The notes beneath the pieces were generated by a model. The model saw only the letters and a list, made by a program, of their open reading frames with translations. It did not search any database and was not told where the DNA came from. Below, one piece after another: positions 1-64,000 of a stretch of DNA of 64,000 nt. The translations under genes and the position numbers were made by a program. The stretch is from assembly GCA_028279685.1 (NCBI GenBank), contig JANQNG010000002.1:76144-140143 (forward strand), in the 5' to 3' direction. The DNA comes from Candidatus Nanoarchaeia archaeon (lineage in GTDB: Archaea > Nanobdellota > Nanobdellia > Woesearchaeales > SKIA01). How positions within the stretch are numbered: the first letter of the stretch is position 1; every line of letters begins with the position of its first letter.

Positions 1-203
1 TCAATATAACCTTCACTCTTTTTTAGAAAATAAAAAACAATATTCGAAGCAATAAGTGCAATCACTGCAAGTATCATAAAAATACCAAATAAATCTTCAG
101 CTCCCTCAGTCGCTTTTTTTAACAAAGTCCAAATCAAAAAAATTAAATAAATATTAAAGATTGCCCAAAGTACAATATAAACTTTGAATTTCTTTAATTT
201 CAT
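1..203 (-). CDS. small 2-TM membrane protein, 5' part only (ATG = revcomp of 201-203; runs off window start); putative immunity protein for the orphan RHS toxin tip
   Basis: Own translation of minus strand: MKLKKFKVYIVLWAIFNIYLIFLIWTLLKKATEGAEDLFGIFMILAVIALIASNIVFYFLKK...; two hydrophobic helices; sits immediately downstream of toxin tip 244..1281; resembles the 68-aa 2-TM protein at 1432..1638 in size and architecture. Confidence 0.35.
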   Translation of the reverse strand, partial: MKLKKFKVYIVLWAIFNIYLIFLIWTLLKKATEGAEDLFGIFMILAVIALIASNIVFYFLKKSEGYI

Positions 204-243
204 ATTATTACATACTCTCCAGCATTTTTATATTTTATTATTA

Positions 244-1281
244 TCATGAACATACTGTTACTTGTAAATTCCCATATGTTTGTGTTACGCAATTTGTACC
301 TTCATCATCTCCTCCTCCAGAGCCTCCCCCTCCTCCTGTAGGACCATCAGTTGTACTTTGTGTAGACTCTTCTTCATTGTTTAAACCAGCATAGTTTATC
401 CAAAAATTCACATCCCCTCCACTACCTCCAGAACCTGCCGTATTACTTGGTTGAACTGAGGAAGTCATATCTGTTGATTGAGTCAATAAATCTTTATCTG
501 AATCTTTCTTTACACATTTAGGACAATCATCATTTTCTTCAGCATATTTTTCAGCTTTCTTCGTAGATTCTTTGATACTCTCCGAACCTATAAACACTGT
601 TGTCGCCATCCACAGTGCCCCTACAGCTACTGTTACTGTTCCAGCTACTGCACTCATTATTCCCAACATAGCACCTTTAGCTCCAGACAAGGCAACATCC
701 CTTTTTGAATAAATCATTCCAGTTTCTCTTCTTTGGATTATCACTTCTGATGTAACCCCAATTATCGCACCGATAGCAACTCCAACAAGTATTGCAGCAA
801 TTAATGGAACAATATGTCCTGAAGGATCTGTATGTTTGTAAGAATTTTGCATCTCGAATCCATATCTGTTCAACGATTGCGGATTGTATATCGAAGGAAT
901 AATATTATCAGGTCGATTGAACATTCCTATACTTGCATCGTATGTTCTGAATTCAAAGTCATAACCAGAGTAACTGTCTTGTTCTTTTCCTTCATAATCA
1001 TATCTTGAACTACCGCCAGAAAGTACTTCGCCATAAGGCGAATAGCTTGTGTTTTCTATAACATCTCCTGATGAATCAGTCACTACCGTCGAGCTACCTA
1101 AATGATCACTATGATGATATAATTTTACTTCTGATAATTCCTCAGCTACTAGACTTCCTTCATGATAAACATATGTAGTATCATAAGTCCCGCTATCGTT
1201 GATGACTCTAATGTTTGTTTTATCAAAATAGACAACAGTCTCAGTAAGAGTCTCGCTCTCATCATACGTTTTCTTGACCAA
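244..1281 (-). CDS. orphan RHS/YD-repeat C-terminal toxin cassette (core-end region plus divergent toxin tip; 5'-truncated, no signal peptide)
   Basis: Translation carries the RHS core end (YDYEGKE..RTYDASIGMFNRPDNI..YNPQSLNRYGFE..DPSGH), then a glycine-zipper/TM-rich segment and a Gly/Ser linker ending NCVTQTYGNLQVTVCS. Nucleotides ~1040-1424 are near-identical to ~3290-3673 inside the full RHS gene. The frame stays open upstream to a stop at ~1433 without an ATG; the listed start is TTG, in frame with the homologous Leu of the full gene. Confidence 0.7.
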   Translation of the reverse strand: MVKKTYDESETLTETVVYFDKTNIRVINDSGTYDTTYVYHEGSLVAEELSEVKLYHHSDHLGSSTVVTDSSGDVIENTSYSPYGEVLSGGSSRYDYEGKEQDSYSGYDFEFRTYDASIGMFNRPDNIIPSIYNPQSLNRYGFEMQNSYKHTDPSGHIVPLIAAILVGVAIGAIIGVTSEVIIQRRETGMIYSKRDVALSGAKGAMLGIMSAVAGTVTVAVGALWMATTVFIGSESIKESTKKAEKYAEENDDCPKCVKKDSDKDLLTQSTDMTSSVQPSNTAGSGGSGGDVNFWINYAGLNNEEESTQSTTDGPTGGGGGSGGGDDEGTNCVTQTYGNLQVTVCS

Positions 1282-1431
1282 AACTCGTTCTTCTGTTGGA
1301 TGGTAGATGTATTCTTGGATTATGTTATCATTGGTTGCATTTCTAATAGTGCTTAATTGGTTTAGTGAATTATATTCGCGATAAAAGTCTTCATCAGAGT
1401 TACGAAGTAGGTTTCCGTTTGCAACAAGAAA

Positions 1432-1638
1432 TCAATAAAATTTGTCACCCAATTTTGTAGAAGCACCCAATACTCTCCAAACACCAATTATAATCATAAC
1501 AACAAACAAAAAATAATAATTCTTCAAATACAATGCAATAATTACTAAACATGCGGAAATTAGCACTGAAATAACAGTAAATATTAATTTTTTTTCATCA
1601 AGCTTTATTTTCTTTTCATCCATTAAACTATAACACAA
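1432..1638 (-). CDS. small 2-TM membrane protein (putative immunity protein)
   Basis: 68 aa with two hydrophobic helices; position directly downstream of the 93-aa toxin-tip-like ORF. Confidence 0.35.
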   Translation of the reverse strand: MCYSLMDEKKIKLDEKKLIFTVISVLISACLVIIALYLKNYYFLFVVMIIIGVWRVLGASTKLGDKFY

Positions 1639-1692
1639 TTCAAATATAAATAGTTATTGTTTTTATACACTGTTTATTAATAAATAAAAACA

Positions 1693-1974
1693 TTATGAGC
1701 ATACTGTTACATATCCAAAACCAAGGTAATAGGTGGTTGTGCATGTTTGACCTTCTGAATCTCCACTTCCACCGCCGGAGCCCCCGCCACCTCCCCCGCC
1801 AGAAGAACCCCCTCCAGTATTTGTATAATTATGGGTAAGATTCCAGTTGAGATCGCTTAATGCGTCGAGATCTCCTTTTTTACCTTCGAAACGTTCAGAG
1901 CAGAGGTATTTCATATTCTCTACGGTATCATTGATATCATTAGAAACAATCACTTCATACGTTGTATTAGACAC
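1693..1974 (-). CDS. small protein carrying the same C-terminal Gly/Ser-linker + Cys module as the orphan RHS tip (possible relic toxin tip)
   Basis: C-terminus GGGSSGGGGGGGSGGGSGDSEGQTCTTTYYLGFGYVTVCS parallels the orphan tip's GGGGGSGGGDDEGTNCVTQTYGNLQVTVCS; both genes share an 11-nt identity (catactgttac) within otherwise divergent 3' ends (244-330 vs 1693-1780). Confidence 0.4.
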   Translation of the reverse strand: MSNTTYEVIVSNDINDTVENMKYLCSERFEGKKGDLDALSDLNWNLTHNYTNTGGGSSGGGGGGGSGGGSGDSEGQTCTTTYYLGFGYVTVCS

Positions 1975-2012
1975 ATTCCTTGAATATCTTTAAAGAAAAA
2001 GTTAATAGAGAA

Positions 2013-2387
2013 CTATTTGTTAATCATATCTTTAAAATGTTTATAGCTATCCTCTCTTTCAAAAATATATGAATCAAATGTAAAAGAAAAAGTTTTCATT
2101 TTCTCTATTAGTGTTATAGTGATGCTATTGTTTAAAATCTCAACAGAATATATTATTCCAGAATATGCATTTTTATCTTTTGGGAAAACATAATTTCCAT
2201 TGTCGTCAATAAAGACACATTCTTTCCAAAATTCAAGAAAATCTTCATAATTCTTCGGATTGGAAAACTTAAAAACTCCAAAAGGTTTTCCAGGATTCCA
2301 GTGTGTGTCTATATTTAACATAATCGATAACTCAGAATCTTTAAGATTGACTTCTTTGATTTCTGAATCGTGAAAATTTTCTTTCAT
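2013..2387 (-). CDS. putative cytoplasmic immunity protein of the RHS toxin
   Basis: 124-aa ORF immediately downstream of the RHS toxin gene on the same strand; no recognisable family; assigned by position only. Confidence 0.35.
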   Translation of the reverse strand: MKENFHDSEIKEVNLKDSELSIMLNIDTHWNPGKPFGVFKFSNPKNYEDFLEFWKECVFIDDNGNYVFPKDKNAYSGIIYSVEILNNSITITLIEKMKTFSFTFDSYIFEREDSYKHFKDMINK

Positions 2388-2427
2388 TGTAAACGTATGT
2401 GCACTGATATTTAAATAATTTCTCTAT

Positions 2428-3765
2428 TTATGTCTGATAACCGTCATCATCACAAGTGTCACACACCCAGTCTCCATCATCTGTCTGACGAACATTTGGA
2501 TGATTTGGATTTCCTCCAGACCAACCACCACCAATAAGTTGTTGAATTTGTGGACTTTCTGAATTAGGAGTTCCGCTTCCACCAAACCAATAATCCATTA
2601 ATATAGGTAAATTAATTGTTGGCATAACATTAAAATATGAAAAATAAGAAATATGGTCTAATATACCTCTATTTGCAAATTCAATCAATTTCCCATTTTT
2701 TATAGTATATCTGTGGTGATTTATATGTGGAAACTCCATTCCTGAATGCCCAAAATCATCTCTGATAATATCAACAGTTTTCCCCGAACGTTTTGCTAGC
2801 CCAGAACCAAATTGCTCAAGTCTTTGACGAATTGTACTTCGTGGATGAAATTCTTCAGCATGTTTATATCCTTGTTCTCTTAAAACTCGATATGATTCTC
2901 CTTTTCTAAATACACTGTCTCCTACTCTTGGCTTTACTTCATTTCTTGACATTACATAGTCTACAGGTATATTTACTCTTCCTTGACTTTGTCCTAATAA
3001 TGGTGTTGGCATAATTTGATTTTGACCTAATACAAGAGCAGTTGGATTAACCATTAATGCCATCCTACCATCAGGATCTATTTTGCTCATAGGATTACCA
3101 TCTTCAAACATATAGGGATTTAATCCCTGGGGATTATACGTATTCATTATATTATCTGGCTGGTTAAATATGCCATACTCCGAATTACTCATTCTCGCTT
3201 CAAAATCAATCTCCCTAGTAACTTCATCTGTTTCTTTTCCTTCATAATCATATCTGCTGGAGCCACCTGTTAATACCTCACCATACGGAGAGTAAGAAGT
3301 ATTTTCAATTACATCTCCTGATGAATCAGTCACTACCGTCGAGCTACCTAAATGATCACTATGATGATAAGTCTTAACCCCAGATAACTCCTCCGCTACT
3401 AGGCTACCTTCATGATATACATAAGTTGTATCATAAGTGCCACTATCGTTGATGACTCTAACGTTTGTCTTGTCAAAGTAAACCACAGTTTCTACTAAAG
3501 TCTCGCTCTCATCATACGTTTTCTTGACCAAAACTCTCTCTTCTGTTGGATGGTAGATATATTCTTGGATTATGTTATCATTGGTTGCATTACGTATAAT
3601 ACTCAATTGATTAAGCGAATTATATTCTCGGTAAAAATCTTCATCAGAGTTACGAAGTAGGTTTCCGTTTGCGTCATAGGTTCGAGATATTTCTGCAGCG
3701 AAAACCAAAGGAAAAGTTGTGACGAGCAATATAAGTAGTCCGGAGATAAATAGCTTAGATTTCAC
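2428..3765 (-). CDS. secreted mini-RHS/YD-repeat polymorphic toxin (signal peptide, few YD repeats, RHS core end, C-terminal toxin domain with FPHINHH motif)
   Basis: N-terminal signal peptide MKSKLFISGLLILLVTTFPLVFAAE; YD repeats (YDANGNLL, YDTTYVY, YDYEGKE); core end YNPQGLNPYMFEDGNPMSKIDPDGRM followed by a ~210-aa variable C-terminal domain. Confidence 0.8.
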   Translation of the reverse strand: MKSKLFISGLLILLVTTFPLVFAAEISRTYDANGNLLRNSDEDFYREYNSLNQLSIIRNATNDNIIQEYIYHPTEERVLVKKTYDESETLVETVVYFDKTNVRVINDSGTYDTTYVYHEGSLVAEELSGVKTYHHSDHLGSSTVVTDSSGDVIENTSYSPYGEVLTGGSSRYDYEGKETDEVTREIDFEARMSNSEYGIFNQPDNIMNTYNPQGLNPYMFEDGNPMSKIDPDGRMALMVNPTALVLGQNQIMPTPLLGQSQGRVNIPVDYVMSRNEVKPRVGDSVFRKGESYRVLREQGYKHAEEFHPRSTIRQRLEQFGSGLAKRSGKTVDIIRDDFGHSGMEFPHINHHRYTIKNGKLIEFANRGILDHISYFSYFNVMPTINLPILMDYWFGGSGTPNSESPQIQQLIGGGWSGGNPNHPNVRQTDDGDWVCDTCDDDGYQT

Positions 3766-4016
3766 GCAATCACCCCCCTTACACTAACAGCGTTAACAAA
3801 TACTATTTAATATTTTGTTGTCATAATAGGATAACACCTAAAAATTTATCCCGAAAACCTAAAAATTTATCTCGTTTTCTGTGAAGGATTTCACAACAGC
3901 GATACCGCATTACGTCTCAATAAGCAAATCTAATCAGCATGAGATTATATGTATTAGAAATACAAAAAGATGACTTCACTGACTGGTATCGCTATTACAA
4001 CAAGAAAAGATATCGC

Positions 4017-5681
4017 TTACACATTAAAAGGCAATGCTGTCAATCCATCTTCGTGGTATTTTTTCATTACATCCCAAACATCAAAATAATCAAAAATCTT
4101 ATGTTCGACCATCCTCTGCAGGATCTTTGTCCTGAGATCAAGCTCCTTATATATATCACGAGTGTCTTCAAATCCAAGAATAGTAGCTATTTTCTTCTCG
4201 AGAATATAACTATTGAATAATCCTCTGAAAATATGTTTATCAGAAACAGGATCCCAATTAAATACTTCTCTCGTAATCACTTTATTGGCAACATCATAAT
4301 AACGCTCAATTTCAGTGATTGATAACACTCTTCTTACCATATGTCCTCCTCGAGAAACAGCTTGCTGAATCAACACAATATTGAGATTATCTATTGATGC
4401 AATAGGCACATCAATAGGATGCGACGTAATACGTTGTATCATACTATGAGGACTACCTGCGTGAAACGTACTCATCACAGGGTGACCTGTCTGCATAGCT
4501 TGGAATGCAACATTACCTTCTTCACCTCGTATCTCTCCTACAATAATATAATTTGGACGACTACGCAAAGCAGCAATCAACAGATCAAAAATTGTGACAT
4601 CAGAATCTTTCCCTGATTCTCTTGTGACAAGATGCTGCCACGTTGCATGAGGAATTGTAACCTCAGGAACATTCTCTACCGTGTATACTTTATCATCAGG
4701 TTTTATAAAACAGCACATCGCATTCAATGATGTTGTCTTTCCTGAAGCTGTTTCTCCACAAACAAACGTATTCATACCATTTTCTAAAGCCAACCACATA
4801 TATGCAGCAACGCGTGCACTCATCGTTCCCCAATTGATAATTTGTGTTATACTCACTGGCACTTCTGAGAATTTACGAATGGTGAAGCTGGAACCTTCGA
4901 GCGATAGCTCTCGCGAATAAATATAGTTTACACGAGAACCGTCAGGCATAATTGCGTCTACAACAGAATGTGCATCACTTACTGGACGCTCCACGCGCTC
5001 AGAGCTTTCAATAACATATTTGTCTAATTCAAAATCATCTTTGAAGTCGATATTGGTGTAAACCATATCGAAAATCTTATGGATCACTTTCATAGCACCA
5101 ACACCAGTACAATGCAGATCTTCAAGATAAGGATCATAGAAAAGCGGTTCAAGTTTTGCATAACCTACTCTATTCCTGATAATGAAGTACTTCAATGAAT
5201 CATACGTGTAAGGATCTAAAACAAGTTTTTTTGATCCTAATGCCTTGCTCTTCGGAATAACAACTTTTGCCCCCTCCTTTATCTCAACGACATCATTCAT
5301 GATTTTCAGAATAACAGGTTCAGCATCCTCAACTTTGTCAGGCACAGGATACCTATGTGCATATTCAACCATTTTGTTTGTTACGAGTTCGTAAAGCGTT
5401 CTCATCCGATCATCTAAGGCAGGCTCTACAACAGTATAAGTAATATGCATCCCTGGCTGCCTGAGAATATGCACAAACAATGGATCCCCTATAGGATAAA
5501 TAAGATTTACTTTTTTCTTTCTCATACCTTTATCGAGTTTAAGATGCCATTCTGGATCACCATATTTCTCAACAATCTTCTCAACATACTTAGAAAGATG
5601 CGGATAGTTATCCTGCGCATCGAGGAAATTCTCTGTTTTTGGTGCATGTCTTCTTTTTGCCATCTTAGCTGAAACTTGCAA
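4017..5681 (-). CDS. flaI: archaellum ATPase FlaI/ArlI (type II/IV secretion ATPase family)
   Basis: 554 aa; Walker A GETASGKTT; conserved FlaI-like regions; located after flaH. Confidence 0.9.
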   Translation of the reverse strand: MQVSAKMAKRRHAPKTENFLDAQDNYPHLSKYVEKIVEKYGDPEWHLKLDKGMRKKKVNLIYPIGDPLFVHILRQPGMHITYTVVEPALDDRMRTLYELVTNKMVEYAHRYPVPDKVEDAEPVILKIMNDVVEIKEGAKVVIPKSKALGSKKLVLDPYTYDSLKYFIIRNRVGYAKLEPLFYDPYLEDLHCTGVGAMKVIHKIFDMVYTNIDFKDDFELDKYVIESSERVERPVSDAHSVVDAIMPDGSRVNYIYSRELSLEGSSFTIRKFSEVPVSITQIINWGTMSARVAAYMWLALENGMNTFVCGETASGKTTSLNAMCCFIKPDDKVYTVENVPEVTIPHATWQHLVTRESGKDSDVTIFDLLIAALRSRPNYIIVGEIRGEEGNVAFQAMQTGHPVMSTFHAGSPHSMIQRITSHPIDVPIASIDNLNIVLIQQAVSRGGHMVRRVLSITEIERYYDVANKVITREVFNWDPVSDKHIFRGLFNSYILEKKIATILGFEDTRDIYKELDLRTKILQRMVEHKIFDYFDVWDVMKKYHEDGLTALPFNV

Positions 5682-6366
5682 TCTCTATAGCAAGTCCTTT
5701 ACCTGCCTCTACCTTATAAGGTATAGCGCTCAATACATTTGATCCACTTCTCTTAAATCGTTTAACCTTCATTACTCTGACAATCTCTCCTGCAAAACTA
5801 CTGATCTCCAATTCAAGAATCACATCACTAACATTCTTCACCAATGTCAATAATTTTGGATGAATGTGATCTTGATCAATATCAATAATCACCGTTTTTC
5901 CGAGTGAAGTAAGTCTTTTTAGGAAATAGATGAATTGAAATAATTCACGTTCCGTGGTATCATCTTGAACAATCAAGAAGCTTATTGTATCGAGAATTAT
6001 CACATCTTTGCTGTAGAGCCTAGAAGAATTCATCAATCTTTGGAGCATACCTCTTTGCAGCCTTGACTTTCCATAAAAAGGAAACATGGGAACAAACATC
6101 AAATCATCATCAAGCAAATAATACTTACAATCATAATCAAGGCTTGCCATCTGTTCAATAAATCCGACAGTATCAAGTTCAGAGCTAATATATGATGCAG
6201 TGTATCCTGCCTGCAATAATCCATAGCACATTCTTTGAGAGATAATGCTTTTTCCTGAGCCATCTTGTCCTGTAATAAGAATCAACGCATCTTTAGGTAT
6301 ACCTCCTCCTATGTTTCTGTTCAGTTCATCCCTTTCAAGGTCTATGGAAAGTACTTCTGATTTCAT
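5665..6366 (-). CDS. flaH: archaellum protein FlaH/ArlH (RecA/KaiC-like ATPase)
   Basis: 233 aa; Walker A GQDGSGKS; overlaps flaI start as is typical of archaellum operons. Confidence 0.85.
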   Translation of the reverse strand: MKSEVLSIDLERDELNRNIGGGIPKDALILITGQDGSGKSIISQRMCYGLLQAGYTASYISSELDTVGFIEQMASLDYDCKYYLLDDDLMFVPMFPFYGKSRLQRGMLQRLMNSSRLYSKDVIILDTISFLIVQDDTTERELFQFIYFLKRLTSLGKTVIIDIDQDHIHPKLLTLVKNVSDVILELEISSFAGEIVRVMKVKRFKRSGSNVLSAIPYKVEAGKGLAIEIASFS

Positions 6367-7250
6367 GGTGTCACCGTGATCGTCGCTGAGTTTTCAAATT
6401 CAGTAACGGCTTTCACAATCGTATTACCTCCTAATGTTTCAAAGATGTAAAGATCTATGATCTCTCCCGGAGACCAGAGCGTAGGCTGCAGATCATCATT
6501 CGTAATAAACTCTACTCGATCTGAATCATTACGTTTGATACGTTCCGACCCGACATAAACATCAACTTTTTCAAAATCATATGTTGTTGTTCCATCATTA
6601 GAAAGTGTTAAATAGATATGAGGACTTTGTCTCATAATAGTGATATTAACTTGATCAACTTTCGCTGTTTCTTGTGTATCCACCGTCTCAAGATCAATCT
6701 TAAGTTGTATCATCGAACTTTCATTATGAGTGATATTTATTTCTTCTCCTGAAGAAGTATAATAATCAAGAGGCCCATCAGGTCCAATGAAATCAGCATT
6801 TTCTATCTGTGTCGAAGTATTTCCTGAACGTAATTGAAAACGAACTGATGTTCCCACAGGAAGTGTAGCATTCCAGTAGATCTTTGAGAAATTGCTCGAG
6901 ATATTTATGTCATAGACTTCTGAATAGTATGTTGCTGAATTGTTGTAATCAGTGCCATTCCATACTGTCTGGATTGATCCGGGTGTGGTGTTTGTGTCAA
7001 TATTCGTAAAATTTGTTCCTCTATCAAAATCAGTTTTGAGTGTTAATACCCAAGGGATGTACATTGGATTATTGTATTGCTCTCCTGTGATTGATATTTC
7101 GCTTTCAAGCATTTTCAAGAGACGATCCTGCTTTTCCGTTATTGCTTCTTCCTTCTCGAGGAGCTTTGCCTGCACTACAAAGAATCCCCCTACAAGCATA
7201 GAGACTACTAAAAACAAAATCACCATTCCTGCAATCGAAGCAAATCCCAT
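6363..7250 (-). CDS. archaellum FlaF-like membrane-anchored protein, rich in N-glycosylation sequons
   Basis: N-terminal TM helix MGFASIAGMVILFLVVSMLVGGFFVV; more than 10 N-x-S/T sequons; position between a FlaG-like gene and flaH. Confidence 0.45.
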   Translation of the reverse strand: MGFASIAGMVILFLVVSMLVGGFFVVQAKLLEKEEAITEKQDRLLKMLESEISITGEQYNNPMYIPWVLTLKTDFDRGTNFTNIDTNTTPGSIQTVWNGTDYNNSATYYSEVYDINISSNFSKIYWNATLPVGTSVRFQLRSGNTSTQIENADFIGPDGPLDYYTSSGEEINITHNESSMIQLKIDLETVDTQETAKVDQVNITIMRQSPHIYLTLSNDGTTTYDFEKVDVYVGSERIKRNDSDRVEFITNDDLQPTLWSPGEIIDLYIFETLGGNTIVKAVTEFENSATITVTP

Positions 7251-7736
7251 TTAGTAATCCTCTGTTTTCTTCACTCCATTATCAGTAAGTAACGCAAACT
7301 CATGGCTAATCGATCCATCAATAGTCATGTTCACTGATACTTTGATAATCTCCTTTGTGTTCCAGATGCCAACATCAACAGTATCCGTATCTGATTCGAC
7401 AGCAATAGTTCTATTAGTCTCATTTCTAGGGATACGCAACCCGTCGATATAGATATCTATCTTTGAAACGTTATGTTTCTTCTTCCCAGTGTTTTTGATA
7501 TACGCAAAAGTATAATCAGGATCTCCCGAATCTTCATAGTAAACTGTTTCAATTTTGAAATCAGTATCAATAATATCAGTAAGACTTTCTTGTTTATCGT
7601 ACATTGCTGTTGTGGATTTGTCGGATGAACTTTTGAACACTAATGCTGCAGCAGTAGCTAATCCTAATACTGCTATGAAGATTATGAGGCTTGAAACGAC
7701 TTCTCCTGCCGCTTTTTTTGACTTAAACATTTTCAA
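7251..7736 (-). CDS. archaellum FlaG-like protein with class III (prepilin-like) signal peptide
   Basis: N-terminus MKMFKSKKAAGEVVSSLIIFIAVLGLATAAALVF; first gene of the co-oriented flaG-flaF-flaH-flaI block. Confidence 0.45.
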   Translation of the reverse strand: MKMFKSKKAAGEVVSSLIIFIAVLGLATAAALVFKSSSDKSTTAMYDKQESLTDIIDTDFKIETVYYEDSGDPDYTFAYIKNTGKKKHNVSKIDIYIDGLRIPRNETNRTIAVESDTDTVDVGIWNTKEIIKVSVNMTIDGSISHEFALLTDNGVKKTEDY

Positions 7737-7900
7737 CCTAGTTTATTTATAAATCAGTATGGGAATTTGTATACTGTTATATCATTATTAGACATTATTA
7801 TTTATAAATCTTTCTGTTTTTCGGCAAAGGCGAAAAATAAAATAATTCACTTCTTATAAGTTATAACAAAATTTATATACTGTATATTTTTCCCCACATT

Positions 7901-8440
7901 ATGTCAAGAACAATACTCCTCCCCAATAAACTTGCAGGAGTTCTTCATAATCTCACAAAATATAAGGAAGAACATAACGGAGTGCTTATCTATCGCCCAG
8001 ATAGCAAGTATCATCCAGATAGTTACTATTGTCCTGTGTCTTATGCAGGAATCACAGGAAAAGGCACCCCAGGGCATGTGCGAGCAGACCCTAGATCAAT
8101 TGAAATACTCAATGCTTTTCTCAAAGAAAATCCTGAACATCGCTATATCAAATGGCATACTCATTCTGTCGAAACTATAAGAACATTTGGAAATTACTAT
8201 GCAGAGAATTTCTCTTCAGGAGACATTAGTAGCTATGATGAACAAATTAATTACGATCCTGATTTTATAGGTATGGTTGTAACTCCAAAAAAAATACTCA
8301 TTTATGGCAGAGATAATCCAAAAATAAGAACAGTTTCTTCTTTTCCATCGACGGAAAATAAAAGAATTAAAAAAAGAATAGAAGAGCATATGCGACAGAA
8401 GAATTTTTCTATAAGAGATATTTTAGAAAAAAAATCTTAA
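7901..8440 (+). CDS. hypothetical protein, possibly a JAB/MPN-like metalloprotease fold
   Basis: Weak motif match: E..WHTHS...SSGD with non-canonical spacing; otherwise unrecognised. Confidence 0.3.
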   Translation: MSRTILLPNKLAGVLHNLTKYKEEHNGVLIYRPDSKYHPDSYYCPVSYAGITGKGTPGHVRADPRSIEILNAFLKENPEHRYIKWHTHSVETIRTFGNYYAENFSSGDISSYDEQINYDPDFIGMVVTPKKILIYGRDNPKIRTVSSFPSTENKRIKKRIEEHMRQKNFSIRDILEKKS

Positions 8441-8988
8441 TCTACAAACAGACTATGTTTCTCGTTGCCGTCGAGCTCTTTCATGATGCGCTTGAAAATT
8501 GCTTTCTCAGGATCGGGAAGCAATTTAACACGTTTTTTCAAATTATCAAAACTCAGGAAAGGATCTCCTCTTCTCTCTTCTATAATCTCCCACATATGCT
8601 TCTTTCCCAATCCAGGCAGAAGTTCTAATGAATGCATTCTTGTACTGAGAGGTTGTGCATTGTTGAAGAAGTCGATATAGATCTTCTCATTCTTTTTAAT
8701 AATATCCATGATCACATGCTTCAGTTCACTTTTTGCCGTTGCGGTAAGCTTATGCATCTCAAGTTTACCGTTGATATGATGAATCTCATCTCTCTTCCCT
8801 TCCCCAATATAGACGTTCTGGTTGAGGTTAAGATAGACATCTTTCTTTGGAACAAGTTCCAGTAAAGAGAATCGTAGTGTGCCGACCGCTTGCGCAAGAG
8901 GAGTTTTTTTATAGTCAGGCCTATTATCAGCAGAATAGCCGTTTGGCAAGAAATCTAAGATTATTGCATGCTCTTCCTTGGACTCCAT
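8437..8988 (-). CDS. DUF655/COG1491-type predicted nucleic-acid-binding protein of the L21e-RpoF cluster
   Basis: Sits in the conserved archaeal L21e-RpoF-DUF655 gene order; C-terminal helix-hairpin-helix-like region; ~180 aa. Confidence 0.55.
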   Translation of the reverse strand: MESKEEHAIILDFLPNGYSADNRPDYKKTPLAQAVGTLRFSLLELVPKKDVYLNLNQNVYIGEGKRDEIHHINGKLEMHKLTATAKSELKHVIMDIIKKNEKIYIDFFNNAQPLSTRMHSLELLPGLGKKHMWEIIEERRGDPFLSFDNLKKRVKLLPDPEKAIFKRIMKELDGNEKHSLFVD

Positions 8989-9043
8989 CGCGCGACCCCC
9001 TCATATCTCTCTTGAACCCTCGTGTTTATAAATTTTTCCAGAA

Positions 9044-9388
9044 TTAGAGGTATTTCTTAAAAACCTCAAAGAGCTTAGCAAGGTTATCTTTGCTTAATGT
9101 CAGATTGAAAGCACCCAGAATAAATTTCATCTCTTGCTCGGTAGAAGGCATCATATCAATGATTTTAACAATATGAATATCTTTGATTCGTGGAAGATCC
9201 AAGCCAGCAATATCTTTCTTCAATGCTTTGATATCTTTCAGTTTCAGCGTGGAGAATTTGTTGAGGTAGTCTTCTGTTCTCGCTGCCCTGAAGTTGAGTT
9301 CACCATCTCTCTTTTTAATTTTAGAAAGTTCGTTCTTCAGCTCACTCAATGAGATTGCCTCTTCCTCGACTATAGTTATATCAGTCAT
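9044..9388 (-). CDS. rpoF: DNA-directed RNA polymerase subunit F (Rpo4/RpoF)
   Basis: 114 aa; immediately downstream of L21e as in many archaea; Rpb4-like helical protein. Confidence 0.65.
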   Translation of the reverse strand: MTDITIVEEEAISLSELKNELSKIKKRDGELNFRAARTEDYLNKFSTLKLKDIKALKKDIAGLDLPRIKDIHIVKIIDMMPSTEQEMKFILGAFNLTLSKDNLAKLFEVFKKYL

Positions 9389-9678
9389 GCTGATCCCCTC
9401 AAATGAATAGGATGGACAATAAGCGTTTTTGGTTTATTCTTGTCCTTAATGGCTACCTTGTAGCAGTTGCCACATCTGCTTAGCACTTTTCCTGCAAGGC
9501 CATTAAATCGTGGATGGTACATCCCTTTTTGATAGGCAGGTTCTGCATGAAGAACTACAGAGTCTCCACTCTTGAAGACCTGGAGAAATCTCCTTAAGCT
9601 AATCTTGCCCTTTGTCCGTGGGTGTTTCTGAAGCTTGAACCGTGTTTTTCTCCTGAATCCACCTATACGCTGTACCAT
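9385..9678 (-). CDS. rpl21e: 50S ribosomal protein L21e
   Basis: Sequence MVQRIGGFRRKTRFKLQKHPRTKGKISLRRFLQVFKSGDSVVL..HPRFNGLAGKV is a clear L21e signature. Confidence 0.85.
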   Translation of the reverse strand: MVQRIGGFRRKTRFKLQKHPRTKGKISLRRFLQVFKSGDSVVLHAEPAYQKGMYHPRFNGLAGKVLSRCGNCYKVAIKDKNKPKTLIVHPIHLRGSA

Positions 9679-9807
9679 TCGCTGCAGGAACAGAATTCCA
9701 TTTATAAATGTTTGGATGGGATACTACTTATTATTCATCAGAAGCAAAATCCAAGTATTTTTGTTGTCTTTTATAAGTAGTTACAAAATAGAAAACTTTA
9801 TAAAGAG

Positions 9808-10380
9808 ATGAAGGTAACTCATTCTACGATGTATTACTCAAAAGCAAATAAGGAATTATCACAAGAACAAGCTATTGAAAACCTGAAAGCAGTGCTTGGC
9901 TCTGCTTATTTTGGCAATTATGACCTCTATGTTGGAGGAAGCAATATACAATCAGATGTTATGAACGTTGATATCTTTGGTTTTCGAAGAGATTCCTTTG
10001 AACCATTCAAAGTGAAAGAAGTTGTGGATGTCGCGAATAATTTACTAGACCAAGCCAACACTAAAGGATCGATAGAACGTGCAATTTTTCAAGTAAGTCC
10101 ATCAGAAGAAAAGAGGAAGTCTATGCATTTTGCAGACATAATTTACGATGAAGATGGATTTATGCCCCTATCATTTGTTGTAGAGAGAACTGATATTAAT
10201 TCAAAAACATACAAATTTGGTGTTTTTCAACAAGATTATAAAGACTCATTTCTTCGCGAACTTGAACAAGAAGGTTGTCTTAAAGATACAAAACAAAAAA
10301 TAGCAATATGGCGAAGAGAAATAACAAGAAATCTAAATAATATCTTACTTCATCCAATTCATGATCAATATCAATATTAG
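9808..10380 (+). CDS. hypothetical protein
   Basis: 190-aa ORF with a plausible start; no recognisable motifs. Confidence 0.4.
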   Translation: MKVTHSTMYYSKANKELSQEQAIENLKAVLGSAYFGNYDLYVGGSNIQSDVMNVDIFGFRRDSFEPFKVKEVVDVANNLLDQANTKGSIERAIFQVSPSEEKRKSMHFADIIYDEDGFMPLSFVVERTDINSKTYKFGVFQQDYKDSFLRELEQEGCLKDTKQKIAIWRREITRNLNNILLHPIHDQYQY

Positions 10381-10400
10381 CTTTTTCCCTTGCACATTAT

Positions 10401-10595
10401 TTAATGTTCTTCCCAGAATTGTTCAGGATGAGGATCATCTGCCACCCAGAACTGATTTTCTGCTTTCTTAAAGGTTATTGGATCCATCGAACTAATCTCA
10501 AATTCAGTAGAACATTCAGGACAGAATGCAAGATCCCCTATATCAGTACGTGAAGAAAGTACTATTTCCGTTCCGCATAAGGGGCATCCTGCCAT
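10401..10595 (-). CDS. LysW-like zinc-ribbon protein (amino-group carrier protein family)
   Basis: MAGCPLCGTEIVLSS..GDLAFCPECSTEFEISSMDP...EQFWEEH aligns well with LysW (CPxCG...GEL..C..CG.ELEV..LDP...EDWGE). Confidence 0.5.
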   Translation of the reverse strand: MAGCPLCGTEIVLSSRTDIGDLAFCPECSTEFEISSMDPITFKKAENQFWVADDPHPEQFWEEH

Positions 10596-10671
10596 TGTTC
10601 AAGCCTCCAATAAGAGAAAAGCTTAAATACTATATTAACTTAATGTTATTATAATAACAAAGAGATAGCCT

Positions 10672-11331
10672 ATGGTAACCGTCAGCCAAATCGTAAAAAA
10701 AATTATTGCAGAGCGTTCCATGCTTCAAGAAGCGCTTATCGAAGGCATCGTAAGTTTCGCCAATCTCGCAGAATATCTTGAACCGAGAATTGAAAATGAA
10801 CTTGGGGAAAAAGTAAAAACACCTGCTATTGTGATGGCACTGAGAAGACACGCAGAACAGCTCCAGGAAAAAACAACTCCACCAAAACCACTTGATCTCA
10901 CTTCAGAAATTGTGATGAAAACGAATCTCTGCGATGTAACTATTGTCAAAACACTTTCCGCACTCGACAAACTCAAACAACTGCATAAACTTGTTGATTA
11001 TGAAAAAGGAGAACAACTCAATATTATTCAAGGAAATTATGAAATAACAATAGTAATCTCTCAAAAATATTTGGAAAAGCTAAAGAAGCTATTGAAAGGA
11101 GAAAAGATACTTAATGAAGAGATACAATTAGTTTCACTAACAATAACATTGACAAAAGAATTTCTTTACACCCCAGGAATATTATCTATGCTGACAAGAA
11201 AATTAGCTTGGGAAAATATCAATATCTTCGAGAATATTTCAACGATGACTGAAGTGATTTACATCATTGCAGAAAAAGATGCCATGCGAGCATACAATAC
11301 CTTCAAGGAAATACTCAAGACAGCTGACTGA
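10672..11331 (+). CDS. hypothetical protein (possible ACT-like regulatory domain)
   Basis: 219-aa ORF divergent from the LysW-like gene; no catalytic motifs seen. Confidence 0.35.
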   Translation: MVTVSQIVKKIIAERSMLQEALIEGIVSFANLAEYLEPRIENELGEKVKTPAIVMALRRHAEQLQEKTTPPKPLDLTSEIVMKTNLCDVTIVKTLSALDKLKQLHKLVDYEKGEQLNIIQGNYEITIVISQKYLEKLKKLLKGEKILNEEIQLVSLTITLTKEFLYTPGILSMLTRKLAWENINIFENISTMTEVIYIIAEKDAMRAYNTFKEILKTAD

Positions 11332-13384
11332 CATGCTCTTCTTTTGTGATCCTAAGAACATGATCCGCCATTGATTCTAGTTTTGATTCATGACTTACCA
11401 CAATACATTGATTAATGTGTAGATTATCGAAAACATCCTTAAGTTTATCTAATTGTTCTGAAGAAAAACCATCAGTAGGCTCATCGAGAATAATAATATC
11501 TTTTGTTGTGATATGACTGACAAAATCATTAATCACTTTATTCAATGCAAGCCGATACGCTAACGCCAATGAAGTTTTTTCTCCTCCCGACATGCTTTTC
11601 GCTTCAATATCATAACCGTTCTGAATTACTTCTGGAGAAAATTGTTCATCAATACTTGCGTTGATTGCGTCATCCTCTATGAGATTATCAAACAATTCAA
11701 TGAAAGCATCATTAAACTGTTGCTGAAGAGAAGCCATCACACGCTTCTCCATCACAAGAAATACTTTATCAAGATACTGAGTTAGCCAGTCATGGAGCGC
11801 TTTCATCCTGTCTCTTTTTTTCCTTATTTCTTCCAATTCATTAATCTTGCTCTCAGCTTCTGTCTTTCTTTTTTCTTCGGCATTCTTCGTCGCCATAAGA
11901 CGCGCCTCCTCAACAGAACATGTCTGTAGTGATGCTTGTAGCGTATCAATAAGTGCCTTCTGTTTCTCGTAGTTTTTCTCTGTATGCTTGAATCCTGCAA
12001 GCTCTTTTTTTGTCTGTTGAAGTTGCTCTTCTGTCGCTTTTTTTCTATCTGCCGCATCCTTCATTTCTTGTTCAATACCTTCAATTAACTGCTTCTTTTC
12101 ATTAAATTGTTTCTTGTTCATAGAAAATATTTTCTTCTCTTCAATTCGTCCATGTATCTTTTTGATATTGTTCTTGAGTATCTCTATATTGCTCTTTGTT
12201 GTTTGAAGTTGATTATTGATCTCAGGAATTTTCTCTTTTTGTTGCTCTATAAGATCATCTGCCTTTTTGTTAATATGATGTTTGTGCTTTTCATCCACTT
12301 TCTGAAGGCAAACAGGACATTGTTCAAGAGTATCCATATTAGTCTTAATATCTTGCTGTTCATCTATCTTTGAACTAATTCTTGCCTTCTGTTCTGATAT
12401 AGTAACAAGTTTTTCCTCTTGTCTTGCAAGTTTTTCCTGCTGTTGCTCAAGAAGCTTATCATAATCACGATCAAGCACTTTTGTCGTGCTAATCTCTTCC
12501 TCAAGATGTTTCAGATCTTCTTGAAGATAAGCTTTCTGCTCCTTTTTTTTCTCGATAGTCGCGTCAATATCCTCAACTCTATCAGAGAGCATAGTTATTG
12601 TGTTTTTGCAAGTTATTGCTTTCTGTCTCTCGTCGTCAAGTGATTCAAGCACTGACTTTGCTTTCTGCACTTCTTTTTCCGCTTTTTCTTTTTTTGGCAT
12701 TAGCACATCAAGGCCTTTCTTTATTTTCGAAAGTATCTTTTTCGTTTCTTCAAGAACATTTTTTACTAAGCGTTCGTCATCGAATTTCGAAGAGAGGAGT
12801 TTCATAGTTATTCGCATCTCTTTCGTATAAAGTGCAAGATTTTCTCTGCAGGTTTTGTATTTATCAATGCCAAACACTGAACGTAACGTGTTCAAACGCT
12901 CATCAGGATTCTCGAAAAGGATATGCTTCATCTCCTCTTGTGGAGTATACACTGTGTATCGATAGATTAATGATTTCGATTTTGTAACGAGCTCTTCAGG
13001 ATAGCCAAGAATAGTGAGTATTTTTGACTTAAGTTCTATTGCAGTAAGGTCTTGTTTGACGTCATCTTTGATCAGATATCCTGCAGCTTGCGTGATACCA
13101 TTCGTTGTTCTTTTGAGTTTTCTGCCAATGATATACTTGTGTTTTCTAATAGAGAATGAGAGCTCAACCTCTCCTTCTTTGCATCCTGTTCGTAACAAGC
13201 TGCTTGCTGAGACTGAACCTCGAATAACTCCGAACAAAGCAAACTCAATCGCTAAAAGAATCGATGTTTTTCCACAGCCAATATCTCCTGAGAGTAATGT
13301 CGTGCCTTCTTGAAATGAGACAGAAGACTCTTCGTATGATCGTATATTCCTTAGCTTGAGGGAATCGATATGCATAGTAATCAA
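11315..13384 (-). CDS. rad50: Rad50/SbcC-family SMC-like ATPase with zinc hook
   Basis: N-terminal Walker A GDIGCGKTSIL; long coiled coil with central CPVC hook; C-terminal signature SGGEKTSLALAYRLAL and Walker B IIILDEPTDGFS. Confidence 0.85.
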   Translation of the reverse strand: MITMHIDSLKLRNIRSYEESSVSFQEGTTLLSGDIGCGKTSILLAIEFALFGVIRGSVSASSLLRTGCKEGEVELSFSIRKHKYIIGRKLKRTTNGITQAAGYLIKDDVKQDLTAIELKSKILTILGYPEELVTKSKSLIYRYTVYTPQEEMKHILFENPDERLNTLRSVFGIDKYKTCRENLALYTKEMRITMKLLSSKFDDERLVKNVLEETKKILSKIKKGLDVLMPKKEKAEKEVQKAKSVLESLDDERQKAITCKNTITMLSDRVEDIDATIEKKKEQKAYLQEDLKHLEEEISTTKVLDRDYDKLLEQQQEKLARQEEKLVTISEQKARISSKIDEQQDIKTNMDTLEQCPVCLQKVDEKHKHHINKKADDLIEQQKEKIPEINNQLQTTKSNIEILKNNIKKIHGRIEEKKIFSMNKKQFNEKKQLIEGIEQEMKDAADRKKATEEQLQQTKKELAGFKHTEKNYEKQKALIDTLQASLQTCSVEEARLMATKNAEEKRKTEAESKINELEEIRKKRDRMKALHDWLTQYLDKVFLVMEKRVMASLQQQFNDAFIELFDNLIEDDAINASIDEQFSPEVIQNGYDIEAKSMSGGEKTSLALAYRLALNKVINDFVSHITTKDIIILDEPTDGFSSEQLDKLKDVFDNLHINQCIVVSHESKLESMADHVLRITKEEHVSQLS

Positions 13385-13451
13385 ACCACTGATTATTTTA
13401 TATGATTTGTGGGACTATGTCCAGTGAATAATTTATAAGTAAAAACAATAA

Positions 13452-14342
13452 TCAGTTGCTCATATACCCTGAGCTTTTCCCAATAAGCTCCTCGAGAGGC
13501 GTAGGATCAAAGCGATCGACAAGATACAGCTTTTTATCATGAACTCCGACAACCAAAGGGTCTGCATTTCTGATTTCAGATTGCTTCATCTCTCTAATTG
13601 TCCATTCATCCTCTTTAATTTCAGCTATAATGTAAACTTGTTTCTTAAACTGTTCTCTTGCTTCTTTTATTCTTTCTTTTGTGCTATCAGGAATAAAACA
13701 GTTCAATCGGGTATTAATTGAATAAGGACCACGGTATTTCCCCGTAAAGTGGTCATATAATTCTCTCTTCTCTTCAGATAAAGAAGCGAAAGCTTCCCCA
13801 TAAATTTTTGATTCGCTCTTGAATCCCATTATTCTTGCGGCGGGAGCAAGAAAAAGAGAAGGTAATGCGTTACGACTGTCCCTTAGACCTGTTTGACTTT
13901 TTATTCCCGAGTAAATGTCTATTCCGTAAGAATATTCACGATAAGGTTTTGCTCCAAATATTTTTGAAAACCAGCTTGGCTCTATAGGCTCATCCTTTTC
14001 ACACACTATGTAAATACCAAACTTATCATAATCTCTTAAGCTAAAGTCGGTAGTGAATACTCCAAATGCTGGAACTTCAATTGTTCTACCTTCAAGCGTT
14101 ATCTCTCTTTTTAGATCCAAGAAATCTGCAGATAATAGAGCATATTGCGCATTGATAATATCTACCTTGCATTGATTGATCTCTCTTTGCAACATTCCAC
14201 GCTCATGATCTAATGTTCCTTTCTTGTCTCTTTGAGAACGAAGAGAATTAAGCTTCTTATTGAGTTTTTGCTCTAATGATTCATCTCGTTCACTCTTAAC
14301 AAATTCAGTTAAATCAGTACTACCAACGATAAGTTGTTCCAC
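13452..14342 (-). CDS. hypothetical protein encoded where Mre11 normally precedes Rad50 (no phosphoesterase motifs)
   Basis: 296 aa, co-oriented and adjacent to rad50; lacks the Mre11 D-x-H/GDxxD/GNHE motifs. Confidence 0.45.
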   Translation of the reverse strand: MEQLIVGSTDLTEFVKSERDESLEQKLNKKLNSLRSQRDKKGTLDHERGMLQREINQCKVDIINAQYALLSADFLDLKREITLEGRTIEVPAFGVFTTDFSLRDYDKFGIYIVCEKDEPIEPSWFSKIFGAKPYREYSYGIDIYSGIKSQTGLRDSRNALPSLFLAPAARIMGFKSESKIYGEAFASLSEEKRELYDHFTGKYRGPYSINTRLNCFIPDSTKERIKEAREQFKKQVYIIAEIKEDEWTIREMKQSEIRNADPLVVGVHDKKLYLVDRFDPTPLEELIGKSSGYMSN

Positions 14343-14430
14343 TATTATCCCCTCCTGAATAGTAATTGTGAAACGTTGATAATAATGGAAATATATAAAT
14401 CTTCCTTCTCTTGGCCAATCCTTGTGGAAG

Positions 14431-14442
14431 AGTAACTTTAAA
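14431..14442 (+). promoter_or_regulatory. putative archaeal TATA box upstream of tRNA-Gln(TTG)
   Basis: AACTTTAAAAAG ~30-35 nt upstream of the tRNA 5' end. Confidence 0.3.
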
Positions 14443-14469
14443 AAGCAAATAAGGCTCTTCTTAATCTAC

Positions 14470-14580
14470 AGCCCTGTAGTGTAGTGGCCAATCATTCTAG
14501 CCTTTGGAGCCGGAGCGAAGCTAGGCGGCTTTGCTTCGCAAAGACAGCTGGAGACCGCGGTTCGAATCCGCGCGGGGCTA
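14470..14580 (+). tRNA. tRNA-Gln (anticodon TTG) with a 38-nt intron at canonical position 37/38
   Basis: Hand fold: acceptor AGCCCTG/CGGGGCT, D arm GTGTAGTGGCCAATCAT, anticodon stem CTAGC/GCTGG, loop CTTTGG|intron|A, T arm CGCGG-TTCGAAT-CCGCG, discriminator A; A1-U72 and a GGGCUA 3' end fit my recollection of archaeal tRNA-Gln. Confidence 0.7.
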
Positions 14581-14697
14581 TTCTAAACCATAGGTTGAGA
14601 AATCCCCAAAGGGATTCGAACCTGCGGTTCGTGCACAAAGTCTACAACTTTGTGTGCTCGGAAAGCTACACTTTCCTCCGCAATCCGCGCAGGGCTA
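14581..14697 (+). other. tRNA-linked structured element B1: antisense T-loop segment, three hairpins, ends with a near-exact direct repeat of the tRNA-Gln 3' end
   Basis: Begins with GGGATTCGAACC; hairpins CGAACC-TGC-GGTTCG, CACAAAGT-CTACA-ACTTTGTG, GGAAAG-CTACA-CTTTCC; ends AATCCGCGCAGGGCTA vs tRNA end AATCCGCGCGGGGCTA. Confidence 0.3.
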
Positions 14698-14743
14698 CTT
14701 TTCTGTAAAAAAGTTAAAGAGACTACAGTTCGTGCTCAGAATT

Positions 14744-14995
14744 CTATTCTTTTTTCTTGACAGGATCATAGCCTCCTTTGTTAAAAGGATTACACCGCAT
14801 TATCCTGTTGAAGCCCATCACACTTCCTTTGATCAAGCCATATTCTTCTATTGCTTGTAACGTATATTCAGAACAAGAAGGTTCAAATTTGCACATATGA
14901 ATGCCTAAAAAATTATAAACAGGATAGGTGGCTTTCCTGTATGCTTTGATACATCCGACACCTACCCTTCTTGGTAAAGTATTTTCAAGAGACAT
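14744..14995 (-). CDS. yidD: YidD-family membrane protein insertion efficiency factor (DUF37)
   Basis: 83 aa; [20 protein letters not shown]...[16 protein letters not shown] matches the YidD signature CxFxPSCSxY...R(I/L)xRC(H/N)PF..GGxDPV. Confidence 0.8.
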
Positions 14996-14998
14996 TGT

Positions 14999-15316
14999 TT
15001 AGTCTTTTCTCTTTTTCACATACTCAGCAAGAGAAGAGTATGCAGGCTTAACCTCATTCCACTCTTGACCAGGCATCTTTGTTACTTCGAGCTCTTTGAA
15101 AAAATTATCTGTCTCTGTATAATCAAGGTTACCGTCCTTATCAGTATCTGCTAAGCGTACTGCTTGGTAATACTTATCTTCATAGTTCACATGTTTCTTA
15201 ATCATATTCCAACCAAGAGTTCCCAGTCCAGCATAAATACCAACAGTAATTCCGATTGTTGTAAGAACACAACCACCACCAATTCCTAAAATTTGCCATA
15301 ACTTCATTTCAATCAC
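14999..15316 (-). CDS. small membrane-anchored EF-hand calcium-binding protein (paralog 1)
   Basis: N-terminal TM helix then canonical EF-hand loop DTDKDGNLDYTE. Confidence 0.55.
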   Translation of the reverse strand: MIEMKLWQILGIGGGCVLTTIGITVGIYAGLGTLGWNMIKKHVNYEDKYYQAVRLADTDKDGNLDYTETDNFFKELEVTKMPGQEWNEVKPAYSSLAEYVKKRKD

Positions 15317-15642
15317 CTTTGGTTATACTGATCCGTAAATTCAACAAGTGTTCTGTACGGAATTTTGATATCAGGTTTCTTCCCCTCGATCATCGGAATA
15401 TCGAGTCTGCGATACATTTCTGCCGTTTCATACGTATCAAGCGTACCATCTTGATTCTCGTCCATTATAGTTTGGACTGTCTGCATTTTCTCATCATAGT
15501 CCCACGTGGACTTGATCTTATACCACGCACCTTTCAGGCCACCTAGTGCTAAAGTACCAACAATAACTGTTCCAATTACTAAAGCGCCAAGACACCCACC
15601 ACAACTGCAGCTTGAACTGCTACTACTATCATTATCTGACAT
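15313..15642 (-). CDS. small membrane-anchored EF-hand calcium-binding protein (paralog 2)
   Basis: Ser/Cys-rich N-terminus, TM helix, EF-hand loop DENQDGTLDTYE; 4-nt overlap with the downstream paralog. Confidence 0.55.
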   Translation of the reverse strand: MSDNDSSSSSSCSCGGCLGALVIGTVIVGTLALGGLKGAWYKIKSTWDYDEKMQTVQTIMDENQDGTLDTYETAEMYRRLDIPMIEGKKPDIKIPYRTLVEFTDQYNQR

Positions 15643-15748
15643 TATTATACCCCCTAATTACTGTGTGGCTTGAAAATCATTCATCGTATATAAAGCTTTT
15701 TAATTTTTCCACTCAGGAGTGCTCACAAATAAAATTAGTGCTCTCGAA

Positions 15749-15758
15749 TATATTTATA
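15749..15758 (+). promoter_or_regulatory. putative archaeal TATA box upstream of tRNA-Gln(CTG)
   Basis: ATTTATAAAT centred ~30 nt upstream of the tRNA 5' end. Confidence 0.35.
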
Positions 15759-15786
15759 AATTGTCTATTTCTCCACTACACTACGC

Positions 15787-15888
15787 AGTCCCGTAGTGTA
15801 GTGGCCAATTCACGAGAGGCTAGTCATCTCGGACTCTGGTAACATTTGGAGATATCCGAGGACCGCGGTTCGAATCCGCGCGGGACTA
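15787..15888 (+). tRNA. tRNA-Gln (anticodon CTG) with two introns: ~15 nt in the D arm and 14 nt at 37/38
   Basis: Acceptor AGTCCCG/CGGGACT, T arm CGCGG-TTCGAAT-CCGCG, anticodon stem TCGGA/TCCGA, loop CTCTGG|TAACATTTGGAGAT|A; relative to the TTG gene, an extra TTCACGAGAGGCTAG lies between GGCCAA and TCAT of the D arm; length 102 = 73 + 29. Confidence 0.6.
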
Positions 15889-16008
15889 TTCTAAACTCAA
15901 AGCTAGAATGTCCCATAAAGAATTCGAACCTGCGGTTCGTGCTCAGAAATTGTAAATTTCTGGCACCCCAAAGCTGCAAAGCAGTTTTGATGGAACCTCG
16001 CGAGGCTA
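15889..16008 (+). other. tRNA-linked structured element B2 (degenerate copy of B1 architecture)
   Basis: Shares TTCTAAAC and ATTCGAACCTGCGGTTCGTGC with B1; hairpins AGAAATT-GTA-AATTTCT and CAAAGCTGC-AAA-GCAGTTTTG (stems differ from B1 but pair); ends CGCGAGGCTA. Confidence 0.25.
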
Positions 16009-16482
16009 TTTTCCCAAAATAGTCCCTTCTCCAGCTTTATCATAAATTTTTAGCTTGTCTATGTAAAACTTGGATTGATCAAAATCCTCAATTTCAACAG
16101 AATAATTCCAATTATCATAAAATAAAACAATAGCTGATTTTGTCAAAAATCCTAAAGATTTAGCTTCACTAAAAATATCAACAATGTTTTTTGTTATTTT
16201 CAGCTTATAATGGATTTTCTTTCGATAAACATTTTTTGTCTTAATTTCATAAAGTATTATCTCTTTCTTTTTATTAGTGAAAGATATCTCAATAGAATCT
16301 ATAGAATTCCAATATTTAGCTATAAATTTACATTGCTCAAAAGAAAGATACTTTTCAAAAATAGAGAAATATTTATTCTTGTTCCAAAACTTCAGTAAAA
16401 CTGCCCATTTCCTAGTAAGCTTAAACATACACTCTCCAGCATATCCTTTATAACTACCATTTAATGATCTTAAATCATACAT
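16006..16482 (-). CDS. hypothetical protein
   Basis: 158-aa Lys/Asn-rich ORF; its stop overlaps the end of element B2. Confidence 0.3.
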   Translation of the reverse strand: MYDLRSLNGSYKGYAGECMFKLTRKWAVLLKFWNKNKYFSIFEKYLSFEQCKFIAKYWNSIDSIEISFTNKKKEIILYEIKTKNVYRKKIHYKLKITKNIVDIFSEAKSLGFLTKSAIVLFYDNWNYSVEIEDFDQSKFYIDKLKIYDKAGEGTILGK

Positions 16483-16574
16483 ATTTTTCTTTTTTCACTA
16501 TCTTATATTATGCTTTCTTATTATTTTCCGGAGATATCACGAATGTTTTTATAGATACATATCTTTTAAGAAAG

Positions 16575-17210
16575 CTATCTCAATATTTCATCCAACTGTT
16601 TCTTGATTTCTTGTTTACCTTCAGATGTTCTGATATCAATATCACCATAAGGTACTTTCACTAAAGGCACACCGAATTCATCCTCGCAGAATTCAGGAAA
16701 GTCATGATATCTATTGCCTAGTCCCCTAAGAAAACTTTCAGGAATCTCCTTCTCTTCAGTACGTGCTCTGATTTCTTTAATACGTCTCATTAATACATCA
16801 ATATTATTATTCTCAAGATAAATAATGTGATCTGGTTGAATAAGATGCTCATTAACAAGCTGAAACATCATGGAATAATCATGGTATTCATTGAGGCTCA
16901 TCTTTCCTATAGTATGCAAATATCTTGCAAAGATTGCAGGATCTTCAATCAATGATCTATCTTGCACGCAGTTGACTTCTTCTTTCCTGACGGCAATCTC
17001 TATTGATTTCAAATGCGATGCACGCCTATAAAGAAAATGCATCTGCAAAGTATACGCCCAACGTTTCATATCCTTATAATATGATTCGAGAAAAGGATTA
17101 TCAATAACAGGTTCTTCAAACAATCTATAACCATATTCCTCGTGAATAAATCTAGCAAATGTAGATTTTCCAACACCTATATTCCCTGCAATTGTCACAA
17201 ATTTAGCCAT
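16575..17210 (-). CDS. deoxynucleoside kinase (dNK/dCK/dGK family)
   Basis: P-loop GNIGVGKST, then EEPV..NPFL..YY.D..RWA...Q..FL..R pattern typical of deoxynucleoside kinases. Confidence 0.75.
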   Translation of the reverse strand: MAKFVTIAGNIGVGKSTFARFIHEEYGYRLFEEPVIDNPFLESYYKDMKRWAYTLQMHFLYRRASHLKSIEIAVRKEEVNCVQDRSLIEDPAIFARYLHTIGKMSLNEYHDYSMMFQLVNEHLIQPDHIIYLENNNIDVLMRRIKEIRARTEEKEIPESFLRGLGNRYHDFPEFCEDEFGVPLVKVPYGDIDIRTSEGKQEIKKQLDEILR

Positions 17211-17946
17211 CGAGTAATTCCCTCACCTTTTCAGCAATCCTATCGAGGTTCTTTCCTCCTTTCTCAAAATTCAATTTGCCAGAATTCACTATCATTTTCG
17301 GCCCTTTATAGGAAAAAAACAGCTTCCGATATCTTTTGTCAAGCTCCTGCAAATACATATTCTTTGATTGTGTAAGCTCTTTCTCATAAGGATTGTTCCT
17401 TTTTCTCAGACGTTGCTTCAACGTCCTTACAGGAGCAGAGAGAAAAATCAACAAATCAGGTTTCTTCAACTTTCTTGTAAGTAAAAAATAGAGGATTTTA
17501 TATTTGAGATAATCACCAACACGCATTAAACCTTTCTTATAGCTATTTTTTGTAAAAATCTCTTTATCCTCATAGATACTTCTATCTTGAATAATAGGCT
17601 CATCATAGCTAAGAATCTTCTTGTGATCTCTTACTCTGTTAATCAAATAAAACTCCTGCAGTTGATATGATGCTTTCTGTGCCAATCTTCTAATGTTCTT
17701 ATCATGAGGATTGCATTCCATGAGCTTTAACCATTTATAGAATGCAGGAAGAAAAGGATTATCTCTCACAGGCTCTTCATACATTCGTATCCTAAGTTTC
17801 TTGGAGAGCTTTTTTGCTAGTGTTGTTTTCCCAGAAGCAATATTCCCTGCAATCACAATAAAAAAATGGTTTCCCATCATCCCACCGAACGCAAAAAGTA
17901 AAGACATATAAACTTTTCGCAGATTTATATATTGAAATACTGACAA
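17203..17946 (-). CDS. deoxynucleoside kinase paralog
   Basis: P-loop GNIASGKTT, EEPVRDNPFLPAFYKW motif; tandem with the previous kinase (8-nt overlap). Confidence 0.7.
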   Translation of the reverse strand: MSVFQYINLRKVYMSLLFAFGGMMGNHFFIVIAGNIASGKTTLAKKLSKKLRIRMYEEPVRDNPFLPAFYKWLKLMECNPHDKNIRRLAQKASYQLQEFYLINRVRDHKKILSYDEPIIQDRSIYEDKEIFTKNSYKKGLMRVGDYLKYKILYFLLTRKLKKPDLLIFLSAPVRTLKQRLRKRNNPYEKELTQSKNMYLQELDKRYRKLFFSYKGPKMIVNSGKLNFEKGGKNLDRIAEKVRELLDG

Positions 17947-19152
17947 TTAACTATATCTAGTGTGTTTTGATCTGCTGGAAATTCTTCTCTCATAGGCATT
18001 CTTAAGATCATAGAATAACATAGCATAATGATTCGCATCTAATCCACCATAATAGACGCTCTTCGTTATATCTTCCCTCATCCTAAACATCTCCATCTCG
18101 ATTTTTTTGAGTGGCTTTCTCTTTATTTTTCCAGGCATAATAACCTCTATATATTTACAGCCACTATTTGCACATTTTTCATACATAATTGAAACATCTT
18201 CAAATGTAATATCTTCCAGATACTTCAGAGAAATCAATTTCTTAGCTCTTTTATAATCTTTAGAAGAATCAATATCAATCTCCATTTCAGGAGAAGTGTA
18301 TGAAATTTCCATTCGCAAAGGTATTCCTGAAGAACTGATTTTTTCAGAAAATTTATTTTTAACTCTATTAAGATCAACACCAGAAGTGAAATATTCGAAG
18401 ATAAGATATCCATAGAATGCCCAGTTTAAAGGATTGAGCGTTTTTCTACTTCTATAAAAACTCTGAACCTTTTTTTGTACACTACTTATATCGTTTTCAA
18501 AAAATTTTTTAATATTGCTAAATACAGCAGCATTTGCTCCTCTTATGTATCCTTTACTTCTGTCTCTTTTCTTAATTCTCACAGGAGGTCTACTGAAAAA
18601 TGGAATTTTCTTCTTTAATTCTTTGTAATCAACACAAAACACCGTGGCAAGTATGTTGTCTTTAGATTCATTCTTTACAGCAGCTAAACAGGTTTCTAGC
18701 GATTCTTTGTTTGCAAGAAATGCATCTCCTAATGTTGCCAGAACTCTATCAGCAACATTTTTTCCCTCTGACTCAAGAATGTTCTTTTGATTAATCCATT
18801 CCTGCTGTGCTTTGAGAATATTATCACTGAATGTTCTCCCTTGCTGGACAACAACATATCTTCTCCTTCTTGGTTGTTTTTCAAGAACTCTCTCGAGAGA
18901 ATGTTTATCTCCTATAATAATCACTGTATCAAACAAATCACAATGTTCATATGCTTCAATATGATGTTCAATTACCGTCTTGCCTGTTTTTTCATCAAGA
19001 ACCTTTACTGCTTTATTCTTGTAATCAATTAATGATTCTCCATAAATTACTTCAACTATTTTGTGATGTACATAATCCAATATCTTCTTCCATTTATGCT
19101 CTCTTTTCTGATTAAATCCAGAAAAAACAACACCTATATCAACTTCAGCCAC
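17947..19152 (-). CDS. hypothetical protein co-transcribed with the two deoxynucleoside kinases
   Basis: 401-aa ORF abutting the dNK gene; no recognisable motifs. Confidence 0.4.
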   Translation of the reverse strand: MAEVDIGVVFSGFNQKREHKWKKILDYVHHKIVEVIYGESLIDYKNKAVKVLDEKTGKTVIEHHIEAYEHCDLFDTVIIIGDKHSLERVLEKQPRRRRYVVVQQGRTFSDNILKAQQEWINQKNILESEGKNVADRVLATLGDAFLANKESLETCLAAVKNESKDNILATVFCVDYKELKKKIPFFSRPPVRIKKRDRSKGYIRGANAAVFSNIKKFFENDISSVQKKVQSFYRSRKTLNPLNWAFYGYLIFEYFTSGVDLNRVKNKFSEKISSSGIPLRMEISYTSPEMEIDIDSSKDYKRAKKLISLKYLEDITFEDVSIMYEKCANSGCKYIEVIMPGKIKRKPLKKIEMEMFRMREDITKSVYYGGLDANHYAMLFYDLKNAYERRISSRSKHTRYS

Positions 19153-19267
19153 ATTTGCCGAGAATGCAGAAGAATTTATATTGGTTTCTTATTTTCATCT
19201 CTACTTATCGCATGTACTTAACACACAATATACGTAAATTTATAAAACTAGGAATATTAATGCTAAT

Positions 19268-19675
19268 ATGAAATACTATCTTGATATCAAAAAAAGTGCT
19301 ATTCATGGCAAAGGAGTGTTCGCAAGAAACAACATTCCAAAAGACACTATGTTCTATCAAGTGCCTTTGAACCATATCTTTCTCAAACCGAAAGCAAGAT
19401 GTGCATATATAAAAGGAAAATACGTCTATGATGGTGCTGTACTGAACTGGATAAATCACAGCTGTGATCCCAATACAGAACTCGATGTTTCTGGTGATGT
19501 TCCTGTACTGAAATCATTACGCAACATCTCTCCAAAAGAAGAAATCACCGTAGACTATGAAAAAACAGAAAAACACCAAACAAAACATGCCTGTAACTGC
19601 GGCTCAAAGAACTGCAGAAACTCCTTCTGGAGCTCTGCAGTACTATCCACTTCAAAATATGAGTATCCTGAATAA
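19268..19675 (+). CDS. SET-domain protein (lysine methyltransferase-like)
   Basis: GKGVFARNNI..., NHSCDPN, EEITVDY and post-SET CNCGSKNCR motifs. Confidence 0.8.
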   Translation: MKYYLDIKKSAIHGKGVFARNNIPKDTMFYQVPLNHIFLKPKARCAYIKGKYVYDGAVLNWINHSCDPNTELDVSGDVPVLKSLRNISPKEEITVDYEKTEKHQTKHACNCGSKNCRNSFWSSAVLSTSKYEYPE

Positions 19676-20010
19676 AAAAATTCATAAGACTCTGTAGAAA
19701 TGCTATTTAGCACATTGCTGACAATACTGCCTAGCGCAACTATCATATTGCTTATCTGAGGAATATAATCGAATTACGCAATGATCTGCATTAAAAAGTG
19801 AAGCGCAGTATTGTCAGCCTGTATGTTATACACTACTGCGCTTCGTGTACTATGTGCAATCAAAGAAGCAAATCGATTATAGCAAATAAATACACCACCA
19901 GAGTACTCCGCTAGGCAGTAGTGTATAACAAATAATAGTATGTCTTTAAAGCATTTCCACAGAGCCAAATCATAAGAAAATTATATAAACTCTTCATTCT
20001 TGTCTGCGCT

Positions 20011-20436
20011 ATGGTCATTATAAAAATAAAGGCATTAAACAAGCATGCGAGTATACCTGCATTCTCCAGACAAGGAGATGCTGCTTTTGATCTGCATTCT
20101 TTAGAGACATATACTGTAAAACCTGGTGAACGACATATTTTTCCGACAGGAATAGCAACAGAATTCCCTGAAGGTTATGTGTTATTATATAGAGATCGTT
20201 CAGGTTTAGCAGCGAATCATGGCATTCATGTTCTAGCAGGTGTTATCGACCCGACATATAGAGGAGAACACAAAATTGTTATTCTCAACACAGGAAAAGA
20301 AACATACGAAATAAAAAAAGGAGATCGTATCGTCCAAGCTATTCTGTTGAAGCTTCCTGATGTTGAAATTAAAGAAGTAAATGAACTTTCAGATTCTAAT
20401 CGTGGAAAAGAAAGATTTGGTAGTAGTGGAAGATGA
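20011..20436 (+). CDS. dut: dUTP diphosphatase (dUTPase/dCTP deaminase superfamily)
   Basis: 141 aa; SRQGDAAFDL, GLAANHGIHVLAGVIDPTYRGE motifs. Confidence 0.85.
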   Translation: MVIIKIKALNKHASIPAFSRQGDAAFDLHSLETYTVKPGERHIFPTGIATEFPEGYVLLYRDRSGLAANHGIHVLAGVIDPTYRGEHKIVILNTGKETYEIKKGDRIVQAILLKLPDVEIKEVNELSDSNRGKERFGSSGR

Positions 20437-21567
20437 TTATCTTTTCTTCTTAGCTTTTTTCTTCGCTTTCTTTTTTGCTTTCTTCTTTTTCACAGCTTTC
20501 TTAGTTCTTTTTCTTACAGCTTTTACAACGTTAGGTGCTTTTCCTTTCTCCATATACAATGTTCTCGTCGGAAATGGAATTTTAATACCATTCTCCTTCA
20601 ACGCATAAAACACTTCCGTTGTCACTTCATCCTGAATAGTGAACTTACGCCTAAAATCACTAATGTAAAATATTAATTTGAAATCAAGAGAAAAATCATT
20701 CATTTCAGTAAACCAAACCATAACTTCTTTGTCTGTATCGAGATATTTCTTTCCTTTTACAACATTCTTCAACACACGCTTTACTCTTTCAGGGTCTGAC
20801 CCATATGCAACACCGACAGGGATTACAATACGTATCTCATCATTCGGCTGTGCATAATTAATGAACTTATTTTGTGCTAATATGCTGTTAGGCACAATAA
20901 GCATCTCGTCATCAAATGTCTTTATTCTCGTCGATCTAATACCTATTTCATCCACTGTTCCAAGCTCTCCCGACTCAAGTTTCACAATATCTCCAATACG
21001 GAAGCTTTTATCCATTACAAGAGAGATACCTCCAAAAATATTCGCTGTACTATCCTTAAGCCCAAATCCTATGATGATACCTGCCACTCCTAATGATGCA
21101 AGCAAAGGACCTATCGATACCCCCCACAACGTGAGAATGACAAAAATCGCAAATACCAACATAAGAATCCTTGCAAACCCTCTGATGAGAGGCATTACTT
21201 CATGGCTGAATGAGTGCCTTGAACCTCTGGCTAAAGAACGACCCCAAAACATAAGGAATTCATCAATCAGCAATGATACAATAAAAAACAATGCTATATC
21301 AAAGAATGTCTGAATGATATTCATGATTACTTTTGAAATTTGCAGAGGAGTTATAGCCAAAAATAATCCATAGAGTACAATAAAAAGAAACAAAGGCTTG
21401 TGAATTCTGGTAAGTATGTGTGTCATCTTATTATTGTATCCTCTGATATAAATTTCAATAAGCTCTTCAATTATAATAGCCAATACAAAGGATAACACAA
21501 AGATCAATGCAGCATCAGCTAAAGGAAATTTATCCAGCAACTCCAATAACTTCTGAAAAAACCCCAT
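20437..21567 (-). CDS. MscS-family mechanosensitive ion channel with poly-Lys C-terminal tail
   Basis: N-terminal TM helices; MscS core FGGISLVMDKSFRIGDIVKL..GTVDEIGIRSTRIKTFDDEMLIVPNS. Confidence 0.85.
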   Translation of the reverse strand: MGFFQKLLELLDKFPLADAALIFVLSFVLAIIIEELIEIYIRGYNNKMTHILTRIHKPLFLFIVLYGLFLAITPLQISKVIMNIIQTFFDIALFFIVSLLIDEFLMFWGRSLARGSRHSFSHEVMPLIRGFARILMLVFAIFVILTLWGVSIGPLLASLGVAGIIIGFGLKDSTANIFGGISLVMDKSFRIGDIVKLESGELGTVDEIGIRSTRIKTFDDEMLIVPNSILAQNKFINYAQPNDEIRIVIPVGVAYGSDPERVKRVLKNVVKGKKYLDTDKEVMVWFTEMNDFSLDFKLIFYISDFRRKFTIQDEVTTEVFYALKENGIKIPFPTRTLYMEKGKAPNVVKAVRKRTKKAVKKKKAKKKAKKKAKKKR

Positions 21568-21646
21568 TACTTTAATAGAGTGGTTTCTTTTTAAATACTT
21601 TTACAAACACTGAGAAAAAGTAACATAAGTTCTTCGCAATCGTATG

Positions 21647-22174
21647 CTATGCAGCCATCTTTTCCACTTGAATAGCGCAACTACAAGGGAGTTTGCATCT
21701 GATCCTGTCACAGGCTCTTTTGACAATAGGAATCTGACTCTCCAAGCAATCAACCTCGCAGATAGTATCTCCTTTGAAGACACGAGCAGCAACTGAGATT
21801 GACTTACCGAAGCTCTTCTTCATTCCCGTACTCATACGATCTGCACCCGCTCCTGATGCCAATGGATTTTCTCTAAGAATATGATGCGGAAATATTCTAA
21901 TTCTGAATCTATATGTATTTTTGCCGAGTTTCTTCTCCATATGCCTATTAGCACTCTGTCTAGCAGATTCAATCGCGTTATGTCTGATCTGGAGATCTGC
22001 CTTAGCAAGCACTTTGACTCTGAAAGGAAACTCCTTTTTAGCATCACCCATAACAAATCTTACCACTCTGCTGTTCGGAGTAGCTCTTACAAAAGATTTA
22101 GCTCTATATTTCGATTTTCTTGTGTATGGGCGTTCAATCCTCCTATATGCAACAAATTTCCTCTTCTTTGCCAT
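21647..22174 (-). CDS. rpl10e: 50S ribosomal protein L10e (uL16)
   Basis: MAKKRKFVAYRRIERPYTRKSKYRAKSFVRATPNSRVVRFVMGD is typical L10e. Confidence 0.85.
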   Translation of the reverse strand: MAKKRKFVAYRRIERPYTRKSKYRAKSFVRATPNSRVVRFVMGDAKKEFPFRVKVLAKADLQIRHNAIESARQSANRHMEKKLGKNTYRFRIRIFPHHILRENPLASGAGADRMSTGMKKSFGKSISVAARVFKGDTICEVDCLESQIPIVKRACDRIRCKLPCSCAIQVEKMAA

Positions 22175-22379
22175 TTTTCCTCAGAATAAGGCTCTCTTTA
22201 TAAATATTACTTGATCATGAAGCGTTTGCCTTTCTTCGCAGGCACAACCTTGAAGTCCTTCAATTTCTGCTCTTCAGCCCATTTCTTGGCTGATACCTCT
22301 GTACTGAACGTTTTCGACCTTGGCTTCCTGTTCCTTCCGCGTTTCAGCAAAATAGGTCGTACTGATCGTATACTCATTG

Positions 22380-22643
22380 TTAATACCTTTTCTGGCTTAC
22401 TCTGCCTTTCATTATCTTCTCCTGCCGTTTTTCTACTTTAGGACTGAGTTTTATAGGGTTTCTTCTGTTGAAGCGAAGGAATTTATCTATTTTATTGTCG
22501 TTGTCAAGCTTGAACTCATCGGCATCTTCAGGTACTTTAATAGTTCCTAATGACTTGATAGTCTCTTCCTTCTTGGATAAGCCCGAGTAACGCTCATTCT
22601 TGATGTTCTTCTTTTTCTTATCCTTTTTCTTCTTCTTACCCAT
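22380..22643 (-). CDS. hypothetical Lys-rich small protein
   Basis: 87-aa ORF with poly-K N-terminus; no motif. Confidence 0.3.
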   Translation of the reverse strand: MGKKKKKDKKKKNIKNERYSGLSKKEETIKSLGTIKVPEDADEFKLDNDNKIDKFLRFNRRNPIKLSPKVEKRQEKIMKGRVSQKRY

Positions 22644-22682
22644 GGCTTTAAAGATTCCAGATTTGTTTTTAAATATTTTGAT

Positions 22683-23636
22683 TTAAGAAAGAAATTTCTG
22701 ATTCAGCGCATCTCCTAAATCGAGAAGGTATTCCTTGCCGAATTCATTATTATAGAGATCATCAAGCAGGAAATGAGGTAAAATATCAAGATCTTGTCGA
22801 ATTGCCGTAAGACCTACTGCTAGCGCAGCAACGCTATCAGTATCTCCTCCAAGCAAAACAGCTTGTTTCAATACCTCTGAAGCACTAGGGTAACAATGCT
22901 GAAGAATATACATGACTGCTCCCAATGTCTTAGGTCCATGACAGGGAACACCAACATCTGCATTACCTTCTCCAAACAAAGTTTCAGGGTCAAATGATTG
23001 CATCGTGTAAGTTTTTTCAAGATAATTCGCAGTTTCGGGATGAATTTGAGCAACATGTTCTTGTACTTGTTTTGACAAACTCATAATATCTTTGTTAGTG
23101 TGCATTAAGTAATGTGCAGCAACAGCAATACCGACAGAAGAAACTTTTCCCTCAGGAGTATTGTGTGTAAGCTCTGCATTGATAATAGCGTAATCGATAA
23201 CCTTCTTTAAGTCATTAACAAACCCTATTGGAATAGCTCTCATCGCAGCACCGTTGCGTATTGAGTCATCTTTAATACCGTAAAGAAATTCTTCCCCTGA
23301 ACCAACAACTTCAAGAAATTTCTGAAATCCTCCTGCATATCCTTTGATAGGATCTCGTTTATAACACCCAACAAAAAAATCAGCTAGATTATTGTGGTTG
23401 AATCTATTATCTGAAATCAATAATTCTGCAATCGCAATTGACATCTGTGTATCATCAGTATATCTTCCAGGAGTACACCATTCTGGATTCGGATGATTGC
23501 TATACCTCGAAAAATCAAACGCCTTCTTGATCTCTTTTCTTCCTCCAGGATAGAACTCATATCCTACTCCGAAGGTATCACCTATGGCAATACCCAGCAT
23601 TGTTCTTTGTCCAGTATTCATGGTGCTGGAAATCAC
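22683..23636 (-). CDS. ADP-ribosylglycohydrolase family protein (DraG/ARH-like)
   Basis: MLGIAIGDTFGVGYEF, GRYTDDTQMSIAIAE, GGDTDSVAALAVGL motifs. Confidence 0.8.
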   Translation of the reverse strand: MISSTMNTGQRTMLGIAIGDTFGVGYEFYPGGRKEIKKAFDFSRYSNHPNPEWCTPGRYTDDTQMSIAIAELLISDNRFNHNNLADFFVGCYKRDPIKGYAGGFQKFLEVVGSGEEFLYGIKDDSIRNGAAMRAIPIGFVNDLKKVIDYAIINAELTHNTPEGKVSSVGIAVAAHYLMHTNKDIMSLSKQVQEHVAQIHPETANYLEKTYTMQSFDPETLFGEGNADVGVPCHGPKTLGAVMYILQHCYPSASEVLKQAVLLGGDTDSVAALAVGLTAIRQDLDILPHFLLDDLYNNEFGKEYLLDLGDALNQKFLS

Positions 23637-23714
23637 TACCTCTATATAAATCTGTTATTTCTGCACAGAGGATTATTCACAAGGTATATAAAAATAGAGT
23701 GTTCATTTTTCAAT

Positions 23715-24485
23715 ATGAAACAACTACAGCAAAAAATTCTCTTTTGGTACAATAAGCACAAGCGAGATCTTCCTTGGAGAAAAACAAGAAATCCCTATCA
23801 TATCCTTGTTTCTGAAGTTATGCTGCAGCAAACACAAGTCGACAGAGTCATCCCCTATTATCTTCGTTGGTTGAAGAAATTTCCTACTATTGAAAAACTC
23901 GCGAGAGCACAGCCAAGAACAGTGTTGAACTATTGGTCTGGTCTAGGATACAATAACAGAGCATTGCGTTTACAGCAAACTGCAAAAACATTAGAAGGAA
24001 AGTCATTTCCAAAAACAGAGGAAGAACTCAAGGCACTACCAGGCATCGGACCATACACTGCACGAGCAATACTCTCATTCGCGTTCAACAAAGAAGTTCC
24101 TGTTATTGACACAAACATAAGAAGAATACTTATCCATGAGTTGAAGCTCAAAGAAAACACGCTGCCTCTTGAGCTCGAGGAGAGAGCAAAAAAACTCATT
24201 CCAAAAGGAAAATCACGCATATGGCATAATGCATTAATGGATTATGGTGCAATACACCTCACCTCAAGAAAAACAGGCATCAAGTCATTAAGTAAGCAAT
24301 CAAAGTTCGAAGGCAGTGAACGACAGGCAAGAGGAAAGATACTGAAACTTCTTCTCGCGCAAAAAACTATTTCCCTTATTTCACTAAAGCAAAAAGGCTT
24401 CCATAATAATATAGATCATATAATCGCAAAGATGGTTAAAGAGAACATCATCATAAAAGAAGCTCGTTCTATCAGGCTACGATAA
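23715..24485 (+). CDS. HhH-GPD superfamily DNA glycosylase (EndoIII/MutY-like, no Fe-S cysteine cluster)
   Basis: WYNKHKRDLPWRKTRNPYHILVSEVMLQQTQV; HhH LPGIGPYTA; catalytic Asp in VIDTNIRR. Start moved to ATG 23715, which removes the overlap with the convergent ARH gene. Confidence 0.75.
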   Translation: MKQLQQKILFWYNKHKRDLPWRKTRNPYHILVSEVMLQQTQVDRVIPYYLRWLKKFPTIEKLARAQPRTVLNYWSGLGYNNRALRLQQTAKTLEGKSFPKTEEELKALPGIGPYTARAILSFAFNKEVPVIDTNIRRILIHELKLKENTLPLELEERAKKLIPKGKSRIWHNALMDYGAIHLTSRKTGIKSLSKQSKFEGSERQARGKILKLLLAQKTISLISLKQKGFHNNIDHIIAKMVKENIIIKEARSIRLR

Positions 24486-24560
24486 TCTGTACCTCTGATG
24501 CATAAGTATTATAAAGTATTGTTAACTATGGTTAATTATGAAATTCTGGAGGTTATTACT

Positions 24561-25148
24561 ATGAAAAATGCATTGTTGATACTAAGTATATTAGGGCTCA
24601 TGCTCCTGGCAAGTTGTACTGCAGCTGTCAGCAGCCAAGCGACAGAAACAGCAGAGATCCCTGGCGCTGCAGCAACAGAACCATCTGCATCAGTCAAAGA
24701 GAAAAAAACGATGATCTGGCTCGATACACCATTGACTGACGTCAGAACAGGAGAGAGTTTCATGTTCTCTGATTATGCAGGCAAAACAGTATTAGTAGAA
24801 AGTTTTGCAACATTCTGTCCTGCTTGCAAAAAACAGCAGCAACACATCAAAGAATTCCATGAAGCAGTTGGCGACAGTGTTGTCTCAATAGGATTAAACA
24901 CCGATCCGAATGAAGACGCTGAACTTGTACTGAGTTATGCAAACAATAATAATTTTGATTGGACATATGCAGTAGCACCAAATGATTTGACACAAACACT
25001 AGTTGATGAATTCGGCACAGCCATAGTGAGCACTCCAACGGCACCTATTGTGATGATCTGCAAAGACCAATCATCAAGGTTGCTTCCATCAGGAGTAAAA
25101 AATCCTGAGACATTGCAGGAAGAAATCGAAAAAGGATGCAATCTCTAA
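24561..25148 (+). CDS. TlpA/ResA-like thiol-disulfide oxidoreductase lipoprotein (thioredoxin fold)
   Basis: Lipobox-like signal MKNALLILSILGLMLLASCT; CxxC motif FCPACKK; RBS GGAGGT before ATG 24561. Confidence 0.7.
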   Translation: MKNALLILSILGLMLLASCTAAVSSQATETAEIPGAAATEPSASVKEKKTMIWLDTPLTDVRTGESFMFSDYAGKTVLVESFATFCPACKKQQQHIKEFHEAVGDSVVSIGLNTDPNEDAELVLSYANNNNFDWTYAVAPNDLTQTLVDEFGTAIVSTPTAPIVMICKDQSSRLLPSGVKNPETLQEEIEKGCNL

Positions 25149-25149
25149 A

Positions 25150-25812
25150 ATGATTTCATCTATTTTTTCTTATTATCTTATTGGACTAGCTGCTCCGTTA
25201 ACAGCAGTATGTGTACTTCCACTATATCCTGGATTCATAGCATACCTTTCAAATAAAGCTAACAAGAAAAATCCACTAACGCTTGGTTTTGTTGTTGCAG
25301 CAGGACTACTTCTCTTCATGACTCTTCTTGGACTCATCTTCACAACAATACTTAAGACATCCCTTACAAAAGCTATCAATATTATCTCACCAATAGCATT
25401 TATGTTGTTAGGAATCATTAGCATTTTACTTTTATTCAATTTCGATTTCAGCAAATTCTTCAAAACCACCCCCCTTCCCCAGAGCAACAACCCATTTCTA
25501 GGTGCGTTGCTCTATGGGTTTTTTTTCGGCGCCATTATCATTCCCTGTAATCCTGGCGTTATAGCATTATTCTTCTCAACCATTCTCACTTCAACAGCTA
25601 AAAGTTTCATTCAAGGATTACTTGGCTTTATCGCATTTGGCATTGGCATGGCAACACCCTTACTAATATTAGCAGCAATCTCCAGTACGGCAAGCGGAGC
25701 AATCATACAATTCTTCGTGAAACATAAAAAGATCATCAACATCATCACAGGCATTATCATGCTAGCAATTTCATTATATTATCTTATTGCAGTATTCCAT
25801 GTTTTCGGATAG
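25150..25812 (+). CDS. ccdA: CcdA/DsbD-family transmembrane thiol-disulfide electron transporter
   Basis: Multi-TM; conserved Cys in AVCVLPLYPG and IIIPCNPGV. Confidence 0.75.
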   Translation: MISSIFSYYLIGLAAPLTAVCVLPLYPGFIAYLSNKANKKNPLTLGFVVAAGLLLFMTLLGLIFTTILKTSLTKAINIISPIAFMLLGIISILLLFNFDFSKFFKTTPLPQSNNPFLGALLYGFFFGAIIIPCNPGVIALFFSTILTSTAKSFIQGLLGFIAFGIGMATPLLILAAISSTASGAIIQFFVKHKKIINIITGIIMLAISLYYLIAVFHVFG

Positions 25813-25858
25813 AACTAAGATCCATAAAGATTTAAAGTTTAAATGAGGTAATAAGAAG

Positions 25859-26854
25859 ATGAAAATACACACTATCTTGATTGTTTTTCTTGTTTTCCTT
25901 GCGAGTTGTGGCGTTGCTGAAAACACAAGAAAGTCTCCATTAGAAGCGTCATTCACCGAGGAAGATTATGCCAAAGGACAATGCAAATTCCTCGAAGATG
26001 GCACAAAATATATGATTCATCCTGATGCATTGCAATCAGGAGGACCTCCTAAAGATGGTATTCCTTCTATTGATGATCCAAAATATGTCACAGTAACAGA
26101 AGCAGATGAATGGATTGAAGATAATGAATTAGTTCTGGCTTTGCTACACAAAGATATGAAACGAGTTTATCCATTGCAGATTCTTGTCTGGCATGAGATT
26201 GTGAATGATATTATCGCAGGAGATCCTGTTCTGATAACGTATTGTCCATTGTGCGGATCAGGTATCGCATACAAAAGAATGCTTGATGGAGAAGCAGTTG
26301 AATTCGGCACTACCGGCAAATTATACAATTCAAACCTTGTGATGTATGATCGAAAGACGGAAACGTATTGGACGCAGATTGATGGCAAAGCCATCATTGG
26401 TGAATTGACAGGTCACGAACTGAAAGAAATCTCCATCGATACTGTTGTTTGGCGAGATTGGAAGAAAGCGCATGCTGATTCTGAAGTGCTAAGTCAGAAC
26501 ACAGGATTCAAGCGTGACTATGGCAAAGACCCATACGGAAGTTATTATGAAGATAGTTTTTTGATCTTTCCCGTCGATAATGAAAACAACACAATCCATC
26601 CCAAGACAGTCATCTTCGGTATAGAAATTGATGGTGTATACAAAGCATATCGAGAAGCTGACCTTATTGCATTAGGAGTTATCAATGATGAGATTAATAA
26701 TACAAAAATAAATATAACGAGAGATGAAGCAGGTGTAGTCACTATTGTACAGGCCGATACTGGAAAGGAAATAGTAAAGGAAAGAGACTTCTTCTTCGCA
26801 TGGTACGCTTTTCATCCAGAAACAACAGTTTATGAAATCAATCCAAATAGCTAG
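25859..26854 (+). CDS. DUF3179-like lipoprotein with conserved YCPLCGSG motif
   Basis: Signal/lipobox LVFLASCG; TYCPLCGSGIAY motif that I recall as diagnostic of DUF3179. Confidence 0.45.
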   Translation: MKIHTILIVFLVFLASCGVAENTRKSPLEASFTEEDYAKGQCKFLEDGTKYMIHPDALQSGGPPKDGIPSIDDPKYVTVTEADEWIEDNELVLALLHKDMKRVYPLQILVWHEIVNDIIAGDPVLITYCPLCGSGIAYKRMLDGEAVEFGTTGKLYNSNLVMYDRKTETYWTQIDGKAIIGELTGHELKEISIDTVVWRDWKKAHADSEVLSQNTGFKRDYGKDPYGSYYEDSFLIFPVDNENNTIHPKTVIFGIEIDGVYKAYREADLIALGVINDEINNTKINITRDEAGVVTIVQADTGKEIVKERDFFFAWYAFHPETTVYEINPNS

Positions 26855-26943
26855 AGCGTAACATGCGCTTAAAGAGCATAGCCTCTTTGATTGTGCATAG
26901 TACGCCTTTCATCCAGAAACATTACTATACAAAGCAGGAACAG

Positions 26944-27390
26944 CTACCAAACTAATTTCACAATAAAAACAATAATTACTACAATACATCCATAAAATAT
27001 CAGATAATCAAAAATACCTCCACTTCTTAGGAATCCTCGTAGCCTTATTTTTGTAGGAAAAAGAACAATCCCCTGCCTTGTAAGTGAATCAAGCAGCAAA
27101 TGCGAAGCAAATCCTATTGTAAATCCGAGAAATACATCAAGATCACCAAGAACGACAAAGAACAACAGTGCAAATAACGCCCAGAAAAAAATCGAGTGAC
27201 AAATACCCCTATGCTCGAAAAGCCAGCTGAAAATTCTCACTCTTCTTCCAAGTATAGATCTTTGTTCGTCAAGATCAGGGACAAGACTTCCTAAAAGCAC
27301 AGCAGCAAAAAACCATAGATTCACATCAAAGAAAAAAACAGCAAGAACACCAAGCAGCAATCCAAAAAGAAGATGAGTTCTCCCTATCAT
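26944..27390 (-). CDS. membrane-bound metal-dependent hydrolase (YdjM/DUF457-like)
   Basis: MIGRTHLLFGLLLG...HRGICHS...SHLLLD motifs; four TM helices. Confidence 0.5.
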   Translation of the reverse strand: MIGRTHLLFGLLLGVLAVFFFDVNLWFFAAVLLGSLVPDLDEQRSILGRRVRIFSWLFEHRGICHSIFFWALFALLFFVVLGDLDVFLGFTIGFASHLLLDSLTRQGIVLFPTKIRLRGFLRSGGIFDYLIFYGCIVVIIVFIVKLVW

Positions 27391-27399
27391 ACAGGCACC

Positions 27400-27885
27400 T
27401 TACGTAACGCATTGAGGGATGTTATCATAAACAATTTTTTTCTCAGTGCAGATTCTTTCACCTTCGCTCGTCTTAAATCCTGGCACAAATGATATCTGCA
27501 AAGAGGAATCATCCTGTAGTGTGTAAGATATTTCCTCATTTGTCAATCTACCTACTTCAATACCTTCAGTAATTCTCCCATCAAAAAGATCAGGAGTGTT
27601 AGTGTCTATAACAGAATAATCAATGAAATCAAACGGCATTTCTCCTTGGTTTTCAAGAACAACTTTGATCGTGCTGATATCTCTCAAAATGCAGATAATA
27701 GGCATGCCTTCACTTAATCTTATCCCTACATTGATAGCATCACAAGAATAATCATCTCCAGGAGGATTTAACACATCATGGCTCCAATTCATAATCATCG
27801 TGCCTAACGCCACAGAAAAGGCTATTAACAATACCGTAGCAATCAACGGAGAAATACCTCTTTTCGATTTAGCTAAACGAACCAT
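27400..27885 (-). CDS. archaeal type IV pilin-like protein with class III signal peptide
   Basis: N-terminus MVRLAKSKRGISPLIATVLLIAFSVALGTMI matches the KRG-(I/L)SP-(V/L)IATVLL pilin signal. Confidence 0.65.
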   Translation of the reverse strand: MVRLAKSKRGISPLIATVLLIAFSVALGTMIMNWSHDVLNPPGDDYSCDAINVGIRLSEGMPIICILRDISTIKVVLENQGEMPFDFIDYSVIDTNTPDLFDGRITEGIEVGRLTNEEISYTLQDDSSLQISFVPGFKTSEGERICTEKKIVYDNIPQCVT

Positions 27886-27886
27886 T

Positions 27887-28234
27887 TTAATAAATTGGCT
27901 TTTCAGGTTTATAAATGTCCTCTTTTTTTTCTGCTTCGTTCACTGTGTCCCCTCCTGAACGCAACTTCGAAGAGAACTCTTTGACTTTGTCAGTAAAACG
28001 GCGAAGCAATTTTTTTTCTTTTATATCGCCGTTAAGCGAAAAATGTCTAAACTCATCTTCCGCTTCCGCTTCTCTATAATGATCAAGTGTCTCAAGAAAC
28101 GTTTTGATTTCATTAATAGCACCGTATATTTGGTGTTGCTTCTCAACATCAAGTTGCGCATCCTTATCTTCGAGCAAAGAAATCAATCTAATAAGTCTAT
28201 CTTTGTATTTCTTCCGAATTTCGGATATGGACAT
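27887..28234 (-). CDS. hypothetical protein
   Basis: 115-aa charged helical ORF in the operon with the pilin gene. Confidence 0.3.
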   Translation of the reverse strand: MSISEIRKKYKDRLIRLISLLEDKDAQLDVEKQHQIYGAINEIKTFLETLDHYREAEAEDEFRHFSLNGDIKEKKLLRRFTDKVKEFSSKLRSGGDTVNEAEKKEDIYKPEKPIY

Positions 28235-28235
28235 T

Positions 28236-28529
28236 TTATTGATTCACCTCTTGTCCTCTTGACTTATCGATGAAAAATTGCATACAGTCAAGCGCATCAA
28301 AGTATGCCTGTCTTCTGAGACTTTGATCGCCAAACTCAAGCTTGTAATATTCATCTTTGAGGATGTTGATATCATTACCACACACCGGGCAGATCTTCAT
28401 CTCTCCTGTGCTCAGCATCAGAAGCCTCTTATTTATTAACTTTTCCATATTACCTATGAGAAGATCTCTTTTAAGATTTTCTAATTCATCTTTTTCTAGA
28501 GTATGGATTAGTTTTCCTAGTTTGTTCAT
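28236..28529 (-). CDS. hypothetical protein with CPVCG zinc-ribbon-like motif
   Basis: 97-aa ORF; single CPVCG motif. Confidence 0.3.
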   Translation of the reverse strand: MNKLGKLIHTLEKDELENLKRDLLIGNMEKLINKRLLMLSTGEMKICPVCGNDINILKDEYYKLEFGDQSLRRQAYFDALDCMQFFIDKSRGQEVNQ

Positions 28530-29275
28530 TCTCCCACCTTCAATTTTGATAAAACATTTTCTTTTTCATATACAATATGGCACTGCTTAATTTTTGATGT
28601 GTAATAATGTTCATTCTTTGCCAATCCTTGAAGTACTTCATCTTCAGTATGATTCCAGAAGATCATTTCTCTTTCTTTTCCGTCGTATCTTGCAAGCTTT
28701 ATGTTGCTCATCTCTTTTCTTGCTTTCGTTACATCATCGATGATAGCAAGGTATTCTGTTTTTTTCGTATTATAAGAAAGAAGAGCTAGTCCTTTAAGGT
28801 GTACCCAGATGTGATCGTAAGTCCAAAACAATTTCTGAAGGAAATATACTTGCTCTTCCTTCATCTCGTCGGAAAAATCAGGATATTGAAGAAGTGCTGC
28901 GATAGAGAAAAGTACAATATCATGAACTGATTTTTTCAACGCAGCATCTGCCATAAAAATATCAGACATTGTTTTTAGTCGAGGATTTAACATGAAACTC
29001 TTCTTCACAGCAACACCATCACCAATAGTAACAAGCATACCATATCCTTGATCGAGACCATACAATGTCTTCGGTTTTCCTCTTTGATTGGTCTTTAATT
29101 TTCGTTTAGTAACCAATTTATAAGCGACAAGCAGACGGAGAAGCTGAGCCACATTAGCCGTTGAGGTATCTGTTTTTTTTGCTAGTTCACTCAAAGAACA
29201 TTCTTTTTTTGAAAGTTCTTTGAGAAGCAGCCATTTTGTTCCCGTAATCAAATCCTCAAATTCCATAAGATACAA
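28526..29275 (-). CDS. winged-HTH transcriptional regulator (N-terminal HTH, C-terminal unknown domain)
   Basis: N-terminal LSELAKKTDTSTANVAQLLRLLVAYKLV looks like an ArsR/MarR-type HTH. Confidence 0.45.
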   Translation of the reverse strand: MYLMEFEDLITGTKWLLLKELSKKECSLSELAKKTDTSTANVAQLLRLLVAYKLVTKRKLKTNQRGKPKTLYGLDQGYGMLVTIGDGVAVKKSFMLNPRLKTMSDIFMADAALKKSVHDIVLFSIAALLQYPDFSDEMKEEQVYFLQKLFWTYDHIWVHLKGLALLSYNTKKTEYLAIIDDVTKARKEMSNIKLARYDGKEREMIFWNHTEDEVLQGLAKNEHYYTSKIKQCHIVYEKENVLSKLKVGE

Positions 29276-29447
29276 GAGTTCTTTTAATATTTAAATATTT
29301 CGTTTCCCTAATTAATAAAATATTTAATATTTATAAAATTAATTAATTAATAAATTAATTATCCGAGAATAGATTTCAAGCATTATGTTTAGAAACATTT
29401 ATAAAGTACCGACCCATATTCTGTAGAAGAGTAGTTTCATTTAGGTA

Positions 29448-30746
29448 ATGAAAAATGGACTAGATTCAGCGTTTGGGGAACACAAACGTAGAGGTGTAAG
29501 TTTGAAAGTATTGATGTTTGGCTGGGAGTTCCCTCCGATCAAAAGCGGCGGATTAGGAACGGCGTGTTACGACCTTACGAAAGGATTATCGTGGAACAAT
29601 GTTGATGTAACATTCGTTATGCCCCACGCTCCCGATAATGCTGAAGTGGAATTCGTTAAGCTCATAGGTGCAGATAACTTCTCAAAAAAAGTACAAATCA
29701 AAAAAATAAAAACACTCCTAACACCGTATCTTAATTCACACGGTTACAGCGAAATCATTGCGCGATTTAAATTCGGAGATGGAAAAGGAAATGCTGACGT
29801 TTACGGAGAAAACATCTATCAAGAAGTGCAGCGACTGGCTGCTGTGGCACAAGAGATTGCAAATGAAGAGCATCACGACATCATTCATGCCCATGACTGG
29901 ATGACCTATGAAGCAGGCATTGAAGCAAGAAAAGCGTCAAACAAACCATTGGTTGTTCATATCCATGCAACAGAACATGATCGAACAGGAGGTAACCCTG
30001 ATCCTATGATTGCTGATATAGAATATCGCGGCATGATGGCGGCAGACCGCATCATCGCGAATAGTGAATGGACAAAACAAAACGTCATTCATCAATATCA
30101 AATCAACCCAGATAAAATTGATGTTGTGCACTGGGGAGTTGATTACGATAAACCAGAATATCACTTGAATCATGCTAGTCCATTCAAGAACGAGAAGCTT
30201 GTACTTTTCCTCGGACGTATTACCTTGCAGAAAGGTCCTGATTATTTCATCGAAGTTGCATCGAATGTGTTGAAATTCAACAAAAATGTTCGCTTCCTTA
30301 TTGCAGGATCAGGAGATATGACACCAAGAATTATCAACAGAGTAAATGAGCTTGGCATTTCAGACAAAGTAAATTTTGCAGGTTTCCTTAAAGGAGAACA
30401 TGTACACCGCGCATTTCAGATGGCTGATCTGTACGTAATGCCTTCTACTTCAGAGCCTTTTGGTATTGTTGCATTAGAGTCAATGAAGAATGGCACACCT
30501 ACTTTACTTTCAAAGCAATCAGGATGTTCAGAAGTTATTAAACATTCAATGAAAGCAGACTTCTGGGATATTAATCTCATGACTGACCAGATCGTCAGCT
30601 ATCTGAGATACAATTGCTTCCAGCAAGAACTTACAAAATACTCAGATAAAGAAGCGAAGAAATTTAACCTTAATGATCCTGCAAAAAAAACGCTGGCGAT
30701 TTACCAGAATGTATTACATCAGTGGTATAATCATTCAACAACATAA
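29448..30746 (+). CDS. GT-B fold glycosyltransferase, GlgA-like alpha-glucan (glycogen) synthase
   Basis: N-terminus KVLMFGWEFPPIKSGGLGTACYDL resembles the archaeal GlgA KVLLLGFEFLPVKVGGLAEV; C-terminal EPFGIVALESMKNGTPTL motif. Confidence 0.55.
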   Translation: MKNGLDSAFGEHKRRGVSLKVLMFGWEFPPIKSGGLGTACYDLTKGLSWNNVDVTFVMPHAPDNAEVEFVKLIGADNFSKKVQIKKIKTLLTPYLNSHGYSEIIARFKFGDGKGNADVYGENIYQEVQRLAAVAQEIANEEHHDIIHAHDWMTYEAGIEARKASNKPLVVHIHATEHDRTGGNPDPMIADIEYRGMMAADRIIANSEWTKQNVIHQYQINPDKIDVVHWGVDYDKPEYHLNHASPFKNEKLVLFLGRITLQKGPDYFIEVASNVLKFNKNVRFLIAGSGDMTPRIINRVNELGISDKVNFAGFLKGEHVHRAFQMADLYVMPSTSEPFGIVALESMKNGTPTLLSKQSGCSEVIKHSMKADFWDINLMTDQIVSYLRYNCFQQELTKYSDKEAKKFNLNDPAKKTLAIYQNVLHQWYNHSTT

Positions 30747-30810
30747 TTAAAGAAAAGGGGGGAGTAAGATAGACATTTGCTTTTACTTTCAAGTCCATCA
30801 GCCTTGGCGG

Positions 30811-31992
30811 ATGCGTCGCTATCAAGTATTTGATATTGGAGGAAATCACGACTATACTGATGACCAGAAAAACAAAGCTATTATGAAGAAAATCAGTGAA
30901 AAATGTTATCTGCCTATGAATAAACTTCTTCTTAAACTTATCAAGAAATATGATGGAGCGTTCAAGATATCATTCAGCATCACAGGAGTGTTTATCGATC
31001 AATGCAAGAAATATGCACCAGAAGTACTCGAAAGTTTCAGAGCGTTGGCTAAAACAGGTTGTGTTGAATTCCTTTGTGAGACTTATTATCACAGTCTTGC
31101 ATACCTTTACTCAAAAAAAGAATTCAAGCAACAAGTTGAAAAACATAAAAAACTCATTGAAAAAGAATTTGGCAAGACACCAAAAGTTTTTAGAAATACA
31201 GAGCTCGTATTCAACAACGATCTCGCAGAGACAGCAAAAGATCTCGGATTCGATGTCGTACTTGCAGAAGGAGCAGATCATATATTGAAAAAGAAAACAC
31301 CTAATGTAGTGTATACTGTAAACAACTGCAAAGTGCTATTAAAGAACTATAAACTCAGTGATGATATTGCATTCAGGTTCTCTAACAAAGATTGGGAACA
31401 TTATCCTTTGACACCTAAGAAGTTTGTATCTTGGATTGATGAAGAAGAAGGTGATGTAATCAATCTCTTTATGGATTACGAGACATTTGGTGAACATCAA
31501 TGGGAGGAATCAGGAATCTTCACTTTCATGGAATCTCTCTTTGGAGCGCTGCTGAAGAAACATAAATTCGTAACCATTAGTGAAGCATCAAAACACCATT
31601 CTAAAGGATCTCTTAATGTTCCTCGCTTTGTATCTTGGGCTGATATTGACAGAGACCTTACCGCATGGATTGGAAATCAAATGCAGGAGAACGCCATCAA
31701 AGAGTTGTATTTGCTGGAGAACCCAGTGAAAACAAGCAAAGATTTGGCATTGCTTGAGAGCTGGAGAAGACTTACGACAAGCGACCATTTCTACTATATG
31801 TGCACGAAATGGTTTAATGATGGCGACGTCCATAAGTACTTCAGCCCATATGAAAGCCCATATGAAGCATTTATCGCCTTCATGAATATACTCAATGATA
31901 TTATCATAAGGATAAAAGAGAAAAATATTAAAATACCAACCAATAGTTATATCATGAGTTCGTTGGAACAGGAAGCTTGGGGGGGATTTTAA
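30811..31992 (+). CDS. glycoside hydrolase family 57 protein (alpha-glucan-active)
   Basis: SFSITGVFIDQ... and MDYETFGEHQWEE resemble the GH57 HFSGPLLEWIEE and HDDGEKFG regions. Confidence 0.55.
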   Translation: MRRYQVFDIGGNHDYTDDQKNKAIMKKISEKCYLPMNKLLLKLIKKYDGAFKISFSITGVFIDQCKKYAPEVLESFRALAKTGCVEFLCETYYHSLAYLYSKKEFKQQVEKHKKLIEKEFGKTPKVFRNTELVFNNDLAETAKDLGFDVVLAEGADHILKKKTPNVVYTVNNCKVLLKNYKLSDDIAFRFSNKDWEHYPLTPKKFVSWIDEEEGDVINLFMDYETFGEHQWEESGIFTFMESLFGALLKKHKFVTISEASKHHSKGSLNVPRFVSWADIDRDLTAWIGNQMQENAIKELYLLENPVKTSKDLALLESWRRLTTSDHFYYMCTKWFNDGDVHKYFSPYESPYEAFIAFMNILNDIIIRIKEKNIKIPTNSYIMSSLEQEAWGGF

Positions 31993-32030
31993 AGACATCC
32001 AAGTGTTTACTAAAAAAGAGAGGTGAATTG

Positions 32031-32411
32031 ATGGCCGCTAAAAAATCATCCAAAAAATCTAAGAAAAAGAAGAAAGCTACTCCTAAAAAGAAAAAGAAGA
32101 GAAAAACCTCTGGCAAGAAGAAAAAGAAAACAAAATCTAAATCTTCGTTAAAAGCATCTGCAAATACCGATGAACATTTTGTGCTGCTTGATGGACGTAC
32201 ATTGCAGAACATTATGGATCTTGCCATTGCTCTGGAGAATATGGAGGATCATGTTTTTGGCCATCACGTTAATTCAAATAGAAATGACTTTGCGAATTGG
32301 ATACGACATGTTATGAGAGATGGTGAGCTCGCAGAACACATGTCTAATGCAAAACATAAGAACCATGCTTCGTGGATCATTTATCGTCACGTTGCCAAGA
32401 AGCTTTGGTGA
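32031..32411 (+). CDS. small protein: poly-Lys N-terminal tail plus conserved HHVN-NDF-WI domain (paralog A)
   Basis: Start ATG 32031 preceded by AGAGGTGA; C-terminal domain FGHHVNSNRNDFANWIRHVMRDGELAEHM. Confidence 0.4.
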   Translation: MAAKKSSKKSKKKKKATPKKKKKRKTSGKKKKKTKSKSSLKASANTDEHFVLLDGRTLQNIMDLAIALENMEDHVFGHHVNSNRNDFANWIRHVMRDGELAEHMSNAKHKNHASWIIYRHVAKKLW

Positions 32412-32441
32412 TTCATACTTAGTTAAAGAGGGGTGAAGTAT

Positions 32442-32966
32442 ATGCAATCAGTAGACGATCAACAAGCATTTAGATTCAATAATGGATTTTCTGCAAGAAA
32501 CATTACTGAACTAAAAAATTGTATAGAGGATTTGCCAATAGAAGATTTTGAGCATCATGTGAATAAAGAAGAGAACGATTTCTCGAAGTGGATTAAACTC
32601 TGTCTTCACGAACCTGTACTTGCAGATGAACTCTTAAGAACAAAATCGAAAGAGATTACCTTGCTTCTCTTGAAGGATTGGTTGCTGACTCATAAGGCCA
32701 AAAAGACACTTAATGAGCTGCATGAATCTCCATCAACAGGAGTAGAAATCAGCAATCTTGCCAAAAAACTTGAGAAAAAGCCGAAAGAAATGAAAATTGA
32801 GCTTCAGAAAAATACTACTGCTGATATTCCCAGGCCCAAATGTAAAAAACATAAGGACAAAGAACCTTCCATGAATACAGGATTGCTTGTAAAGGAATTT
32901 ATCTTCGGAATGATCATAGGACTTATCCTTGGTATTGTATTGATGAAGATTATTAGCTTATTCTAA
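32442..32966 (+). CDS. small protein with HHVN-NDF-WI domain and C-terminal TM helix (paralog B)
   Basis: FEHHVNKEENDFSKWIKLCLHEPVLADELL domain; C-terminal hydrophobic helix; RBS GAGGGGTGA before ATG 32442. Confidence 0.4.
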   Translation: MQSVDDQQAFRFNNGFSARNITELKNCIEDLPIEDFEHHVNKEENDFSKWIKLCLHEPVLADELLRTKSKEITLLLLKDWLLTHKAKKTLNELHESPSTGVEISNLAKKLEKKPKEMKIELQKNTTADIPRPKCKKHKDKEPSMNTGLLVKEFIFGMIIGLILGIVLMKIISLF

Positions 32967-32967
32967 G

Positions 32968-34725
32968 ATGAAATCCAACGCTGATGTATTATTTGAGTGC
33001 TCATGGGAAGTTTGCAATAAAGTGGGAGGCATCTACACTGTGTTGATGAGCAAAGCAGAATTGATGAAACAACACTATGCCCATTATTTTGTTATAGGCC
33101 CTTATTATGAACATCAGGCTGAAGTGGAATTTGAACAATGCAAACCACCAGAAATAATTGCAAGGATTTTTGAGGAACTTAAACAAGAAGGCATTATCTG
33201 CTATTTCGGAAAATGGCAAATCAAAGGAGAACCTTATACCATCCTTATCGATTTTGGCAGATGCATGCACCATGTTGATGAGATCAAAACACAACTTTGG
33301 GAGCATTTCCAAATTGAAGCGATGTTCTCAGGAAATGATTTCCACGAACCAATGATCTGGGCATGGTGCATAAGCAGAATACTTAAACGATATGCCGAAC
33401 TTAAGCCAGGGAAAATTGTAGGTCATTTCCATGAATGGCTTGCTGGTTTTGCAGGTCTTTTCTTAAAATCATCACCTGTGAGAACAGTGTTCACGACACA
33501 TGCTACTATGCTAGGAAGAACACTTTCAGCGCATAATTTCCCATTATATGATAAACTCGAGACAATCAATCCGCATGAAGAAGCCAAACGATTAAGAGTG
33601 CTTGACAAATTCAGTGTAGAAAGAGCTTGCGCCCAGCATAGTGATGTTTTTACCACCGTATCAGAGATTACTGCTATTGAAGCAGAACATATCCTTGGAA
33701 GAAAGCCTGATATACTTGTACTGAACGGACTTGATGTAACACAGTTTCCCACTACTGAAGAGGCTGCTTTAATTCATAGAAAATCTAGAGAAACTATTAG
33801 AGATTTCCTTGATTATTATTTCCTCAACAATTACTATATTGATCTTGATCAAACACTACTTTTCTTCGTTGTCGGAAGATATGAATTTGAGAATAAAGGT
33901 ATTGATATTATTATTGAAGCACTAGGAAAACTCAATAAAAAAATGAAGGAGAACAATAGCAAAAAAACAGTCATCTGCTTCTTCTGGATACCTGCTGAAC
34001 AACATGGCACAAGAACTGATCTTATGGAAGATAAAAGCACCTTTGACCGCATACGTGAACTTGTTGAAGACAGATCTGAAAGCATCAACAGAAAAATCAT
34101 AAGAAATATTATGGATCTAAATAAATTAAAACATGAAGACTTGTTCACAAAAGATTTCCTCCACGATATAAAAAAACAAGTGCAGCGTTTCAAGCGCAGT
34201 GGAAATCCTCCTCTGAGTACGCACCATGTACCTGATGACGACCCTATCATAAGACATTGTTTTGCCAATGGATTGACTAACGCTGAACAAGATAAAGTCA
34301 AGATCGTTAAATATCCTATCTATTTAACAGGAGCTGACGGATTGCTTGATCTTACTTACTATCAAGCCATAGCAGGCTGTCATTTAGGCTTATTTCCATC
34401 GCGATATGAACCTTGGGGATACACTCCTGTTGAAAGTGCTGCATATGGTGTTCCAGCAGTGACTACTGATCTTTCAGGATTTGGAAGATTTATGCAAAAA
34501 CGAGGGATAAGCGGCAAAGGCATCCATATTATTGATCGTTTCCGTAAAACAAGAGAGACTATTGTAACTCAATTTGTCAACTTGCTTTATACATATTCAA
34601 CATTCAAGCAAAAAGATAGAGTGGATCAAAAGATCAAAGCCAGAAAAGCTATAGAGCTTGTTGATTGGAAGGAGTTTGTCAAAAATTACATAGAAGCACA
34701 TAATTTGGCTCTGGAGAAGGAATGA
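32968..34725 (+). CDS. eukaryote-type (GT3 family) glycogen synthase
   Basis: LFECSWEVCNKVGGIYTVLMSKAELMKQHYAHYFVIGPYYEH...YFGKWQIKGEPYTILIDFG closely parallels the eukaryotic GSY N-terminus (FEVAWEVANKVGGIYTV...FLIGPY...GRWLIEGSPYVVLFDIG). Confidence 0.8.
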   Translation: MKSNADVLFECSWEVCNKVGGIYTVLMSKAELMKQHYAHYFVIGPYYEHQAEVEFEQCKPPEIIARIFEELKQEGIICYFGKWQIKGEPYTILIDFGRCMHHVDEIKTQLWEHFQIEAMFSGNDFHEPMIWAWCISRILKRYAELKPGKIVGHFHEWLAGFAGLFLKSSPVRTVFTTHATMLGRTLSAHNFPLYDKLETINPHEEAKRLRVLDKFSVERACAQHSDVFTTVSEITAIEAEHILGRKPDILVLNGLDVTQFPTTEEAALIHRKSRETIRDFLDYYFLNNYYIDLDQTLLFFVVGRYEFENKGIDIIIEALGKLNKKMKENNSKKTVICFFWIPAEQHGTRTDLMEDKSTFDRIRELVEDRSESINRKIIRNIMDLNKLKHEDLFTKDFLHDIKKQVQRFKRSGNPPLSTHHVPDDDPIIRHCFANGLTNAEQDKVKIVKYPIYLTGADGLLDLTYYQAIAGCHLGLFPSRYEPWGYTPVESAAYGVPAVTTDLSGFGRFMQKRGISGKGIHIIDRFRKTRETIVTQFVNLLYTYSTFKQKDRVDQKIKARKAIELVDWKEFVKNYIEAHNLALEKE

Positions 34726-34890
34726 ACTCCTCCCCTAATGTTGGATATCCTTTGGAGAGGAGTTCGACCAGAGGAGTCTATATCTAACAGGCTAAAGCTG
34801 TAGTATTGACTCCTCTGTGTATAAACAGAGAAACCCAAAAGATAAACTTTTTATATACCTGCTGTTGAAATATTATGAAAGAGGATTAAT

Positions 34891-35205
34891 ATGAAGAATG
34901 CCGTTTTTTTGCTGATGATGGTGATTCTGGCTAGTTTTGTTGCTGGATCAATATACGATGAAGACAAGACATTTCAAAGCGTATCTCAGCATTCAGGTAA
35001 CCCCTCATTCAGCATTCTGATGATCTTGATTGCAATTACTGCATTGCTCTATATCTATGTACTCCTCAAATGTGGTCTGCGACAGGACCGAGTAAAGTTC
35101 AAGATTGTCATGGGAGATCCTCCAAAGAAACACGAGTTAAAAAAGAAGCTCAACTACAAGCGAATGAAAACATCTGCAAAAAAGAAAATCAAGAAAAAAA
35201 AATAA
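34891..35205 (+). CDS. hypothetical small membrane protein with Lys-rich tail
   Basis: Two hydrophobic helices; KKKIKKKK C-terminus. Confidence 0.3.
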   Translation: MKNAVFLLMMVILASFVAGSIYDEDKTFQSVSQHSGNPSFSILMILIAITALLYIYVLLKCGLRQDRVKFKIVMGDPPKKHELKKKLNYKRMKTSAKKKIKKKK

Positions 35206-35309
35206 GATTTCTAACCCAAACCTTTATAAATGTCTTCTCGCCCAATAGATCTAAGGGGTGACTTACTAACATTATACAAGAACTAGAGATACATCAATGA
35301 GGTGACTGA

Positions 35310-36053
35310 ATGAAAGCAATAATATTAGCAGCGGGCTATGCCACACGATTATATCCTTTGACATTGGATAACCCCAAACCATTGCTTCCTGTAGGAGGAA
35401 GCCCTTTGTTAGATTACACATTAGATAAATTAGAAGAACTTGATGGCTTGGATGAAATATATGTCATAACAAATGATAAGTTCTATCCTAAGTTCAAGAT
35501 GTGGGCCGCAAAGCAAGAAAGATCATTCAATATCAAAATCATTAATGACTGTACTAAAACCAATGAAGATCGATTAGGAGCTGTCGGAGATACCTACTAC
35601 GTGATCAAACAAGAGAACATAGATGATGATCTCCTTCTTATAGCCGGAGACAATCTTTTTGAGTTTAGCCTCAAAGCAATGTATGCTATGTTCAAAGAAA
35701 AAAAGAAAACCGTCTTTGCATTATGTGACTTAAAAGACCCTGCAAAATTATCAAAAAAATTCGGTGTTGTTGAGATCAACGAAAATAATAAAGTGATTGG
35801 TTTTGAGGAGAAGCCTGAACAACCAAAGACAACATACGCTTCAACGGCATGCTATATTTTTTCAAAAGATGATCTGAGCAAACTTAAAGAGCTTGCAGAA
35901 AATGCACCTGATAACTTAGGGGAAATCATCATATTCTTGTACCAGAAATCAGAGGTTTTTGGAATTCCCTTCAAAGAAACATGGATTGACATAGGAAGCC
36001 TTGAACAGTACAAAGAAGCAGATAAGCTTTTTGCGGAGAGGAATACATCCTAA
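35310..36053 (+). CDS. sugar-1-phosphate nucleotidyltransferase (NDP-glucose pyrophosphorylase-like)
   Basis: MKAIILAAGYATRLYPLTLDNPKPLLPVGG signature of NTP-transferase family. Confidence 0.75.
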   Translation: MKAIILAAGYATRLYPLTLDNPKPLLPVGGSPLLDYTLDKLEELDGLDEIYVITNDKFYPKFKMWAAKQERSFNIKIINDCTKTNEDRLGAVGDTYYVIKQENIDDDLLLIAGDNLFEFSLKAMYAMFKEKKKTVFALCDLKDPAKLSKKFGVVEINENNKVIGFEEKPEQPKTTYASTACYIFSKDDLSKLKELAENAPDNLGEIIIFLYQKSEVFGIPFKETWIDIGSLEQYKEADKLFAERNTS

Positions 36054-37915
36054 TGGAAGTAACACACACATTTCGAGGAGAGCGCATCAGTTTCGTAGGC
36101 GTTACTCCTTCTTTCATTCTTTCTAACAAAAAAGGAAACTATTGTGCATGGAGTGCTCAAGAAAACTTTTCAGCTTATTGTGGCCTTCATCAACTGATAC
36201 CCCAAGGCAAAGACTGGGATCTATTCAAAAGCATTGAGAACATTCAGTTAGTTGACACTAAAACAACAGAGCTCATCAATACCTTCTCTGGCTTTGTTAG
36301 GAAATCAGGTGACGCCACAGAGATTTTTCATCTATCAAAATTGAATTCTCTGTTTTATGACGTCGAGAATTTTCATGGTGAAATCGCACTTGAGCTAGAT
36401 TGCAGATATATCTATGACTTTTCTTCAGAAGGAAGAATTTATGAGATCATCCATGACGGGGACTATATTGTCATTCACTACCAGAAGTTCAAAGAAGATG
36501 GCCTTATTAATCTCGACTATGATTATTTCGTGATTATACGAGGGTTTCAAGATGTTGATATCAAAAAAGAATGGGTAAAAAAACACTATATGTATGATAA
36601 AAGAAGAGGCCAACAGGGAGATCGTTGGATTTTTGACGCATTGCGTTTTAAAGTGAAAGGAAATCTCAACCTCGTTATTGGGTTTGGGAAAACGTATACC
36701 AAAGCAAAGGAATATTGCGATTACGCATATATTAATAGAGAACAAATGTTAAGTAACACCAATAACTATTATAATAATCTACTCGGCAAACAGCAACTCA
36801 GTAATAAAGACAGGATTTTTGCTCTGCGCTGTGCAATGAAAGCACTAGACGACGTATGTATTGTCCGTGGTCAAGAATTTAATCTGCGAGGGATCTTTGC
36901 CGGATGGCCTTGGTTCTATCAAGTGTGGACAAGAGATGAAGCGATAAGTTTAGGAGGTCTCCTCACTACAGGAGATTATACTTTTGTGAAGGATGTCATT
37001 ATGCGTCAGATTATAAAGATCATAGAAGATGGAAGAATTCCTAATAGACATCCTCATGCAGGCTTAGGAAGTGCTGATGGTGTCGGTTGGGTATTCAAAC
37101 GTGCAGGAGATTTAATCGACACTCTGAAACGAGAGAATCTACTAGGAAGCATCTTGAGAGACGAACAACTAATAACCATCAAAAATCAATTAAAGAAAAG
37201 TATTGATGGATTGCTTAAGCACCACACAAGAAACGGATTTGCTGTCAATAGTATTAATGAAACTTGGATGGATACTACAGGAACACAAAATGATGTGCGT
37301 GACGGCGCGCGCATTGAAATTCAAGCATTACGATTATCAATGTACAAACTCATGGTTGAATTGTGTCGTATGACTAATGACAAAGAGATGAAAACCTATA
37401 AGAGCCTCTATAGAAGCCTTAAGAAGAATATTAAGACGTATTTTTTCAAAGAAGGGAAATTATATGATGGATTAAATGACCCTGCTGCAAGACCGAACAT
37501 ATTTCTAGCGTACTATATCTGCAAAGATTTCTTGAGTAATGAGGAATGGCATCAAGCATTTGATTACGCATTAGAACGATTATGGATCAGCTGGGGAGGA
37601 TTGAGTACACTCGACAAAGAACATCCTTGGTTCAAAGAATGGCATACAGGAGAGAATAACGACTCTTATCATCGTGGTGATTCCTGGTTTTTCGTAAATA
37701 ACATAGCTGCCTGGTGTCTTCATGATCTTGACGCAGAAAAATATAAGCAAACGGTGCTGAAAATACTACATGCTTCAATGGAAGATTGTCTTCGTCATGG
37801 TTTTGTAGGGCATTGTTCTGAAATTAGCTCTGCTGCAAAAATGGAAGCTTTTGGATGTTGGGCACAAGCTTGGAGCGCCTCTACTTTGGTAGAACTTTTG
37901 ATGAAAATTTCTTAA
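36053..37915 (+). CDS. glycogen debranching enzyme (amylo-alpha-1,6-glucosidase, GDE C-terminal domain family)
   Basis: GWPWFYQVWTRDEAISLGGLL and (alpha/alpha)6-barrel-like C-terminal region with conserved W/D/E pattern. Confidence 0.65.
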   Translation: MEVTHTFRGERISFVGVTPSFILSNKKGNYCAWSAQENFSAYCGLHQLIPQGKDWDLFKSIENIQLVDTKTTELINTFSGFVRKSGDATEIFHLSKLNSLFYDVENFHGEIALELDCRYIYDFSSEGRIYEIIHDGDYIVIHYQKFKEDGLINLDYDYFVIIRGFQDVDIKKEWVKKHYMYDKRRGQQGDRWIFDALRFKVKGNLNLVIGFGKTYTKAKEYCDYAYINREQMLSNTNNYYNNLLGKQQLSNKDRIFALRCAMKALDDVCIVRGQEFNLRGIFAGWPWFYQVWTRDEAISLGGLLTTGDYTFVKDVIMRQIIKIIEDGRIPNRHPHAGLGSADGVGWVFKRAGDLIDTLKRENLLGSILRDEQLITIKNQLKKSIDGLLKHHTRNGFAVNSINETWMDTTGTQNDVRDGARIEIQALRLSMYKLMVELCRMTNDKEMKTYKSLYRSLKKNIKTYFFKEGKLYDGLNDPAARPNIFLAYYICKDFLSNEEWHQAFDYALERLWISWGGLSTLDKEHPWFKEWHTGENNDSYHRGDSWFFVNNIAAWCLHDLDAEKYKQTVLKILHASMEDCLRHGFVGHCSEISSAAKMEAFGCWAQAWSASTLVELLMKIS

Positions 37916-38298
37916 CTTTCTCTGTTAACCATGATACAGCTATGATGAATACATTCAATATTATGCTGTTCACAGAATGCTATTGCTTTTTCTGATTCTG
38001 AACCTGGTTGCATCCAGACTCTCTTAATGTGCAATGCAGCACATTCCTCCACAATTCTTTCCGTGACTGAAGGAGGCACCACCATATCAACGAGATCTAT
38101 CTCTTTAACAGCATCAATTGCTTCTTTCAATGTTGAGAAACATCTCAATCCAAGAATTTCCTTTTCCTTGAGATTAATGGGAATCACCTTATAACCTGCT
38201 TCCTTCAATACATTGAGAATCTTATAGCCATATTTCTCTGGATTGGCAGTCGCACCGACAACGGCAACATATTTATCTTTGTTGACAAATCCCATCAT
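37912..38298 (-). CDS. CoA-binding domain protein
   Basis: VAVVGATANPEKYGYKILNVLKEAGYKVIPIN is a typical CoA-binding Rossmann-like domain. Confidence 0.6.
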   Translation of the reverse strand: MMGFVNKDKYVAVVGATANPEKYGYKILNVLKEAGYKVIPINLKEKEILGLRCFSTLKEAIDAVKEIDLVDMVVPPSVTERIVEECAALHIKRVWMQPGSESEKAIAFCEQHNIECIHHSCIMVNRES

Positions 38299-38304
38299 AC
38301 ACCT

Positions 38305-39261
38305 CTACTCAAAGAGACTTTCAGGAACATAACATTGTTTAAGCAGATTATCAGACTCAATAATCTTATAATCTGAGACACTAAAATGTCTCCTCAGATC
38401 ATTGATAACCCCTTTTGAAAGACTCTCTGTTTCAATCACCATAAGCAATTCATAATCACCTATTATCTTGACGAGTTCTACTATGTTTTTATGCTGTTTT
38501 GCATATTCCACGACTTTATTTATTTCATCGGAATCTTCATAGTCTAATCTCAACAAAAGGTATCTTCGAGAAATATCTGCATTAGGATAATTAAGAAGAA
38601 TGCTGTATTTTCGGATAACTCTTTTAGATTCAAGCTGCTTCTTTATACTCACCACTGTTTTTGAGTCGAGATTTAGGTTTCTTGCAATATTGATCACAGG
38701 TTCCTTAGCATTCTGGTGTAACAATTGCAGAACTGCCTTCTGACGATTATTCAAAGGCATCACATCCCTATCTCCTGAAAGAATGATTTGAGAATCATTT
38801 GTAGATTTGGCCATATATTTCCTCTCGTAAAGATGTTTCACAATAACCACTTGGATATCTGCTATTCTGAGCATGGATCTATAATCATGAAGCAGCTCTC
38901 TATGCTGCTTATTGAACAACGAAAGATTAGGCACTGAAAATTCTACCATGAGATCCGCACCATGAGAAACTTCCTCGACGGTAACAATGTGCGGATGACT
39001 CATCAGATGAGCCTTCAATTTAGCTAATGCTCTGCTCTCAAAATTCTGATAATGATAGAGCACAACAATGTTAATGAGCCCGAACCGTGCAGGATCAATA
39101 ACAGTTTGGTAGTTTTGGAGTATTTTTTTCTGAAAAAGATTCTGGACGAGATAACTCGCTGATTGCTGACTTACCCTCAAGAGTTTCCCCAACTCTTTAG
39201 TGGTTATCCTCGAGTTTCTCGAGAGAAAGTAGAGAACTTTACCTAATTTCTTAACACCCAT
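38305..39261 (-). CDS. tandem Lrp/AsnC-family transcriptional regulator (two HTH+RAM modules)
   Basis: Two repeats of an HTH (RITTKELGKLLRVSQQSASYLVQNL / VINIARNLNLDSKTVVSIKKQL) each followed by a RAM-like domain; start set to internal ATG 39261. Confidence 0.55.
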   Translation of the reverse strand: MGVKKLGKVLYFLSRNSRITTKELGKLLRVSQQSASYLVQNLFQKKILQNYQTVIDPARFGLINIVVLYHYQNFESRALAKLKAHLMSHPHIVTVEEVSHGADLMVEFSVPNLSLFNKQHRELLHDYRSMLRIADIQVVIVKHLYERKYMAKSTNDSQIILSGDRDVMPLNNRQKAVLQLLHQNAKEPVINIARNLNLDSKTVVSIKKQLESKRVIRKYSILLNYPNADISRRYLLLRLDYEDSDEINKVVEYAKQHKNIVELVKIIGDYELLMVIETESLSKGVINDLRRHFSVSDYKIIESDNLLKQCYVPESLFE

Positions 39262-39355
39262 CTTTGTAGGAAATACATCAGTTATATATAAAACTTCTGA
39301 AAATACTGAAAAGCACTGAGATAGCTTTAAATCTAAAGCGTTTGCTTTTAGCAAT

Positions 39356-40621
39356 ATGGGTGAAATTAAGAACGAAGTGAAAGTTGAAGACACGCTGACA
39401 ATTGTGATGGTTCTCTACGCAAGACCCCATGTTGGAGGAAGTGGCATCTCTGGAACACAAATGGCTATTGAGCTGGCAAAAAGAGGTCATGATGTTCATA
39501 TTGTAAGTTATCCAAACACCTACTTAACAGAAGAAGAGAAAAAATATCTAACCATTCATCCTATTCCTAACATCAACTACAGCAGTTTCAAGGCAATGCC
39601 TATTGAGATGGCCTTTGCAGGAGTGATCTACAACATAGCGAAAACAAAAGGAATCGATATTCTTCAAGCACATTATAATGTCACCCATGCAGGTGCTATA
39701 ATAGATGCAAGAGACAGCATTATCCTTGGTATGAAAAATGGAGAACTCCCAAAACAAGAAAGAAGACCTGTAGCTATTATCACCAATAGAGGCACAGATA
39801 TTAGTATCCACGCATTTAATCCTCTTCTCTCACCAAGCATGCAACTGAGACTCAGTCAGGCAGATGAATTTACTTTTGTTTCTCACGCACTCCAAGATCT
39901 TGCAAAAAAAGCATTCAATCTTCCTCATTACGGAAAAGTCATTCACAACTTTGTTGATGAAGGTCGATTTAGTAACCATGTTGAAGAACGAAAGCTCCTA
40001 AGAAAAAAACTTAACATCAACGAAGACACTGTTGTGTTCTATCATGTTTCAAACTTTAGGCCAGTTAAAAATATTCCTGTTATTGTAGAAGCTTATTTTC
40101 GAGCAAAAATCAGCAACAACATAACCAATACAAAATTGCTCTTTATAGGAGATGGGGAAATGAGAACAAAAATTGAAGAAATGGTCAAAAGTTATCAACT
40201 TCAAGAAGATGTGATCTTTTTAGGGAGTGTAGCTCCAGAAGAAATGGACGCATACACTGCAGTAGGAGATGTACTCATTCTTCCATCGCTAAGTGAAGGT
40301 CTTGCCAGAGTAAGTTTAGAAGCACTTCATGCAAGAAAAGGAATCATTGCATCTAATAAAGGAGGAAATCCAGAGGTTGTTGAGCCAGGAATTAATGGTT
40401 TTTTGATTGAGCCTCATGACGTTGAAAAATTATCTAAATATATTGTAGAATTTGTAAACAATCCTAGTCTTCCTAGAAAAATGGGAACACTCGGGCGAAA
40501 CATTGCAGAAACAAAATTCAATAGAACACATATTATTGATCAATACGAAAATCTCTACTATGAAACATTAAAAAAGACTAACGCAATCCCTCTTGAAGTT
40601 ATAGAATCGGAGGAAAATTAA
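39356..40621 (+). CDS. GT4-family glycosyltransferase (BshA/MshA-like retaining GlcNAc transferase)
   Basis: N-terminal GGSGISGTQMAIELAKRGHDVHIV; C-terminal E..G....EA.A.G.P motif (SLSEGLARVSLEALHARKGIIASNKGGNPEV). Confidence 0.7.
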   Translation: MGEIKNEVKVEDTLTIVMVLYARPHVGGSGISGTQMAIELAKRGHDVHIVSYPNTYLTEEEKKYLTIHPIPNINYSSFKAMPIEMAFAGVIYNIAKTKGIDILQAHYNVTHAGAIIDARDSIILGMKNGELPKQERRPVAIITNRGTDISIHAFNPLLSPSMQLRLSQADEFTFVSHALQDLAKKAFNLPHYGKVIHNFVDEGRFSNHVEERKLLRKKLNINEDTVVFYHVSNFRPVKNIPVIVEAYFRAKISNNITNTKLLFIGDGEMRTKIEEMVKSYQLQEDVIFLGSVAPEEMDAYTAVGDVLILPSLSEGLARVSLEALHARKGIIASNKGGNPEVVEPGINGFLIEPHDVEKLSKYIVEFVNNPSLPRKMGTLGRNIAETKFNRTHIIDQYENLYYETLKKTNAIPLEVIESEEN

Positions 40622-40623
40622 AC

Positions 40624-41298
40624 ATGGCTAATATTCTTGCAATTATCGCACATCCTGACGATGAAATGAATTGTGCAGGGCTTATGACAAAGAATTCTAA
40701 AGAAGGCGGAGAGAATTTTATTGTTTGTTTTGTCGATAATGAAGGACGAAAAGAAGAACTAAAAAAAAGTTGTAAGATTCTTAATGCAGAATTCACAACA
40801 TTAGGTTTTAACCAATTGGAAATTACACCTTCTCATGCTCTACGAAAAAAACTAAAAAATCTCATTGTTTCTTTCAAACCAGATATCGTTGTTATTCAAT
40901 CCAAAGATTATCATCCTGATCACCAGATTATTCATGATTTCGCACTCCATGTAATGGAATTTGCAAGCCATGGAGATGAAAATACAGCATGGCTCACTCC
41001 AGTCATATTAGAACTTGAAGCTTCCGCATTAATCGATTACCCTGATGTTATATATGATATCACCAACGAACAAGAAGCAAGAAAGGAAGTTATGAAAGTC
41101 CATCAATCACAGGTGAAACGAAAAAGCTTTGGTAAATATTATTTGGACATAGTAGAACAGAAAGCACGACTACGAGGGGCGCAAATAGGTACAGAATATG
41201 GAGAAGCATATCGTTTACACCACTTATCTATTAAAGGAAACTTTTACCCTACTTCAAGAGGATATAGAAATGTAGGAGATATTTTTTCTCGAAAATGA
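40624..41298 (+). CDS. PIG-L/LmbE-family N-acetylglucosaminyl deacetylase
   Basis: ILAIIAHPDDEMNCAG, HPDH..IH motifs of the LmbE zinc deacetylases. Confidence 0.75.
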   Translation: MANILAIIAHPDDEMNCAGLMTKNSKEGGENFIVCFVDNEGRKEELKKSCKILNAEFTTLGFNQLEITPSHALRKKLKNLIVSFKPDIVVIQSKDYHPDHQIIHDFALHVMEFASHGDENTAWLTPVILELEASALIDYPDVIYDITNEQEARKEVMKVHQSQVKRKSFGKYYLDIVEQKARLRGAQIGTEYGEAYRLHHLSIKGNFYPTSRGYRNVGDIFSRK

Positions 41299-42428
41299 CC
41301 GCAAAAGCAGTAGTTGTAGGATTATATGGAGCAAATCCACTAGGTATTGTGAGGAGCCTTGGTATAGAAGAAATTCCTGTTATAGGTGTACATTATGAGA
41401 ACAAATATCCTCACGCAAAATATTCAAAGTATCTAGAAAATCATCATATTGTTGAAGGAGAAGAAGCCGCGATCCAAAAACTTGTAGATATAGGTAAAAC
41501 ATTTGATGAAAAATCTGTTTTATTCGCGACAGGAGATACTCGAGTACTCTTGTTAGAAGATAATAAAGAGATACTTTCAGAATTTTATCATGTTCCTCTA
41601 GTTTCCAAAAGAAATATCAGAGATATTATTGATAAACATGCTGTTCTCTCTGTTGGAAAAGAAGCAGGATTTCTTGTTCCTCGCTCTACATATCTTTCTG
41701 ATTTGCTCAATAACTCTACTGAAATTTCATTCCCCATACTTCTTAAACCTTTGAACAGCACCATAGGCACTAAAGATGATATGGTTTTAGTTCAAACTAA
41801 AGATGAACTTAATAAAAAAATAAAAACATTAAACAAAGATGTTTCTAAAATAATTGCAGAAGAATATATCAAAGGACCTATAACTAATCATTTCGAAGTT
41901 CACACATATTTATCATCAGAAGGCCCTCTTATAGGAGGTATGTTACAACGACTCAAAGAATACCATGTTGGAAAAGATGCAAAAGAAGGCTTTATGAACA
42001 AATCGACATGGATTGATGCATTAGTTCATCCTAGTTTGAAATTAACAGAAAGCCTTAAGTTCAATGGAGCCATAGATATTAATCTTATAAGAGACGAAGA
42101 TAGTGGTCAATTCTATTTTATAGAAGCAAATTTAAGAACTAGTTCGAACCTTATTCTCGACACTATGGCAGGATTAAACCTACCAGCAATTATTTATCAT
42201 GATCTCACAGGAAACAATTTCTCAAAATATGTGCATACTGATTATAGAAAAGATGTTTTCTGGATGTATGATCATCGTATACTCTCAGAACTTGAGCACG
42301 GAAATATCACACTCGAAGAAATAGCACCATATTTTATGCAAGATCATGTTTGCGCATTCTATGATAAAAATGACTCGATTCCTTATATCGAATCTCTAAG
42401 AAAGGGAAAACTTCTGCCAAAAAGGTAA
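41295..42428 (+). CDS. ATP-grasp superfamily ligase (carboxylate-amine ligase-like)
   Basis: FPILLKP...IIAEEYIKG...FYFIEANLR pattern of the ATP-grasp fold; translationally coupled to the deacetylase. Confidence 0.5.
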   Translation: MTAKAVVVGLYGANPLGIVRSLGIEEIPVIGVHYENKYPHAKYSKYLENHHIVEGEEAAIQKLVDIGKTFDEKSVLFATGDTRVLLLEDNKEILSEFYHVPLVSKRNIRDIIDKHAVLSVGKEAGFLVPRSTYLSDLLNNSTEISFPILLKPLNSTIGTKDDMVLVQTKDELNKKIKTLNKDVSKIIAEEYIKGPITNHFEVHTYLSSEGPLIGGMLQRLKEYHVGKDAKEGFMNKSTWIDALVHPSLKLTESLKFNGAIDINLIRDEDSGQFYFIEANLRTSSNLILDTMAGLNLPAIIYHDLTGNNFSKYVHTDYRKDVFWMYDHRILSELEHGNITLEEIAPYFMQDHVCAFYDKNDSIPYIESLRKGKLLPKR

Positions 42429-42606
42429 ATAATATTTAAATGCCTTTGTTTCGATTTGCATTATCATGAAACCATAGCTGATTATAAAAGAGAGGCTGTC
42501 GAATATATCCTGAATACTACTCCTTCATTCCACAAAAGTCTCCTGAAAATCATCCAAAATCTATAAAAAGGGCTAATTCTTTAAAAGCACAAAGAGGGTT
42601 TAGTGG

Positions 42607-44670
42607 ATGAAGAACCATATCATGTGGATAGTTGTAGTGATAGTTCTTGCAGGTTTTGTTCTAGCTGATGACACCAAAATAGATGACATTTACATCGCTT
42701 ATACAGGCAATTTCACCCTTGAAGGCCATACATTCGGAGTTACAACACAGAATGAAGACGCTGTACTGATGAACCGTAATGGCCAGAATACAATCTATTG
42801 GAAAGATCGCTGTACTTTCCTCAGTTTCCATAAATTCTGCCTGGAAGCCGCATCAACAACAAGCGCACGATTCGCCATCTATTCTTTAATACCTACTGTG
42901 GAATTGGATATGAGCACAAACACTACAACACTCATTGAAGGAGATGATCTCCTTGTAAAAGCAGAGATTGAAAACTCAGGAGAACAACAAACACAATTCT
43001 TTCTCGAGATCAGATATCCAGAAACCTTCCTTTTTGTTGATGGGCCTAATACCCTAGAGTACCCTGAACCTGCTATGTACTGGGAAAACTTCCAAGGTCC
43101 TCCTCTTCAAGAACAAGTGCTCTATTATGACTCTTATCTCCAACCTAATACAATAGAGTACTTCAACTTTACGATCAAAGCAATTCATAATATCACAAAA
43201 GCATCAATTAACATATCATTAATCTTCTTCAACAGTACAGATAACGAATCAATAGATACAGAAAATATTAAGGTCAATGTTAATGGTTTGCTTGATTTCA
43301 GCCTAAAACCTCCTCGGTTGAGAAAAGGTGATGAGGGTCTTGTCGACATTAAAATCAAAAATGAGAAAACACATAATGTTACTCTTGCTAAGATGGCGTT
43401 GGTTCTCCCTAATCATATCTATTGGGGAGATATAAGCTTCAAAAAACTCGGAGCATCGAATCAGTATGTCAATCCAGGATTATCGCAATATGACAATGCA
43501 CTCCTTTATATTAAAACACTGACTCCTCAACAGGAAATCAACTTCAGCATACCTGTCAGCTCAGACCGAAAAGGAATCTACGATCTTATCGTAATAAGAA
43601 AAATGTATAGTACTGATAGCAATCAATCTTTTGTCAGTATTGAAAAAGCACCCGTTGAAGTTATAGATCACACTATCACCACAGAGACGAGCACCTCGAA
43701 AAAACTTATCTATATAGATGATACCACAACGTTTACAACTACAATAAGAAATGATGATCATGTGACTTTTGAACATGTGAATGTCAGTGTCATTTCGGAT
43801 TTGTTTTGGTTTGAGAACGAAACTTCTTTGTTTCCAGGAGAAGAGAAAACGTTTTCCTTTGATTTTTCTCCTGAGAAATATGAGGAGAAAAAACCTTACG
43901 AAGTTACATTTAAGATTCATTACAAGCTGCAAGATGATCCTGCTTATTATCTGAAAGAATCCAAAGAAACCATAACACTTATCCAAGGCAATAGGCCAAA
44001 ACATATCACTCAAGAAAACAACACCATGGAACCTGTCAGTTTCCTTACAGATATTGAAACAACCTTTGAACTTCCTCCAGAGCAGCGATTATTTGTCGAA
44101 GACAAAACTCCTTCTACTATCATGAAAGGAGATTCCCTTAGAGTCGAAATAGCACTCGAGAAGAAAGGCTTCATAGGAGACATCAATATCACTATCACAC
44201 TGAATGATGAAACAGTGATTGACACCATAGATTATGATTTCAATAACACGAAATACGTAAGAAGATTTGATGTTCCTGAGGAGAATGAAGTACGACTCTC
44301 TTATGTGGTGTCTTATGTTGAGAACGGGACTCCTGTAGAGGTAAGTAATCAAAAAGTGGTTGTTATTGAAGAGCCATTGCAAGAAGTCATTATTGAAGAG
44401 CCTGTTAACGTCTGGTGGTTCATCTATCCATTGCTTGTGCTGATTATTATTATTGCGTTTCTCGTCGCTATTCCGAAAAAGAAAGCGATTGAGAGACGAT
44501 ATCATCAACTGAAAACATCACTTGATGATGATAAGAAAGATCTCCTTGAACTAAAGAAAGTAATAACTGATCCTCAACAAGTTTCTGTTATTAGAAGCAT
44601 TGAGCGAGACCTTACTATCCAAGAGAAAAAACTTGAGAAACTCAAGCGAAAGCTCAAAAAGACGAAATAG
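42607..44670 (+). CDS. large cell-surface protein (N-terminal signal/TM, many N-glycosylation sequons, C-terminal TM anchor plus coiled coil)
   Basis: MKNHIMWIVVVIVLAGFVLA signal; >25 N-x-S/T sequons; C-terminal WWFIYPLLVLIIIIAFLVAIP helix. Confidence 0.5.
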   Translation: MKNHIMWIVVVIVLAGFVLADDTKIDDIYIAYTGNFTLEGHTFGVTTQNEDAVLMNRNGQNTIYWKDRCTFLSFHKFCLEAASTTSARFAIYSLIPTVELDMSTNTTTLIEGDDLLVKAEIENSGEQQTQFFLEIRYPETFLFVDGPNTLEYPEPAMYWENFQGPPLQEQVLYYDSYLQPNTIEYFNFTIKAIHNITKASINISLIFFNSTDNESIDTENIKVNVNGLLDFSLKPPRLRKGDEGLVDIKIKNEKTHNVTLAKMALVLPNHIYWGDISFKKLGASNQYVNPGLSQYDNALLYIKTLTPQQEINFSIPVSSDRKGIYDLIVIRKMYSTDSNQSFVSIEKAPVEVIDHTITTETSTSKKLIYIDDTTTFTTTIRNDDHVTFEHVNVSVISDLFWFENETSLFPGEEKTFSFDFSPEKYEEKKPYEVTFKIHYKLQDDPAYYLKESKETITLIQGNRPKHITQENNTMEPVSFLTDIETTFELPPEQRLFVEDKTPSTIMKGDSLRVEIALEKKGFIGDINITITLNDETVIDTIDYDFNNTKYVRRFDVPEENEVRLSYVVSYVENGTPVEVSNQKVVVIEEPLQEVIIEEPVNVWWFIYPLLVLIIIIAFLVAIPKKKAIERRYHQLKTSLDDDKKDLLELKKVITDPQQVSVIRSIERDLTIQEKKLEKLKRKLKKTK

Positions 44671-44740
44671 GACTATTTGCTGAGAGTTACATAACAATTA
44701 TATATGATCGTTTCGTTTGAAAGAAGAGAAGAGGTGTATC

Positions 44741-45259
44741 ATGGGTTTTTTAGACAAATTGAATCCATTCAAGAAGAAAGATGATCTTTTTGGAGACTTC
44801 GACAGCCATCCCGATAAACTGAATGATCCTCTCGGAGGGCCGCAAACTCCAGATGATATACATAAAGATTCTTCATTTCACGATCCTCTAGGAGCATCTG
44901 ATCCTTTTGGAGCGCCTCCTGGAGGCGATTTACCTCCTGCAGGAATGCCCCCTCCCGATTCATCATTCCCTTCTGCGCAGCCAGCAGAATTAAGTTCTAA
45001 AATGGGAGGAAGTCCTTTCTCTGACCAGCCATTCAGCTCTCCTGCTGCTCCGCAGGAATTACCAAAGGGAGAGCCTGCCGCAGATAATGAAAAACACACG
45101 TTACTCATGGAGAAATCTAATATGAGCCTTGAATTGGTGTCTGCTAAGCTCGATAGTATCAAAGCAGCCATTGACAGCATAAATGTACGACTAAGAAATC
45201 TTGAGAAGATGGCTTCTGACAGCCAGAATCCTCCCGAACCCAAAGATAAATGGTGGTAA
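44741..45259 (+). CDS. Pro-rich disordered protein with N-terminal amphipathic helix and C-terminal coiled coil
   Basis: MGFLDKLNPFKKK N-terminus; long P/G/D-rich linker; coiled coil at the end; RBS GAGGTG before ATG 44741. Confidence 0.4.
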   Translation: MGFLDKLNPFKKKDDLFGDFDSHPDKLNDPLGGPQTPDDIHKDSSFHDPLGASDPFGAPPGGDLPPAGMPPPDSSFPSAQPAELSSKMGGSPFSDQPFSSPAAPQELPKGEPAADNEKHTLLMEKSNMSLELVSAKLDSIKAAIDSINVRLRNLEKMASDSQNPPEPKDKWW

Positions 45260-45347
45260 CCATTCTGTTAAGGCAGTATTGCCTTAGTATCAATCACCTT
45301 AACATTTATAAATAACCTCTCTCTGGCTAGTGTAAAGGGGATGAGCA

Positions 45348-47354
45348 ATGGTTTTATACCAATGGGAGGAATTTATCAAAAAGCATAAGCCGAAGAAGAA
45401 GCTATCCTCTTTTCACCCAGGATTAGGTTATAACGTTATTTCTCGCAGAAAAGGGAAAGCGAATAAAATACAATTCACGGTGCTAGCAGATCATAAAGCA
45501 ATTGATATTTATCTTGTAGGGAATTTCAACAATTGGGGAAAAACAAATAACAAATTTGATGAACGCAAATTAACAAAATGGAAACTCCAGCCAGATTTTC
45601 ATGGAGTATATCATACTATTACCGTTTCTGGATTAAAGCATAAGGAAAAGTATAAGTTTCTTGTAAAAAATGGATCTGAATGGGATTACCGTCGAGATCC
45701 AGCAGGAACCTATTTCGATGAAGAAGGCAATAGCATTATATGGGATTATGATGATCCTTCTGCATACAAGCAAAAACATAAATTGATCGACACCATTAAC
45801 AGGCCTACAAAAATAATACAAACTGATCTTCCTGGGCTGATTAGCCATTGGCGTCATAAAAAAACTGGAAAATTAGGAAGAGATATTCCTGAAAAAGAAA
45901 CCTACAAATTCTTTGCCACATCAGGCATTATTGAACACGTTAAACAATTAGGATTTAACACTATACAATTCTTGCCATTTCATCAGAGTATTGATGGTGA
46001 TAACTGGAAATTTAGATATTTGGTTTTGTATCAATATGCAATTCAAAATAAATGGGGGAACCCTGATGACTTTGCAAGAATGATTGATGCATGCCATAAG
46101 CAAGATATTGCCGTCATAGGTGATTTTGTCGTAAGTCATGCTCCTTGTCAGCATTTCAAGATTTTTGGAGAATCAGGAGCTGCTACAGGAATACATAAAT
46201 GGAGATCAAAGCACGGCAAAGATGTCTTTCTTGCTGATTGGACTCCTTGGGGAACAAAACGATTTGATTACGATAATCATCACGTTCGGAAATTCTTAGT
46301 TGAGGGCTGTCTTCATTTCATGAAACGATATAATATTGATGGTTTCAGAATTGATAATGTCGACGGCATTATCAGATATGGTGACGCTGGCGAAGGTCCT
46401 GAACGCCCTAACGGAAGAACATTTCTCAGAGAAATGACGAAAGTTTTGTACGAATATAATCCTTATGCATTGGCACATTTTGAATCACATTATTTCTATG
46501 GTGACAATGCAAAAATGCTTGTCGTTCCTCTTGAGAGTGATCCAAGAGCTTTGGGCGCAACAGCATACAACAGTTCTCGTGTTAGTTATTACCTTCATAA
46601 AGAATTAATGCCAAAATCAGCCGAACATATCACACCATTTAGATTTGAAGATATCAGATCTGAGAAAGAATGGGGGCAGTGCAATTCTACCGTCGGAGAT
46701 TTCCATAATCATGATGCTGCCGCAGGACTGATGCACGGTCGTGCAACTGGAAGTTATGCTTATGATGCATTGATACTTAAAAGATCTGATATTCATTTCC
46801 ACGCTGTCGGGAAAATAAAAATTATGGAAGCACTGATTAGTTTTGGTCTGGAGGGAAGAACACTTGATTTGATACAATCATTCTTATTGCAGACAGGAAC
46901 ATTTGAGCACGATAGTTCTGTACATTGGTTCTTGGAGATGAGAGATGCTACAAAAGGAATGCTGAAGTATAAACAAGATGTGAATAAGCTTATGGATGAT
47001 CCTGCTTTCTGGCCGATGAATACGAAGAACAGGAAATATATCAATGTCGATGATGTGAATAAAATGCTTGCTATTGTTCGCAAAGATACTGAACAAGAAA
47101 CCAAATCTGAATATTTAGTAAATATTAATTTCAGTTCAAGACATCTGCATAATTATGCTGTCGGCGTAGAAGACCATGCTGAATATGAAGTAGTATTAAA
47201 CGGAGATTTGTATAAGTATGCTGGCCAAGGTATGGTAGCCTATCCTAATACAATCAAGACAGAGAAATCAGATAAGTTTGAACTATTCGACAAACAGATC
47301 ACTCTCAATGATGTAGCACCGTATGGTGTTGTGGTGTTGAAGAAGGTAAAATGA
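45348..47354 (+). CDS. GH13-family alpha-glucan enzyme with N-terminal CBM48/E-set-like domain (branching-enzyme/amylase-like)
   Basis: GH13 regions GDFVVSHA (region I-like) and DGFRIDNVDGI (region II-like); N-terminal beta-sandwich-like segment. Confidence 0.55.
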   Translation: MVLYQWEEFIKKHKPKKKLSSFHPGLGYNVISRRKGKANKIQFTVLADHKAIDIYLVGNFNNWGKTNNKFDERKLTKWKLQPDFHGVYHTITVSGLKHKEKYKFLVKNGSEWDYRRDPAGTYFDEEGNSIIWDYDDPSAYKQKHKLIDTINRPTKIIQTDLPGLISHWRHKKTGKLGRDIPEKETYKFFATSGIIEHVKQLGFNTIQFLPFHQSIDGDNWKFRYLVLYQYAIQNKWGNPDDFARMIDACHKQDIAVIGDFVVSHAPCQHFKIFGESGAATGIHKWRSKHGKDVFLADWTPWGTKRFDYDNHHVRKFLVEGCLHFMKRYNIDGFRIDNVDGIIRYGDAGEGPERPNGRTFLREMTKVLYEYNPYALAHFESHYFYGDNAKMLVVPLESDPRALGATAYNSSRVSYYLHKELMPKSAEHITPFRFEDIRSEKEWGQCNSTVGDFHNHDAAAGLMHGRATGSYAYDALILKRSDIHFHAVGKIKIMEALISFGLEGRTLDLIQSFLLQTGTFEHDSSVHWFLEMRDATKGMLKYKQDVNKLMDDPAFWPMNTKNRKYINVDDVNKMLAIVRKDTEQETKSEYLVNINFSSRHLHNYAVGVEDHAEYEVVLNGDLYKYAGQGMVAYPNTIKTEKSDKFELFDKQITLNDVAPYGVVVLKKVK

Positions 47355-48085
47355 AAGTTTCTACAGTCAATAAACAAGGAGAAAATCTCGTTGGTTTTAT
47401 GGAAATTCCTGGTGAGGGAAAATATCCTACTGTGCTTTTGGTGCACGGGTTTGGCGTTACAAAAGAAGAAGGAGGCATGTTCACCGATCTTGCAGAACTG
47501 CTATGTAAAGAAGGATTCTGTGCTGTGTCATTTGATTTGTCTGGCAGGGGAGAAAGTGAAGGGGATTATAGTGAAACAACACTCACAAAACTTAGTATTG
47601 ATGTTCAAAGCATTCTTGATTTTCTTAGAAAACACAAATCTGTTGGGGAAATAGGTGTTTTGGGTCAGTCGTTAGGTACAGCAACCCTTGTTGCAACAAA
47701 ACCTGATGTTAGAAGCATGGTGCTTATGGGATCTATAGCACATGTTAAAGATGTCTTAGCTCCTCTTTTTATCGAATATCATCCAGACGGTATTTCTATT
47801 AGAAAGAATTCTTCAGGGGATGAAATTAGGATAAATCCTCCTTTTTGGAAAGATATTGAAAATCATGACCTTATTAAAAATATGGCAGAAATAACATGTC
47901 CTGTATTATTCATCCATGGTGAAAAAGACGAGAAAGTACCTCTTTCAGAGATGAAAGCATACTATGAAGCATGCCAAAGCAAAAAGGAAAACCTTATTTT
48001 ATCCAACGCACTCCACAGTTTAAGACCTATGAGAGCTGAAATGCAAAAAGCTGTTCTTAAATGGTTTAAAGAGACATTACAATGA
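47351..48085 (+). CDS. alpha/beta-fold hydrolase
   Basis: Nucleophile elbow GQSLG; C-terminal His/Asp pattern. Confidence 0.6.
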   Translation: MKVSTVNKQGENLVGFMEIPGEGKYPTVLLVHGFGVTKEEGGMFTDLAELLCKEGFCAVSFDLSGRGESEGDYSETTLTKLSIDVQSILDFLRKHKSVGEIGVLGQSLGTATLVATKPDVRSMVLMGSIAHVKDVLAPLFIEYHPDGISIRKNSSGDEIRINPPFWKDIENHDLIKNMAEITCPVLFIHGEKDEKVPLSEMKAYYEACQSKKENLILSNALHSLRPMRAEMQKAVLKWFKETLQ

Positions 48086-48834
48086 CTGAAAAAGTATTTT
48101 TCAAGAACTCAAAGGGATTGACGTTATGTGGTATTTTAGAAGAACCTCATCCTGAGAAAAAATATGCTGTTATTATGGTGCATGGCTATTCAACACAGAA
48201 GAATAACTCAAAGAATGTACGGCTGGCAAAAGCATTTGAGTCTCTGAAACTCAATTCTCTTCGTATTGATCTTGATGGTTGTGGTGAAAGTGAGGGTGAT
48301 TTTGCTGAACAGACCTATTCAAGTATGGCAGATGATATTCTCTCAGCAATAGCATACCTCAAGACGAGAGAATACTCAGAATTCAGCCTATTTGGCAGCA
48401 GTGCAGGAGGATTAGCATCAATGATTGTTGCCTTACAACAGCCTATTAAAAAAATAGGTCTTGTAGCTCCTGTTTTTGATTATCCCTCACAAGCAATAAG
48501 AACACTAGGTAAAGAAGAGATTGCAAGATGGAAAAAAGAAGGATTTAGAATAAGAACAAATCATCGCGGCATCTCTTCTAGGATTAATTACACCTTCTAT
48601 AACGATTCCCAACAACATGTAATGCATGGGAAAGTGAAAAATATTACTTGTCCTTTGTTAATTGTGCATGGAGATAAAGATGAAGATGTGCTTATCGAAG
48701 GATCGAGAAAGATTATTCAAGAAATGCCCAATGCAAAACTTATAGAGATGGAAGGTGCGGATCATTTTTTCGAAAATCCTGGTGAAAAAGATAAAGTTGC
48801 ACAATATTTTATTGATTGGTTCAAAGAAAAATGA
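48082..48834 (+). CDS. alpha/beta-fold hydrolase (paralog)
   Basis: GSSAGG nucleophile elbow; tandem with the previous hydrolase and similar in length. Confidence 0.6.
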   Translation: MTEKVFFKNSKGLTLCGILEEPHPEKKYAVIMVHGYSTQKNNSKNVRLAKAFESLKLNSLRIDLDGCGESEGDFAEQTYSSMADDILSAIAYLKTREYSEFSLFGSSAGGLASMIVALQQPIKKIGLVAPVFDYPSQAIRTLGKEEIARWKKEGFRIRTNHRGISSRINYTFYNDSQQHVMHGKVKNITCPLLIVHGDKDEDVLIEGSRKIIQEMPNAKLIEMEGADHFFENPGEKDKVAQYFIDWFKEK

Positions 48835-48839
48835 AAAAA

Positions 48840-49400
48840 TTATGATTCTTTCAGTCGACTTAATGTATCTAATTTGCTGTTTGTTTCTTCTTTCTTTATT
48901 TTAAACACATTGAGAGTTTTTATACCATCGTTTTTCAAATAGTTAAAAGACATTGATATGTCTAAATCAATATTTAAGTATACTCCAGAGTAAAAGCTAG
49001 TGATTGTCGCATCTCCTTTAAATCTCTCAACATTCTCAAAATTATAATTTTCTTCAAAATCACGAGAACAACGTATAGTATATTTCTTATCTTTAATAGA
49101 AAAAATTAATTTTTCTATAGCTTTATTTTTACTCTCTTCGCTTTTTGTAAATTGATATGATATTAATTTAGCTAAATTATCTGCGCTTTTAACATCATGC
49201 CTTAAATCAAGATTTAAGTTCCGACCTACATAATCAATTAAATAATTATTCTCACCAATTTTAGAAAATGTAAAAGAACCATTAGACATGGCAGAATCGT
49301 GAGTTATTTTATATGAACTAGTCAATAATTCAAGAGATTTAAACTCTTCATCGAAAACTTCTCGATTAACTTCTTCTCCAATATCAATCTTTAGACCCAT
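48840..49400 (-). CDS. hypothetical protein
   Basis: 186-aa ORF, no motif. Confidence 0.3.
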   Translation of the reverse strand: MGLKIDIGEEVNREVFDEEFKSLELLTSSYKITHDSAMSNGSFTFSKIGENNYLIDYVGRNLNLDLRHDVKSADNLAKLISYQFTKSEESKNKAIEKLIFSIKDKKYTIRCSRDFEENYNFENVERFKGDATITSFYSGVYLNIDLDISMSFNYLKNDGIKTLNVFKIKKEETNSKLDTLSRLKES

Positions 49401-49511
49401 TTTTTAAACACCCACATTTTCAATTAAAGACCCAATTTATATATTTTTCTATTTTAGAATAGTAACACTTTTTAAACAAACTTAATAAATAGAATTGATA
49501 AGAGAAAGTAT

Positions 49512-50063
49512 ATGAAACTATTCATAATCCACGGAGCATATGGGAACCCTGGTGAGAACTGGTTTCCTTGGCTGAAGAAAGCATTAAAAAAACATGAAGT
49601 CATTATACCTACATTTCCAACTCCCGAAAATCAAACACTAGAAAACTGGATGGAAGTATTTGAGCCATATTTAGACAAGATTGACGAAAACACAGTATTT
49701 ATCGGCCATAGTCTAGGCCCTGCTTTCATATTGAACATTCTTGAGAAAATTAATATTAAAGTAAAAGCTTGCTTTTTTGTCGCAGGATTCACAGGATCGT
49801 TAGGAAACGATACATTCGATAAAATTAATTGTACATTTGCTGATAAGAAATTCAACTGGGGCAAAATAAGAAATAATTGTTCTAAATTCTATATATTCAA
49901 TTCAACAGATGATCCTTATGTTCCTATATCAAAAGGAGAGGAATTAGCTATTAATCTTAACTCAGGCTTAATTAAAGTAGATAATGCAGGCCACTTCAAT
50001 GAGGATGCAGGTTATACTAAGTTTCAATTATTGCTTGAAAAAATAAAAAGTGAATTAAAGTGA
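49512..50063 (+). CDS. serine hydrolase of the YdeN/RBBP9-like alpha/beta fold
   Basis: MKLFIIHGAYGNPGENWFPWL...IGHSLG pattern. Confidence 0.5.
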   Translation: MKLFIIHGAYGNPGENWFPWLKKALKKHEVIIPTFPTPENQTLENWMEVFEPYLDKIDENTVFIGHSLGPAFILNILEKINIKVKACFFVAGFTGSLGNDTFDKINCTFADKKFNWGKIRNNCSKFYIFNSTDDPYVPISKGEELAINLNSGLIKVDNAGHFNEDAGYTKFQLLLEKIKSELK

Positions 50064-50605
50064 AGGCAAAAAAAGCTAAGGCTAAGCCACGGAAAAGAGC
50101 AAAGACACCCAAAGCAAAAAAAAATCTAGCAACAAAGCCTAAACGCTCTAACCACCCTCGCCTGATAACCTTCATAATATTATCGGGAATAATTTTGGAT
50201 CAATTTCTCAAATGTATCTTCGTAGAGATACTCCAACCAAACGAATCCATCAACGCATTACCATTTCTTAAATTTACTTTAGTTCATAACACTGGATCTC
50301 TATGGGGATTGTTCAACAGTGTAGAACAGATCAATATGATGTTTATTTGGATCTCTATTATAGCATTAGGATTCTTGATGTGGAAGAAAGATGATTTGCT
50401 AAAACTATCAAAACACATAATCTGGAATAAAGTCTTTTACGCACTTATTGTGGCAGGAATATTAGGAAACTTCATAGATAGACTCACAAGAGGCTTTGTG
50501 GTGGACTTTCTTGACTTCATTATCTGGCCTGTGTTTAACATAGCAGATAGTATGATTGTAGTTGGTGTAATTGGACTCATCATTCTCAGTCTAAAGAAAT
50601 CGTGA
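50060..50605 (+). CDS. lspA: lipoprotein signal peptidase (signal peptidase II, LspA)
   Basis: Conserved LspA blocks VHNTGSLWGLF and FNIADSMIVVGVIGL; four TM helices; Lys-rich N-terminal extension. Confidence 0.7.
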   Translation: MKAKKAKAKPRKRAKTPKAKKNLATKPKRSNHPRLITFIILSGIILDQFLKCIFVEILQPNESINALPFLKFTLVHNTGSLWGLFNSVEQINMMFIWISIIALGFLMWKKDDLLKLSKHIIWNKVFYALIVAGILGNFIDRLTRGFVVDFLDFIIWPVFNIADSMIVVGVIGLIILSLKKS

Positions 50606-50659
50606 TCCTTTCGGTTTTTCTTGGACAAGATATATTAAAGATTCAGAAATAACCATCTC

Positions 50660-51082
50660 ATGGTTGAAAAATACTATTTAGATACTTGCGTATGGAGAGA
50701 TTTTTACGAGAATAGAGTTAGTAGAGACGGTAGATTATTAGGAATTTGCGCAAAAAAACTGATAAAGAAAATTATTCATGATAATGATATTATACTTTAT
50801 TCTGATTTAATCGAAAAAGAGTTACTTAAAGAATATACAGAACAAGAACTATGTGATAAATTAGATGCTTTGATATTATTAGATATTTTGCACAAAGTCC
50901 ATCTTAATGAGTTAACCAGAATAAAATCAAGAACTATAAAAAATAAGTACAAAATTCCCTTAGCTGATGCAGCACATGCTATTTTAGCAAAAGAAAATAA
51001 AGCACTATTAGTAACTCAAGATAAACATTTATTAAAATTAAAAAATATTCTTAAAGTTTCAAAACCTGATGACTTAATCTAA
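50660..51082 (+). CDS. PIN-domain protein (VapC-like)
   Basis: N-terminal YYLDTCVW (Asp in first strand) and downstream acidic residues consistent with a PIN fold. Confidence 0.45.
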   Translation: MVEKYYLDTCVWRDFYENRVSRDGRLLGICAKKLIKKIIHDNDIILYSDLIEKELLKEYTEQELCDKLDALILLDILHKVHLNELTRIKSRTIKNKYKIPLADAAHAILAKENKALLVTQDKHLLKLKNILKVSKPDDLI

Positions 51083-51340
51083 ACTCCAATTTTTTTCTTC
51101 GAACAATTCTTTAACAGCTTCTTCTCTTGCTTTTTCCCAATCTTTGTCAGTTGTTTTTCTTTTTATAGAGCCATGACCTTTCATAAACTCTTTAATTAAC
51201 TCATCTCTAGTCATTTTTTTTAGTTTATCCCTAATAGATGTTCGAATAAATTCAGTCCTGGTTGAGAAATTGCTTTTACCCACCACATCATCTATTTCAC
51301 CCAGCATTTGATCATCCATTTTTAGGCTAATAGTATTCAT
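51074..51340 (-). CDS. ribbon-helix-helix (CopG-like) DNA-binding protein
   Basis: ISLKMDDQMLGEIDDVV..NFSTRTEFIRTSIRDKL is an RHH beta-strand plus two-helix pattern. Confidence 0.45.
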   Translation of the reverse strand: MNTISLKMDDQMLGEIDDVVGKSNFSTRTEFIRTSIRDKLKKMTRDELIKEFMKGHGSIKRKTTDKDWEKAREEAVKELFEEKNWSLD

Positions 51341-51594
51341 TGTATTACTTAGTACATACTAAGTAATATTTAAATTTTTCGGCTAAAATCTGTAAATTTT
51401 GCGAATAAAAGCCCTATTTTGGCTTTTTTCAAAGGTTTCCTTAGCTTATGAAAATAGAAAGGTTTATAAAGCAAGTTCTACTCTTATCTCTTAGTAAGAA
51501 AAAGGCCCAGGGAACTCACCTAACGGACAAGTTCTCGCATCCTGCACAAGGATGAGTGTTTTACACATTGGTTTTTTCTTAAAGAGGTAAAACT

Positions 51595-52797
51595 ATGAAA
51601 AAATTTAAGGAATTAGGTATTACAGAAGAAATACTAAAAACTATAGAAGAACATAGGTTCGAAGAACCTACAGAAATACAAGAAAAAACAATCCCTTTAG
51701 TAATTGAAGGAAAAGACGTTATAGGAGGATCCGCAACAGGATCTGGAAAAACATTAGCATTTGGCACTGGAATAATCCAGAATACTGAAAAGGGACATGG
51801 CATTCAAGCATTAATTCTTAATCCAACAAGAGAGTTGGCTGTTCAGGTTGCTGAAGCGCTAAAAGACTTCTCAAAACATAAAAAACTGAAAGTTGTTGTT
51901 GTTTATGGAGGAGTTTCTATTAACCCTCAAATTGATCAATTGAAAACAGCAGATATTGTTGTCGGTACACCAGGAAGAATATTAGATCATCTTCACAGAC
52001 AAACAATGGATCTCAGAAATGTAAAAACATTGGTATTAGACGAAGCAGACATTATGCTCGATATGGGTTTCATCGACGACATCAAGATGATTATACGTGC
52101 TTGCCCAAAGCAAAGACAAACTTTACTGTTCTCTGCAACGATACCTCCTGATATTGATAGACTCATCAAACATAATATGAACAATCCAATAAAAGTTTCA
52201 GCAGAAGTTTACGTTGATCCTTCTAAATTAACACAGATGTATTATGATGTATCTGATAACCAGAAATTTTCATTACTTGTTCATTTACTTAAGCATGAAG
52301 AATCAAAATTAGTGATGGTATTCTGCAATTCAAGAGATAACGTAGATTTTGTAGCTAACAATCTGAAAGCAAACGGCATCAAAGCGATGGCCATTCACGG
52401 AGGCTTCAGTCAGGATAAACGTTCAAGAACAATGGGAAGATTCGTTGATCAAAATGTTCGTGTCTTAGTATGCACTGATGTTGCTGCACGAGGATTAGAT
52501 ATTCCTGAAGTATCACATGTGTACAACTATGATATTCCTAATGATAGCAAGCAGTATATTCATAGAATTGGACGTACTGCAAGAGCAGGTCACGAAGGAA
52601 AAGCAGTTAATATCCTTGCACACAGAGATCACGATAATTTTTCCTTTGTGTTAAGAGACAATGCTGTTGAGATTCCGAAAGAACCTACTCCAAATGTAGA
52701 AAGAGCCAAGATTGTCTGGAAGAACGAGAAGAAATTCGGAAGAAGACCCCATTCTGGCTACAAACGGAATGTTGGCATTAGAAGACATAGAAGATAA
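51595..52797 (+). CDS. DEAD-box ATP-dependent RNA helicase
   Basis: Q motif, GSATGSGKTLAF, PTRELA, DEAD (LVLDEADIM), SAT, HRIGRTARAG motifs. Confidence 0.9.
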   Translation: MKKFKELGITEEILKTIEEHRFEEPTEIQEKTIPLVIEGKDVIGGSATGSGKTLAFGTGIIQNTEKGHGIQALILNPTRELAVQVAEALKDFSKHKKLKVVVVYGGVSINPQIDQLKTADIVVGTPGRILDHLHRQTMDLRNVKTLVLDEADIMLDMGFIDDIKMIIRACPKQRQTLLFSATIPPDIDRLIKHNMNNPIKVSAEVYVDPSKLTQMYYDVSDNQKFSLLVHLLKHEESKLVMVFCNSRDNVDFVANNLKANGIKAMAIHGGFSQDKRSRTMGRFVDQNVRVLVCTDVAARGLDIPEVSHVYNYDIPNDSKQYIHRIGRTARAGHEGKAVNILAHRDHDNFSFVLRDNAVEIPKEPTPNVERAKIVWKNEKKFGRRPHSGYKRNVGIRRHRR

Positions 52798-52820
52798 TTA
52801 AATATTATTTTGTTAAGGTT

Positions 52821-53183
52821 CTAGAACTCATCGCTTTCTTCAAGATCATCTAAGAAATTATTGTTCTGGAGCCATTTAACTTGAATAGGTCTGTATTTGA
52901 AGATAATATCGCCACGTTCATCTCCGCCGAATTCCCAAGGTTCAACTAAGACAATATCATTCTCGCGAACCCATAATCGTTTCTTTAATCTGCCAGGAAT
53001 CCTGCAGACACGCGTATTACCATCTAAACAACGAACTTTGCATCTACTGCCACCTAACCTTTGTTCAAGAAGCCCTAGTATCTCATTATCTCGAGGAGTT
53101 CTAACTCTGAAGACCTCCTCTTCTCCTTGGCCAAACTTCTTTTTCCGCTTAAACCTCTTCTTCGGAGGGTTCTTTGGTGGCAT
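52821..53183 (-). CDS. eif1a: translation initiation factor aIF-1A
   Basis: VFRVRTPRDNEILGLLEQRLGGSRCKVRCLDGNTRVCRIPGRLKKRLWVRENDIVLV... S1/OB fold typical of eIF-1A; start set to internal ATG 53183. Confidence 0.8.
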   Translation of the reverse strand: MPPKNPPKKRFKRKKKFGQGEEEVFRVRTPRDNEILGLLEQRLGGSRCKVRCLDGNTRVCRIPGRLKKRLWVRENDIVLVEPWEFGGDERGDIIFKYRPIQVKWLQNNNFLDDLEESDEF

Positions 53184-53339
53184 ACACCTCAAAAATACAG
53201 CCATGTTTATAAACATTTGCTAAATGAAGCGCTTATTCCTTAGAATTATAAGAAGTTAACTTTATAAATCCCTGACTATTCCTCAAGTCAAGACGGTTGA
53301 TAACAGTTCGGCTGAGAACCGCAAGGAGTGTGTAAACAC

Positions 53340-53759
53340 ATGGTATTAATCAAGGATGCTAATCCCCATAAACTGATTTTTGCTCTTGCAAAAGAGCTGC
53401 AATCTATTGAGGAACTCAATCCTCCTGAATGGGCTGCTTACATTAAAACAGGAAGTCATAGAGAGAAACCTCCCACAAGAAAGGACTGGTGGCATGTCAG
53501 AGCTGCTTCAATTCTAAGAACCATCTACTTCAGAGGACCTATTGGAACAGGAAAGCTCAGAGTCAAGTATGGAGGCAGAAAAAACAGAGGCCACAAACCA
53601 GATAAGACTGTAAACGCAGGAGGAAATATTATCAGAAAATGTCTTCAATGTCTTGAAAAAGCAGAACTAATAACACAAGCTCAAAGAGGAAATCATAAAG
53701 GAAGAATTATTACAGGTAAAGGAGAGGCTTTACTGAACAAGATCTCAAAAGGTGTATGA
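53340..53759 (+). CDS. rps19e: 30S ribosomal protein S19e
   Basis: PEWAAYIKTGSHREKPP..DWWHVRAASILRTIYFRGPIGTGKLRVKYGG typical S19e. Confidence 0.8.
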   Translation: MVLIKDANPHKLIFALAKELQSIEELNPPEWAAYIKTGSHREKPPTRKDWWHVRAASILRTIYFRGPIGTGKLRVKYGGRKNRGHKPDKTVNAGGNIIRKCLQCLEKAELITQAQRGNHKGRIITGKGEALLNKISKGV

Positions 53760-53761
53760 CT

Positions 53762-53935
53762 ATGGCGCGCAATATTCACCTATCAAGAAAACTAAGATTG
53801 GCTAAACTTGGAAGAAGAACACGCTGGGCTCCTTTCTGGACAGTGCCAAAAATCTATGGCTCCGGCAGAAGAGTTCATCCAGGGAGACACACCACGGTGA
53901 AACGCCACTGGCGCCGAACGAAAACGAAGGCATAA
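53762..53935 (+). CDS. rpl39e: 50S ribosomal protein L39e (57 aa, below ORF-track cutoff)
   Basis: Own translation MARNIHLSRKLRLAKLGRRTRWAPFWTVPKIYGSGRRVHPGRHTTVKRHWRRTKTKA matches L39e. Confidence 0.75.
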   Translation: MARNIHLSRKLRLAKLGRRTRWAPFWTVPKIYGSGRRVHPGRHTTVKRHWRRTKTKA

Positions 53936-53937
53936 AA

Positions 53938-54498
53938 ATGGCTGACAAAATTGAAAGACTTTACAATGTACCATTACGTTCAGGATTCATTAATACTCCT
54001 AAATATAAGAGAGCTAAAAAAGCAATTAATACTTTGAAATTATTTATGCAAAAGCATATGAAAGCAGAGACTATTAAGATTGGAAATGTTTTGAATGAGC
54101 TTATTTGGAAGAATGGAATAAAAAATCCTCCTCATCATGTTGCGGTAAAGGCAATCAAAGAGAATGATATTGTGAAAGTAGAATTACAAGGTCATGAATA
54201 CAAAGATGCTGTTAAGATTGAGAAGAAAGTCGACAAAAAAGAATCACTGAAAGATAAACTCGCTGCAAAGCTTGGCGCTGCTGATGAAAAAAAGGAAGAG
54301 AAGGCTAAAGCAACAGAAGAGAACGTTGATGAAGTGAAAGATGCTCTAGGTGGCGAAAAAAAGAAAGAAGAAACGCTCGCTGCTCCTAAAAAAGAATCAC
54401 CCAAGAAACCAACAGTGAAGAAAGAAACTCCGAAGAAAACTACTCCTAAAAAGAAAGTAAAGAAAGCTTCTAAGACGAAAAAAGCAGCTAAAAAATAA
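53938..54498 (+). CDS. rpl31e: 50S ribosomal protein L31e with Lys-rich C-terminal extension
   Basis: ERLYNVPLRSGF...N-terminal L31e core; follows L39e as in conserved archaeal order. Confidence 0.8.
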   Translation: MADKIERLYNVPLRSGFINTPKYKRAKKAINTLKLFMQKHMKAETIKIGNVLNELIWKNGIKNPPHHVAVKAIKENDIVKVELQGHEYKDAVKIEKKVDKKESLKDKLAAKLGAADEKKEEKAKATEENVDEVKDALGGEKKKEETLAAPKKESPKKPTVKKETPKKTTPKKKVKKASKTKKAAKK

Positions 54499-54643
54499 AC
54501 CACATAACAAAATTTTGGATTTGTTGTTTCTGCAAAAACAATCAATAACAAAGTTTTTGACCACAATCATCAAAACTTTGAATTGATTGTCCCTCTCGAA
54601 ACAATCAATAACATTTATAAACTTCTAACATACAGAAGGTACT

Positions 54644-55654
54644 ATGATTTCTGAGAAGGACGTCAAAAGCGTCGACAAAGGAGAGTTGCTGAATCAGCTC
54701 AAGGATTTGCCGAAACAAGTTGAAGCAGCATATAATCTTATGACTGAGATCAATTTCGAAAAACCTGTTAAGAACATCCTCATCTGCGGTATGGGAGGAT
54801 CAGGTATTCCTGGTATGTTACTCAAAGCATATCTTAAGGATTGTAAAATTCCTGTTACTGTGGTAAGTGGTTACGATGTTCCTGCTTGGATTGATGAAAA
54901 CACGCTAGTGTTCACAAATAGCTACTCAGGCAACACAGAGGAAACATTGTCTGCATATCGAGGAGCATTCAAAAAGACAACGATGATTGTCTCTGTTACA
55001 AGCGGAGGGAAACTTGAAGAAATCTCGCGCATGAACAGAACTCCTGTAATTCTTATCCCAAAAGGGATGCAGCCTAGAACTGCTATTGCATATTTGTTCT
55101 TTCCAATGCTTAGAGTATTAGAGCACCTTCGCATCATCAAGAAACAGACAGAGCATGTGAAACATCTTATTGCATCGTTGAGAAAACAGGACGTTGATGA
55201 TGCCGCAAAAAATTTATCAGAACATCTTTTCGGGAAGATCCCTATTATCTATGCATCAGATGACTTCTATCCTGTTGCTTATCGTTGGAAAACACAGTTA
55301 AACGAACATGCAAAAGTGATGGCGTTCTCTCATTGGTTCTCTGAAATGAATCATAATGAGATTGTCGGTTATACCAATCTCAAAGGAAACTTCTACGTGA
55401 TTATGTTACGTAATGACACAGACCATAGGAGAATCCAGAAGAGAATGCAGTTATGCAGAACTCTCATTCAAGATAAAGGTGTGAATGTAACTGATCTGGC
55501 AATCAAAGGGCAAGACCTACTAACAAAGATATTCTCTGCTATCCATATTGGAGATCTCGTGGCATTCTACCTAGCTATTCAATACCAAATTGATCCGAGC
55601 CCTGTAGAAATTGTTGAAAAGCTGAAGAAGGATCTAGGGACATTTTTAATATGA
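54644..55654 (+). CDS. bifunctional phosphoglucose/phosphomannose isomerase (SIS domain, archaeal PGI/PMI)
   Basis: ICGMGGSGIPGMLL SIS signature; ~335 aa. Confidence 0.75.
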   Translation: MISEKDVKSVDKGELLNQLKDLPKQVEAAYNLMTEINFEKPVKNILICGMGGSGIPGMLLKAYLKDCKIPVTVVSGYDVPAWIDENTLVFTNSYSGNTEETLSAYRGAFKKTTMIVSVTSGGKLEEISRMNRTPVILIPKGMQPRTAIAYLFFPMLRVLEHLRIIKKQTEHVKHLIASLRKQDVDDAAKNLSEHLFGKIPIIYASDDFYPVAYRWKTQLNEHAKVMAFSHWFSEMNHNEIVGYTNLKGNFYVIMLRNDTDHRRIQKRMQLCRTLIQDKGVNVTDLAIKGQDLLTKIFSAIHIGDLVAFYLAIQYQIDPSPVEIVEKLKKDLGTFLI

Positions 55655-55741
55655 TTTGCCAGAAGAGCGAGATATAAACGCAACATTTATAAAGAACATA
55701 ACCTATGCTCCTAGTAAACTACTATTGTCGAGGGAACACTT

Positions 55742-56152
55742 ATGGTAATCAAAAAGATCTTTTCCAAATTATCAAAAAACATGGATAATGACTACGAAGA
55801 ATACGGACAGCAACCCGGAGACGATTATGTACATATTGATACAGAAAGCACAGACAAAGGTGTCTCAAAAGCTGTTGTAAGAACATTTGTGATTAGAGAT
55901 TTCTCAGACATAAAAGAAATTCTTGATTCATTAAGAGCACAAAATACTATCTGTTTCGTTAATATTCAGCCCTTGAAAGATAAGGACTTAGTTGAATTGA
56001 AGAGAGCAATAAATAAGATCAAGAAGACAGTCGATGCAGTTGATGGTGATATTGCTGGTGTGGATGATTACCTTATCGTGACTCCTGGTGGTGTTGAAAT
56101 TCACAGAAGCAAAAAGACTTCCGAAATGACTGAGGAAGATATTGATTTCTAG
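55742..56152 (+). CDS. sepF: SepF-like cell division protein
   Basis: N-terminal amphipathic IFSKLSK; core VRTFVIRDFSDIKEILDSLRAQNTICFVNIQPL...DGDIAGVDDYLIVTPGGVEI matches the SepF domain pattern. Confidence 0.6.
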   Translation: MVIKKIFSKLSKNMDNDYEEYGQQPGDDYVHIDTESTDKGVSKAVVRTFVIRDFSDIKEILDSLRAQNTICFVNIQPLKDKDLVELKRAINKIKKTVDAVDGDIAGVDDYLIVTPGGVEIHRSKKTSEMTEEDIDF

Positions 56153-56210
56153 AACTAATCTTTTCTCTTTTTACCAATATCTTTATAAATCAACATAGTT
56201 TCTCAGCCCT

Positions 56211-56588
56211 ATGGCAGTGAATCAGCATAGAAGCACTAGAAAAACCAGTGGAGGCAGATACAAGAAACTTAGAGTCAGAAGGCTCCATCAGCAAGGTAGT
56301 CTTCCTACATTGACAAAGGTAGGCCCTACAAAAAAGAAGAATTCTAGAGTAAGAGGAGGCAACATCTCAACTAAATTGCTTACTTGTGACACCGCCAATG
56401 TGCTTGATCCTAAAACCAAAAAATTCTCTAAAGAAAAGATCAAAGGGCTGAAAGAAAATCCCGCTAACAGGCATTTTGTACGACGTAGTATCATCACAAA
56501 AGGTTCTATCATAGAAACCGAAAAAGGACTGGCAAAAGTGACTTCCAGGCCAGGCCAGGAAGGAACAGTGAATGCTGTTAGAGTATAA
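56211..56588 (+). CDS. rps8e: 30S ribosomal protein S8e
   Basis: MAVNQHRSTRKTSGGRYKKLRVRR N-terminus typical of S8e. Confidence 0.8.
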   Translation: MAVNQHRSTRKTSGGRYKKLRVRRLHQQGSLPTLTKVGPTKKKNSRVRGGNISTKLLTCDTANVLDPKTKKFSKEKIKGLKENPANRHFVRRSIITKGSIIETEKGLAKVTSRPGQEGTVNAVRV

Positions 56589-56599
56589 GTTCTTGAAAA

Positions 56600-56947
56600 C
56601 TAATTTAATTCGCAAGAATTACCATTCCAACACTTATCTAATCCACAATCACACCCATAAGAAAGAGCTTCTGTACAAGAATAATGAATCTTAGAACTCC
56701 ATCTTTCATAAACACATTCATCGTGACACCCTGATGAAAATTCAATCCATCCTGCCCCACCAGATTCACATAATTCTTGTGTCTGCAATGGATATTCTTT
56801 TAATTGATCTATTTGATATGAATAAGAATTTTCACGTAAATTACATCCAACTAAGAAAATTAATATCACTATCATCAAAATTATTCCTCTTTTCATATTT
56901 GATAATTTAGAATCAATGCTTATAAATTTATTTATCAGTTTACCCAT
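56600..56947 (-). CDS. small secreted Cys-rich protein
   Basis: Signal/TM MKRGIILMIVILIFLVGC; eight Cys in the mature part. Confidence 0.35.
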   Translation of the reverse strand: MGKLINKFISIDSKLSNMKRGIILMIVILIFLVGCNLRENSYSYQIDQLKEYPLQTQELCESGGAGWIEFSSGCHDECVYERWSSKIHYSCTEALSYGCDCGLDKCWNGNSCELN

Positions 56948-56976
56948 AACCTTTTTATACTAGTTTCCACTAGCGA

Positions 56977-57327
56977 ATGGTTATGAAGGTGAGAGTGCTG
57001 GTATTTCTTATTATAGCAATCATGGTAGCAAGTGCTGTATTCGGAGCTGTAGGTATTAAAGATGCTGAAGAATTCTATAGAGTAAATCCTGAGAAACCTA
57101 CAAAAAGAATTTATTTCATCAATACTTCTAAATCCGTAGAAAATACTTCTGTGGAAGAGCCTCCTGAAGTTACTATTGAAGCCAAACAAATAAGCTATAC
57201 ACAAGATGATAAATTAACGCAATTAGTTATTGCAGCTGTCGCTTTAGTGATTATCATCATTGCTGTGAATACATATTACAGTGATAAAGTCACTAGTAGA
57301 AAACGTCAAAAGAAAAAGAGTAAATAA
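56977..57327 (+). CDS. hypothetical membrane protein
   Basis: N- and C-terminal TM helices; Lys-rich end. Confidence 0.35.
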   Translation: MVMKVRVLVFLIIAIMVASAVFGAVGIKDAEEFYRVNPEKPTKRIYFINTSKSVENTSVEEPPEVTIEAKQISYTQDDKLTQLVIAAVALVIIIIAVNTYYSDKVTSRKRQKKKSK

Positions 57328-57328
57328 T

Positions 57329-57532
57329 TTATTTGTTAAATTCTGTATAACCGCATTTACCGCAGTGCACGCGATCTTTATGCTGTGCCATCGTGACTCC
57401 TTTGCCACATTTTGGGCAGTCACGATTTTTCTTCTTTCCATTCTCAAAGACTTTGCCTAATTGATTAGCATGAGAAACTGATTTTTTTCTTTCCTTTTTG
57501 TCGCCGCCTTTACCGCCTTTTTTATTTCCCAT
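57329..57532 (-). CDS. rps27ae: 30S ribosomal protein S27ae (eS31)
   Basis: [30 protein letters not shown]4 zinc ribbon typical of S27ae. Confidence 0.75.
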
Positions 57533-57538
57533 CGATCA

Positions 57539-57985
57539 TCACTCCTTCTTTTCTTCTTTGGCTTCTTTTTTCTCTTCAGCAGGTTTTTCTTCTGCTTGAG
57601 GTTCTTCTTTCTTTTCTTCGACAGGCTTCTCTTCAGCAGGAGCTTCCTCTTTCTTTTCAGCCATTTCTTCTTTTTTCTCTTCAGCAGGAGCCTCTTCTTT
57701 TTTCTTTTTCTCTTCAAAATTCTTTTTCAAAGAACTTTTCTTCTCTAATGTCTTCATTGCTTTCTCATCATCATAGACGTATGCAAGAAATGAAGCATCT
57801 AATCCACCAAACTTCGGCTTAATCTTCCTGACTACAAGAAGTTCTTTCTTCGCTTTGATTTTCTTTGAAAGTTCATCTCTGAATTCCTGAACAGAAGGTG
57901 TTTTTCCTTCAAAAGTAACATAGCCACGAACTTCCTTTCTTGAGAGCAAAGGCACCCCATACTCATAATCCACTCTTACTTCCAT
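57539..57985 (-). CDS. rps24e: 30S ribosomal protein S24e with K/E-rich C-terminal extension
   Basis: LLSRKEVRGYVTFEGKTPSVQEFRDELSKK...FGGLDASFLAYVYD S24e core. Confidence 0.8.
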   Translation of the reverse strand: MEVRVDYEYGVPLLSRKEVRGYVTFEGKTPSVQEFRDELSKKIKAKKELLVVRKIKPKFGGLDASFLAYVYDDEKAMKTLEKKSSLKKNFEEKKKKEEAPAEEKKEEMAEKKEEAPAEEKPVEEKKEEPQAEEKPAEEKKEAKEEKKE

Positions 57986-57989
57986 TGTT

Positions 57990-58178
57990 TCACCGTATCT
58001 TTATTGCATACTCACCGTCATGCTCAACACCCATGCGTTTCGCAATCTCCGATTCTTTTGCATTAATGATATTGATGCGTCCTTGCCAACTTGGTGTCAA
58101 TTGGGCATTTTTATGATACTTACAATGATCTTCTGTAGTGAGAAGTTTGCATTTTTTGCATGCTTTGAGCTTTGCCAT
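57990..58178 (-). CDS. spt4: transcription elongation factor Spt4 (RpoE''), zinc ribbon
   Basis: MAKLKACKKCKLLTTEDHCKYHKNAQLTPSWQGRINIINAKESEIAKRMG matches Spt4 pattern. Confidence 0.75.
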   Translation of the reverse strand: MAKLKACKKCKLLTTEDHCKYHKNAQLTPSWQGRINIINAKESEIAKRMGVEHDGEYAIKIR

Positions 58179-58188
58179 TATTTACACC

Positions 58189-58740
58189 TTATTTTTTCTT
58201 CTCGTTTTTGAAGTCTTCATCAATCCATTCTTGTTTTCCTAATCCGACCTGTCTCATCGTTAATCCAAATTTAGGATTGGATAAATCTTTATAGGATATT
58301 GCAATGAATTTTGCTTTGCATCGATCAGTGATTCTCAGACTACGTTTCGTATCTTTTCCTTGAAGATTTCTGTCTTTAGACATACTAACAAAATCATTCA
58401 TTGTCTGAGACACATGAATCATACCATCAATAGGACCTAGATTAAGAAACACGCCGAAATCAGCTATTTCCTTGATCTCTCCTGCAACAATTTCATGGAT
58501 CTCAGGTCTGTAAACAAGCAGCGTAAATTCGCTTTCATAGTAGACAGCACCGTCGCCCATGATGATTTTCCCTTCTCCAATCTCGTGGACATTCATTACA
58601 TCAATCACCAGGCCTGTTTCTTTGCTAATGTAGCCGTCAAATTGATGTTTAACCTGTTTGATAATGCCTGTTTCAAGTTCCTCTCCGAACAATGTAGGAG
58701 GAAGCCTTACGTGGTCTTTCACTTTAAGCTTGTAAAACAT
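58189..58740 (-). CDS. rpoE: DNA-directed RNA polymerase subunit E' (Rpo7), S1 domain
   Basis: MFYKLKVKDHVRLPPTLFGE... Rpo7 N-terminal domain followed by S1 fold. Confidence 0.85.
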   Translation of the reverse strand: MFYKLKVKDHVRLPPTLFGEELETGIIKQVKHQFDGYISKETGLVIDVMNVHEIGEGKIIMGDGAVYYESEFTLLVYRPEIHEIVAGEIKEIADFGVFLNLGPIDGMIHVSQTMNDFVSMSKDRNLQGKDTKRSLRITDRCKAKFIAISYKDLSNPKFGLTMRQVGLGKQEWIDEDFKNEKKK

Positions 58741-58750
58741 TGTTATAGCC

Positions 58751-59119
58751 TCATATTATCTTCAGATATTGTTTCTTGATAAGTGTTATAACCTCTCCTA
58801 TTCGCCTTTTTAAGTCCTGATCTTGGGTCGCTATTAACCCATCAGAAGCAAGTCTTGCCAAGGCATCATCTGCGTAGTCTTCGGAAGTAGGTTCCCTTTT
58901 TAAACCTTTTTGATTTATCAGCTGAATTGCTAAGCTCGCAGCAGCCTTATCAGCCCCTTTATCTGCTGTTTTGGAGAGTTTCAGCAGTTCTTGATAGACT
59001 GGCTCAATGATAATGATCTCAAATGGCTTATCCATAATTCGCTCAAATTCTGCAAAGATATCTACTTTGAACTGTCCTGGAATCAACAGAAAATTCGTAT
59101 CTGGGTATATTGTAATCAT
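58751..59119 (-). CDS. PIN-domain protein of the conserved rpoE-upstream cluster
   Basis: MITIYPDTNFLL N-terminus with acidic residues of the PIN fold; conserved position upstream of rpoE'. Confidence 0.5.
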   Translation of the reverse strand: MITIYPDTNFLLIPGQFKVDIFAEFERIMDKPFEIIIIEPVYQELLKLSKTADKGADKAAASLAIQLINQKGLKREPTSEDYADDALARLASDGLIATQDQDLKRRIGEVITLIKKQYLKII

Positions 59120-59251
59120 ATGTTAAGAGATATAGAAACCTTTAAAAAAATGCTTTTTATACCTTTTTGTATGGCTAATAAATCAACAAAAGACAATTGT
59201 TGCTGATTCTTTTGCATAGGCCTATCTCTATCATTTATTCTCAACACGTAT

Positions 59252-59322
59252 GCGCACGTGGCCAAGTAGTAAGGCAAGAGGCTGCAACCCTCTGATCCCC
59301 GGTGCAAATCCGGGCGTGCGCT
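59252..59322 (+). tRNA. tRNA-Cys (anticodon GCA), no intron
   Basis: Acceptor GCGCACG/CGTGCGC, anticodon stem AGAGG/CCTCT with loop CTGCAAC, T arm CCCGG-TGCAAAT-CCGGG, discriminator U. Confidence 0.8.
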
Positions 59323-59417
59323 TAAGAAGGGATTTGCACCTCCGGTGCATGCTCAAAAATCAAAGATTTTTGGCAACTCGGAAAACTACGTTTTCCTCCG
59401 TAATCCGGGCGTGCGCT
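59323..59417 (+). other. tRNA-linked structured element B3: antisense tRNA-Cys T-loop, hairpins, direct repeat of the tRNA-Cys 3' end
   Basis: GGGATTTGCACC is the reverse complement of the Cys T-loop region; hairpins GCACC-TCC-GGTGC, CAAAAAT-CAAAG-ATTTTTG, GGAAAAC-TAC-GTTTTCC; ends TAATCCGGGCGTGCGCTTA vs tRNA end AAATCCGGGCGTGCGCTTA. Confidence 0.3.
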
Positions 59418-59438
59418 TAACAAAAAAAAGGTGTCACT

Positions 59439-60302
59439 ATGCCATACCTCAAAAACGGAAAACACAAAGTGTACTACGAGATTCATAGAGATTCTCCTAT
59501 GCTCGTTTTTCTCCATGGAGCAACCATGAATCATACATTACTAGGGCATCAAATTAAATACGCCCAAAAATTAGGATACGGTACCCTTGCTATTGACTTA
59601 CGAGGCGCTGGTAAATCTACTTATTCAAAAGATAAATCATTTTATGATGTTGAAAACTACGTTGAAGATATCACAAAAATTCTCAAAAAAGAAAAAATAA
59701 GAAAAATAATTCCTGTGGGATTTTCGCACGGAGGTATGGTTGCACAAGCCTTTGCAGCAATGTATCCTAAAAAGACACAAGGCCTTATTCTTATCGCGAC
59801 AACCTACAATATTAACGAAACATTTTGCAATACGCTTCCAAAAAAATTATTTTTTCATGGCAGTACTGCCATAAAGAAATTAATGTTAATTTATAATCAG
59901 TTCGTATCACTATTCCACCCTCTAAAAGATAACCCTCCAAACTACACTAGTGAAAAATATAAGCATATGAATACTGCTCAATTTGTTATTGATCATTATC
60001 TCACAAGAAGTGCTGACAGAATTAAAGCAGAGCTGCAATTTAGCAGCAACATCAGATTTCAAGACATAAAAGAGCATACTAAAAAAATACGATGCCCAAC
60101 AATAATTATTCAAGGGAAAAACGATATAAGCATTACTCCTGATGTTGCTGAAGCATTGCACACTATGATTCCTTCAAGCAGCAAACCGATCTATATTGAA
60201 CAAGGAGATCATGGCATGGCATTTAATCTTCCAAATGAAGTGAATAACATATTAAAAAAAGGATTGGATTATATTTATAACCATAAAACATTAAAAGCAT
60301 GA
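59439..60302 (+). CDS. alpha/beta-fold hydrolase
   Basis: VFLHGATMNH...GFSHGGMVAQ nucleophile elbow. Confidence 0.6.
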   Translation: MPYLKNGKHKVYYEIHRDSPMLVFLHGATMNHTLLGHQIKYAQKLGYGTLAIDLRGAGKSTYSKDKSFYDVENYVEDITKILKKEKIRKIIPVGFSHGGMVAQAFAAMYPKKTQGLILIATTYNINETFCNTLPKKLFFHGSTAIKKLMLIYNQFVSLFHPLKDNPPNYTSEKYKHMNTAQFVIDHYLTRSADRIKAELQFSSNIRFQDIKEHTKKIRCPTIIIQGKNDISITPDVAEALHTMIPSSSKPIYIEQGDHGMAFNLPNEVNNILKKGLDYIYNHKTLKA

Positions 60303-60318
60303 AACAGAGGAATATACT

Positions 60319-61722
60319 ATGGACATCCAACTATTCAACACATTGACCAGAAAGAAAGAAGTATTTGCACCTATCAAGAAAGGTGAAGTGGGATTGTACT
60401 GCTGTGGACCTACTGTTTACAACTATGCTCATATAGGCAATCTGAGAGCATATCTCTTTGAAGACGTATTAGTACGAATGTTCAAATATAATCAATTCAA
60501 AATAACCCATGTGATGAATATCACTGATGTCGGGCATTTAACTTCTGATGCTGACGAAGGAGAAGATAAAATGCTCAAAGGAGCAAAAAGAGAAGGTAAA
60601 ACAGTCTATGAAATTGCTGATCATTACACGAAAGCATTTTTCAATGATACTGAACAACTGAACATTTTGCATCCAAATGTAACACCAAAAGCGACAGAGC
60701 ACATTAAGCAAATGATTGTATTAGTCAAACGATTAGAAGAGAATGGATTAACGTATGTTGCTGGAGGGAATGTTTATTTTGACACAAGCAAGTTCCCTAA
60801 GTATGGAGAACTTGCCAGATTAAAACTTGATGAACTAAAAGAAGGTGCTCGTGTTGATAAAGACCCCAACAAAAAAAATCCTACTGACTTTGTATTATGG
60901 TTTACCAAATCAAAGTTTACCGATCAAGAAATGAAATGGGATTCTCCTTGGGGAACAGGCTATCCTGGTTGGCATATTGAATGTAGTGCAATGAGTATGG
61001 AGTATTTAGGAGAGCAATTCGATATCCACTGTGGAGGTATTGATCATATTCCTGTACACCATACTAATGAGATTGCACAATCAGAAGGTGCCACTGGTAA
61101 AAAATGGGTCAATATATGGATGCATAACGAATTTCTTGTAGATGAGAAAGGAAAAATGGCTAAATCTGCAGGAGCATTTCTCACACTATCTGTACTGAAA
61201 GAGAAGGGTTATGATCCTTTAGTATATAGATACTTTACTTTGGGAACATCATATAGAAAACCTTTGATGTTAAGCTACGATGCACTAGATGGTGCAAAGA
61301 ATGCATTCGAGAACTTGAAAAAAAAGATCATTGAATTACAAAAAGAATCTTCAGAAGCGAAGAAAGGAAGTGAGAAAAAGTTTGAACAATACAGCAAAGA
61401 TTTTCTTGCAGCAATCAATGATGATCTGAATACTCCAAAAGCTCTTGCATTATTATGGGATGTGTTAAAAGATAATGAATTAAAATCAGAAACAAAGTAT
61501 TACTTAGTGTTAGATTTCGATCGTGTTTTGGGCTTTGGATTAGATAAAGTTAAAGAAGAAAAAATAGATATTCCTGATGAGATAAAAGCTATTGCTGAAA
61601 AGAGGTCAGAAGCAAGAAAGAAGAAAGATTGGGGTGCTTCTGACCAGTTACGAGATGAGTTAAGGAAAAAAGGATGGGTTATTGAGGATACGAAAGAAGG
61701 GTATGAATTGAAGAAAGGATAA
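60319..61722 (+). CDS. cysS: cysteinyl-tRNA synthetase
   Basis: HIGN (HIGH-type) motif in YNYAHIGNLRAY; KMSKS-type KMAKSAG; CysRS-like zinc-binding Cys pattern. Confidence 0.9.
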   Translation: MDIQLFNTLTRKKEVFAPIKKGEVGLYCCGPTVYNYAHIGNLRAYLFEDVLVRMFKYNQFKITHVMNITDVGHLTSDADEGEDKMLKGAKREGKTVYEIADHYTKAFFNDTEQLNILHPNVTPKATEHIKQMIVLVKRLEENGLTYVAGGNVYFDTSKFPKYGELARLKLDELKEGARVDKDPNKKNPTDFVLWFTKSKFTDQEMKWDSPWGTGYPGWHIECSAMSMEYLGEQFDIHCGGIDHIPVHHTNEIAQSEGATGKKWVNIWMHNEFLVDEKGKMAKSAGAFLTLSVLKEKGYDPLVYRYFTLGTSYRKPLMLSYDALDGAKNAFENLKKKIIELQKESSEAKKGSEKKFEQYSKDFLAAINDDLNTPKALALLWDVLKDNELKSETKYYLVLDFDRVLGFGLDKVKEEKIDIPDEIKAIAEKRSEARKKKDWGASDQLRDELRKKGWVIEDTKEGYELKKG

Positions 61723-61743
61723 ATTTTTATATGCATTATATAG

Positions 61744-62091
61744 ATGAAGAAACGAATTTTTGGAGGAGTTCTTACTGTTGTTGGATTTATACTTTCTCCA
61801 CTTTCTTGGTGGAATGATTTTGTAATTAATATTCCTTTAGCTTATATTTTTGCTTTGCCATTTGGTTTTTTGTCTAAGACTTTATTTTTACCAGCAATGA
61901 TTATCAGGTATTGGCTAACCAATATTGCTGGTTTTTTACTTATGCATCTTGGTATTCAAAAAGCTGTGAAAAAAGAAGATAAATATGGGGTAAAAGAACT
62001 AAAAAGAGATATTATAATATCTATATTGTACACAATTCTAATTATTATTTTAGTACTCACAGGAGTTTTAAGATTTCCAACTGAATACTAA
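61744..62091 (+). CDS. hypothetical membrane protein
   Basis: Three or four predicted TM helices. Confidence 0.35.
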   Translation: MKKRIFGGVLTVVGFILSPLSWWNDFVINIPLAYIFALPFGFLSKTLFLPAMIIRYWLTNIAGFLLMHLGIQKAVKKEDKYGVKELKRDIIISILYTILIIILVLTGVLRFPTEY

Positions 62092-62171
62092 ATAGAACCT
62101 TAGTTCATTTTTTGTATGTAATATATTAAAAGAAAATAAAAAAAATCTTATTGCATTTCTCTTGCAGCTAT

Positions 62172-62627
62172 TCAGTAACTTGTGTGTCTTCTGCCGAAAT
62201 CTCTTATGAGACCAAGTTCTTCAGCTAGCGCATTAGCAGTTTCAAAATCCCCTGCAGTTCGAGCTTCATGCATTTTCACAAATACATCAAAGTTGTCTTC
62301 GTTAATTAACTCAGCCATTCCTCGAGTCCATCCAAGACCAGAAATAGCTTCTGCCCAAGCATCATAATCTCCATCTATAACAGCCTGACGTGCTGGATGC
62401 ATTGCTTGCCTTCTTTCCATTCTTTGCTCGTATTTCTCCTGAGCCCATTTAAACCTCTCTTCTGTTAATTCGCTCATCTTTATTTCTTTCCATGTTTCAT
62501 AATCTCCTGTTTCAAGAGCCTTTTTCTTGGCTTCTCTATGTTCAGAACCAAATCCGTCAAAAGCAGATACAATCCCTATTGAAGCGACAAGGCCTATCAA
62601 CAAAAATACTATCAACATTTTTTTCAT
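62172..62627 (-). CDS. hypothetical secreted protein
   Basis: Signal peptide MKKMLIVFLLIGLVASIGIVSA; helical, Glu/Trp-rich. Confidence 0.4.
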   Translation of the reverse strand: MKKMLIVFLLIGLVASIGIVSAFDGFGSEHREAKKKALETGDYETWKEIKMSELTEERFKWAQEKYEQRMERRQAMHPARQAVIDGDYDAWAEAISGLGWTRGMAELINEDNFDVFVKMHEARTAGDFETANALAEELGLIRDFGRRHTSY

Positions 62628-62743
62628 GCTATCACCTCCATGATGCTAAGAGATGAATACTCTTGAATCTATATAAACAAGAAGAAGAGAAAATGTGCAC
62701 TTTAAGTCCATTTTCTATATAAAATTTTAAATATATCAAGTAC

Positions 62744-63454
62744 TTGGTGATATTTATGAATCATGGAATGCTTGCAAGAGGAGTAGGTTTCAAGCCCCCA
62801 TCACAAGATTTAGCTATTGAAATAGTGTATGCTTCCATTGTTATAATATTATGTCTTATTGTGTATTTCAGAACAAGAGAACTGTATAAACTAAGCTCAC
62901 ATAAAGGAATAGAACATTTCAGGAATGCATTTTTGTTCTTTGCAATCGCTTATTTTGCAAGATTTTTAGCTCACGTTTTCATAGTTAATGGAATAACATT
63001 CGGACTTCACAGATATTACATATTGGCTGTTGGATTAATACCTTTTGCATTCGCGAGTTCCATGGCAATATTATCATTGACATTCAGCACATTTTGGAGA
63101 AAATGGAAATGGTTCGATGAGTATTATTTACTTTATGGTCTTGCAATACTAATTACATTAATTGTATACTTAGGAAAATCTCCTTTAGTGCTGACAATAT
63201 CTCAGATTATTCTTTTAGTTATAACAATAACTATGAGTTTCATTAATCAGATGAAAAGAAAATCAAAACTATATGCGATATACTTGCTGATATTTCTTTT
63301 CTGGGTATTGAACCTTATTGCAACCACTGTTCCAAGATTCCTCATAGAGATAAAAATTCCATTGTACATTATTTCAGCAGGCGTGTTTGCATTATTGACG
63401 CATAAAGTTATTAAAACTATTTCCGACAAAAAAAATGGCAAGAAAAAGAGATAG
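62744..63454 (+). CDS. hypothetical polytopic membrane protein
   Basis: At least six hydrophobic helices. Confidence 0.4.
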   Translation: MVIFMNHGMLARGVGFKPPSQDLAIEIVYASIVIILCLIVYFRTRELYKLSSHKGIEHFRNAFLFFAIAYFARFLAHVFIVNGITFGLHRYYILAVGLIPFAFASSMAILSLTFSTFWRKWKWFDEYYLLYGLAILITLIVYLGKSPLVLTISQIILLVITITMSFINQMKRKSKLYAIYLLIFLFWVLNLIATTVPRFLIEIKIPLYIISAGVFALLTHKVIKTISDKKNGKKKR

Positions 63455-63710
63455 ATTAGAGGTTATTTATGATATTTTAAGCACCATACAGAAATATCAT
63501 AACTCGATAAAGCCAACACCTTTATTGCGATATTCTAATCTATCCTCGCAGAGTTTTTCTGAATATTTCCAGGAATTGCTTGAGAAAGAATTTGTCAAGG
63601 AAATTATTGACAAAAAAGGCAAGAAATTCATCACCTTAACCGATAAAGGATTTAATTACCTAGAGAAATACAAGGCCATTACAGGATTCATTGATGAGTT
63701 TGGACTGTAA
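63435..63710 (+). CDS. small winged-helix DNA-binding protein (putative transcription regulator)
   Basis: 91 aa; helix-turn-helix-like LEVIYDILSTIQ...; typical size of archaeal wHTH regulators. Confidence 0.4.
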   Translation: MARKRDRLEVIYDILSTIQKYHNSIKPTPLLRYSNLSSQSFSEYFQELLEKEFVKEIIDKKGKKFITLTDKGFNYLEKYKAITGFIDEFGL

Positions 63711-63802
63711 AAAGCCAGCACATACTCTTTTTCTTTATAATAGTTTCTCGTAAGCTTTATAAATGTAATAATTGTCGCCCTCGCCATACGGAGGTACTTT
63801 TA

Positions 63803-64000
63803 TGGATAACCAATTCAAACAAAGTTTGATAAATTCATCGTTCGATGACATTCTTGGCCAAGACGCTGTGAAGAAACAACTCAAGTCCGCTCTGGTGATG
63901 CAACGAAACATCATTCTCGTGGGTCCGCCAGGTATTGGAAAAACCACATTAGCAAAGAACGTAGCGAAAATATCAGGAAACCACACACCATTCGTGCGTA
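63803..64000 (+). CDS. AAA+ ATPase, N-terminal part (runs off window end; LonB/MoxR-like Walker A)
   Basis: Own translation MDNQFKQSLINSSFDDILGQDAVKKQLKSALVMQRNIILVGPPGIGKTTLAKNVAK...; Walker A GPPGIGKTT. Confidence 0.5.

Follow-up and report, generated by a model that had tools for sequence, protein, structure and literature searches.

A mini-RHS gene followed by an orphan core-plus-tip cassette: a probable polymorphic-toxin locus in a DPANN-type archaeon

In bacteria, Rhs loci combine one main rhs gene with orphan rhs-CT/immunity cassettes that have been displaced from it and with repeats of core homology. In a preliminary description, a locus at the left edge of the 64,000-nt stretch of DNA analysed here (hereafter the window) was assigned this bacterial architecture, raising the question of what such a system would be in an archaeon and whether its second, truncated copy serves as a store of alternative toxin tips. 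The locus, which consists of mini-RHS units, probably encodes a polymorphic-toxin system of a DPANN-type archaeon, equipped with tip-switching cassettes and representing a detached TcC-like unit. Judged by its genes, the host is a DPANN-type, Woesearchaeota-like archaeon, as had been assumed, because genes for archaellin and for FlaH-like and FlaI-like proteins immediately precede the main mini-RHS gene, the window contains a 111-nt tRNA that was missed by ARAGORN (probably owing to an intron), and the named relatives nearest to the main protein belong to Woesearchaeota and Nanoarchaeota. SD-like motifs precede 22 of the 54 long ORFs in the window.

The features of the locus are as follows.

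3765..2428, minus strand: main mini-RHS gene (445 aa, GTG start), with a signal peptide, YD repeats, an Rhs-associated core and tip CT1
3770..3778, minus strand: Shine-Dalgarno (SD)-like motif GGGGGGTGA, read directly, 5 nt 5' of the GTG of the main gene
3697..3765, minus strand: predicted Sec-type signal peptide, aa 1-23 of the main protein (MKSK / LFISGLLILLVTTFPLVF / A, then AE)
3064..3696, minus strand: YD-repeat hairpins and Rhs-associated core, aa 24-234 of the main protein, ending at IDPDG
2431..3063, minus strand: tip CT1, aa 235-445 of the main protein, a putative toxin (Gly-rich linker, C-x2-C tail)
2387..2013, minus strand: imm1, a 124-aa ORF, by its position the putative cognate immunity gene for CT1
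1974..1693, minus strand: 93-aa ORF, the remnant of a CT3-class tip, from its C-terminal tail
1638..1432, minus strand: small 2-TM ORF (68 aa from TTG, 63 aa from ATG at 1623), a putative immunity gene for the remnant tip
1431..244, minus strand: orphan mini-RHS cassette, a 395-codon open frame (core 1431..814, tip CT3 813..247)
203..1, minus strand: TM-rich ORF (67 aa or more, running off the left end of the window), a putative immunity gene for CT3
3199-3672: direct repeat, main-gene copy, delimited by local alignment
952-1422: direct repeat, orphan copy (start-to-start spacing, 2250 nt)

The five minus-strand ORFs listed previously were all found where they had been placed; the TM-rich ORF at 203..1 was absent from that list.

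Both large proteins are RHS proteins, as had been proposed: TIGR03696 matched the main protein with 44.0 bits (aa 158-233) and the orphan with 40.9 bits, above the curated cutoff of 32.5, and the relatives P0002, P0041, P0123 and P0124 also exceed this cutoff. The lack of a significant core hit, one of two conditions under which the preliminary description would have failed, is thereby ruled out. Matches of the window proteins to Pfam RHS and TEN_YD-shell were below the cutoffs of these models. The main protein is 100% identical to the database protein P0001. Its N-terminus displays the n/h/c-region pattern of a signal peptide (predicted by reading the sequence), and most family members share this pattern, which ends in ..(F/H)A right before x-L-x-L-x-YDANGNL. 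AF2 predicts a helix at aa 2-20 and 15 beta strands, with pLDDT values of 80-96 over aa 25-200. In Foldseek searches, approximately 200 aa superposed on 8qja, 7q97, 8uxt, 6suq, 4igl and teneurins (E = 1e-6 to 1e-8; rmsd, 2.5-3.7 Å), and the TM-score normalized to the target (TMt) was approximately 0.16, corresponding to roughly one fifth of a shell. According to this model, the N-terminal half consists of YD hairpins like those of Rhs, TcC and teneurin shells. Of an RHS shell, the main gene encodes just the final fifth, to which the plug and the toxin tip are joined; thus, the bacterial layout proposed for the locus stands but the designation 'full gene' does not, the protein having 445 aa with an RHS unit of approximately 210 aa. 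A YD fragment of this size cannot enclose the 211-aa tip as a full Rhs cocoon does, with about 200 shell residues present instead of a complete closed shell of about 1000 aa.

Autoproteolysis of the Rhs plug involves a pair of DPxGL-type motifs, the second of which holds the catalytic Asp (Jurenas et al. 2021, PMC8636562). In the window copies, the second motif is present and invariant (IDPDG and TDPSG), and the first reads NPQGL or NPQSL, the family consensus being DPQxL. D230 and G233 are invariant in an alignment of 65 family sequences, and the consensus collapses right after them. The family contains approximately 100 proteins of 390-450 aa, mostly from Woesearchaeota and Nanoarchaeota, in which a signal peptide and a conserved N-half precede a C-half that varies, the boundary lying exactly at DPxG.

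CT1 (211 aa) has only four distant relatives among 1.84 billion representatives, two of which are tips of other mini-RHS proteins, and R101, D103, H106, H113, N115 and H137 are invariant. Searches with CT1 yielded no Pfam, PDB or fold match and no known toxin family, and its AF2 model was poor. The imm1 ORF starts 40 nt past the stop of the main gene on the same strand and encodes a protein with neither a TM segment nor a signal peptide; it is an ORFan whose sole database match is imm1 itself, with no match to a known immunity family, and its location suggests that it may be the cognate immunity gene. Such tips could also belong to variable surface or adhesion proteins with which an episymbiotic DPANN cell recognizes its host, the small ORFs being unrelated. 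CT1 and imm1 contain no recognizable toxin or immunity domain, the C-terminus of many tips consists of a Gly-rich linker and a small Cys loop that may be a binding element, and the YD shells of teneurins also serve adhesion. We consider this reading distinctly unlikely, because both close and more distant family members have bona fide toxin or lytic domains at the tip position (Tox-ART-HYD1, Tox-REase-7, Tox-MPTase3, Peptidase_M23 and SLT), an RHS core with an invariant DPxG is a hallmark of releasable tips, and the tight pairing of tips with small ORFs, TM ORFs going with tips of the membrane type, is what a toxin-immunity system would show. Each tip in the window has a small ORF next downstream on the same strand, and a toxin-immunity relationship of these pairs is the interpretation that we follow below.

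The orphan frame, described previously as open to about position 1433, is open up to 1431 and bounded by a TGA at 1434-1432. It matches positions 6-211 of a custom core HMM, the first five core positions being missing. As previously noted, it has no signal peptide and no ATG start: its first 90 codons contain a single candidate start, a TTG at 1281 that lacks an SD-like motif and would give a 345-aa product (1281..244). The orphan is therefore a promoterless, 5'-truncated copy with core homology to the main gene. Its tip, CT3, is unrelated to CT1. Over its entire length, the orphan aligns with P0002 (63% identity, E = 2e-154), a full-length, signal-peptide-bearing gene on a different contig in which the CT3 class is the in-frame tip.

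CT3 contains Gly-zipper-like TM segments and, to judge from these, is probably membrane-inserting or membrane-active. These segments, and the small TM ORF that follows as expected for an immunity gene, are the grounds on which CT3 is likened to the pore-forming toxin Tse5 of Pseudomonas aeruginosa, a membrane-acting tip delivered by Rhs (PMC10684867). The two share no sequence similarity, the presumed mechanistic likeness being one of hydrophobicity, and delivery is by T6SS for Tse5 but would be by Sec export for a CT3 protein. The TM-rich ORF downstream starts with an ATG at 203-201 after GGAGAG, and its translation (MKLKKFKVYIVLWAIFNIYLIFLIWTLL...IFMILAVIALIASNIVFYFL) contains two hydrophobic spans. 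Small multi-TM ORFs likewise follow TM-rich membrane-type tips in the related loci L085, L086 and L004, two of these tips being of the CT3 class. The 93-aa ORF has neither an RHS core nor a signal peptide; its tip-like nature, suggested previously, was borne out by its last ~54 aa, which share 54% identity with the tail of P0002 and 38% with that of the orphan.

The TGA of the 2-TM ORF lies in frame with the orphan and 9 nt before the homology break, so the two could be read as a single membrane-anchored mini-RHS gene separated by one in-frame TGA that arose by nonsense mutation or sequencing error or is read through. This is very improbable: TGA is an ordinary stop here, ending 13 of the 37 long ORFs in the window, and the homology starts inside the first YD repeat (ANGNL, with YD lost), as at a breakpoint and not as in a designed fusion. 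Moreover, the family has a cleavable signal peptide directly before YDANGNL, membrane-type tips elsewhere have separate small TM ORFs next to them, and a shared frame arises by chance in one case in three. We therefore continue to treat the 2-TM ORF and the orphan as separate units.

The repeat shared by the main gene and the orphan (952-1422 versus 3199-3672) comprises 467 aligned nt with 86% identity and small indels at the tip end. The repeat reported previously (1040-1424 versus 3290-3673) is real but was wrongly called near-identical, since this stretch alone is also approximately 86% identical and the homology extends further. The identical stretch quoted in that description is an exact 58-mer found exactly twice in the window, at 1062 and 3312. 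Chance cannot explain the repeat, because neither the exact 58-mer nor an 86% match over 470 nt is expected randomly in 64 kb. Within the repeat, identical tracts of 59, 38, 35 and 32 nt are clustered beyond permutation (p = 0.005 and 0.0001). In the shared core, dS is 0.95 and dN/dS 0.07, silent changes are saturated, and 48 codon differences are purely synonymous. The tract mosaic on a saturated background suggests gene conversion between two selected alleles.

Assembly collapse of the repeat, the other condition under which the preliminary description would have failed, is excluded by the 14% divergence with its 48 purely synonymous codon differences. It could still be supposed that the alleles of two co-existing strains were joined in tandem or the repeat mis-resolved, since the contig is metagenome-assembled, a related contig with P0002 and P0003 derives from the same run, and no support for the 5' junction of the orphan (1423-1431) was found in independent assemblies. 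An independent Logan contig, however, is 100% identical to the window from 3340 to 1916 and ends within the 59-nt identical tract, a break that the presence of both copies in the sample would predict. The copies also carry different tips and different downstream ORFs, and this architecture is shared by the closed genome CP010425 and further MAGs. There is accordingly very little to commend an artefact, and we take the tandem arrangement as genuine.

A more serious alternative, which we nevertheless regard as unlikely, is that the orphan is a decaying pseudogene left by tandem duplication or partial deletion, with the identical tracts as relics and no role as a recombination reservoir. The absence of an SD-backed start codon and of a signal peptide, the clearly fragmentary nature of the adjoining 93-aa ORF and the failure to recover any recombinant of the window locus are compatible with decay. 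The 395-codon frame, however, is still open in DNA of approximately 35% GC, the dN/dS of 0.07 at a dS of ~0.95 indicates divergence built up under protein-level selection, the clustering of identical tracts exceeds permutation, and the layout of a main gene plus a truncated copy recurs in several genomes, one of them closed. At least four related loci (L002, L007, L013 and, in the closed AR15 genome, L005) have a truncated orphan 3' of a mini-RHS gene, the mini-RHS genes bearing signal peptides in L005, L007 and L013, and the orphan/main repeats in these loci are 74-95% identical. A reservoir of exchangeable tips is thus the better account. As to the replacement of the main tip by the orphan tip, which the preliminary description proposed to seek in variants, the CT3 class sits on the full-length P0002, but the search yielded no recombinant in which the main 5' end of this very locus leads into CT3. 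The mosaic seen in P0002 counts for little as a sign of exchange because P0003, apparently on the same contig and recovered from the same sequencing run as imm1 of the window, has the same core end.

In related loci, the mini-RHS gene is linked to a giant TcB-like gene. In 8 of 8 pairs, and likewise in L085 and L004 (ten loci), the stop of the giant and the start of the mini-RHS gene share 4 nt, and the giants carry TcdB_toxin_midN, FG-GAP and RHS repeats, as well as SpvB in L013. No TcB-like giant was found within the window, where the upstream neighbour of the main gene is the FlaI-like ATPase. The mini-RHS gene of the window is a copy detached from any giant, and its product would dock to a giant in trans or act alone.

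A main gene with orphans is a layout familiar from bacteria; archaeal cases are rare, though some are on record. Bacterial Rhs loci, e.g. those of Enterobacteria (Poole et al. 2011, PMC3150448), resemble the window locus in that a DPxG boundary separates the core from hypervariable C-terminal tips, each tip has a small gene behind it, and 5'-truncated promoterless downstream copies show direct-orientation core homology and signs of exchange. The main protein, however, has 445 aa and about one fifth of a shell, whereas bacterial Rhs proteins have about 1400 aa; a Sec signal peptide is all that its N-terminus offers, with none of the PAAR, VgrG or other T6SS-linked modules; and the orphan keeps almost the whole core, whereas bacterial orphans retain a short stub. 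The host also differs, being an archaeon. The claimed rarity in archaea is fair, although RHS toxins with cassettes and immunity genes were already published for Methanosarcina acetivorans (Zhang et al. 2012, PMC3482391), where a 'TcdB/TcaC' export class is also listed for Euryarchaeota. That system resembles the window locus in its archaeal RHS polymorphic toxins, spare toxin cassettes and immunity genes, and the trafficking module of this class resembles the archaeal giants (signal peptide, SpvB or beta-propeller, and RHS repeats), but its toxins are long single-chain 'stalked' proteins of methanogens, whereas the window contains a separate short core-plus-tip gene, giant-less and in a DPANN-type archaeon.

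The relatives are also comparable with Tc toxins, in that a protein with the TcB marker PF12256, a beta-propeller and RHS repeats is directly followed by a TIGR03696 protein, and the hypervariable region after this TcC marker spans 170-210 aa. TcC proteins have 851-1050 aa in 97% of cases and hypervariable regions of 201-400 aa in 97-98% (PMC7861908); the 445-aa main protein is outside the former range and its 211-aa tip inside the latter. A TcC is defined as being encoded beside a TcB homologue (PF12256; Song et al. 2021, PMC7861908), a neighbourhood seen in the ten related loci and not in the window. 'Orphan TcC' genes far from tcB are known in bacteria (Song et al. 2021, PMC7861908) and parallel the giant-less mini-RHS gene of the window. 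Unlike in Tc toxins, the archaeal giant and mini-RHS proteins both have signal peptides, implying export before assembly, no TcA-like translocator was noticed in the related loci, and each unit is followed by an immunity-like gene, pointing to targets among microbes and not insects.

Taken as a polymorphic-toxin locus, the array would operate as follows. The product of the expressed gene would start with a Sec signal peptide, followed by the ~9 final YD hairpins of an RHS shell, a core plug with an aspartyl self-cleavage motif and CT1; the protein would be exported, the core would cleave off or present the tip, the released tip would harm neighbouring cells, and imm1 would protect the producer. 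Downstream lie two cassettes, older or alternative, one consisting of the tip-tail fragment with the 2-TM ORF and the other of the near-complete orphan, which is missing only a promoter, a start codon and a signal peptide and is followed by its own small TM ORF. Because of the patches of perfect identity, the main and orphan cores appear to exchange sequence through the 470-nt repeat, and a crossover there would remove 2250 nt and bring CT3 under the promoter and behind the signal peptide, switching the deployed toxin while keeping the matching immunity gene. Since the mini-RHS gene of relatives normally stands second in an operon, its start overlapping the stop codon of the secreted TcB-like giant, the mini-RHS protein is most likely similar to a TcC subunit, i.e. 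a swappable plug-plus-toxin completing or docking to the shell of the giant. If so, the window locus would be a detached copy of the C-type unit.

The locus consists of six tandem ORFs, all of them minus-strand, within 3765..1.

Open reading frames of the locus
3765..2428, minus strand, main mini-RHS gene, 445 aa, GTG start with GGGGGGTGA just upstream
2387..2013, minus strand, 124-aa ORF (imm1)
1974..1693, minus strand, 93-aa ORF
1638..1432, minus strand, 2-TM ORF, 68 aa, two hydrophobic spans
1431..244, minus strand, orphan open frame of 395 codons, first possible start a TTG at 1281
203..1, minus strand, TM-rich ORF continuing past the left window edge, absent from the list in the preliminary description

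The proteins encoded by the main gene and the orphan scored 44.0 and 40.9 bits, respectively, against the curated NCBIfam model TIGR03696 (cutoff, 32.5 bits), confirming that both belong to the RHS core-domain family as had been proposed; the Pfam RHS and YD-shell matches were under their cutoffs. In the AlphaFold2 model of the main protein, based on a 65-sequence alignment, aa 25-200 are predicted to form a run of beta hairpins (pLDDT 80-96), and Foldseek superposed ~200 residues of this model, at 2.5-3.7 Å, on the known structures of Rhs effectors, TcC proteins, and teneurins. The match extends over only ~16% of the Rhs, TcC, and teneurin shells, and thus the modelled protein is a terminal shell segment with its plug, not a cocoon. 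In the family alignment, conservation is strong as far as the motif '..NPYKYxDPxGH', with D230 and G233 being invariant, and is lost entirely beyond it, which is the classic polymorphic-toxin boundary. Two aspartyl-protease motifs have been described for Rhs1 (PMC8636562); the second is intact in the window copies, and the first reads NPQGL or NPQSL.

The main gene and the orphan share a direct repeat (3199-3672 and 952-1422, respectively; 467 aligned nt, 86% identity). The repeat noted in the preliminary description thus exists but is not near-identical, the segment to which this term was applied (1040-1424) being only ~86% identical; the 58-mer quoted from it does occur as exact copies at 1062 and 3312. 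The orphan matches positions 6-211 of the 211-position core HMM and therefore lacks no more than the signal peptide and core positions 1-5. Of the 150 codons common to the two copies, 94 are the same, 8 encode a different amino acid, and the other 48 show synonymous differences only; the Nei-Gojobori estimates for the core are dS = 0.95, dN = 0.066, and dN/dS = 0.07. Judged from these codons, the two copies are old alleles that diverged under protein-level selection. The same values (dS and the synonymous-only differences) exclude an assembly collapse of the repeat, the artefact that had been raised as a concern, and the divergence also rules out a recent duplicate. The identical codons occur in runs of 19, 12, 11, and 10 (nucleotide tracts of 59, 38, 35, and 32 nt), and this clustering exceeds that obtained by permutation (P = 0.005 for the longest run and P = 0.0001 for the top three); the tracts can be read as traces of gene conversion between the main and orphan copies. 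Window 3340..1916 is matched with 100% identity by a Logan contig from SRR20820740 that breaks off, at its 5' end, inside the 59-nt identical tract, as a de Bruijn assembler does with a sample containing both copies.

The part of the orphan that is homologous to the main gene starts with 'ANGNLL', 9 nt past the stop codon of the 2-TM ORF. This TGA (1432-1434), the only one that separates the 2-TM ORF from the orphan in their common reading frame, is treated here as a deletion or recombination junction. It is very unlikely that the two ORFs instead represent one disrupted fusion gene, for which their in-frame arrangement with a single TGA between them would speak. Recoding of TGA was ruled out because this codon terminates 13 of the 37 long ORFs, indicating the standard genetic code.

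Hydrophobic segments resembling Gly zippers are present in the orphan tip (CT3), which also has a C-P-x-C motif, a linker rich in Gly, and a tail bounded by Cys residues. A database relative, P0002, is a full-length protein with a signal peptide and an in-frame CT3-class tip, and aligns end to end with the orphan (63% identity, E = 2e-154). Strains in which the orphan tip has taken the place of the main tip had been suggested as a point to look for; P0002 provides a full-length gene with this tip class on a contig different from that of the window. Since the CT3 class is the in-frame tip of full-length P0002, this relative shows that the orphan cassette would be a usable tip. P0002 and another relative, P0003, are both listed with a 248,659-nt contig, apparently one and the same, and P0003 and imm1 of the window were recovered from one sequencing run. 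The possibility that P0002 is a recombinant of the main and orphan genes was considered; the site pattern is suggestive, but the core end is common to P0003, and this interpretation is not relied on. The CT3 tip class gave no match in two metagenome scans. The 93-aa ORF is a tail remnant, as it matches only the final ~54 aa of the CT3 tip class.

Only four of 1.84 billion representatives are related to the main tip (CT1), all of them distantly, and two of the four are tips of other mini-RHS proteins. The invariant residues are R101, D103, H106, H113, N115, and H137, and this R-D-H-H-N-H pattern raises the idea of an HNH-like enzyme as a candidate reading. CT1 yielded no significant match in the protein search of Pfam and NCBIfam or in the word-indexed homology search, nor did the profile of the four relatives against PDB sequences and Pfam. 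The AlphaFold2 model based on the alignment of the four relatives had a mean pLDDT of 50, and a Foldseek comparison with the PDB yielded nothing significant (best E = 0.17). CT1, a putative toxin, defines a toxin-tip family without known relatives.

In the window locus, a small same-strand ORF follows each tip. The sole database match of imm1 was itself, and this ORF is thus an ORFan. In other loci of the family, small multi-TM ORFs are located next downstream of TM-rich, membrane-type tips.

ORFs downstream of membrane-type tips in relatives
L085, 5321..5665, small multi-TM ORF after the CT3-class tip of P0016, overlooked by the gene caller
L086, 3343..3576, small multi-TM ORF after a membrane-type tip
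L004, 156-aa ORF after P0003

By analogy with these ORFs, a role as immunity genes is proposed for the 2-TM ORF and for that at 203..1, an assignment that the arrangement supports but does not prove. The two ORFs exhibited no significant similarity to one another.

An archaellum or type IV pilus-like operon (window 4017-7736) is located directly upstream of the main gene on the same strand, with an ATPase gene as its last gene.

Genes of the archaellum or type IV pilus-like operon
7736..7251, minus strand, archaellin (PF01917)
7250..6363, minus strand, 295-aa ORF without assigned family
6366..5665, minus strand, KaiC/FlaH-like ATPase
5681..4017, minus strand, FlaI-like T2SSE ATPase

A DUF655 gene is found near the archaellin, FlaH-like, and FlaI-like genes, and none of the scanned ORFs of the window proved to be a FlaJ/T2SSF-type membrane gene; the toxin locus may be an insertion in the usual flaJ position. 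Two tandem 21-nt direct repeats (AACACCTAAAAATTTATCCCG and AAAACCTAAAAATTTATCTCG; 90% identical; window 3833-3874) are located in the spacer that separates the main mini-RHS gene from the FlaI-like gene, ~70-110 nt upstream of the mini-RHS start, and could be a regulator binding site or promoter element. Elsewhere in the window, a 111-nt tRNA (14470-14580; Rfam match of 45 bits, no ARAGORN call) is probably an intron-containing archaeal tRNA, and a pair of neighbouring deoxynucleoside-kinase genes as well as an ADP-ribosylglycohydrolase gene (16575-17946 and 22683-23636) are seemingly unrelated to the toxin locus.

The main protein is 100% identical to database protein P0001, which is encoded on an NCBI contig of 144,815 nt, and its nearest named relatives are from Candidatus Woesearchaeota and Nanoarchaeota MAGs. 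The distribution of the loci was determined by a profile-based genome scan, a scan with a single-protein query having found nothing. In this survey, in which each species was represented by a single genome, nearly all of the top 40 loci were archaeal, from Woesearchaeota (including the closed genome CP010425), Nanoarchaeota, Pacearchaeota, Micrarchaeota, Altiarchaeota, and Methanosarcinales, with bacteria represented only at ≤36% identity. A viral origin was rejected, the scan of viral contigs having returned only generic RHS cores (≤34% identity). The family comprises ~100 proteins of 390-450 aa that share one plan, i.e. a signal peptide ending in ..(F/H)A, the motif 'x-L-x-L-x-YDANGNL', a ~210-aa core, and a variable tip of 170-210 aa.

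Tip domains identified in relatives
Tox-ART-HYD1 (110 bits)
Tox-REase-7, Tox-MPTase3, Peptidase_M23, and SLT
CHAP, borderline

The predicted peptidoglycan-degrading tips of P0083, P0112, and P0099 (borderline CHAP, Peptidase_M23, and SLT) would target bacteria rather than archaea. In many members a short loop bounded by Cys residues follows a Gly-rich linker at the end of the tip (e.g. C-x12-C VTVCS, GCDVIMSCA, GCGKIMSCA, or WVCDTCDD), as seen in the window (2431-2530, 247-330, and 1696-1800) and in P0002, P0014, P0041, P0055, P0068, P0074, P0076, and P0093. At least two Cys residues are present in the last 45 aa of 24 of the 93 family members, Cys accounting overall for 0.5% of residues; the tail hairpin of the main protein was modelled with a pLDDT of ~77-80.

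In the relatives listed below, the first signal-peptide-bearing mini-RHS gene begins with NTGA (A/G/T-TGA), an invariant 4-nt overlap with the TGA stop of a giant TcB-like gene.

Overlaps of giant and mini-RHS genes
L001, 5329-5332
L002, 2886-2889
L005, 9974-9977
L006, 6366-6369
L007, 10001-10004
L009, 4986-4989 and 11705-11708 (two pairs)
L013, 10001-10004
L085, 4001-4004
L004, about 124-127

The giants that were scanned contain FG-GAP repeats, TcdB_toxin_midN, and RHS repeats, with SpvB also present in that of L013. Giants have their own signal peptides, lack the Rhs core, and all share the C-terminal end '..NSS.Y.DN.TGVV..'. Because PF12256 marks TcB and TIGR03696 marks TcC according to Song et al. 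(PMC7861908), the combination of giant and mini is, by its domain content, a TcB/TcC-like arrangement in which the split has shifted a long way to the C-terminal side, and it fits the 'TcdB/TcaC' trafficking class listed for Euryarchaeota (PMC3482391). Downstream of the relatives' minis are more minis or 5'-truncated orphans (core-HMM starts at 44, 62, 81, 162, 183, and 185), the downstream copies forming direct repeats 74-95% identical to the upstream copy. The window locus is organised in this way too, except that no giant adjoins it; the 'orphan TcC' genes of bacteria (PMC7861908) are a precedent for a mini detached from its giant. In the closed AR15 genome, ~900 nt of the giant 3' region (L005 8245-9133) recurs with 79% identity at 12212-13100, upstream of the second signal-peptide-bearing mini-RHS gene, which suggests that whole units of giant end and mini duplicate. 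In a Woesearchaeota MAG, a HEPN/nucleotidyltransferase (MNT-type) pair lies between two mini-RHS cassettes (L085 6383-7403).

The gene layout, the RHS-core membership, the fold of a partial shell, the variable-tip family that includes bona fide toxin domains, the orphan with its mosaic of identical tracts, and the linkage to TcB-like giants in relatives are observations, whereas the mechanism is inferred. On the reading that we regard as probable, the mini-RHS protein would be exported by Sec, dock onto a giant shell, and undergo self-cleavage at the core end; CT1 would be toxic as an enzyme and CT3 by membrane insertion, and the downstream ORFs would protect the producer. A crossover in the 470-nt repeat would delete 2250 nt, generating a P0002-like gene with a switched tip.

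It is possible, although we regard it as rather unlikely, that mini-RHS proteins serve as exchangeable C subunits in a TcB/TcC-like toxin system that is split, exported by Sec, and widespread in DPANN archaea. In such a system, the giant TcB-like protein would provide most of the shell, and the ~210-aa plug-plus-toxin subunit, encoded by an overlapping gene or by a detached one like that of the window, would close it outside the cell. If this is true, many interchangeable tips could be deployed on one delivery scaffold, and the system would be an archaeal relative of Tc toxins assembled extracellularly, which episymbiotic archaea might use as a weapon or for interaction with their hosts.

In bacteria, a main gene with orphan tips and immunity genes is the textbook Rhs layout. 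Archaea as a rule lack polymorphic toxin systems, some methanogens and haloarchaea excepted, and Methanosarcina acetivorans carries RHS toxins with cassettes and immunity genes (Zhang et al. 2012, PMC3482391). The principle is therefore already known from bacteria and Methanosarcina and is not new. According to PMC8416519, computational predictions of such systems in archaea were made by Makarova et al. 2019, and none has been experimentally characterised. No literature linking DPANN archaea with RHS or TcdB was found in the corpus searched, which did not contain the text of Makarova et al. 2019, and the short signal-peptide-bearing TcC-like unit coupled to TcB-like giants in DPANN archaea appears to be previously undescribed. 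For the little-explored question of how cells of DPANN archaea compete with others or affect them, the window locus provides a compact, tractable case, with a predicted secreted protein of 445 aa, a putative partner of 124 aa, and an alternative cassette, predicted to be silent, that has a putative partner as well. The family context, with its conserved 4-nt overlap with TcB-like giants, orphan arrays, and diverse tips (ADP-ribosyltransferase, nuclease, metallopeptidase, and peptidoglycan-hydrolase domains), offers a concrete, testable model of modular archaeal toxin delivery.

Follow-up and report, generated by a model that had tools for sequence, protein, structure and literature searches.

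Two neighbouring minus-strand frames, ORFs 244–1281 and 1693–1974, end in the same short cysteine-containing module, and each probably owes it to its position at the 3' end of a cassette in a single RHS (YD-repeat) polymorphic-toxin array. This array, which is of the Woesearchaeota/Nanoarchaeota (DPANN) type, lies on the minus strand of the window (the whole 64-kb stretch of DNA analysed here). The module itself, a tail predicted by structure modelling to form a small disulfide-closed β-hairpin, assorts independently of the presumed toxic part of the proteins that bear it. We regard the anatomy of the locus and the evolutionary account of the tail given below as probably correct. The features on which they are built are the following.

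2428..3765, minus strand: main RHS gene (P0002, 445 aa; TIGR03696, 44 bits), encoding in order a Sec-type signal peptide, ~180 aa of YD repeats, the RHS-associated core (aa 158–233), a non-membrane tip, a Gly-rich stretch and a Cys tail
2013..2387, minus strand: soluble ORF of 124 aa with no TM segment, directly 3' of the main gene
1693–1983, minus strand: decayed cassette, containing ORF 1693–1974 and followed by a 2-TM gene
1816..1983, minus strand: fragment of a TcB-like repeat (PKD/CARDB-like), residues 1–53 of ORF 1693–1974
1744..1815, minus strand: Gly/Ser tether of this remnant, GGGSSGGGGGGGSGGGSGDSEGQT, with a GC-rich (GGN)n tract as its coding sequence
1693..1743, minus strand: hairpin tail, copy 2, CTTTYYLGFGYVTVCS, and stop codon
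1432..1638, minus strand: 2-TM ORF of 68 aa with two hydrophobic segments
244–1431, minus strand: whole orphan cassette (ORF 244–1281; frame open to 1431)
814..1431, minus strand: YD repeats and RHS-associated core of the orphan, aa 1–206, ending in HTDPSGH
532..813, minus strand: N-sub-domain of the orphan tip, aa 207–300, with two to three hydrophobic helices
247..531, minus strand: C-sub-domain of the orphan tip, aa 301–395
244..291, minus strand: hairpin tail, copy 1, CVTQTYGNLQVTVCS, and stop codon
1..203, minus strand: 2-TM ORF of at least 67 aa, running off the window edge and preceded by a GGAG motif ~12 nt 5' of its ATG

The TIGR03696 model (cut-off 32.5 bits) recognizes the RHS core both in the main gene product (residues 158–233, 44.0 bits) and in the orphan (residues 130–206, 40.7 bits), and the end of this core, NPYKxxDPxGH, is kept across 120 homologues. 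The YD sheet of the orphan is modelled by AF2 with a pLDDT above 90 (residues ~20–140), and its top Foldseek matches (8qja, 6vhh, 6suq, 5kis_B, 4igl_B and 7q97, with E values from 3e-6 to 1e-4) are Rhs cores, TcdB2-TccC3, YenC and teneurins. Among the 296 RHS homologues, those with names come mostly from Woesearchaeota/Nanoarchaeota; we found no literature on RHS proteins in DPANN archaea. The orphan cassette, which lacks a start codon and a signal peptide, matches the main gene over 477 nt with 84% DNA identity, and this stretch is the 5' recombination homology between the two. The layout comprises an orphan with 5' homology to a full-length gene and a small ORF after each cassette (2013–2387, 1432–1638 and 1–203). 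The same traits mark bacterial Rhs, WapA and TcC loci, namely an RHS-associated core (TIGR03696) ending in DPxGH and followed by a hypervariable tip, a homologous orphan cassette (84% here) and a small ORF directly after each tip, although the host here is archaeal, of the DPANN type.

The resemblance to bacterial Rhs and TcB–TcC proteins extends to the fold matches and to the position of some relatives behind TcB-like partner genes: at other loci, short RHS genes lie directly downstream of TcB-like giants containing FG-GAP, TcdB_toxin_midN and RHS repeats. In contrast to the bacterial proteins, those described here combine ~180 aa of YD repeats and a Sec signal peptide of their own with no full shell. 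In P0002, the YD repeats do not amount to the several hundred residues of a complete cocoon-forming shell, the Pfam TEN_YD-shell alignment is confined to profile positions 704–895 of 909, and the 64-kb window holds no gene for a full YD shell or a TcB-like partner. The Cys tail of P0002 ends in DGDWVCDTCDDDGYQT and matches the tail of P0074, DGRWVCNWCDDQG.

The tip of the orphan consists of two parts and matches no Pfam family at cut-off. The N-sub-domain, directly after the RHS core, carries small-xxx-small (glycine-zipper-like) motifs, GVAIGAIIGV and GAKGAMLGIMSAVAGTVTVAVGA, in a region for which AF2 predicts helices at residues 207–236, 247–280 and 284–298; it is homologous to P0008, P0010, P0014, P0032 and P0090, all of which are devoid of the hairpin tail, and is presumed to be the membrane-inserting part of the toxin. 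The C-sub-domain contains, in order, an acidic stretch with DCPKCVKKD, the segment GGDVNFWINYAGLNNEEE, the Gly/Ser tether (residues 313–339), DDEGTN and the hairpin; residues 300–376 are disordered in the AF2 model. We also considered a zinc ribbon formed by DCPKC and the tail cysteines and kept it as a minor possibility only, since AF2 shows no folded unit, P0016 has no CxxC and the proteins are secreted.

ORF 1693–1974 has a different origin. The original prediction placed the module on two toxin-tip proteins, but this frame is no toxin tip. Its residues 1–53 are 82% identical to residues 81–137 of P0127 (E = 6e-31), a protein which is itself homologous to the TcB-like protein encoded in L001 (residues 1502–1840, E = 4e-47), and tblastn maps residues 78–132 of P0127 to positions 1983–1819. 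The apparent GTG start of the ORF corresponds to a Val codon inside the parent TcB-like domain. The junction with the tail lies at the 5' edge of the (GGN)n Gly tract. ORF 1693–1974 is a deletion chimera in which an internal piece of a TcB-like partner gene has been joined, at the GC-rich (GGN)n tract, to what remains of a lost toxin gene, its tail. The TcB-like part is modelled by AF2 with a pLDDT below 50, and a word-indexed search of the ORF against 5.8e9 proteins returned only the self-match. A kinship between the D[LV]N.W.N motif of this ORF and DVNFWINY of the orphan tip, which would have made the ORF a complete stand-alone C-sub-domain, was refuted by the comparison with P0127, which assigns the segment to the TcB-like repeat domain.

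The shared tail consists of a Gly/Ser tether followed by C-x-T-x-x-Y-loop-[VI]TVCS. ORF 244–1281 ends in GGGGGSGGGDDEGTNCVTQTYGNLQVTVCS and ORF 1693–1974 in GGGSGGGSGDSEGQTCTTTYYLGFGYVTVCS, and these are the only two frames of the 64-kb window with such an ending. The residues C, T, Y, T, V, C and S are invariant; the two copies are ~55% identical over 22–23 aa, with loops of different length and unrelated flanks. Degenerate DNA patterns of the motif match once per copy and in none of 100 shuffled sequences. The discrete, conserved two-Cys C-terminal module after a flexible linker is borne out. The tail, which the original prediction could not assign to a known family, matches no Pfam or NCBIfam model at E values up to 10; likewise, nothing meaningful came up when PDB sequences were searched with its profile. 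A derivation of the hairpin from a YD repeat, with docking on the YD sheet, was considered and dropped, as the tail has no RHS_repeat match; the blastp similarity between tail and YD repeat is weak (E from 0.04 to 1 in a 120-sequence database).

At the DNA level, the 11-nt identity reported for the two 3' ends is real, catactgttac being found at 251–261 and 1700–1710, but it is an ordinary word: it merely spells GTA-ACA-GTA-TG, the codons of V-T-V-C, and an 11-nt word common to both ORFs occurs in 34 of 300 shuffles (~11%). The suggestion that it could serve as a recombination anchor in the window is not supported either: blastn aligns the two 3' ends over 19 nt at best (E = 0.37), amid dozens of equal chance matches. 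The synonymous codon choices for V, T, V and S are the same in both copies (P ~0.006 given the codon usage of the window), which is a weak hint of common descent and provides no anchor. These four identical choices and the adjacency of the copies would fit a likeness due to chance, or to a recent local tandem duplication devoid of functional meaning. We consider this reading extremely improbable: the loop lengths differ, the identity is only ~55% over 22–23 aa between unrelated flanks, the motif pattern never appears in the 100 shuffles and the module is present in three other assemblies.

An exhaustive profile search of 1.84e9 protein representatives returned seven matches, of which five are true, all five at the C-terminus of their proteins. 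The module exists beyond the window, in other assemblies and other proteins (P0006, P0124, P0016, P0126 and the orphan in L001), and the two window copies are divergent; the outcome that the original prediction had named as refuting it, a module found nowhere else whose two copies stem from a recent tandem duplication, is therefore not what is seen. It occurs in about five clusters among these 1.84e9 representatives and always terminates RHS tips; the membrane sub-domains that carry it number at least five, are unrelated to one another and come from four assemblies (three besides that of the window). The constant C-sub-domain of these proteins ends in a 30–70-residue acidic and Gly/Ser tether followed by the hairpin. 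For that of the window orphan, P0006 is the sole match (54% over 100 aa, E = 1.6e-16), and the last ~60 aa of the orphan are ~90% identical to those of P0124, although their N-sub-domains are unrelated. Alignments reveal two sets of protein mosaics, P0005/P0006/P0124 and P0016/P0126, and segment BLASTs together with these alignments show a near-identical tail block behind unrelated N-sub-domains. Note that the N-sub-domains called unrelated here could be very diverged homologues instead of recombinants.

At the DNA level, L001 and L056 have only two conserved blocks, the core (76% over 248 nt) and the tail (81% over 103 nt); the tail block contains ~12 synonymous differences and its exact run is ~19 nt long. 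Such numerous synonymous changes under a conserved protein imply purifying selection on the peptide. The tail is therefore an independently assorting unit under purifying selection; it is rare and real, and it matches no described family. DNA patterns of the tail gave only out-of-frame chance matches, with the 16-residue pattern in GTDB genomes, with both patterns in IMG/VR and with the variable-loop pattern (Ser codon TCA only) in metagenomes, but they are too strict, as they miss IKVCS (P0126), the VTVC-stop ending (P0124) and the Ser codon AGT or Ala (L001). Another recurrent tail type of the RHS family ends in AGD[VI]IRRWR.

The same data bear on the possibility that the 3' block acts mainly as DNA, as a second homology anchor which, together with the RHS core, would allow the middle of the tip to be swapped by double crossover. 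The two conserved blocks around an unrelated middle in L001 and L056, the protein mosaics and the exact coincidence of the deletion end in ORF 1693–1974 with the (GGN)n tract would all be expected in that case, and at the family level the anchor idea survives in the weaker form of these two conserved DNA blocks. As the main function of the block, it nevertheless seems unlikely to us: the window copies have in common only an 11-nt word of the kind found in 11% of shuffles, the many synonymous differences under a conserved protein point to selection on the peptide, the immunity gene lies outside the block, so that swapping the middle alone would unlink toxin and immunity, and 5' homology suffices for classical Rhs orphan replacement.

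The reading of the tail best backed by the data is that of a small disulfide-closed β-hairpin, as predicted by AF2 for both copies. Copy 1 is modelled with strands 381–386 and 389–394 (pLDDT ~82) connected by a G387–N388 turn, which places C381 opposite C394. In copy 2, strands 78–83 and 87–92 (pLDDT 55–67) bring together C78 and C92, T80 and T90, and Y82 and Y88. In either case the hairpin, 15–16 residues long, adjoins a disordered linker, and the two cysteines are the first and last strand residues. Few tail-bearing sequences stand behind these models, and that of copy 2 is of low confidence. The register inferred from AF2 gives the hairpin one hydrophobic and one Thr-rich face. An independent argument comes from two four-Cys relatives, P0016 and P0126 (KC..(T)CYKDLGCI.VCS), in which i+j is equal for the two Cys pairs: the inner cross-strand pair, Cys–Cys in these proteins, is Tyr–Tyr in copy 2 and Thr–Gln in copy 1, a substitution pattern that comprises three independent states only. 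Furthermore, the number of cysteines is even in 61 of 80 RHS family members (p = 2.7e-6), and a C-terminal Cys pair is found in 29% of the RHS family sampled. The small disulfide loop, one of the two options offered by the original prediction, is thus supported by the cross-strand placement of the cysteines, by the swaps at the inner pair and by cysteine parity. The four-Cys variants and the upstream CxxC (DCPKC) could nonetheless bind metal instead of forming disulfides. In the orphan of L001, the Cys spacings are unequal and do not fit a simple register. The tails contain no Arg, have Lys only in the P0016 type and come after DDEG or DSEG.

The predicted fold, a short antiparallel hairpin closed by one or two in-register cross-strand disulfides and located C-terminal to presumed membrane-active helices, is reminiscent of peptides of the tachyplesin/protegrin type, which are disulfide-stapled β-hairpins, and of the terminal disulfide loop known as the 'Rana box' of frog peptides. 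Unlike these, the tail is neutral to acidic and is attached by a long linker to a larger toxin, and there is no homology; we found neither a cleavage site nor a stand-alone gene for a free tail peptide.

The small TM genes downstream of the tips go with the membrane type of tip and not with the tail. The window does contain a 2-TM gene after each copy (ORFs 1432–1638 and 1–203), as originally noted, but a tie between these genes and the tail is not supported: a TM-type gene comes after a membrane-type tip whether or not that tip bears it, TM proteins following such tips in L001, L009, L053, L054 and L056, and the same tail is found upstream of unrelated TM proteins. P0016 and P0126, for instance, have the tail in common while their downstream TM proteins differ in length and show no similarity by eye. 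After the soluble tip of the main gene, the next ORF is likewise soluble. The most plausible reading of the small TM proteins is that they provide immunity to the membrane sub-domain, and since the same tail precedes different ones, immunity does not track the tail. ORF 1–203 is presumed to be the immunity protein of the orphan's membrane toxin, ORF 2013–2387, from its position only, that of the soluble tip, and ORF 1432–1638, by analogy, presumably an orphan immunity gene that outlived the decayed membrane-type cassette.

Two known systems help to place this arrangement. In CdiA-CT, an N-terminal entry and a C-terminal toxin sub-domain assort independently. The variable region of the window family is similarly composed of two independently recombining sub-domains, except that here the shared constant piece is C-terminal and tiny, and immunity seems to follow the N-terminal sub-domain. 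Tse5-CT, the cleaved, small, hydrophobic and membrane-active toxin of a Pseudomonas aeruginosa T6SS Rhs effector, forms pores and has the immunity gene tsi5 (PMC10684867). The window tip resembles it by its small-xxx-small hydrophobic helices and its TM-type downstream genes, with the differences that no sequence homology was detected, no Pfam family reaching its cut-off on the N-sub-domain of the tip, and that T6SS delivery is impossible here. Tse5-CT is not known to have a Gly/Ser tether with a terminal Cys hairpin.

For the tail, we tentatively propose the following scheme, whose specific role for the hairpin is a possibility that we put forward with low confidence. After Sec export of the RHS protein, the RHS core would cleave off the tip, the helices of which would insert into the target membrane. 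Tether and hairpin, the one acidic and the other oxidised, would stay behind on the outer (cis) side and form a tethered knob, which might stabilise the free C-terminus, make a generic contact with a surface or a shell, or both, with no part in toxin–immunity specificity; the small TM proteins would provide immunity against the membrane sub-domain. Against this scheme, the window holds no full YD shell or TcB-like partner with which so short an RHS protein could encapsulate or deliver anything.

Could the tail rather be a C-terminal signal for sorting, secretion or surface attachment, read by a dedicated machine like archaeosortase for PGF-CTERM or the T9SS for its CTD? It is strictly C-terminal behind a flexible linker, it is under purifying selection on different cargo sub-domains, the family has other recurrent tail types such as AGD[VI]IRRWR, and PGF-CTERM/archaeosortase signals are likewise found at the very C-terminus of secreted archaeal proteins, after a low-complexity linker. 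However, Sec-type signal peptides are already present in the proteins, the tail ends in VTVCS with neither a hydrophobic (TM) helix nor a basic cluster, none of the NCBIfam and Pfam models of sorting signals matches it, and the 24 kb scanned contain no sortase-like or tail-specific secretion gene. Moreover, a general signal would mark many cargo families, whereas the tail is carried by two RHS cassettes only in the window and by RHS tips only in the ~5 clusters found among the 1.84e9 representatives. These observations argue against this part of the original prediction, and we deem such a signal very unlikely.

We are just as sceptical of a released bioactive peptide, either a RiPP-like core or a terminal peptide effector. 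A Cys/Thr/Ser-rich sequence after a Gly-rich stretch is suggestive of a RiPP (Cys and Thr/Ser cross-links, Gly-rich leader), a hairpin with one hydrophobic and one Thr-rich face could suit a peptide effector, and the position at the end of a YD-repeat protein recalls the teneurin peptide TCAP (PMC9108700). Nevertheless, the module ends ~400-aa RHS proteins, unlike a RiPP precursor, and the only short ORF, which is also the sole stand-alone copy, is the chimeric remnant, which has neither its own start codon nor its own signal peptide. The 24 kb scanned contain no lanthipeptide, radical-SAM, YcaO or peptidase-transporter gene, the 20 neighbouring ORFs contain no RiPP maturase domain, and no RiPP-precursor model matches. 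The tail is also neutral to acidic, not cationic, and it precedes different TM proteins, immunity being independent of it.

A last alternative casts the tail as the leading end of a cargo held in a TcB/TcC-like cocoon, or as its gate plug, tether and knob being threaded first through the β-propeller of the partner. It would account for the short RHS genes directly downstream of TcB-like giants and for the fold matches to TcB–TcC, it agrees with the TcB-like fragment borne by the window remnant, and the cargo of Tc toxins does exit the cocoon C-terminus first (bioRxiv 10.1101/590430). Yet the 64-kb window has no TcB-like gene and none of the loci read has a TcA-like channel, a disulfide-stapled hairpin would be a poor leader for threading, and each partner has its own signal peptide, which makes this alternative rather improbable in our view.

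Coming back to the tethered knob, the tails may define a class of tethered disulfide loops on archaeal RHS/TcC-like toxins, as yet undescribed, which assort apart from the toxic sub-domain and serve a generic delivery step. We advance this class with as much reserve as the role itself. The delivery step would be, for example, the recognition of a target-cell surface or the engagement of the gate of a TcB-like shell.

In practical terms, these observations change the reading of ORF 1693–1974, a recombination scar which calls for caution against annotating such frames as genes and which documents a deletion at a (GGN)n tract inside RHS arrays. More generally, polymorphic toxins are understood to have a constant part for delivery and, after it, a variable end that is toxic; the proteins described here depart from this usual layout by a small constant element located beyond, that is C-terminal to, the variable part. 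This element, which is selected and common to unrelated membrane sub-domains, belongs to the barely studied RHS proteins of DPANN-type archaea. If the proposed class is real, the architecture of polymorphic toxins would gain a third functional layer, situated C-terminal to the toxin. If, in addition, the tail acts in delivery or recognition, it would be a compact, portable tag and would help to explain how archaea that lack a cell wall and depend on a host direct membrane toxins at their neighbours.

All features of the array lie on the minus strand of the window (36% G+C), in the 5'–3' order main gene, 124-aa soluble ORF, remnant with copy 2 of the tail, 68-aa 2-TM ORF, orphan with copy 1 and another 2-TM ORF:

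2428–3765, minus strand: main RHS gene (P0002, 445 aa), with an RHS repeat-associated core and a Sec-type signal peptide
1693–1974, minus strand: chimeric ORF, the remnant with copy 2 of the tail
1432–1638, minus strand: small 2-TM ORF of 68 aa, with two hydrophobic segments
244–1431, minus strand: open frame of the orphan cassette (ORF 244–1281), with an RHS repeat-associated core
1–203, minus strand: small 2-TM ORF cut by the window edge, with two hydrophobic segments

P0002 and frame 244–1431 score 44 and 40.7 bits, respectively, against TIGR03696 (cut-off 32.5), and both give weak YD-shell matches, to the final part of the teneurin/Rhs shell profile. In an AlphaFold2 model of the orphan built on a 120-sequence alignment, the YD sheet is modelled at pLDDT >90, with Foldseek matches to Rhs cores, TcdB2–TccC3, YenC and teneurins. 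Frame 244–1431, which lacks both a start codon and a signal peptide and is 84% identical to P0002 across 477 nt of DNA, is a classical orphan cassette. The RHS family counts 296 homologues, mostly of 380–460 aa, and the majority of those named come from Woesearchaeota or Nanoarchaeota MAGs. Upstream of P0002, the array is adjoined by an archaellum or type-IV-pilus-like operon (4017–7736, minus strand) with archaeal flagellin-family, KaiC-like FlaH-type ATPase and T2SSE/FlaI-type ATPase genes and an unassigned 295-aa ORF; no membrane-platform (FlaJ-like) gene lies between this operon and the toxin gene. Elsewhere in the window, a tRNA match at 14470–14580 (plus strand), 111 nt long against a 71-position model, is probably an intron-containing archaeal tRNA, and a second, ordinary tRNA lies at 59252–59322. 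The 19268–19675 gene (plus strand) of this small archaeal genome encodes a SET-domain protein (putative lysine methyltransferase) and adjoins dUTPase and two deoxynucleoside kinase genes.

The shared C-terminal module that the original prediction placed on adjacent frames is real: ORF 244–1281 ends with ...GGGGGSGGGDDEGTNCVTQTYGNLQVTVCS and ORF 1693–1974 with ...GGGSGGGSGDSEGQTCTTTYYLGFGYVTVCS, degenerate DNA motif patterns match once per copy and never in 100 shuffles, and no further frame of the whole 64-kb window has such an ending. The 11-nt DNA identity noted at the same time is present but trivial: GTA ACA GTA TG spells the codons of V-T-V-C, and 34 of 300 shuffles give the two ORFs a common word of at least 11 nt. 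Blastn aligns the 3' ends over 19 nt at best (E = 0.37), no better than dozens of chance hits. Four codons with identical synonymous choices (P about 0.006) amount to a faint trace of common descent, nothing more.

The orphan tip, which begins after ...DPSGH, has two parts:

residues 207–300: N-part, hydrophobic helices with small-xxx-small motifs
residues 301–395: C-part, an acidic stretch with DCPKCVKKD, GGDVNFWINYAGLNNEEE..., a Gly/Ser tract, DDEGTN and the tail

AlphaFold2 places the helices at residues 207–236, 247–280 and 284–298 and leaves residues 300–376 disordered. Structure prediction of the C-terminal end gives, for both copies, a hairpin with cysteines paired across the strands. 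In copy 1 (strands 381–386 and 389–394, G-N turn, pLDDT about 82), C381 faces C394 and T383 faces T392; in copy 2 (strands 78–83 and 87–92, pLDDT 55–67), the pairs are C78–C92, T80–T90 and Y82–Y88.

Querying 1.84 billion representatives exhaustively with an HMMER profile of the C-terminal sub-domains (alignment A6) returned seven proteins at E ≤1e-3. Five of them, namely the window ORF, P0006 (representing the window orphan as well), P0124, P0016 and P0126, are true carriers, with the module C-terminal in each. The module is also carried beyond the window, and a further variant, ...KCEWKTECYKTETEQICITYCA, closes an orphan in another locus, L001; in this exact form, the tail is rare. The other two matches were rejected: P0127 was matched via the N-part of the chimeric ORF, and P0125 is an 829-aa artificial His-tagged construct with repeated domains on (G4S)n linkers, which shows that synthetic sequences in the public protein library attract Gly-linker profiles. 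P0006, P0124 and P0127 all lie on one 248,659-bp NCBI contig, while P0016 comes from an ENA assembly and P0126 from seven JGI contigs. The tails of P0016 (KCFTKCYKDLGCITVCS) and P0126 (KCSVTCYKDLGCIKVCS) have four cysteines, with the same i+j for both Cys pairs, as expected of two cross-strand disulfides; in the position of the inner pair, copy 2 has Y-Y and copy 1 T-Q.

In segment BLAST comparisons, the hydrophobic sub-domain of the window is related to those of P0008, P0010, P0014, P0032 and P0090, all of them without this tail, and the C-sub-domain matches only P0006 and P0124, each with a different N-sub-domain. Likewise, P0016 resembles the tail-less P0009 in its N-sub-domain (45% identity), and the P0016 tail sits in P0126 on yet another N-sub-domain. 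At the DNA level, L001 and L056 (the locus of P0126) have just two blocks in common, the RHS core (76%, 248 nt) and the gene's final 103 nt (81%), the latter with about a dozen synonymous differences and an end about 7 nt past the stop codon. Such a block could also be read as a second homology block acting as DNA. The segment comparisons and the synonymous differences show tail and tether together as a self-contained unit, maintained by purifying selection and joined to unrelated membrane sub-domains.

Cys-rich tails extend across the family. Among 112 full-length members, 32 (29%) have at least two cysteines in the last 25 residues, versus 2.8% of internal 25-residue windows, and Cys frequency is 2.6% in tails and 0.34% elsewhere; terminal Cys pairs occur in 5 of 70 other genes of the window. 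The final Cys usually lies 0–3 residues from the terminus, Gly peaks 26–50 residues from it, and 12 of 31 Cys-tailed members have a Gly-rich stretch upstream, versus 9 of 80 others. The Cys number is even in 61 of 80 Cys-containing members (p = 2.7e-6), as is characteristic of paired cysteines in exported proteins. The loops are of several unrelated types, e.g. CRAYGNAKC, GCGxxxSC and C.SGC[SK]. P0002 itself ends (2431–2478, minus strand) with a Gly-rich stretch and another type of two-Cys tail, ...TDDGDWVCDTCDDDGYQT, so that all three cassettes of the locus bear a Cys tail of some kind; this type (DGxWVCxxCDDxG) is common to P0074 (...EDGRWVCNWCDDQG), whose tip begins with a TM helix. A second recurrent tail, Cys-free ...(T)AGD[VI]IRRWR... 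(P0018, P0031, P0052, P0071 and P0082, also P0044 and P0086), is carried on tips with differing N-terminal parts and may be another constant tail module.

ORF 1693–1974, first taken for a small toxin-tip protein, is something else. A word-indexed protein search with it matched only itself, but its residues 1–53 are 82% identical to residues 81–137 of P0127 (E 6e-31), which is in turn homologous to residues 1502–1840, within a stretch of repeated beta-sandwiches, in the TcB-like protein of L001 (E 4e-47). By tblastn, this homology (1983–1819) begins three codons ahead of the supposed GTG start; it ends at ...NYTN(T/P)G, the exact start of the tether's (GGN)n tract. A deletion has thus produced the ORF, fusing part of a TcB-like 3' fragment to the final 40 codons of an RHS toxin gene that has been lost; the first 74 residues of the ORF are modelled as unstructured (pLDDT <50). 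Units made of a partner-gene 3' end plus an RHS gene occur as orphans (L001, 13078–16313). Both tethers (1744–1815, and orphan residues 313–339) are (GGN)n-encoded and very GC-rich relative to the 36% G+C genome, and the deletion junction falls exactly at the 5' edge of such a tract, suggesting that these tracts are fragile or recombinogenic. The 2-TM gene 3' of the remnant is a putative surviving orphan immunity gene.

A small 2-TM gene does follow each copy, as originally pointed out, but TM neighbours track membrane-type tips, with or without the tail. Downstream of P0014 lies a TM protein of 77 aa, downstream of P0007 a four-TM protein of 156 aa, downstream of P0052 a TM protein of 109 aa and downstream of P0008 an uncalled three-TM ORF; the soluble tip of P0002 precedes a soluble ORF. 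The tail common to P0016 and P0126 is followed by TM proteins of 165 and 87 aa, respectively, with no similarity evident by eye. On the simplest reading, toxin–immunity pairing runs through the membrane sub-domain, an arrangement comparable to Tse5-CT, a pore-forming Rhs fragment, and its immunity gene tsi5 (PMC10684867).

At two other loci, a short RHS gene lies directly 3' of a TcB-like partner, a 1,661–1,927-aa protein with FG-GAP, TcdB_toxin_midN and RHS repeats (L001, 4182–11191; L053, 1–4311; 36-nt gap or 4-nt overlap). Both partners have signal peptides, and the pairs resemble a split B/C cocoon; the 3' end of the giant gene also exists in L001 as an orphan copy (13078–14940), with another RHS gene behind it. 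In a rival reading, the tail would serve a TcB/TcC-like cocoon as leader or plug; in Tc toxins, the C-terminus of the cargo exits first (bioRxiv 10.1101/590430); no TcB-like partner gene lies within the 64-kb window. The P0126 orphan (L056, 2400–7873; L057) is flanked by two IS110-family transposase genes and a HEPN/nucleotidyltransferase pair, and a HEPN/NTP_transf_2 pair of like kind adjoins P0008 (L053, 5383–6403). RHS cassettes at these loci thus have mobile or defence-island surroundings.

The RHS identity, orphan structure and chimera are established, as are the tail's modularity, rarity, sequence constraint and predicted paired-Cys hairpin. In the working that we propose, Sec would export the protein, the tip would be released at the RHS core, its hydrophobic helices would enter a neighbour's membrane, and the acidic tether and oxidised hairpin would stay outside as a tethered knob. 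The tail as a sorting signal, an earlier suggestion, or as a released peptide finds no supporting neighbour gene in the 24 kb scanned and no model match. The locus is an RHS toxin cassette carrying a constant, hitherto undescribed hairpin module at its C-terminus. The likeliest role of the knob, proposed with low confidence, is a generic one independent of toxin–immunity specificity: it might keep the free end stable or contact a surface or the shell.

Follow-up and report, generated by a model that had tools for sequence, protein, structure and literature searches.

A structured unit behind archaeal tRNA genes with the layout of the E. coli rtT repeat: a candidate co-transcribed tRNA trailer

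The tRNA-Gln(UUG) gene of a Candidatus Nanoarchaeia archaeon is followed by a compact element, here termed B. Its parts, in order, are an antisense T-arm copy (X'), a sense piece that spans positions 49/50-57 of the T-arm, a structured insert that is specific to the lineage, and a sequence that repeats tRNA positions 58-73. The reading that we favor, with a probability of about 0.5, is that B is a structured tRNA-trailer unit of the RtT type, which would be co-transcribed with its tRNA and would spread between tRNA loci by recombination at the T-loop.

Behind tRNA-Tyr of E. coli lie 178-bp repeats, known since 1978, whose annotation now extends to thousands of genomes. The tyrT/tyrV repeats were reportedly described by Egan and Landy in 1978, and rtT RNA is said to have been reported by Boesl and Kersten in 1991; we take rtT to be a processed, stable by-product RNA of the tyrT transcript. 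In our literature searches, E. coli rtT was the sole case of this layout for which a description came to light.

Element B repeats the 3' end of tRNA-Gln(UUG)

The window, by which we mean the whole 64,000-nt stretch analyzed here, is AT-rich (G+C ~36%) and lies on a parent contig of 144.8 kb. The best matches of its CysRS are proteins named Woesearchaeota or Nanoarchaeota, at only ~64% identity. Moreover, an exact scan of the GTDB representative genomes for the insert end CTCGGAAANCTACNNTTTCCTCCG gave no match, and thus the genome of the window and its close kin are not among these representatives. The tRNA gene and the parts of B are arranged as follows.

14470..14580, + strand: tRNA-Gln(UUG) (Rfam tRNA, 45.1 bits; ARAGORN with introns, anticodon ttg)
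14508-14545: canonical 38-nt intron of this tRNA at position 37/38 (ARAGORN i(39,38); perfect bulge-helix-bulge motif)
14581..14610, + strand: spacer of 30 nt between the tRNA and X', from reading the sequence
14611..14622, + strand: X', GGGATTCGAACC; T-arm positions 52-62 in antisense, matching the reverse complement of GGTTCGAATCC exactly over 11 nt
14623..14631, + strand: TGC triloop and sense GGTTCG (T-arm positions 52-57); GGTTCG pairs with the 3' half of X' as helix P2
14632..14681, + strand: insert of 50 nt ending in CTTTCCTCCGC; two hairpins by folding
14682..14697, + strand: direct repeat of tRNA positions 58-73, AATCCGCGCAGGGCTA; 15/16 identical to tRNA 14565-14580
14698..14704, + strand: oligo-T tract CTTTTCT, which abuts the element in the sequence

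An element that duplicates the 3' end of this tRNA had been described in the first-pass annotation, made from the sequence alone, and its presence is confirmed by the 15/16 repeat and the exact antisense 11-mer. By simple base-frequency estimates, the chance expectation within <=200 nt of a given tRNA end is ~2e-6 for a 16-mer copy and ~5e-5 for an antisense 11-mer. The two hairpins with CTACA loops that had been noticed in the insert also stand (H1 at 14631-14657 and H2 at 14660-14676, both with the CTACA loop), and the insert measures 50 nt rather than ~49 nt. Within the spacer, a CCCC is complementary to the GGGG of the acceptor 3' strand.

Two further copies follow the other tRNA genes of the window

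A covariance model of the element core finds exactly three copies in the window, behind tRNA-Gln(UUG), tRNA-Gln(CUG) and tRNA-Cys, so that 3/3 tRNAs found there carry the element. The second and third copies have the following parts.

15787..15888, + strand: tRNA-Gln(CUG) with two introns (sequence parse; ARAGORN with introns)
15889..16008, + strand: decayed element behind tRNA-Gln(CUG) (covariance model R1 match at 15919-16008, 81.6 bits)
15920-15930, + strand: X' of this copy, GAATTCGAACC, with 10/11 positions kept
15931-15939, + strand: triloop and sense copy
15940-15993, + strand: two-hairpin insert
15994-16008, + strand: degenerate 3' copy, ~11/16, with TTTTCCC next
59252..59322, + strand: tRNA-Cys(GCA), intronless (ARAGORN; Rfam, 59.7 bits)
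59323..59423, + strand: element behind tRNA-Cys (covariance-model match, 86.1 bits), with a 6-nt spacer
59329-59340, + strand: X' of the Cys copy, GGGATTTGCACC, antisense of the Cys T-loop
59341-59349, + strand: TCC and the sense piece GGTGCA
59350-59401, + strand: insert of the Cys copy
59402-59423, + strand: direct repeat, 21/22 identical, extending 6 nt beyond the tRNA end

The anatomy and the family-like recurrence proposed in the first-pass annotation were correct. The claim of one architecture with conserved ends seen three times applies in full to the clean Cys copy; the Gln(CUG) copy has decayed, lacks the TTTTCCTCCG end and retains ~11/16 of the 3' copy. Both X' and the sense piece of the Cys copy follow the different T-loop of tRNA-Cys. 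The spacers behind the two tRNA-Gln genes are homologous, each beginning with TTCTAAAC, and the distance between the repeats is 101 nt for Gln and 79 nt for Cys. The tRNA-Gln(CUG) gene was miscalled as tRNA-Pro by ARAGORN; its acceptor and T-arm match those of the tRNA-Gln(CUG) of a DPANN relative (L029, see below).

The genes that flank the elements are housekeeping genes, encoding YidD, a Rad50-like protein, Rpb7, a PIN-domain protein, a hydrolase and CysRS. A gene of the Phage_integrase family lies ~6 kb beyond cysS in the same genome. A search for contigs encoding the ORF that adjoins tRNA-Gln gave no match.

The element has relatives in distant archaea

A metagenome scan with ATTCGAACCNNNGGTTCGTGC returned 11 loci, two of which are true elements, the others being minus-strand tRNA genes or coding sequence. 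Both true elements belong to DPANN archaea: in L022 the element stands behind tRNA-Val, and the CysRS is 58% identical to that of the window; in L029 it stands behind tRNA-Gln(UUG), with tRNA-Gln(CUG) ~700 nt further downstream and the gene order as in the window. One of the two tRNAs carries the element in each of these loci, and in four related Woesearchaeota cysS loci it was found behind 0/4 tRNAs.

The start of the insert, with H1 closed by UGC...GCA, is shared by the window, L022, L029 and a tRNA-Pro locus of Methanosarcinales (L012), and H1 reads UGCUCA(G/A)AAAU...AUUU(C/U)UGGCA in 4/6 copies. This insert family occurs behind Gln, Cys, Val and Pro tRNAs. The Gln, Val and Pro hosts do not differ at T-arm positions 52-62, and thus X' needs almost no re-templating on moving between them; the Cys copy needed two paired changes only.

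The copies fold into a four-way junction

The RNA of B folds better than its shuffles (Gln(UUG) copy, z = -3.6; Cys copy, z = -3.2). The minimum-free-energy folds of three archaeal copies are a four-way junction of P1, P2, H1 and H2. P1 joins the 5' half of X' to the first 5 nt of the direct repeat (14682-14697 in the Gln(UUG) copy) as GGAUU:AAUCC and encloses the other three helices, and P2 joins the 3' half of X' to the sense piece and is closed by the triloop. The remainder of the repeat, which corresponds to the acceptor 3' strand, forms an 11-nt single-stranded 3' tail. G-U pairs restrict this fold to the tRNA-sense strand.

Across six archaeal copies aligned to the model, 92.9% of cells are paired, versus 26-51% when the partners are slid, and P1 cells are paired at 90%. 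Both partners have changed in nine pairs, of which seven belong to H1 and two to P2, and both P2 changes track the Cys T-loop. Because there are six sequences only, in an alignment that was fitted to the model, we regard this covariation as supportive rather than conclusive for a conserved structure. The differences between tandem units in bacteria, described below, likewise preserve the hairpins.

The layout occurs behind tRNA genes of bacteria and archaea

We scanned the GTDB genomes for the layout itself, written as GGTTCGAATCC, 18-48 nt, ATTCGAACC, NNN and GGTTCG. The pattern specifies 26 bases, for which ~0.01 chance matches are expected in the collection, and it demands neither a structured insert nor a repeat of the tRNA 3' end. 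The scan returned 16 genome loci, each at the 3' end of a tRNA gene, covering eight isotypes (Glu, Ser, Gln, Tyr, Arg, Lys, Pro and Leu). The bacterial loci belong to Acidobacteriota (Thermoanaerobaculia), Verrucomicrobiota, Clostridia, Gammaproteobacteria and a Gemmatimonadota-like group (Longimicrobiales), and the archaeal ones to one Pacearchaeota MAG and one Methanosarcinales MAG. A repeat of the tRNA 3' end lies 96-154 nt downstream in 13/16 loci, starting at positions 58-62. Several loci, including the archaeal L014, have 2-3 tandem units. The array ends just after the repeat, a few bases from the tRNA 3' end, in 12/16 loci; the remaining 4/16 end in a truncated unit. The lack of conservation in relatives that would have counted against the first-pass annotation was not seen: related copies are present in distant DPANN archaea (L022 and L029), in Methanosarcinales and in Pacearchaeota, and the layout extends to bacteria.

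The same arrangement, which the first-pass annotation did not point out, is found at the E. coli tyrT-tyrV locus. The unit there contains an antisense copy of tRNA-Tyr positions 46-68, identical at 19/23 positions (GGGGAAGG(G/A)TGAGAA(C/G)CTTCGAC), followed in order by the sense piece AAGGTTCGA, an insert of ~65 nt and AATCCTTCCCCCACCACCA, which corresponds to positions 58-76. Four E. coli units are called RtT by Rfam at 133-138 bits, and in the Rfam RtT consensus an outer helix joins the antisense piece to the 3' copy. The unit is present in 4700/5426 complete E. coli genomes, in 1-9 copies, and is annotated as 'RtT sRNA' by PGAP. A 17-mer, GAGGAGCGAAGCGACGA, is common to one E. coli unit and to units of Puniceicoccaceae.

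The Rfam RtT model (RF00391) has no match in the window, at its gathering score of 45 bits or at E <= 1. At permissive thresholds (E <= 1-5), Rfam searches of the window and nine bacterial loci gave neither RtT nor anything else convincing. The RtT model misses the window and the other bacterial units, and therefore the relation of B to RtT is one of layout rather than of demonstrated sequence homology, the 17-mer common to E. coli and Puniceicoccaceae being the one exception. One locus, L016, has a weak match to Rfam sX4.

Element B may be transcribed as a 3' trailer of its tRNA

At two of the loci (L007 and L002), a sigma-70-like promoter lies upstream of the tRNA, and between the tRNA and the next gene its strand has a single terminator-like site, located after the repeat. 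These predicted signals place the bacterial unit inside the tRNA transcription unit, between the promoter and the only intrinsic terminator. At both tRNA-Gln loci of the window, an oligo-T tract likewise follows B and not the tRNA; there is none after the tRNA-Cys copy. The CTTTTCT tract behind the Gln(UUG) copy is probably the archaeal terminator of a joint transcript of tRNA and B. From the positions of these signals, and by analogy with E. coli, we infer that B is co-transcribed in the organism of the window as a 3' trailer of the tRNA.

Processing at the true tRNA 3' end would then set B free as a stable by-product RNA, in the way reported for rtT of E. coli. As long as the transcript is uncut, X' is predicted to pair instead with the T-arm of the tRNA itself, and the 5' acceptor strand with the distal repeat. 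Folding of the whole transcript favors this pairing over the alternative at all three loci (-109.5 vs -87.0 kcal/mol for Gln(UUG), -86.9 vs -74.8 kcal/mol for Gln(CUG) and -65.3 vs -59.8 kcal/mol for Cys). Since the fold with X' on its own T-arm is thermodynamically preferred, the trailer could gate or delay tRNA maturation.

Units may multiply in tandem by unequal recombination of DNA and may reach new tRNA genes through the conserved T-loop, after which their flanks would match the new host tRNA. The archaeal repeats are without CCA and include genomic trailer bases, which implies copying from DNA or pre-tRNA and led us to reject a retro-copy of mature tRNA. The sporadic spread of the units, their tandem arrays and their presence at many loci are as expected of a selfish element, and a conserved host function fits them poorly.

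Alternative explanations

A less likely reading is that B is a cargo-less mobile cassette, a tiny non-autonomous DNA that inserts at position 57/58 in the T-loops of tRNA genes. Its single strand would fold such that X' and the two sense pieces rebuild the duplex of the T-loop target, with the insert branching off where the crossover falls. A tyrosine recombinase of the host, Xer-like or an integrase, would act in trans, and arrays would arise by repeated insertion. This reading gains from the constant start of the repeat in the T-loop or in the 3' strand of the T-stem (58-62), as in the identity block used by integrases: in the passage of PMC9897764 that cites Williams 2002, the usual block of tRNA-targeting integrases begins in the T-loop and extends as far as the 3' end of the tRNA. 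It would also account for arrays that end a few bases from the tRNA 3' end in 12/16 loci, for the tandem units (2-3 in the scan, 1-9 copies in E. coli), for one insert family that stands behind different tRNAs, each time with matching flanks, for the sporadic distribution in both domains, and for a structure that is kept more than the sequence, as in attC sites. Additionally, a mobilome-sequencing preprint reports raised tyrT-rttR coverage under stress, and the Phage_integrase-family gene beyond cysS belongs to the same genome. However, no recombinase is linked to any unit, and no circular form or empty site is on record. In E. coli, the unit occurs in 0/50,697 phage records and only in a few non-mobilizable records labelled plasmids, and the unit of the window has no phage or plasmid match. 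Moreover, the inverted arms are only 3 nt apart, less than a classical tyrosine-recombinase core site requires, and the position of the units inside tRNA transcription units is directly explained by an RNA role.

The broader proposal, that RtT-type units form a class of cargo-less, self-propagating cassettes in bacteria and archaea that targets T-loop position 57/58, is in our view unlikely, and we judge equally so its mechanistic part, insertion and excision of ssDNA by a host tyrosine recombinase through a target-mimicking fold. If the class proposal were true, E. coli rtT would be the earliest known case, never understood as such, of an element that parasitizes tRNA genes widely.

An integration scar, in which the repeats would be the attL and attR of an integrase-bearing virus or plasmid whose body was deleted and whose attP arms of ~100 nt were left, is very unlikely. 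Integrated elements commonly leave partial tRNA copies in archaea and bacteria (PMC9897764), and a direct repeat of the tRNA 3' part, spanning the T-loop to the tRNA end, does flank B. But the 101 nt (Gln) or 79 nt (Cys) between the repeats hold no gene remnants, and the compact layout, in which the insert splits the would-be crossover region, is the same in all 16 loci and in E. coli. The hairpins keep their pairing by compensatory change instead of decaying, and the flanking genes are housekeeping genes.

The first-pass annotation had read the duplication as the attL/attR trace of a tiny integrative element, which may or may not hold. In its favor, the repeat from T-loop to tRNA end stands and tandem units can be added, but no integrase, cargo or other element genes were found in the 79-101 nt between the repeats, and the unit had no match in the phage and plasmid collections. 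A scan of viral contigs for the junction of the sense T-loop copy and H1 gave two matches, both by chance in coding sequence.

The first-pass annotation had also offered, at the RNA level, an orphan tRNA 3' half interrupted by a T-loop intron. We find it barely credible that B is such an intron, or that it serves as an orphan 3' half or as a spare 3' exon. Either the insert would be cut out by the archaeal endonuclease, or the 5' part of the tRNA would be joined to the distal 3' copy. The organism does use bulge-helix-bulge introns, two of them in tRNA-Gln(CUG); the distal copy would provide a Watson-Crick U6-A67 pair where the tRNA itself has U6-G67, and when the whole transcript is folded, the 5' acceptor strand has the distal copy as its partner. 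For the bulge-helix-bulge motif we required a central helix of 4 bp, bulges of 3 nt with the cut behind their second base, and a helix on either side. By this measure, 4/4 central and 4/4 outer pairs form at the anticodon introns of tRNA-Gln(UUG) from the window and from one relative, whereas the insert boundaries of five archaeal copies have 0-3/4 central and 0-1/4 outer pairs. This test, which had been proposed for the putative T-loop splice sites, thus finds genuine introns perfect and the motif absent from 5/5 archaeal copies, and on this ground we rejected a T-loop intron. Furthermore, the upstream tRNA is already complete, and the layout also occurs in bacteria, which to our knowledge are without the splicing endonuclease.

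Transposon derivatives were dismissed: an IS200/IS605-like or IS91-like miniature transposon is at odds with a cut site that varies (TTCG| vs TGCA|), inserts that are unrelated across taxa and the absence of a transposase, and, against MITEs and other IS derivatives, the inverted repeat is internal rather than terminal and the duplication is tRNA-specific and 16-22 nt long rather than of a fixed short length.

Discussion

The presence of one layout behind eight isotypes, in several bacterial phyla and three archaeal groups, makes what had looked like a peculiarity of E. coli a general feature of tRNA loci, open to comparative study. The layout supplies a search grammar for a census, together with an archaeal family with covarying hairpins, and it clearly separates two alternatives: the unit is either an RNA module gating tRNA maturation or a minimal mobile element living as a parasite of tRNA genes. 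For annotation, orphan 3' pieces of tRNA should not be taken for tRNA genes, introns or prophage boundaries.

Several known systems resemble B in part. In the non-canonical introns and split tRNAs of archaea (Thermoproteales, Nanoarchaeum), as in B, an intervening sequence interrupts the T-loop; in split tRNAs a complementary leader adjoins the 3' tRNA piece, and bulge-helix-bulge introns are in use in these systems as in the host of B. Unlike them, B has no bulge-helix-bulge at its boundaries, is redundant with a complete upstream tRNA and has a layout that is also bacterial.

In the attL/attR duplications of tRNA genes (Reiter 1989 and Williams 2002, as cited in PMC9897764), the repeat also runs from the T-loop to the 3' end, so that the element is bracketed by an intact tRNA and an orphan 3' fragment. 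The repeats of such elements are 9-23 kb apart, versus ~100 nt for B, which has neither integrase nor cargo. Also unlike attL/attR, B contains an antisense T-arm copy, an insert that splits the second T-loop and a covarying structure.

Integron attC sites and the attP(+) of CTX phage share with B a folded imperfect palindrome that rebuilds the target, a structure that counts for more than the sequence, and the formation of arrays. However, B is without an associated integrase, cargo or demonstrated recombination, and the resemblance is in form only.

The E. coli rtT repeat differs from the unit of the window in its host, which is not an archaeon, and in several details. The insert of the window is 50 nt long with two AU-rich hairpins, whereas that of rtT is ~65 nt, GC-rich and of other sequence. 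The antisense piece covers positions 52-62 in the window and 46-68 in rtT. The units are single in the window and tandem in E. coli (3.14 copies), and the repeat of the window is without CCA, as archaeal tRNA genes, unlike that of E. coli, do not encode it. Nevertheless, both units lie immediately downstream of a tRNA gene and on its strand, rtT being inside the tRNA operon, and both end with a copy of the last 16-19 nt of the tRNA. The order of parts is also the same: antisense T-arm, sense 5' piece, structured insert, and copy from position 58 to the 3' end. In each, a closing helix between the antisense piece and the 3' copy, P1 in B, surrounds the internal hairpins. Taken together, the best reading of these sequences is that E. 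coli rtT is the closest known relative of B, which would then be a new archaeal variant of the RtT kind.

Unit copy number at tRNA-Glu loci

Three tRNA-Glu loci (L001, L003 and L005) carry near-identical tRNA genes, upstream flanks and units. The number of units differs among them (1.5, 2 and 3, respectively), and this difference between otherwise near-identical loci shows that unit copy number is dynamic. L001 belongs to a MAG labelled Acidobacteriota and the other two to MAGs labelled Verrucomicrobiae; near-identity across these labels indicates that the MAGs were mis-binned or that the locus was recently transferred.

Genes and sequences near the archaeal elements

At the tRNA-Cys end of the window, the tRNA, its element, a hydrolase gene and the cognate synthetase gene follow one another in this order on one strand:

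59252-61722 (+), the whole array, from tRNA-Cys through cysteinyl-tRNA synthetase
59439-60302 (+), alpha/beta hydrolase
60319-61722 (+), cysteinyl-tRNA synthetase (cysS)

Because no oligo-T tract occurs between the tRNA-Cys element and the first downstream ORF, tRNA-Cys and its synthetase may share one transcript. About 6 kb past cysS in the same genome, a Phage_integrase-family gene (L018 7863-8534) encodes 223 residues; its product could be either the host XerA or an integrase.

A gene for a bacterial-type YidD membrane-insertion factor (14744-14995 (-); PF01809, E = 1.8e-25) lies directly 3' of the tRNA-Gln(UUG) element and convergent with it, here in a DPANN archaeon. tRNA-Gln(CUG) (15787-15888) seems to contain two short introns, one 5' of the anticodon stem and the other at position 37/38. 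This gene was detected neither by default ARAGORN nor by the Rfam tRNA model; ARAGORN with introns allowed wrongly named it tRNA-Pro(CGG).

Elsewhere in the window, an intergenic gap contains two perfect long-range inverted repeats (19717-19930):

14 bp, arms GCTGACAATACTGC / GCAGTATTGTCAGC, spacing 74 nt
16 bp, arms TGTTATACACTACTGC / GCAGTAGTGTATAACA, spacing 75 nt

The fold z-score is -3.8 and an Rfam search returned no match; the region may represent an unannotated structured RNA. A low-complexity run of T/C-rich, imperfect direct repeats (57427-57716 (+); periods of 24-63 nt) overlaps an ORF at 57539-57985 (-), which is likely to specify a charged, repetitive stretch of protein.

Possible relation to RtT and sX4

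The exact 17-mer GAGGAGCGAAGCGACGA occurs in both units from Puniceicoccaceae (Verrucomicrobiota) and also in an RtT unit of E. coli, located as follows:

L017, 1385-1401 (-)
L015, 5644-5660 and 5749-5765 (-)

The Puniceicoccaceae units gave no match to the Rfam RtT model. The shared 17-mer hints that bacterial units of different phyla are truly homologous. L016 7862-8000 (-) has a weak, sub-threshold Rfam match to the Xanthomonas sRNA sX4 (RF02223; 27 bits, E = 0.08), which covers the tRNA and the unit together. Matches of sX4 on tRNA sequences were also found in a published study, and sX4 may be a further annotated case of the tRNA-unit layout.
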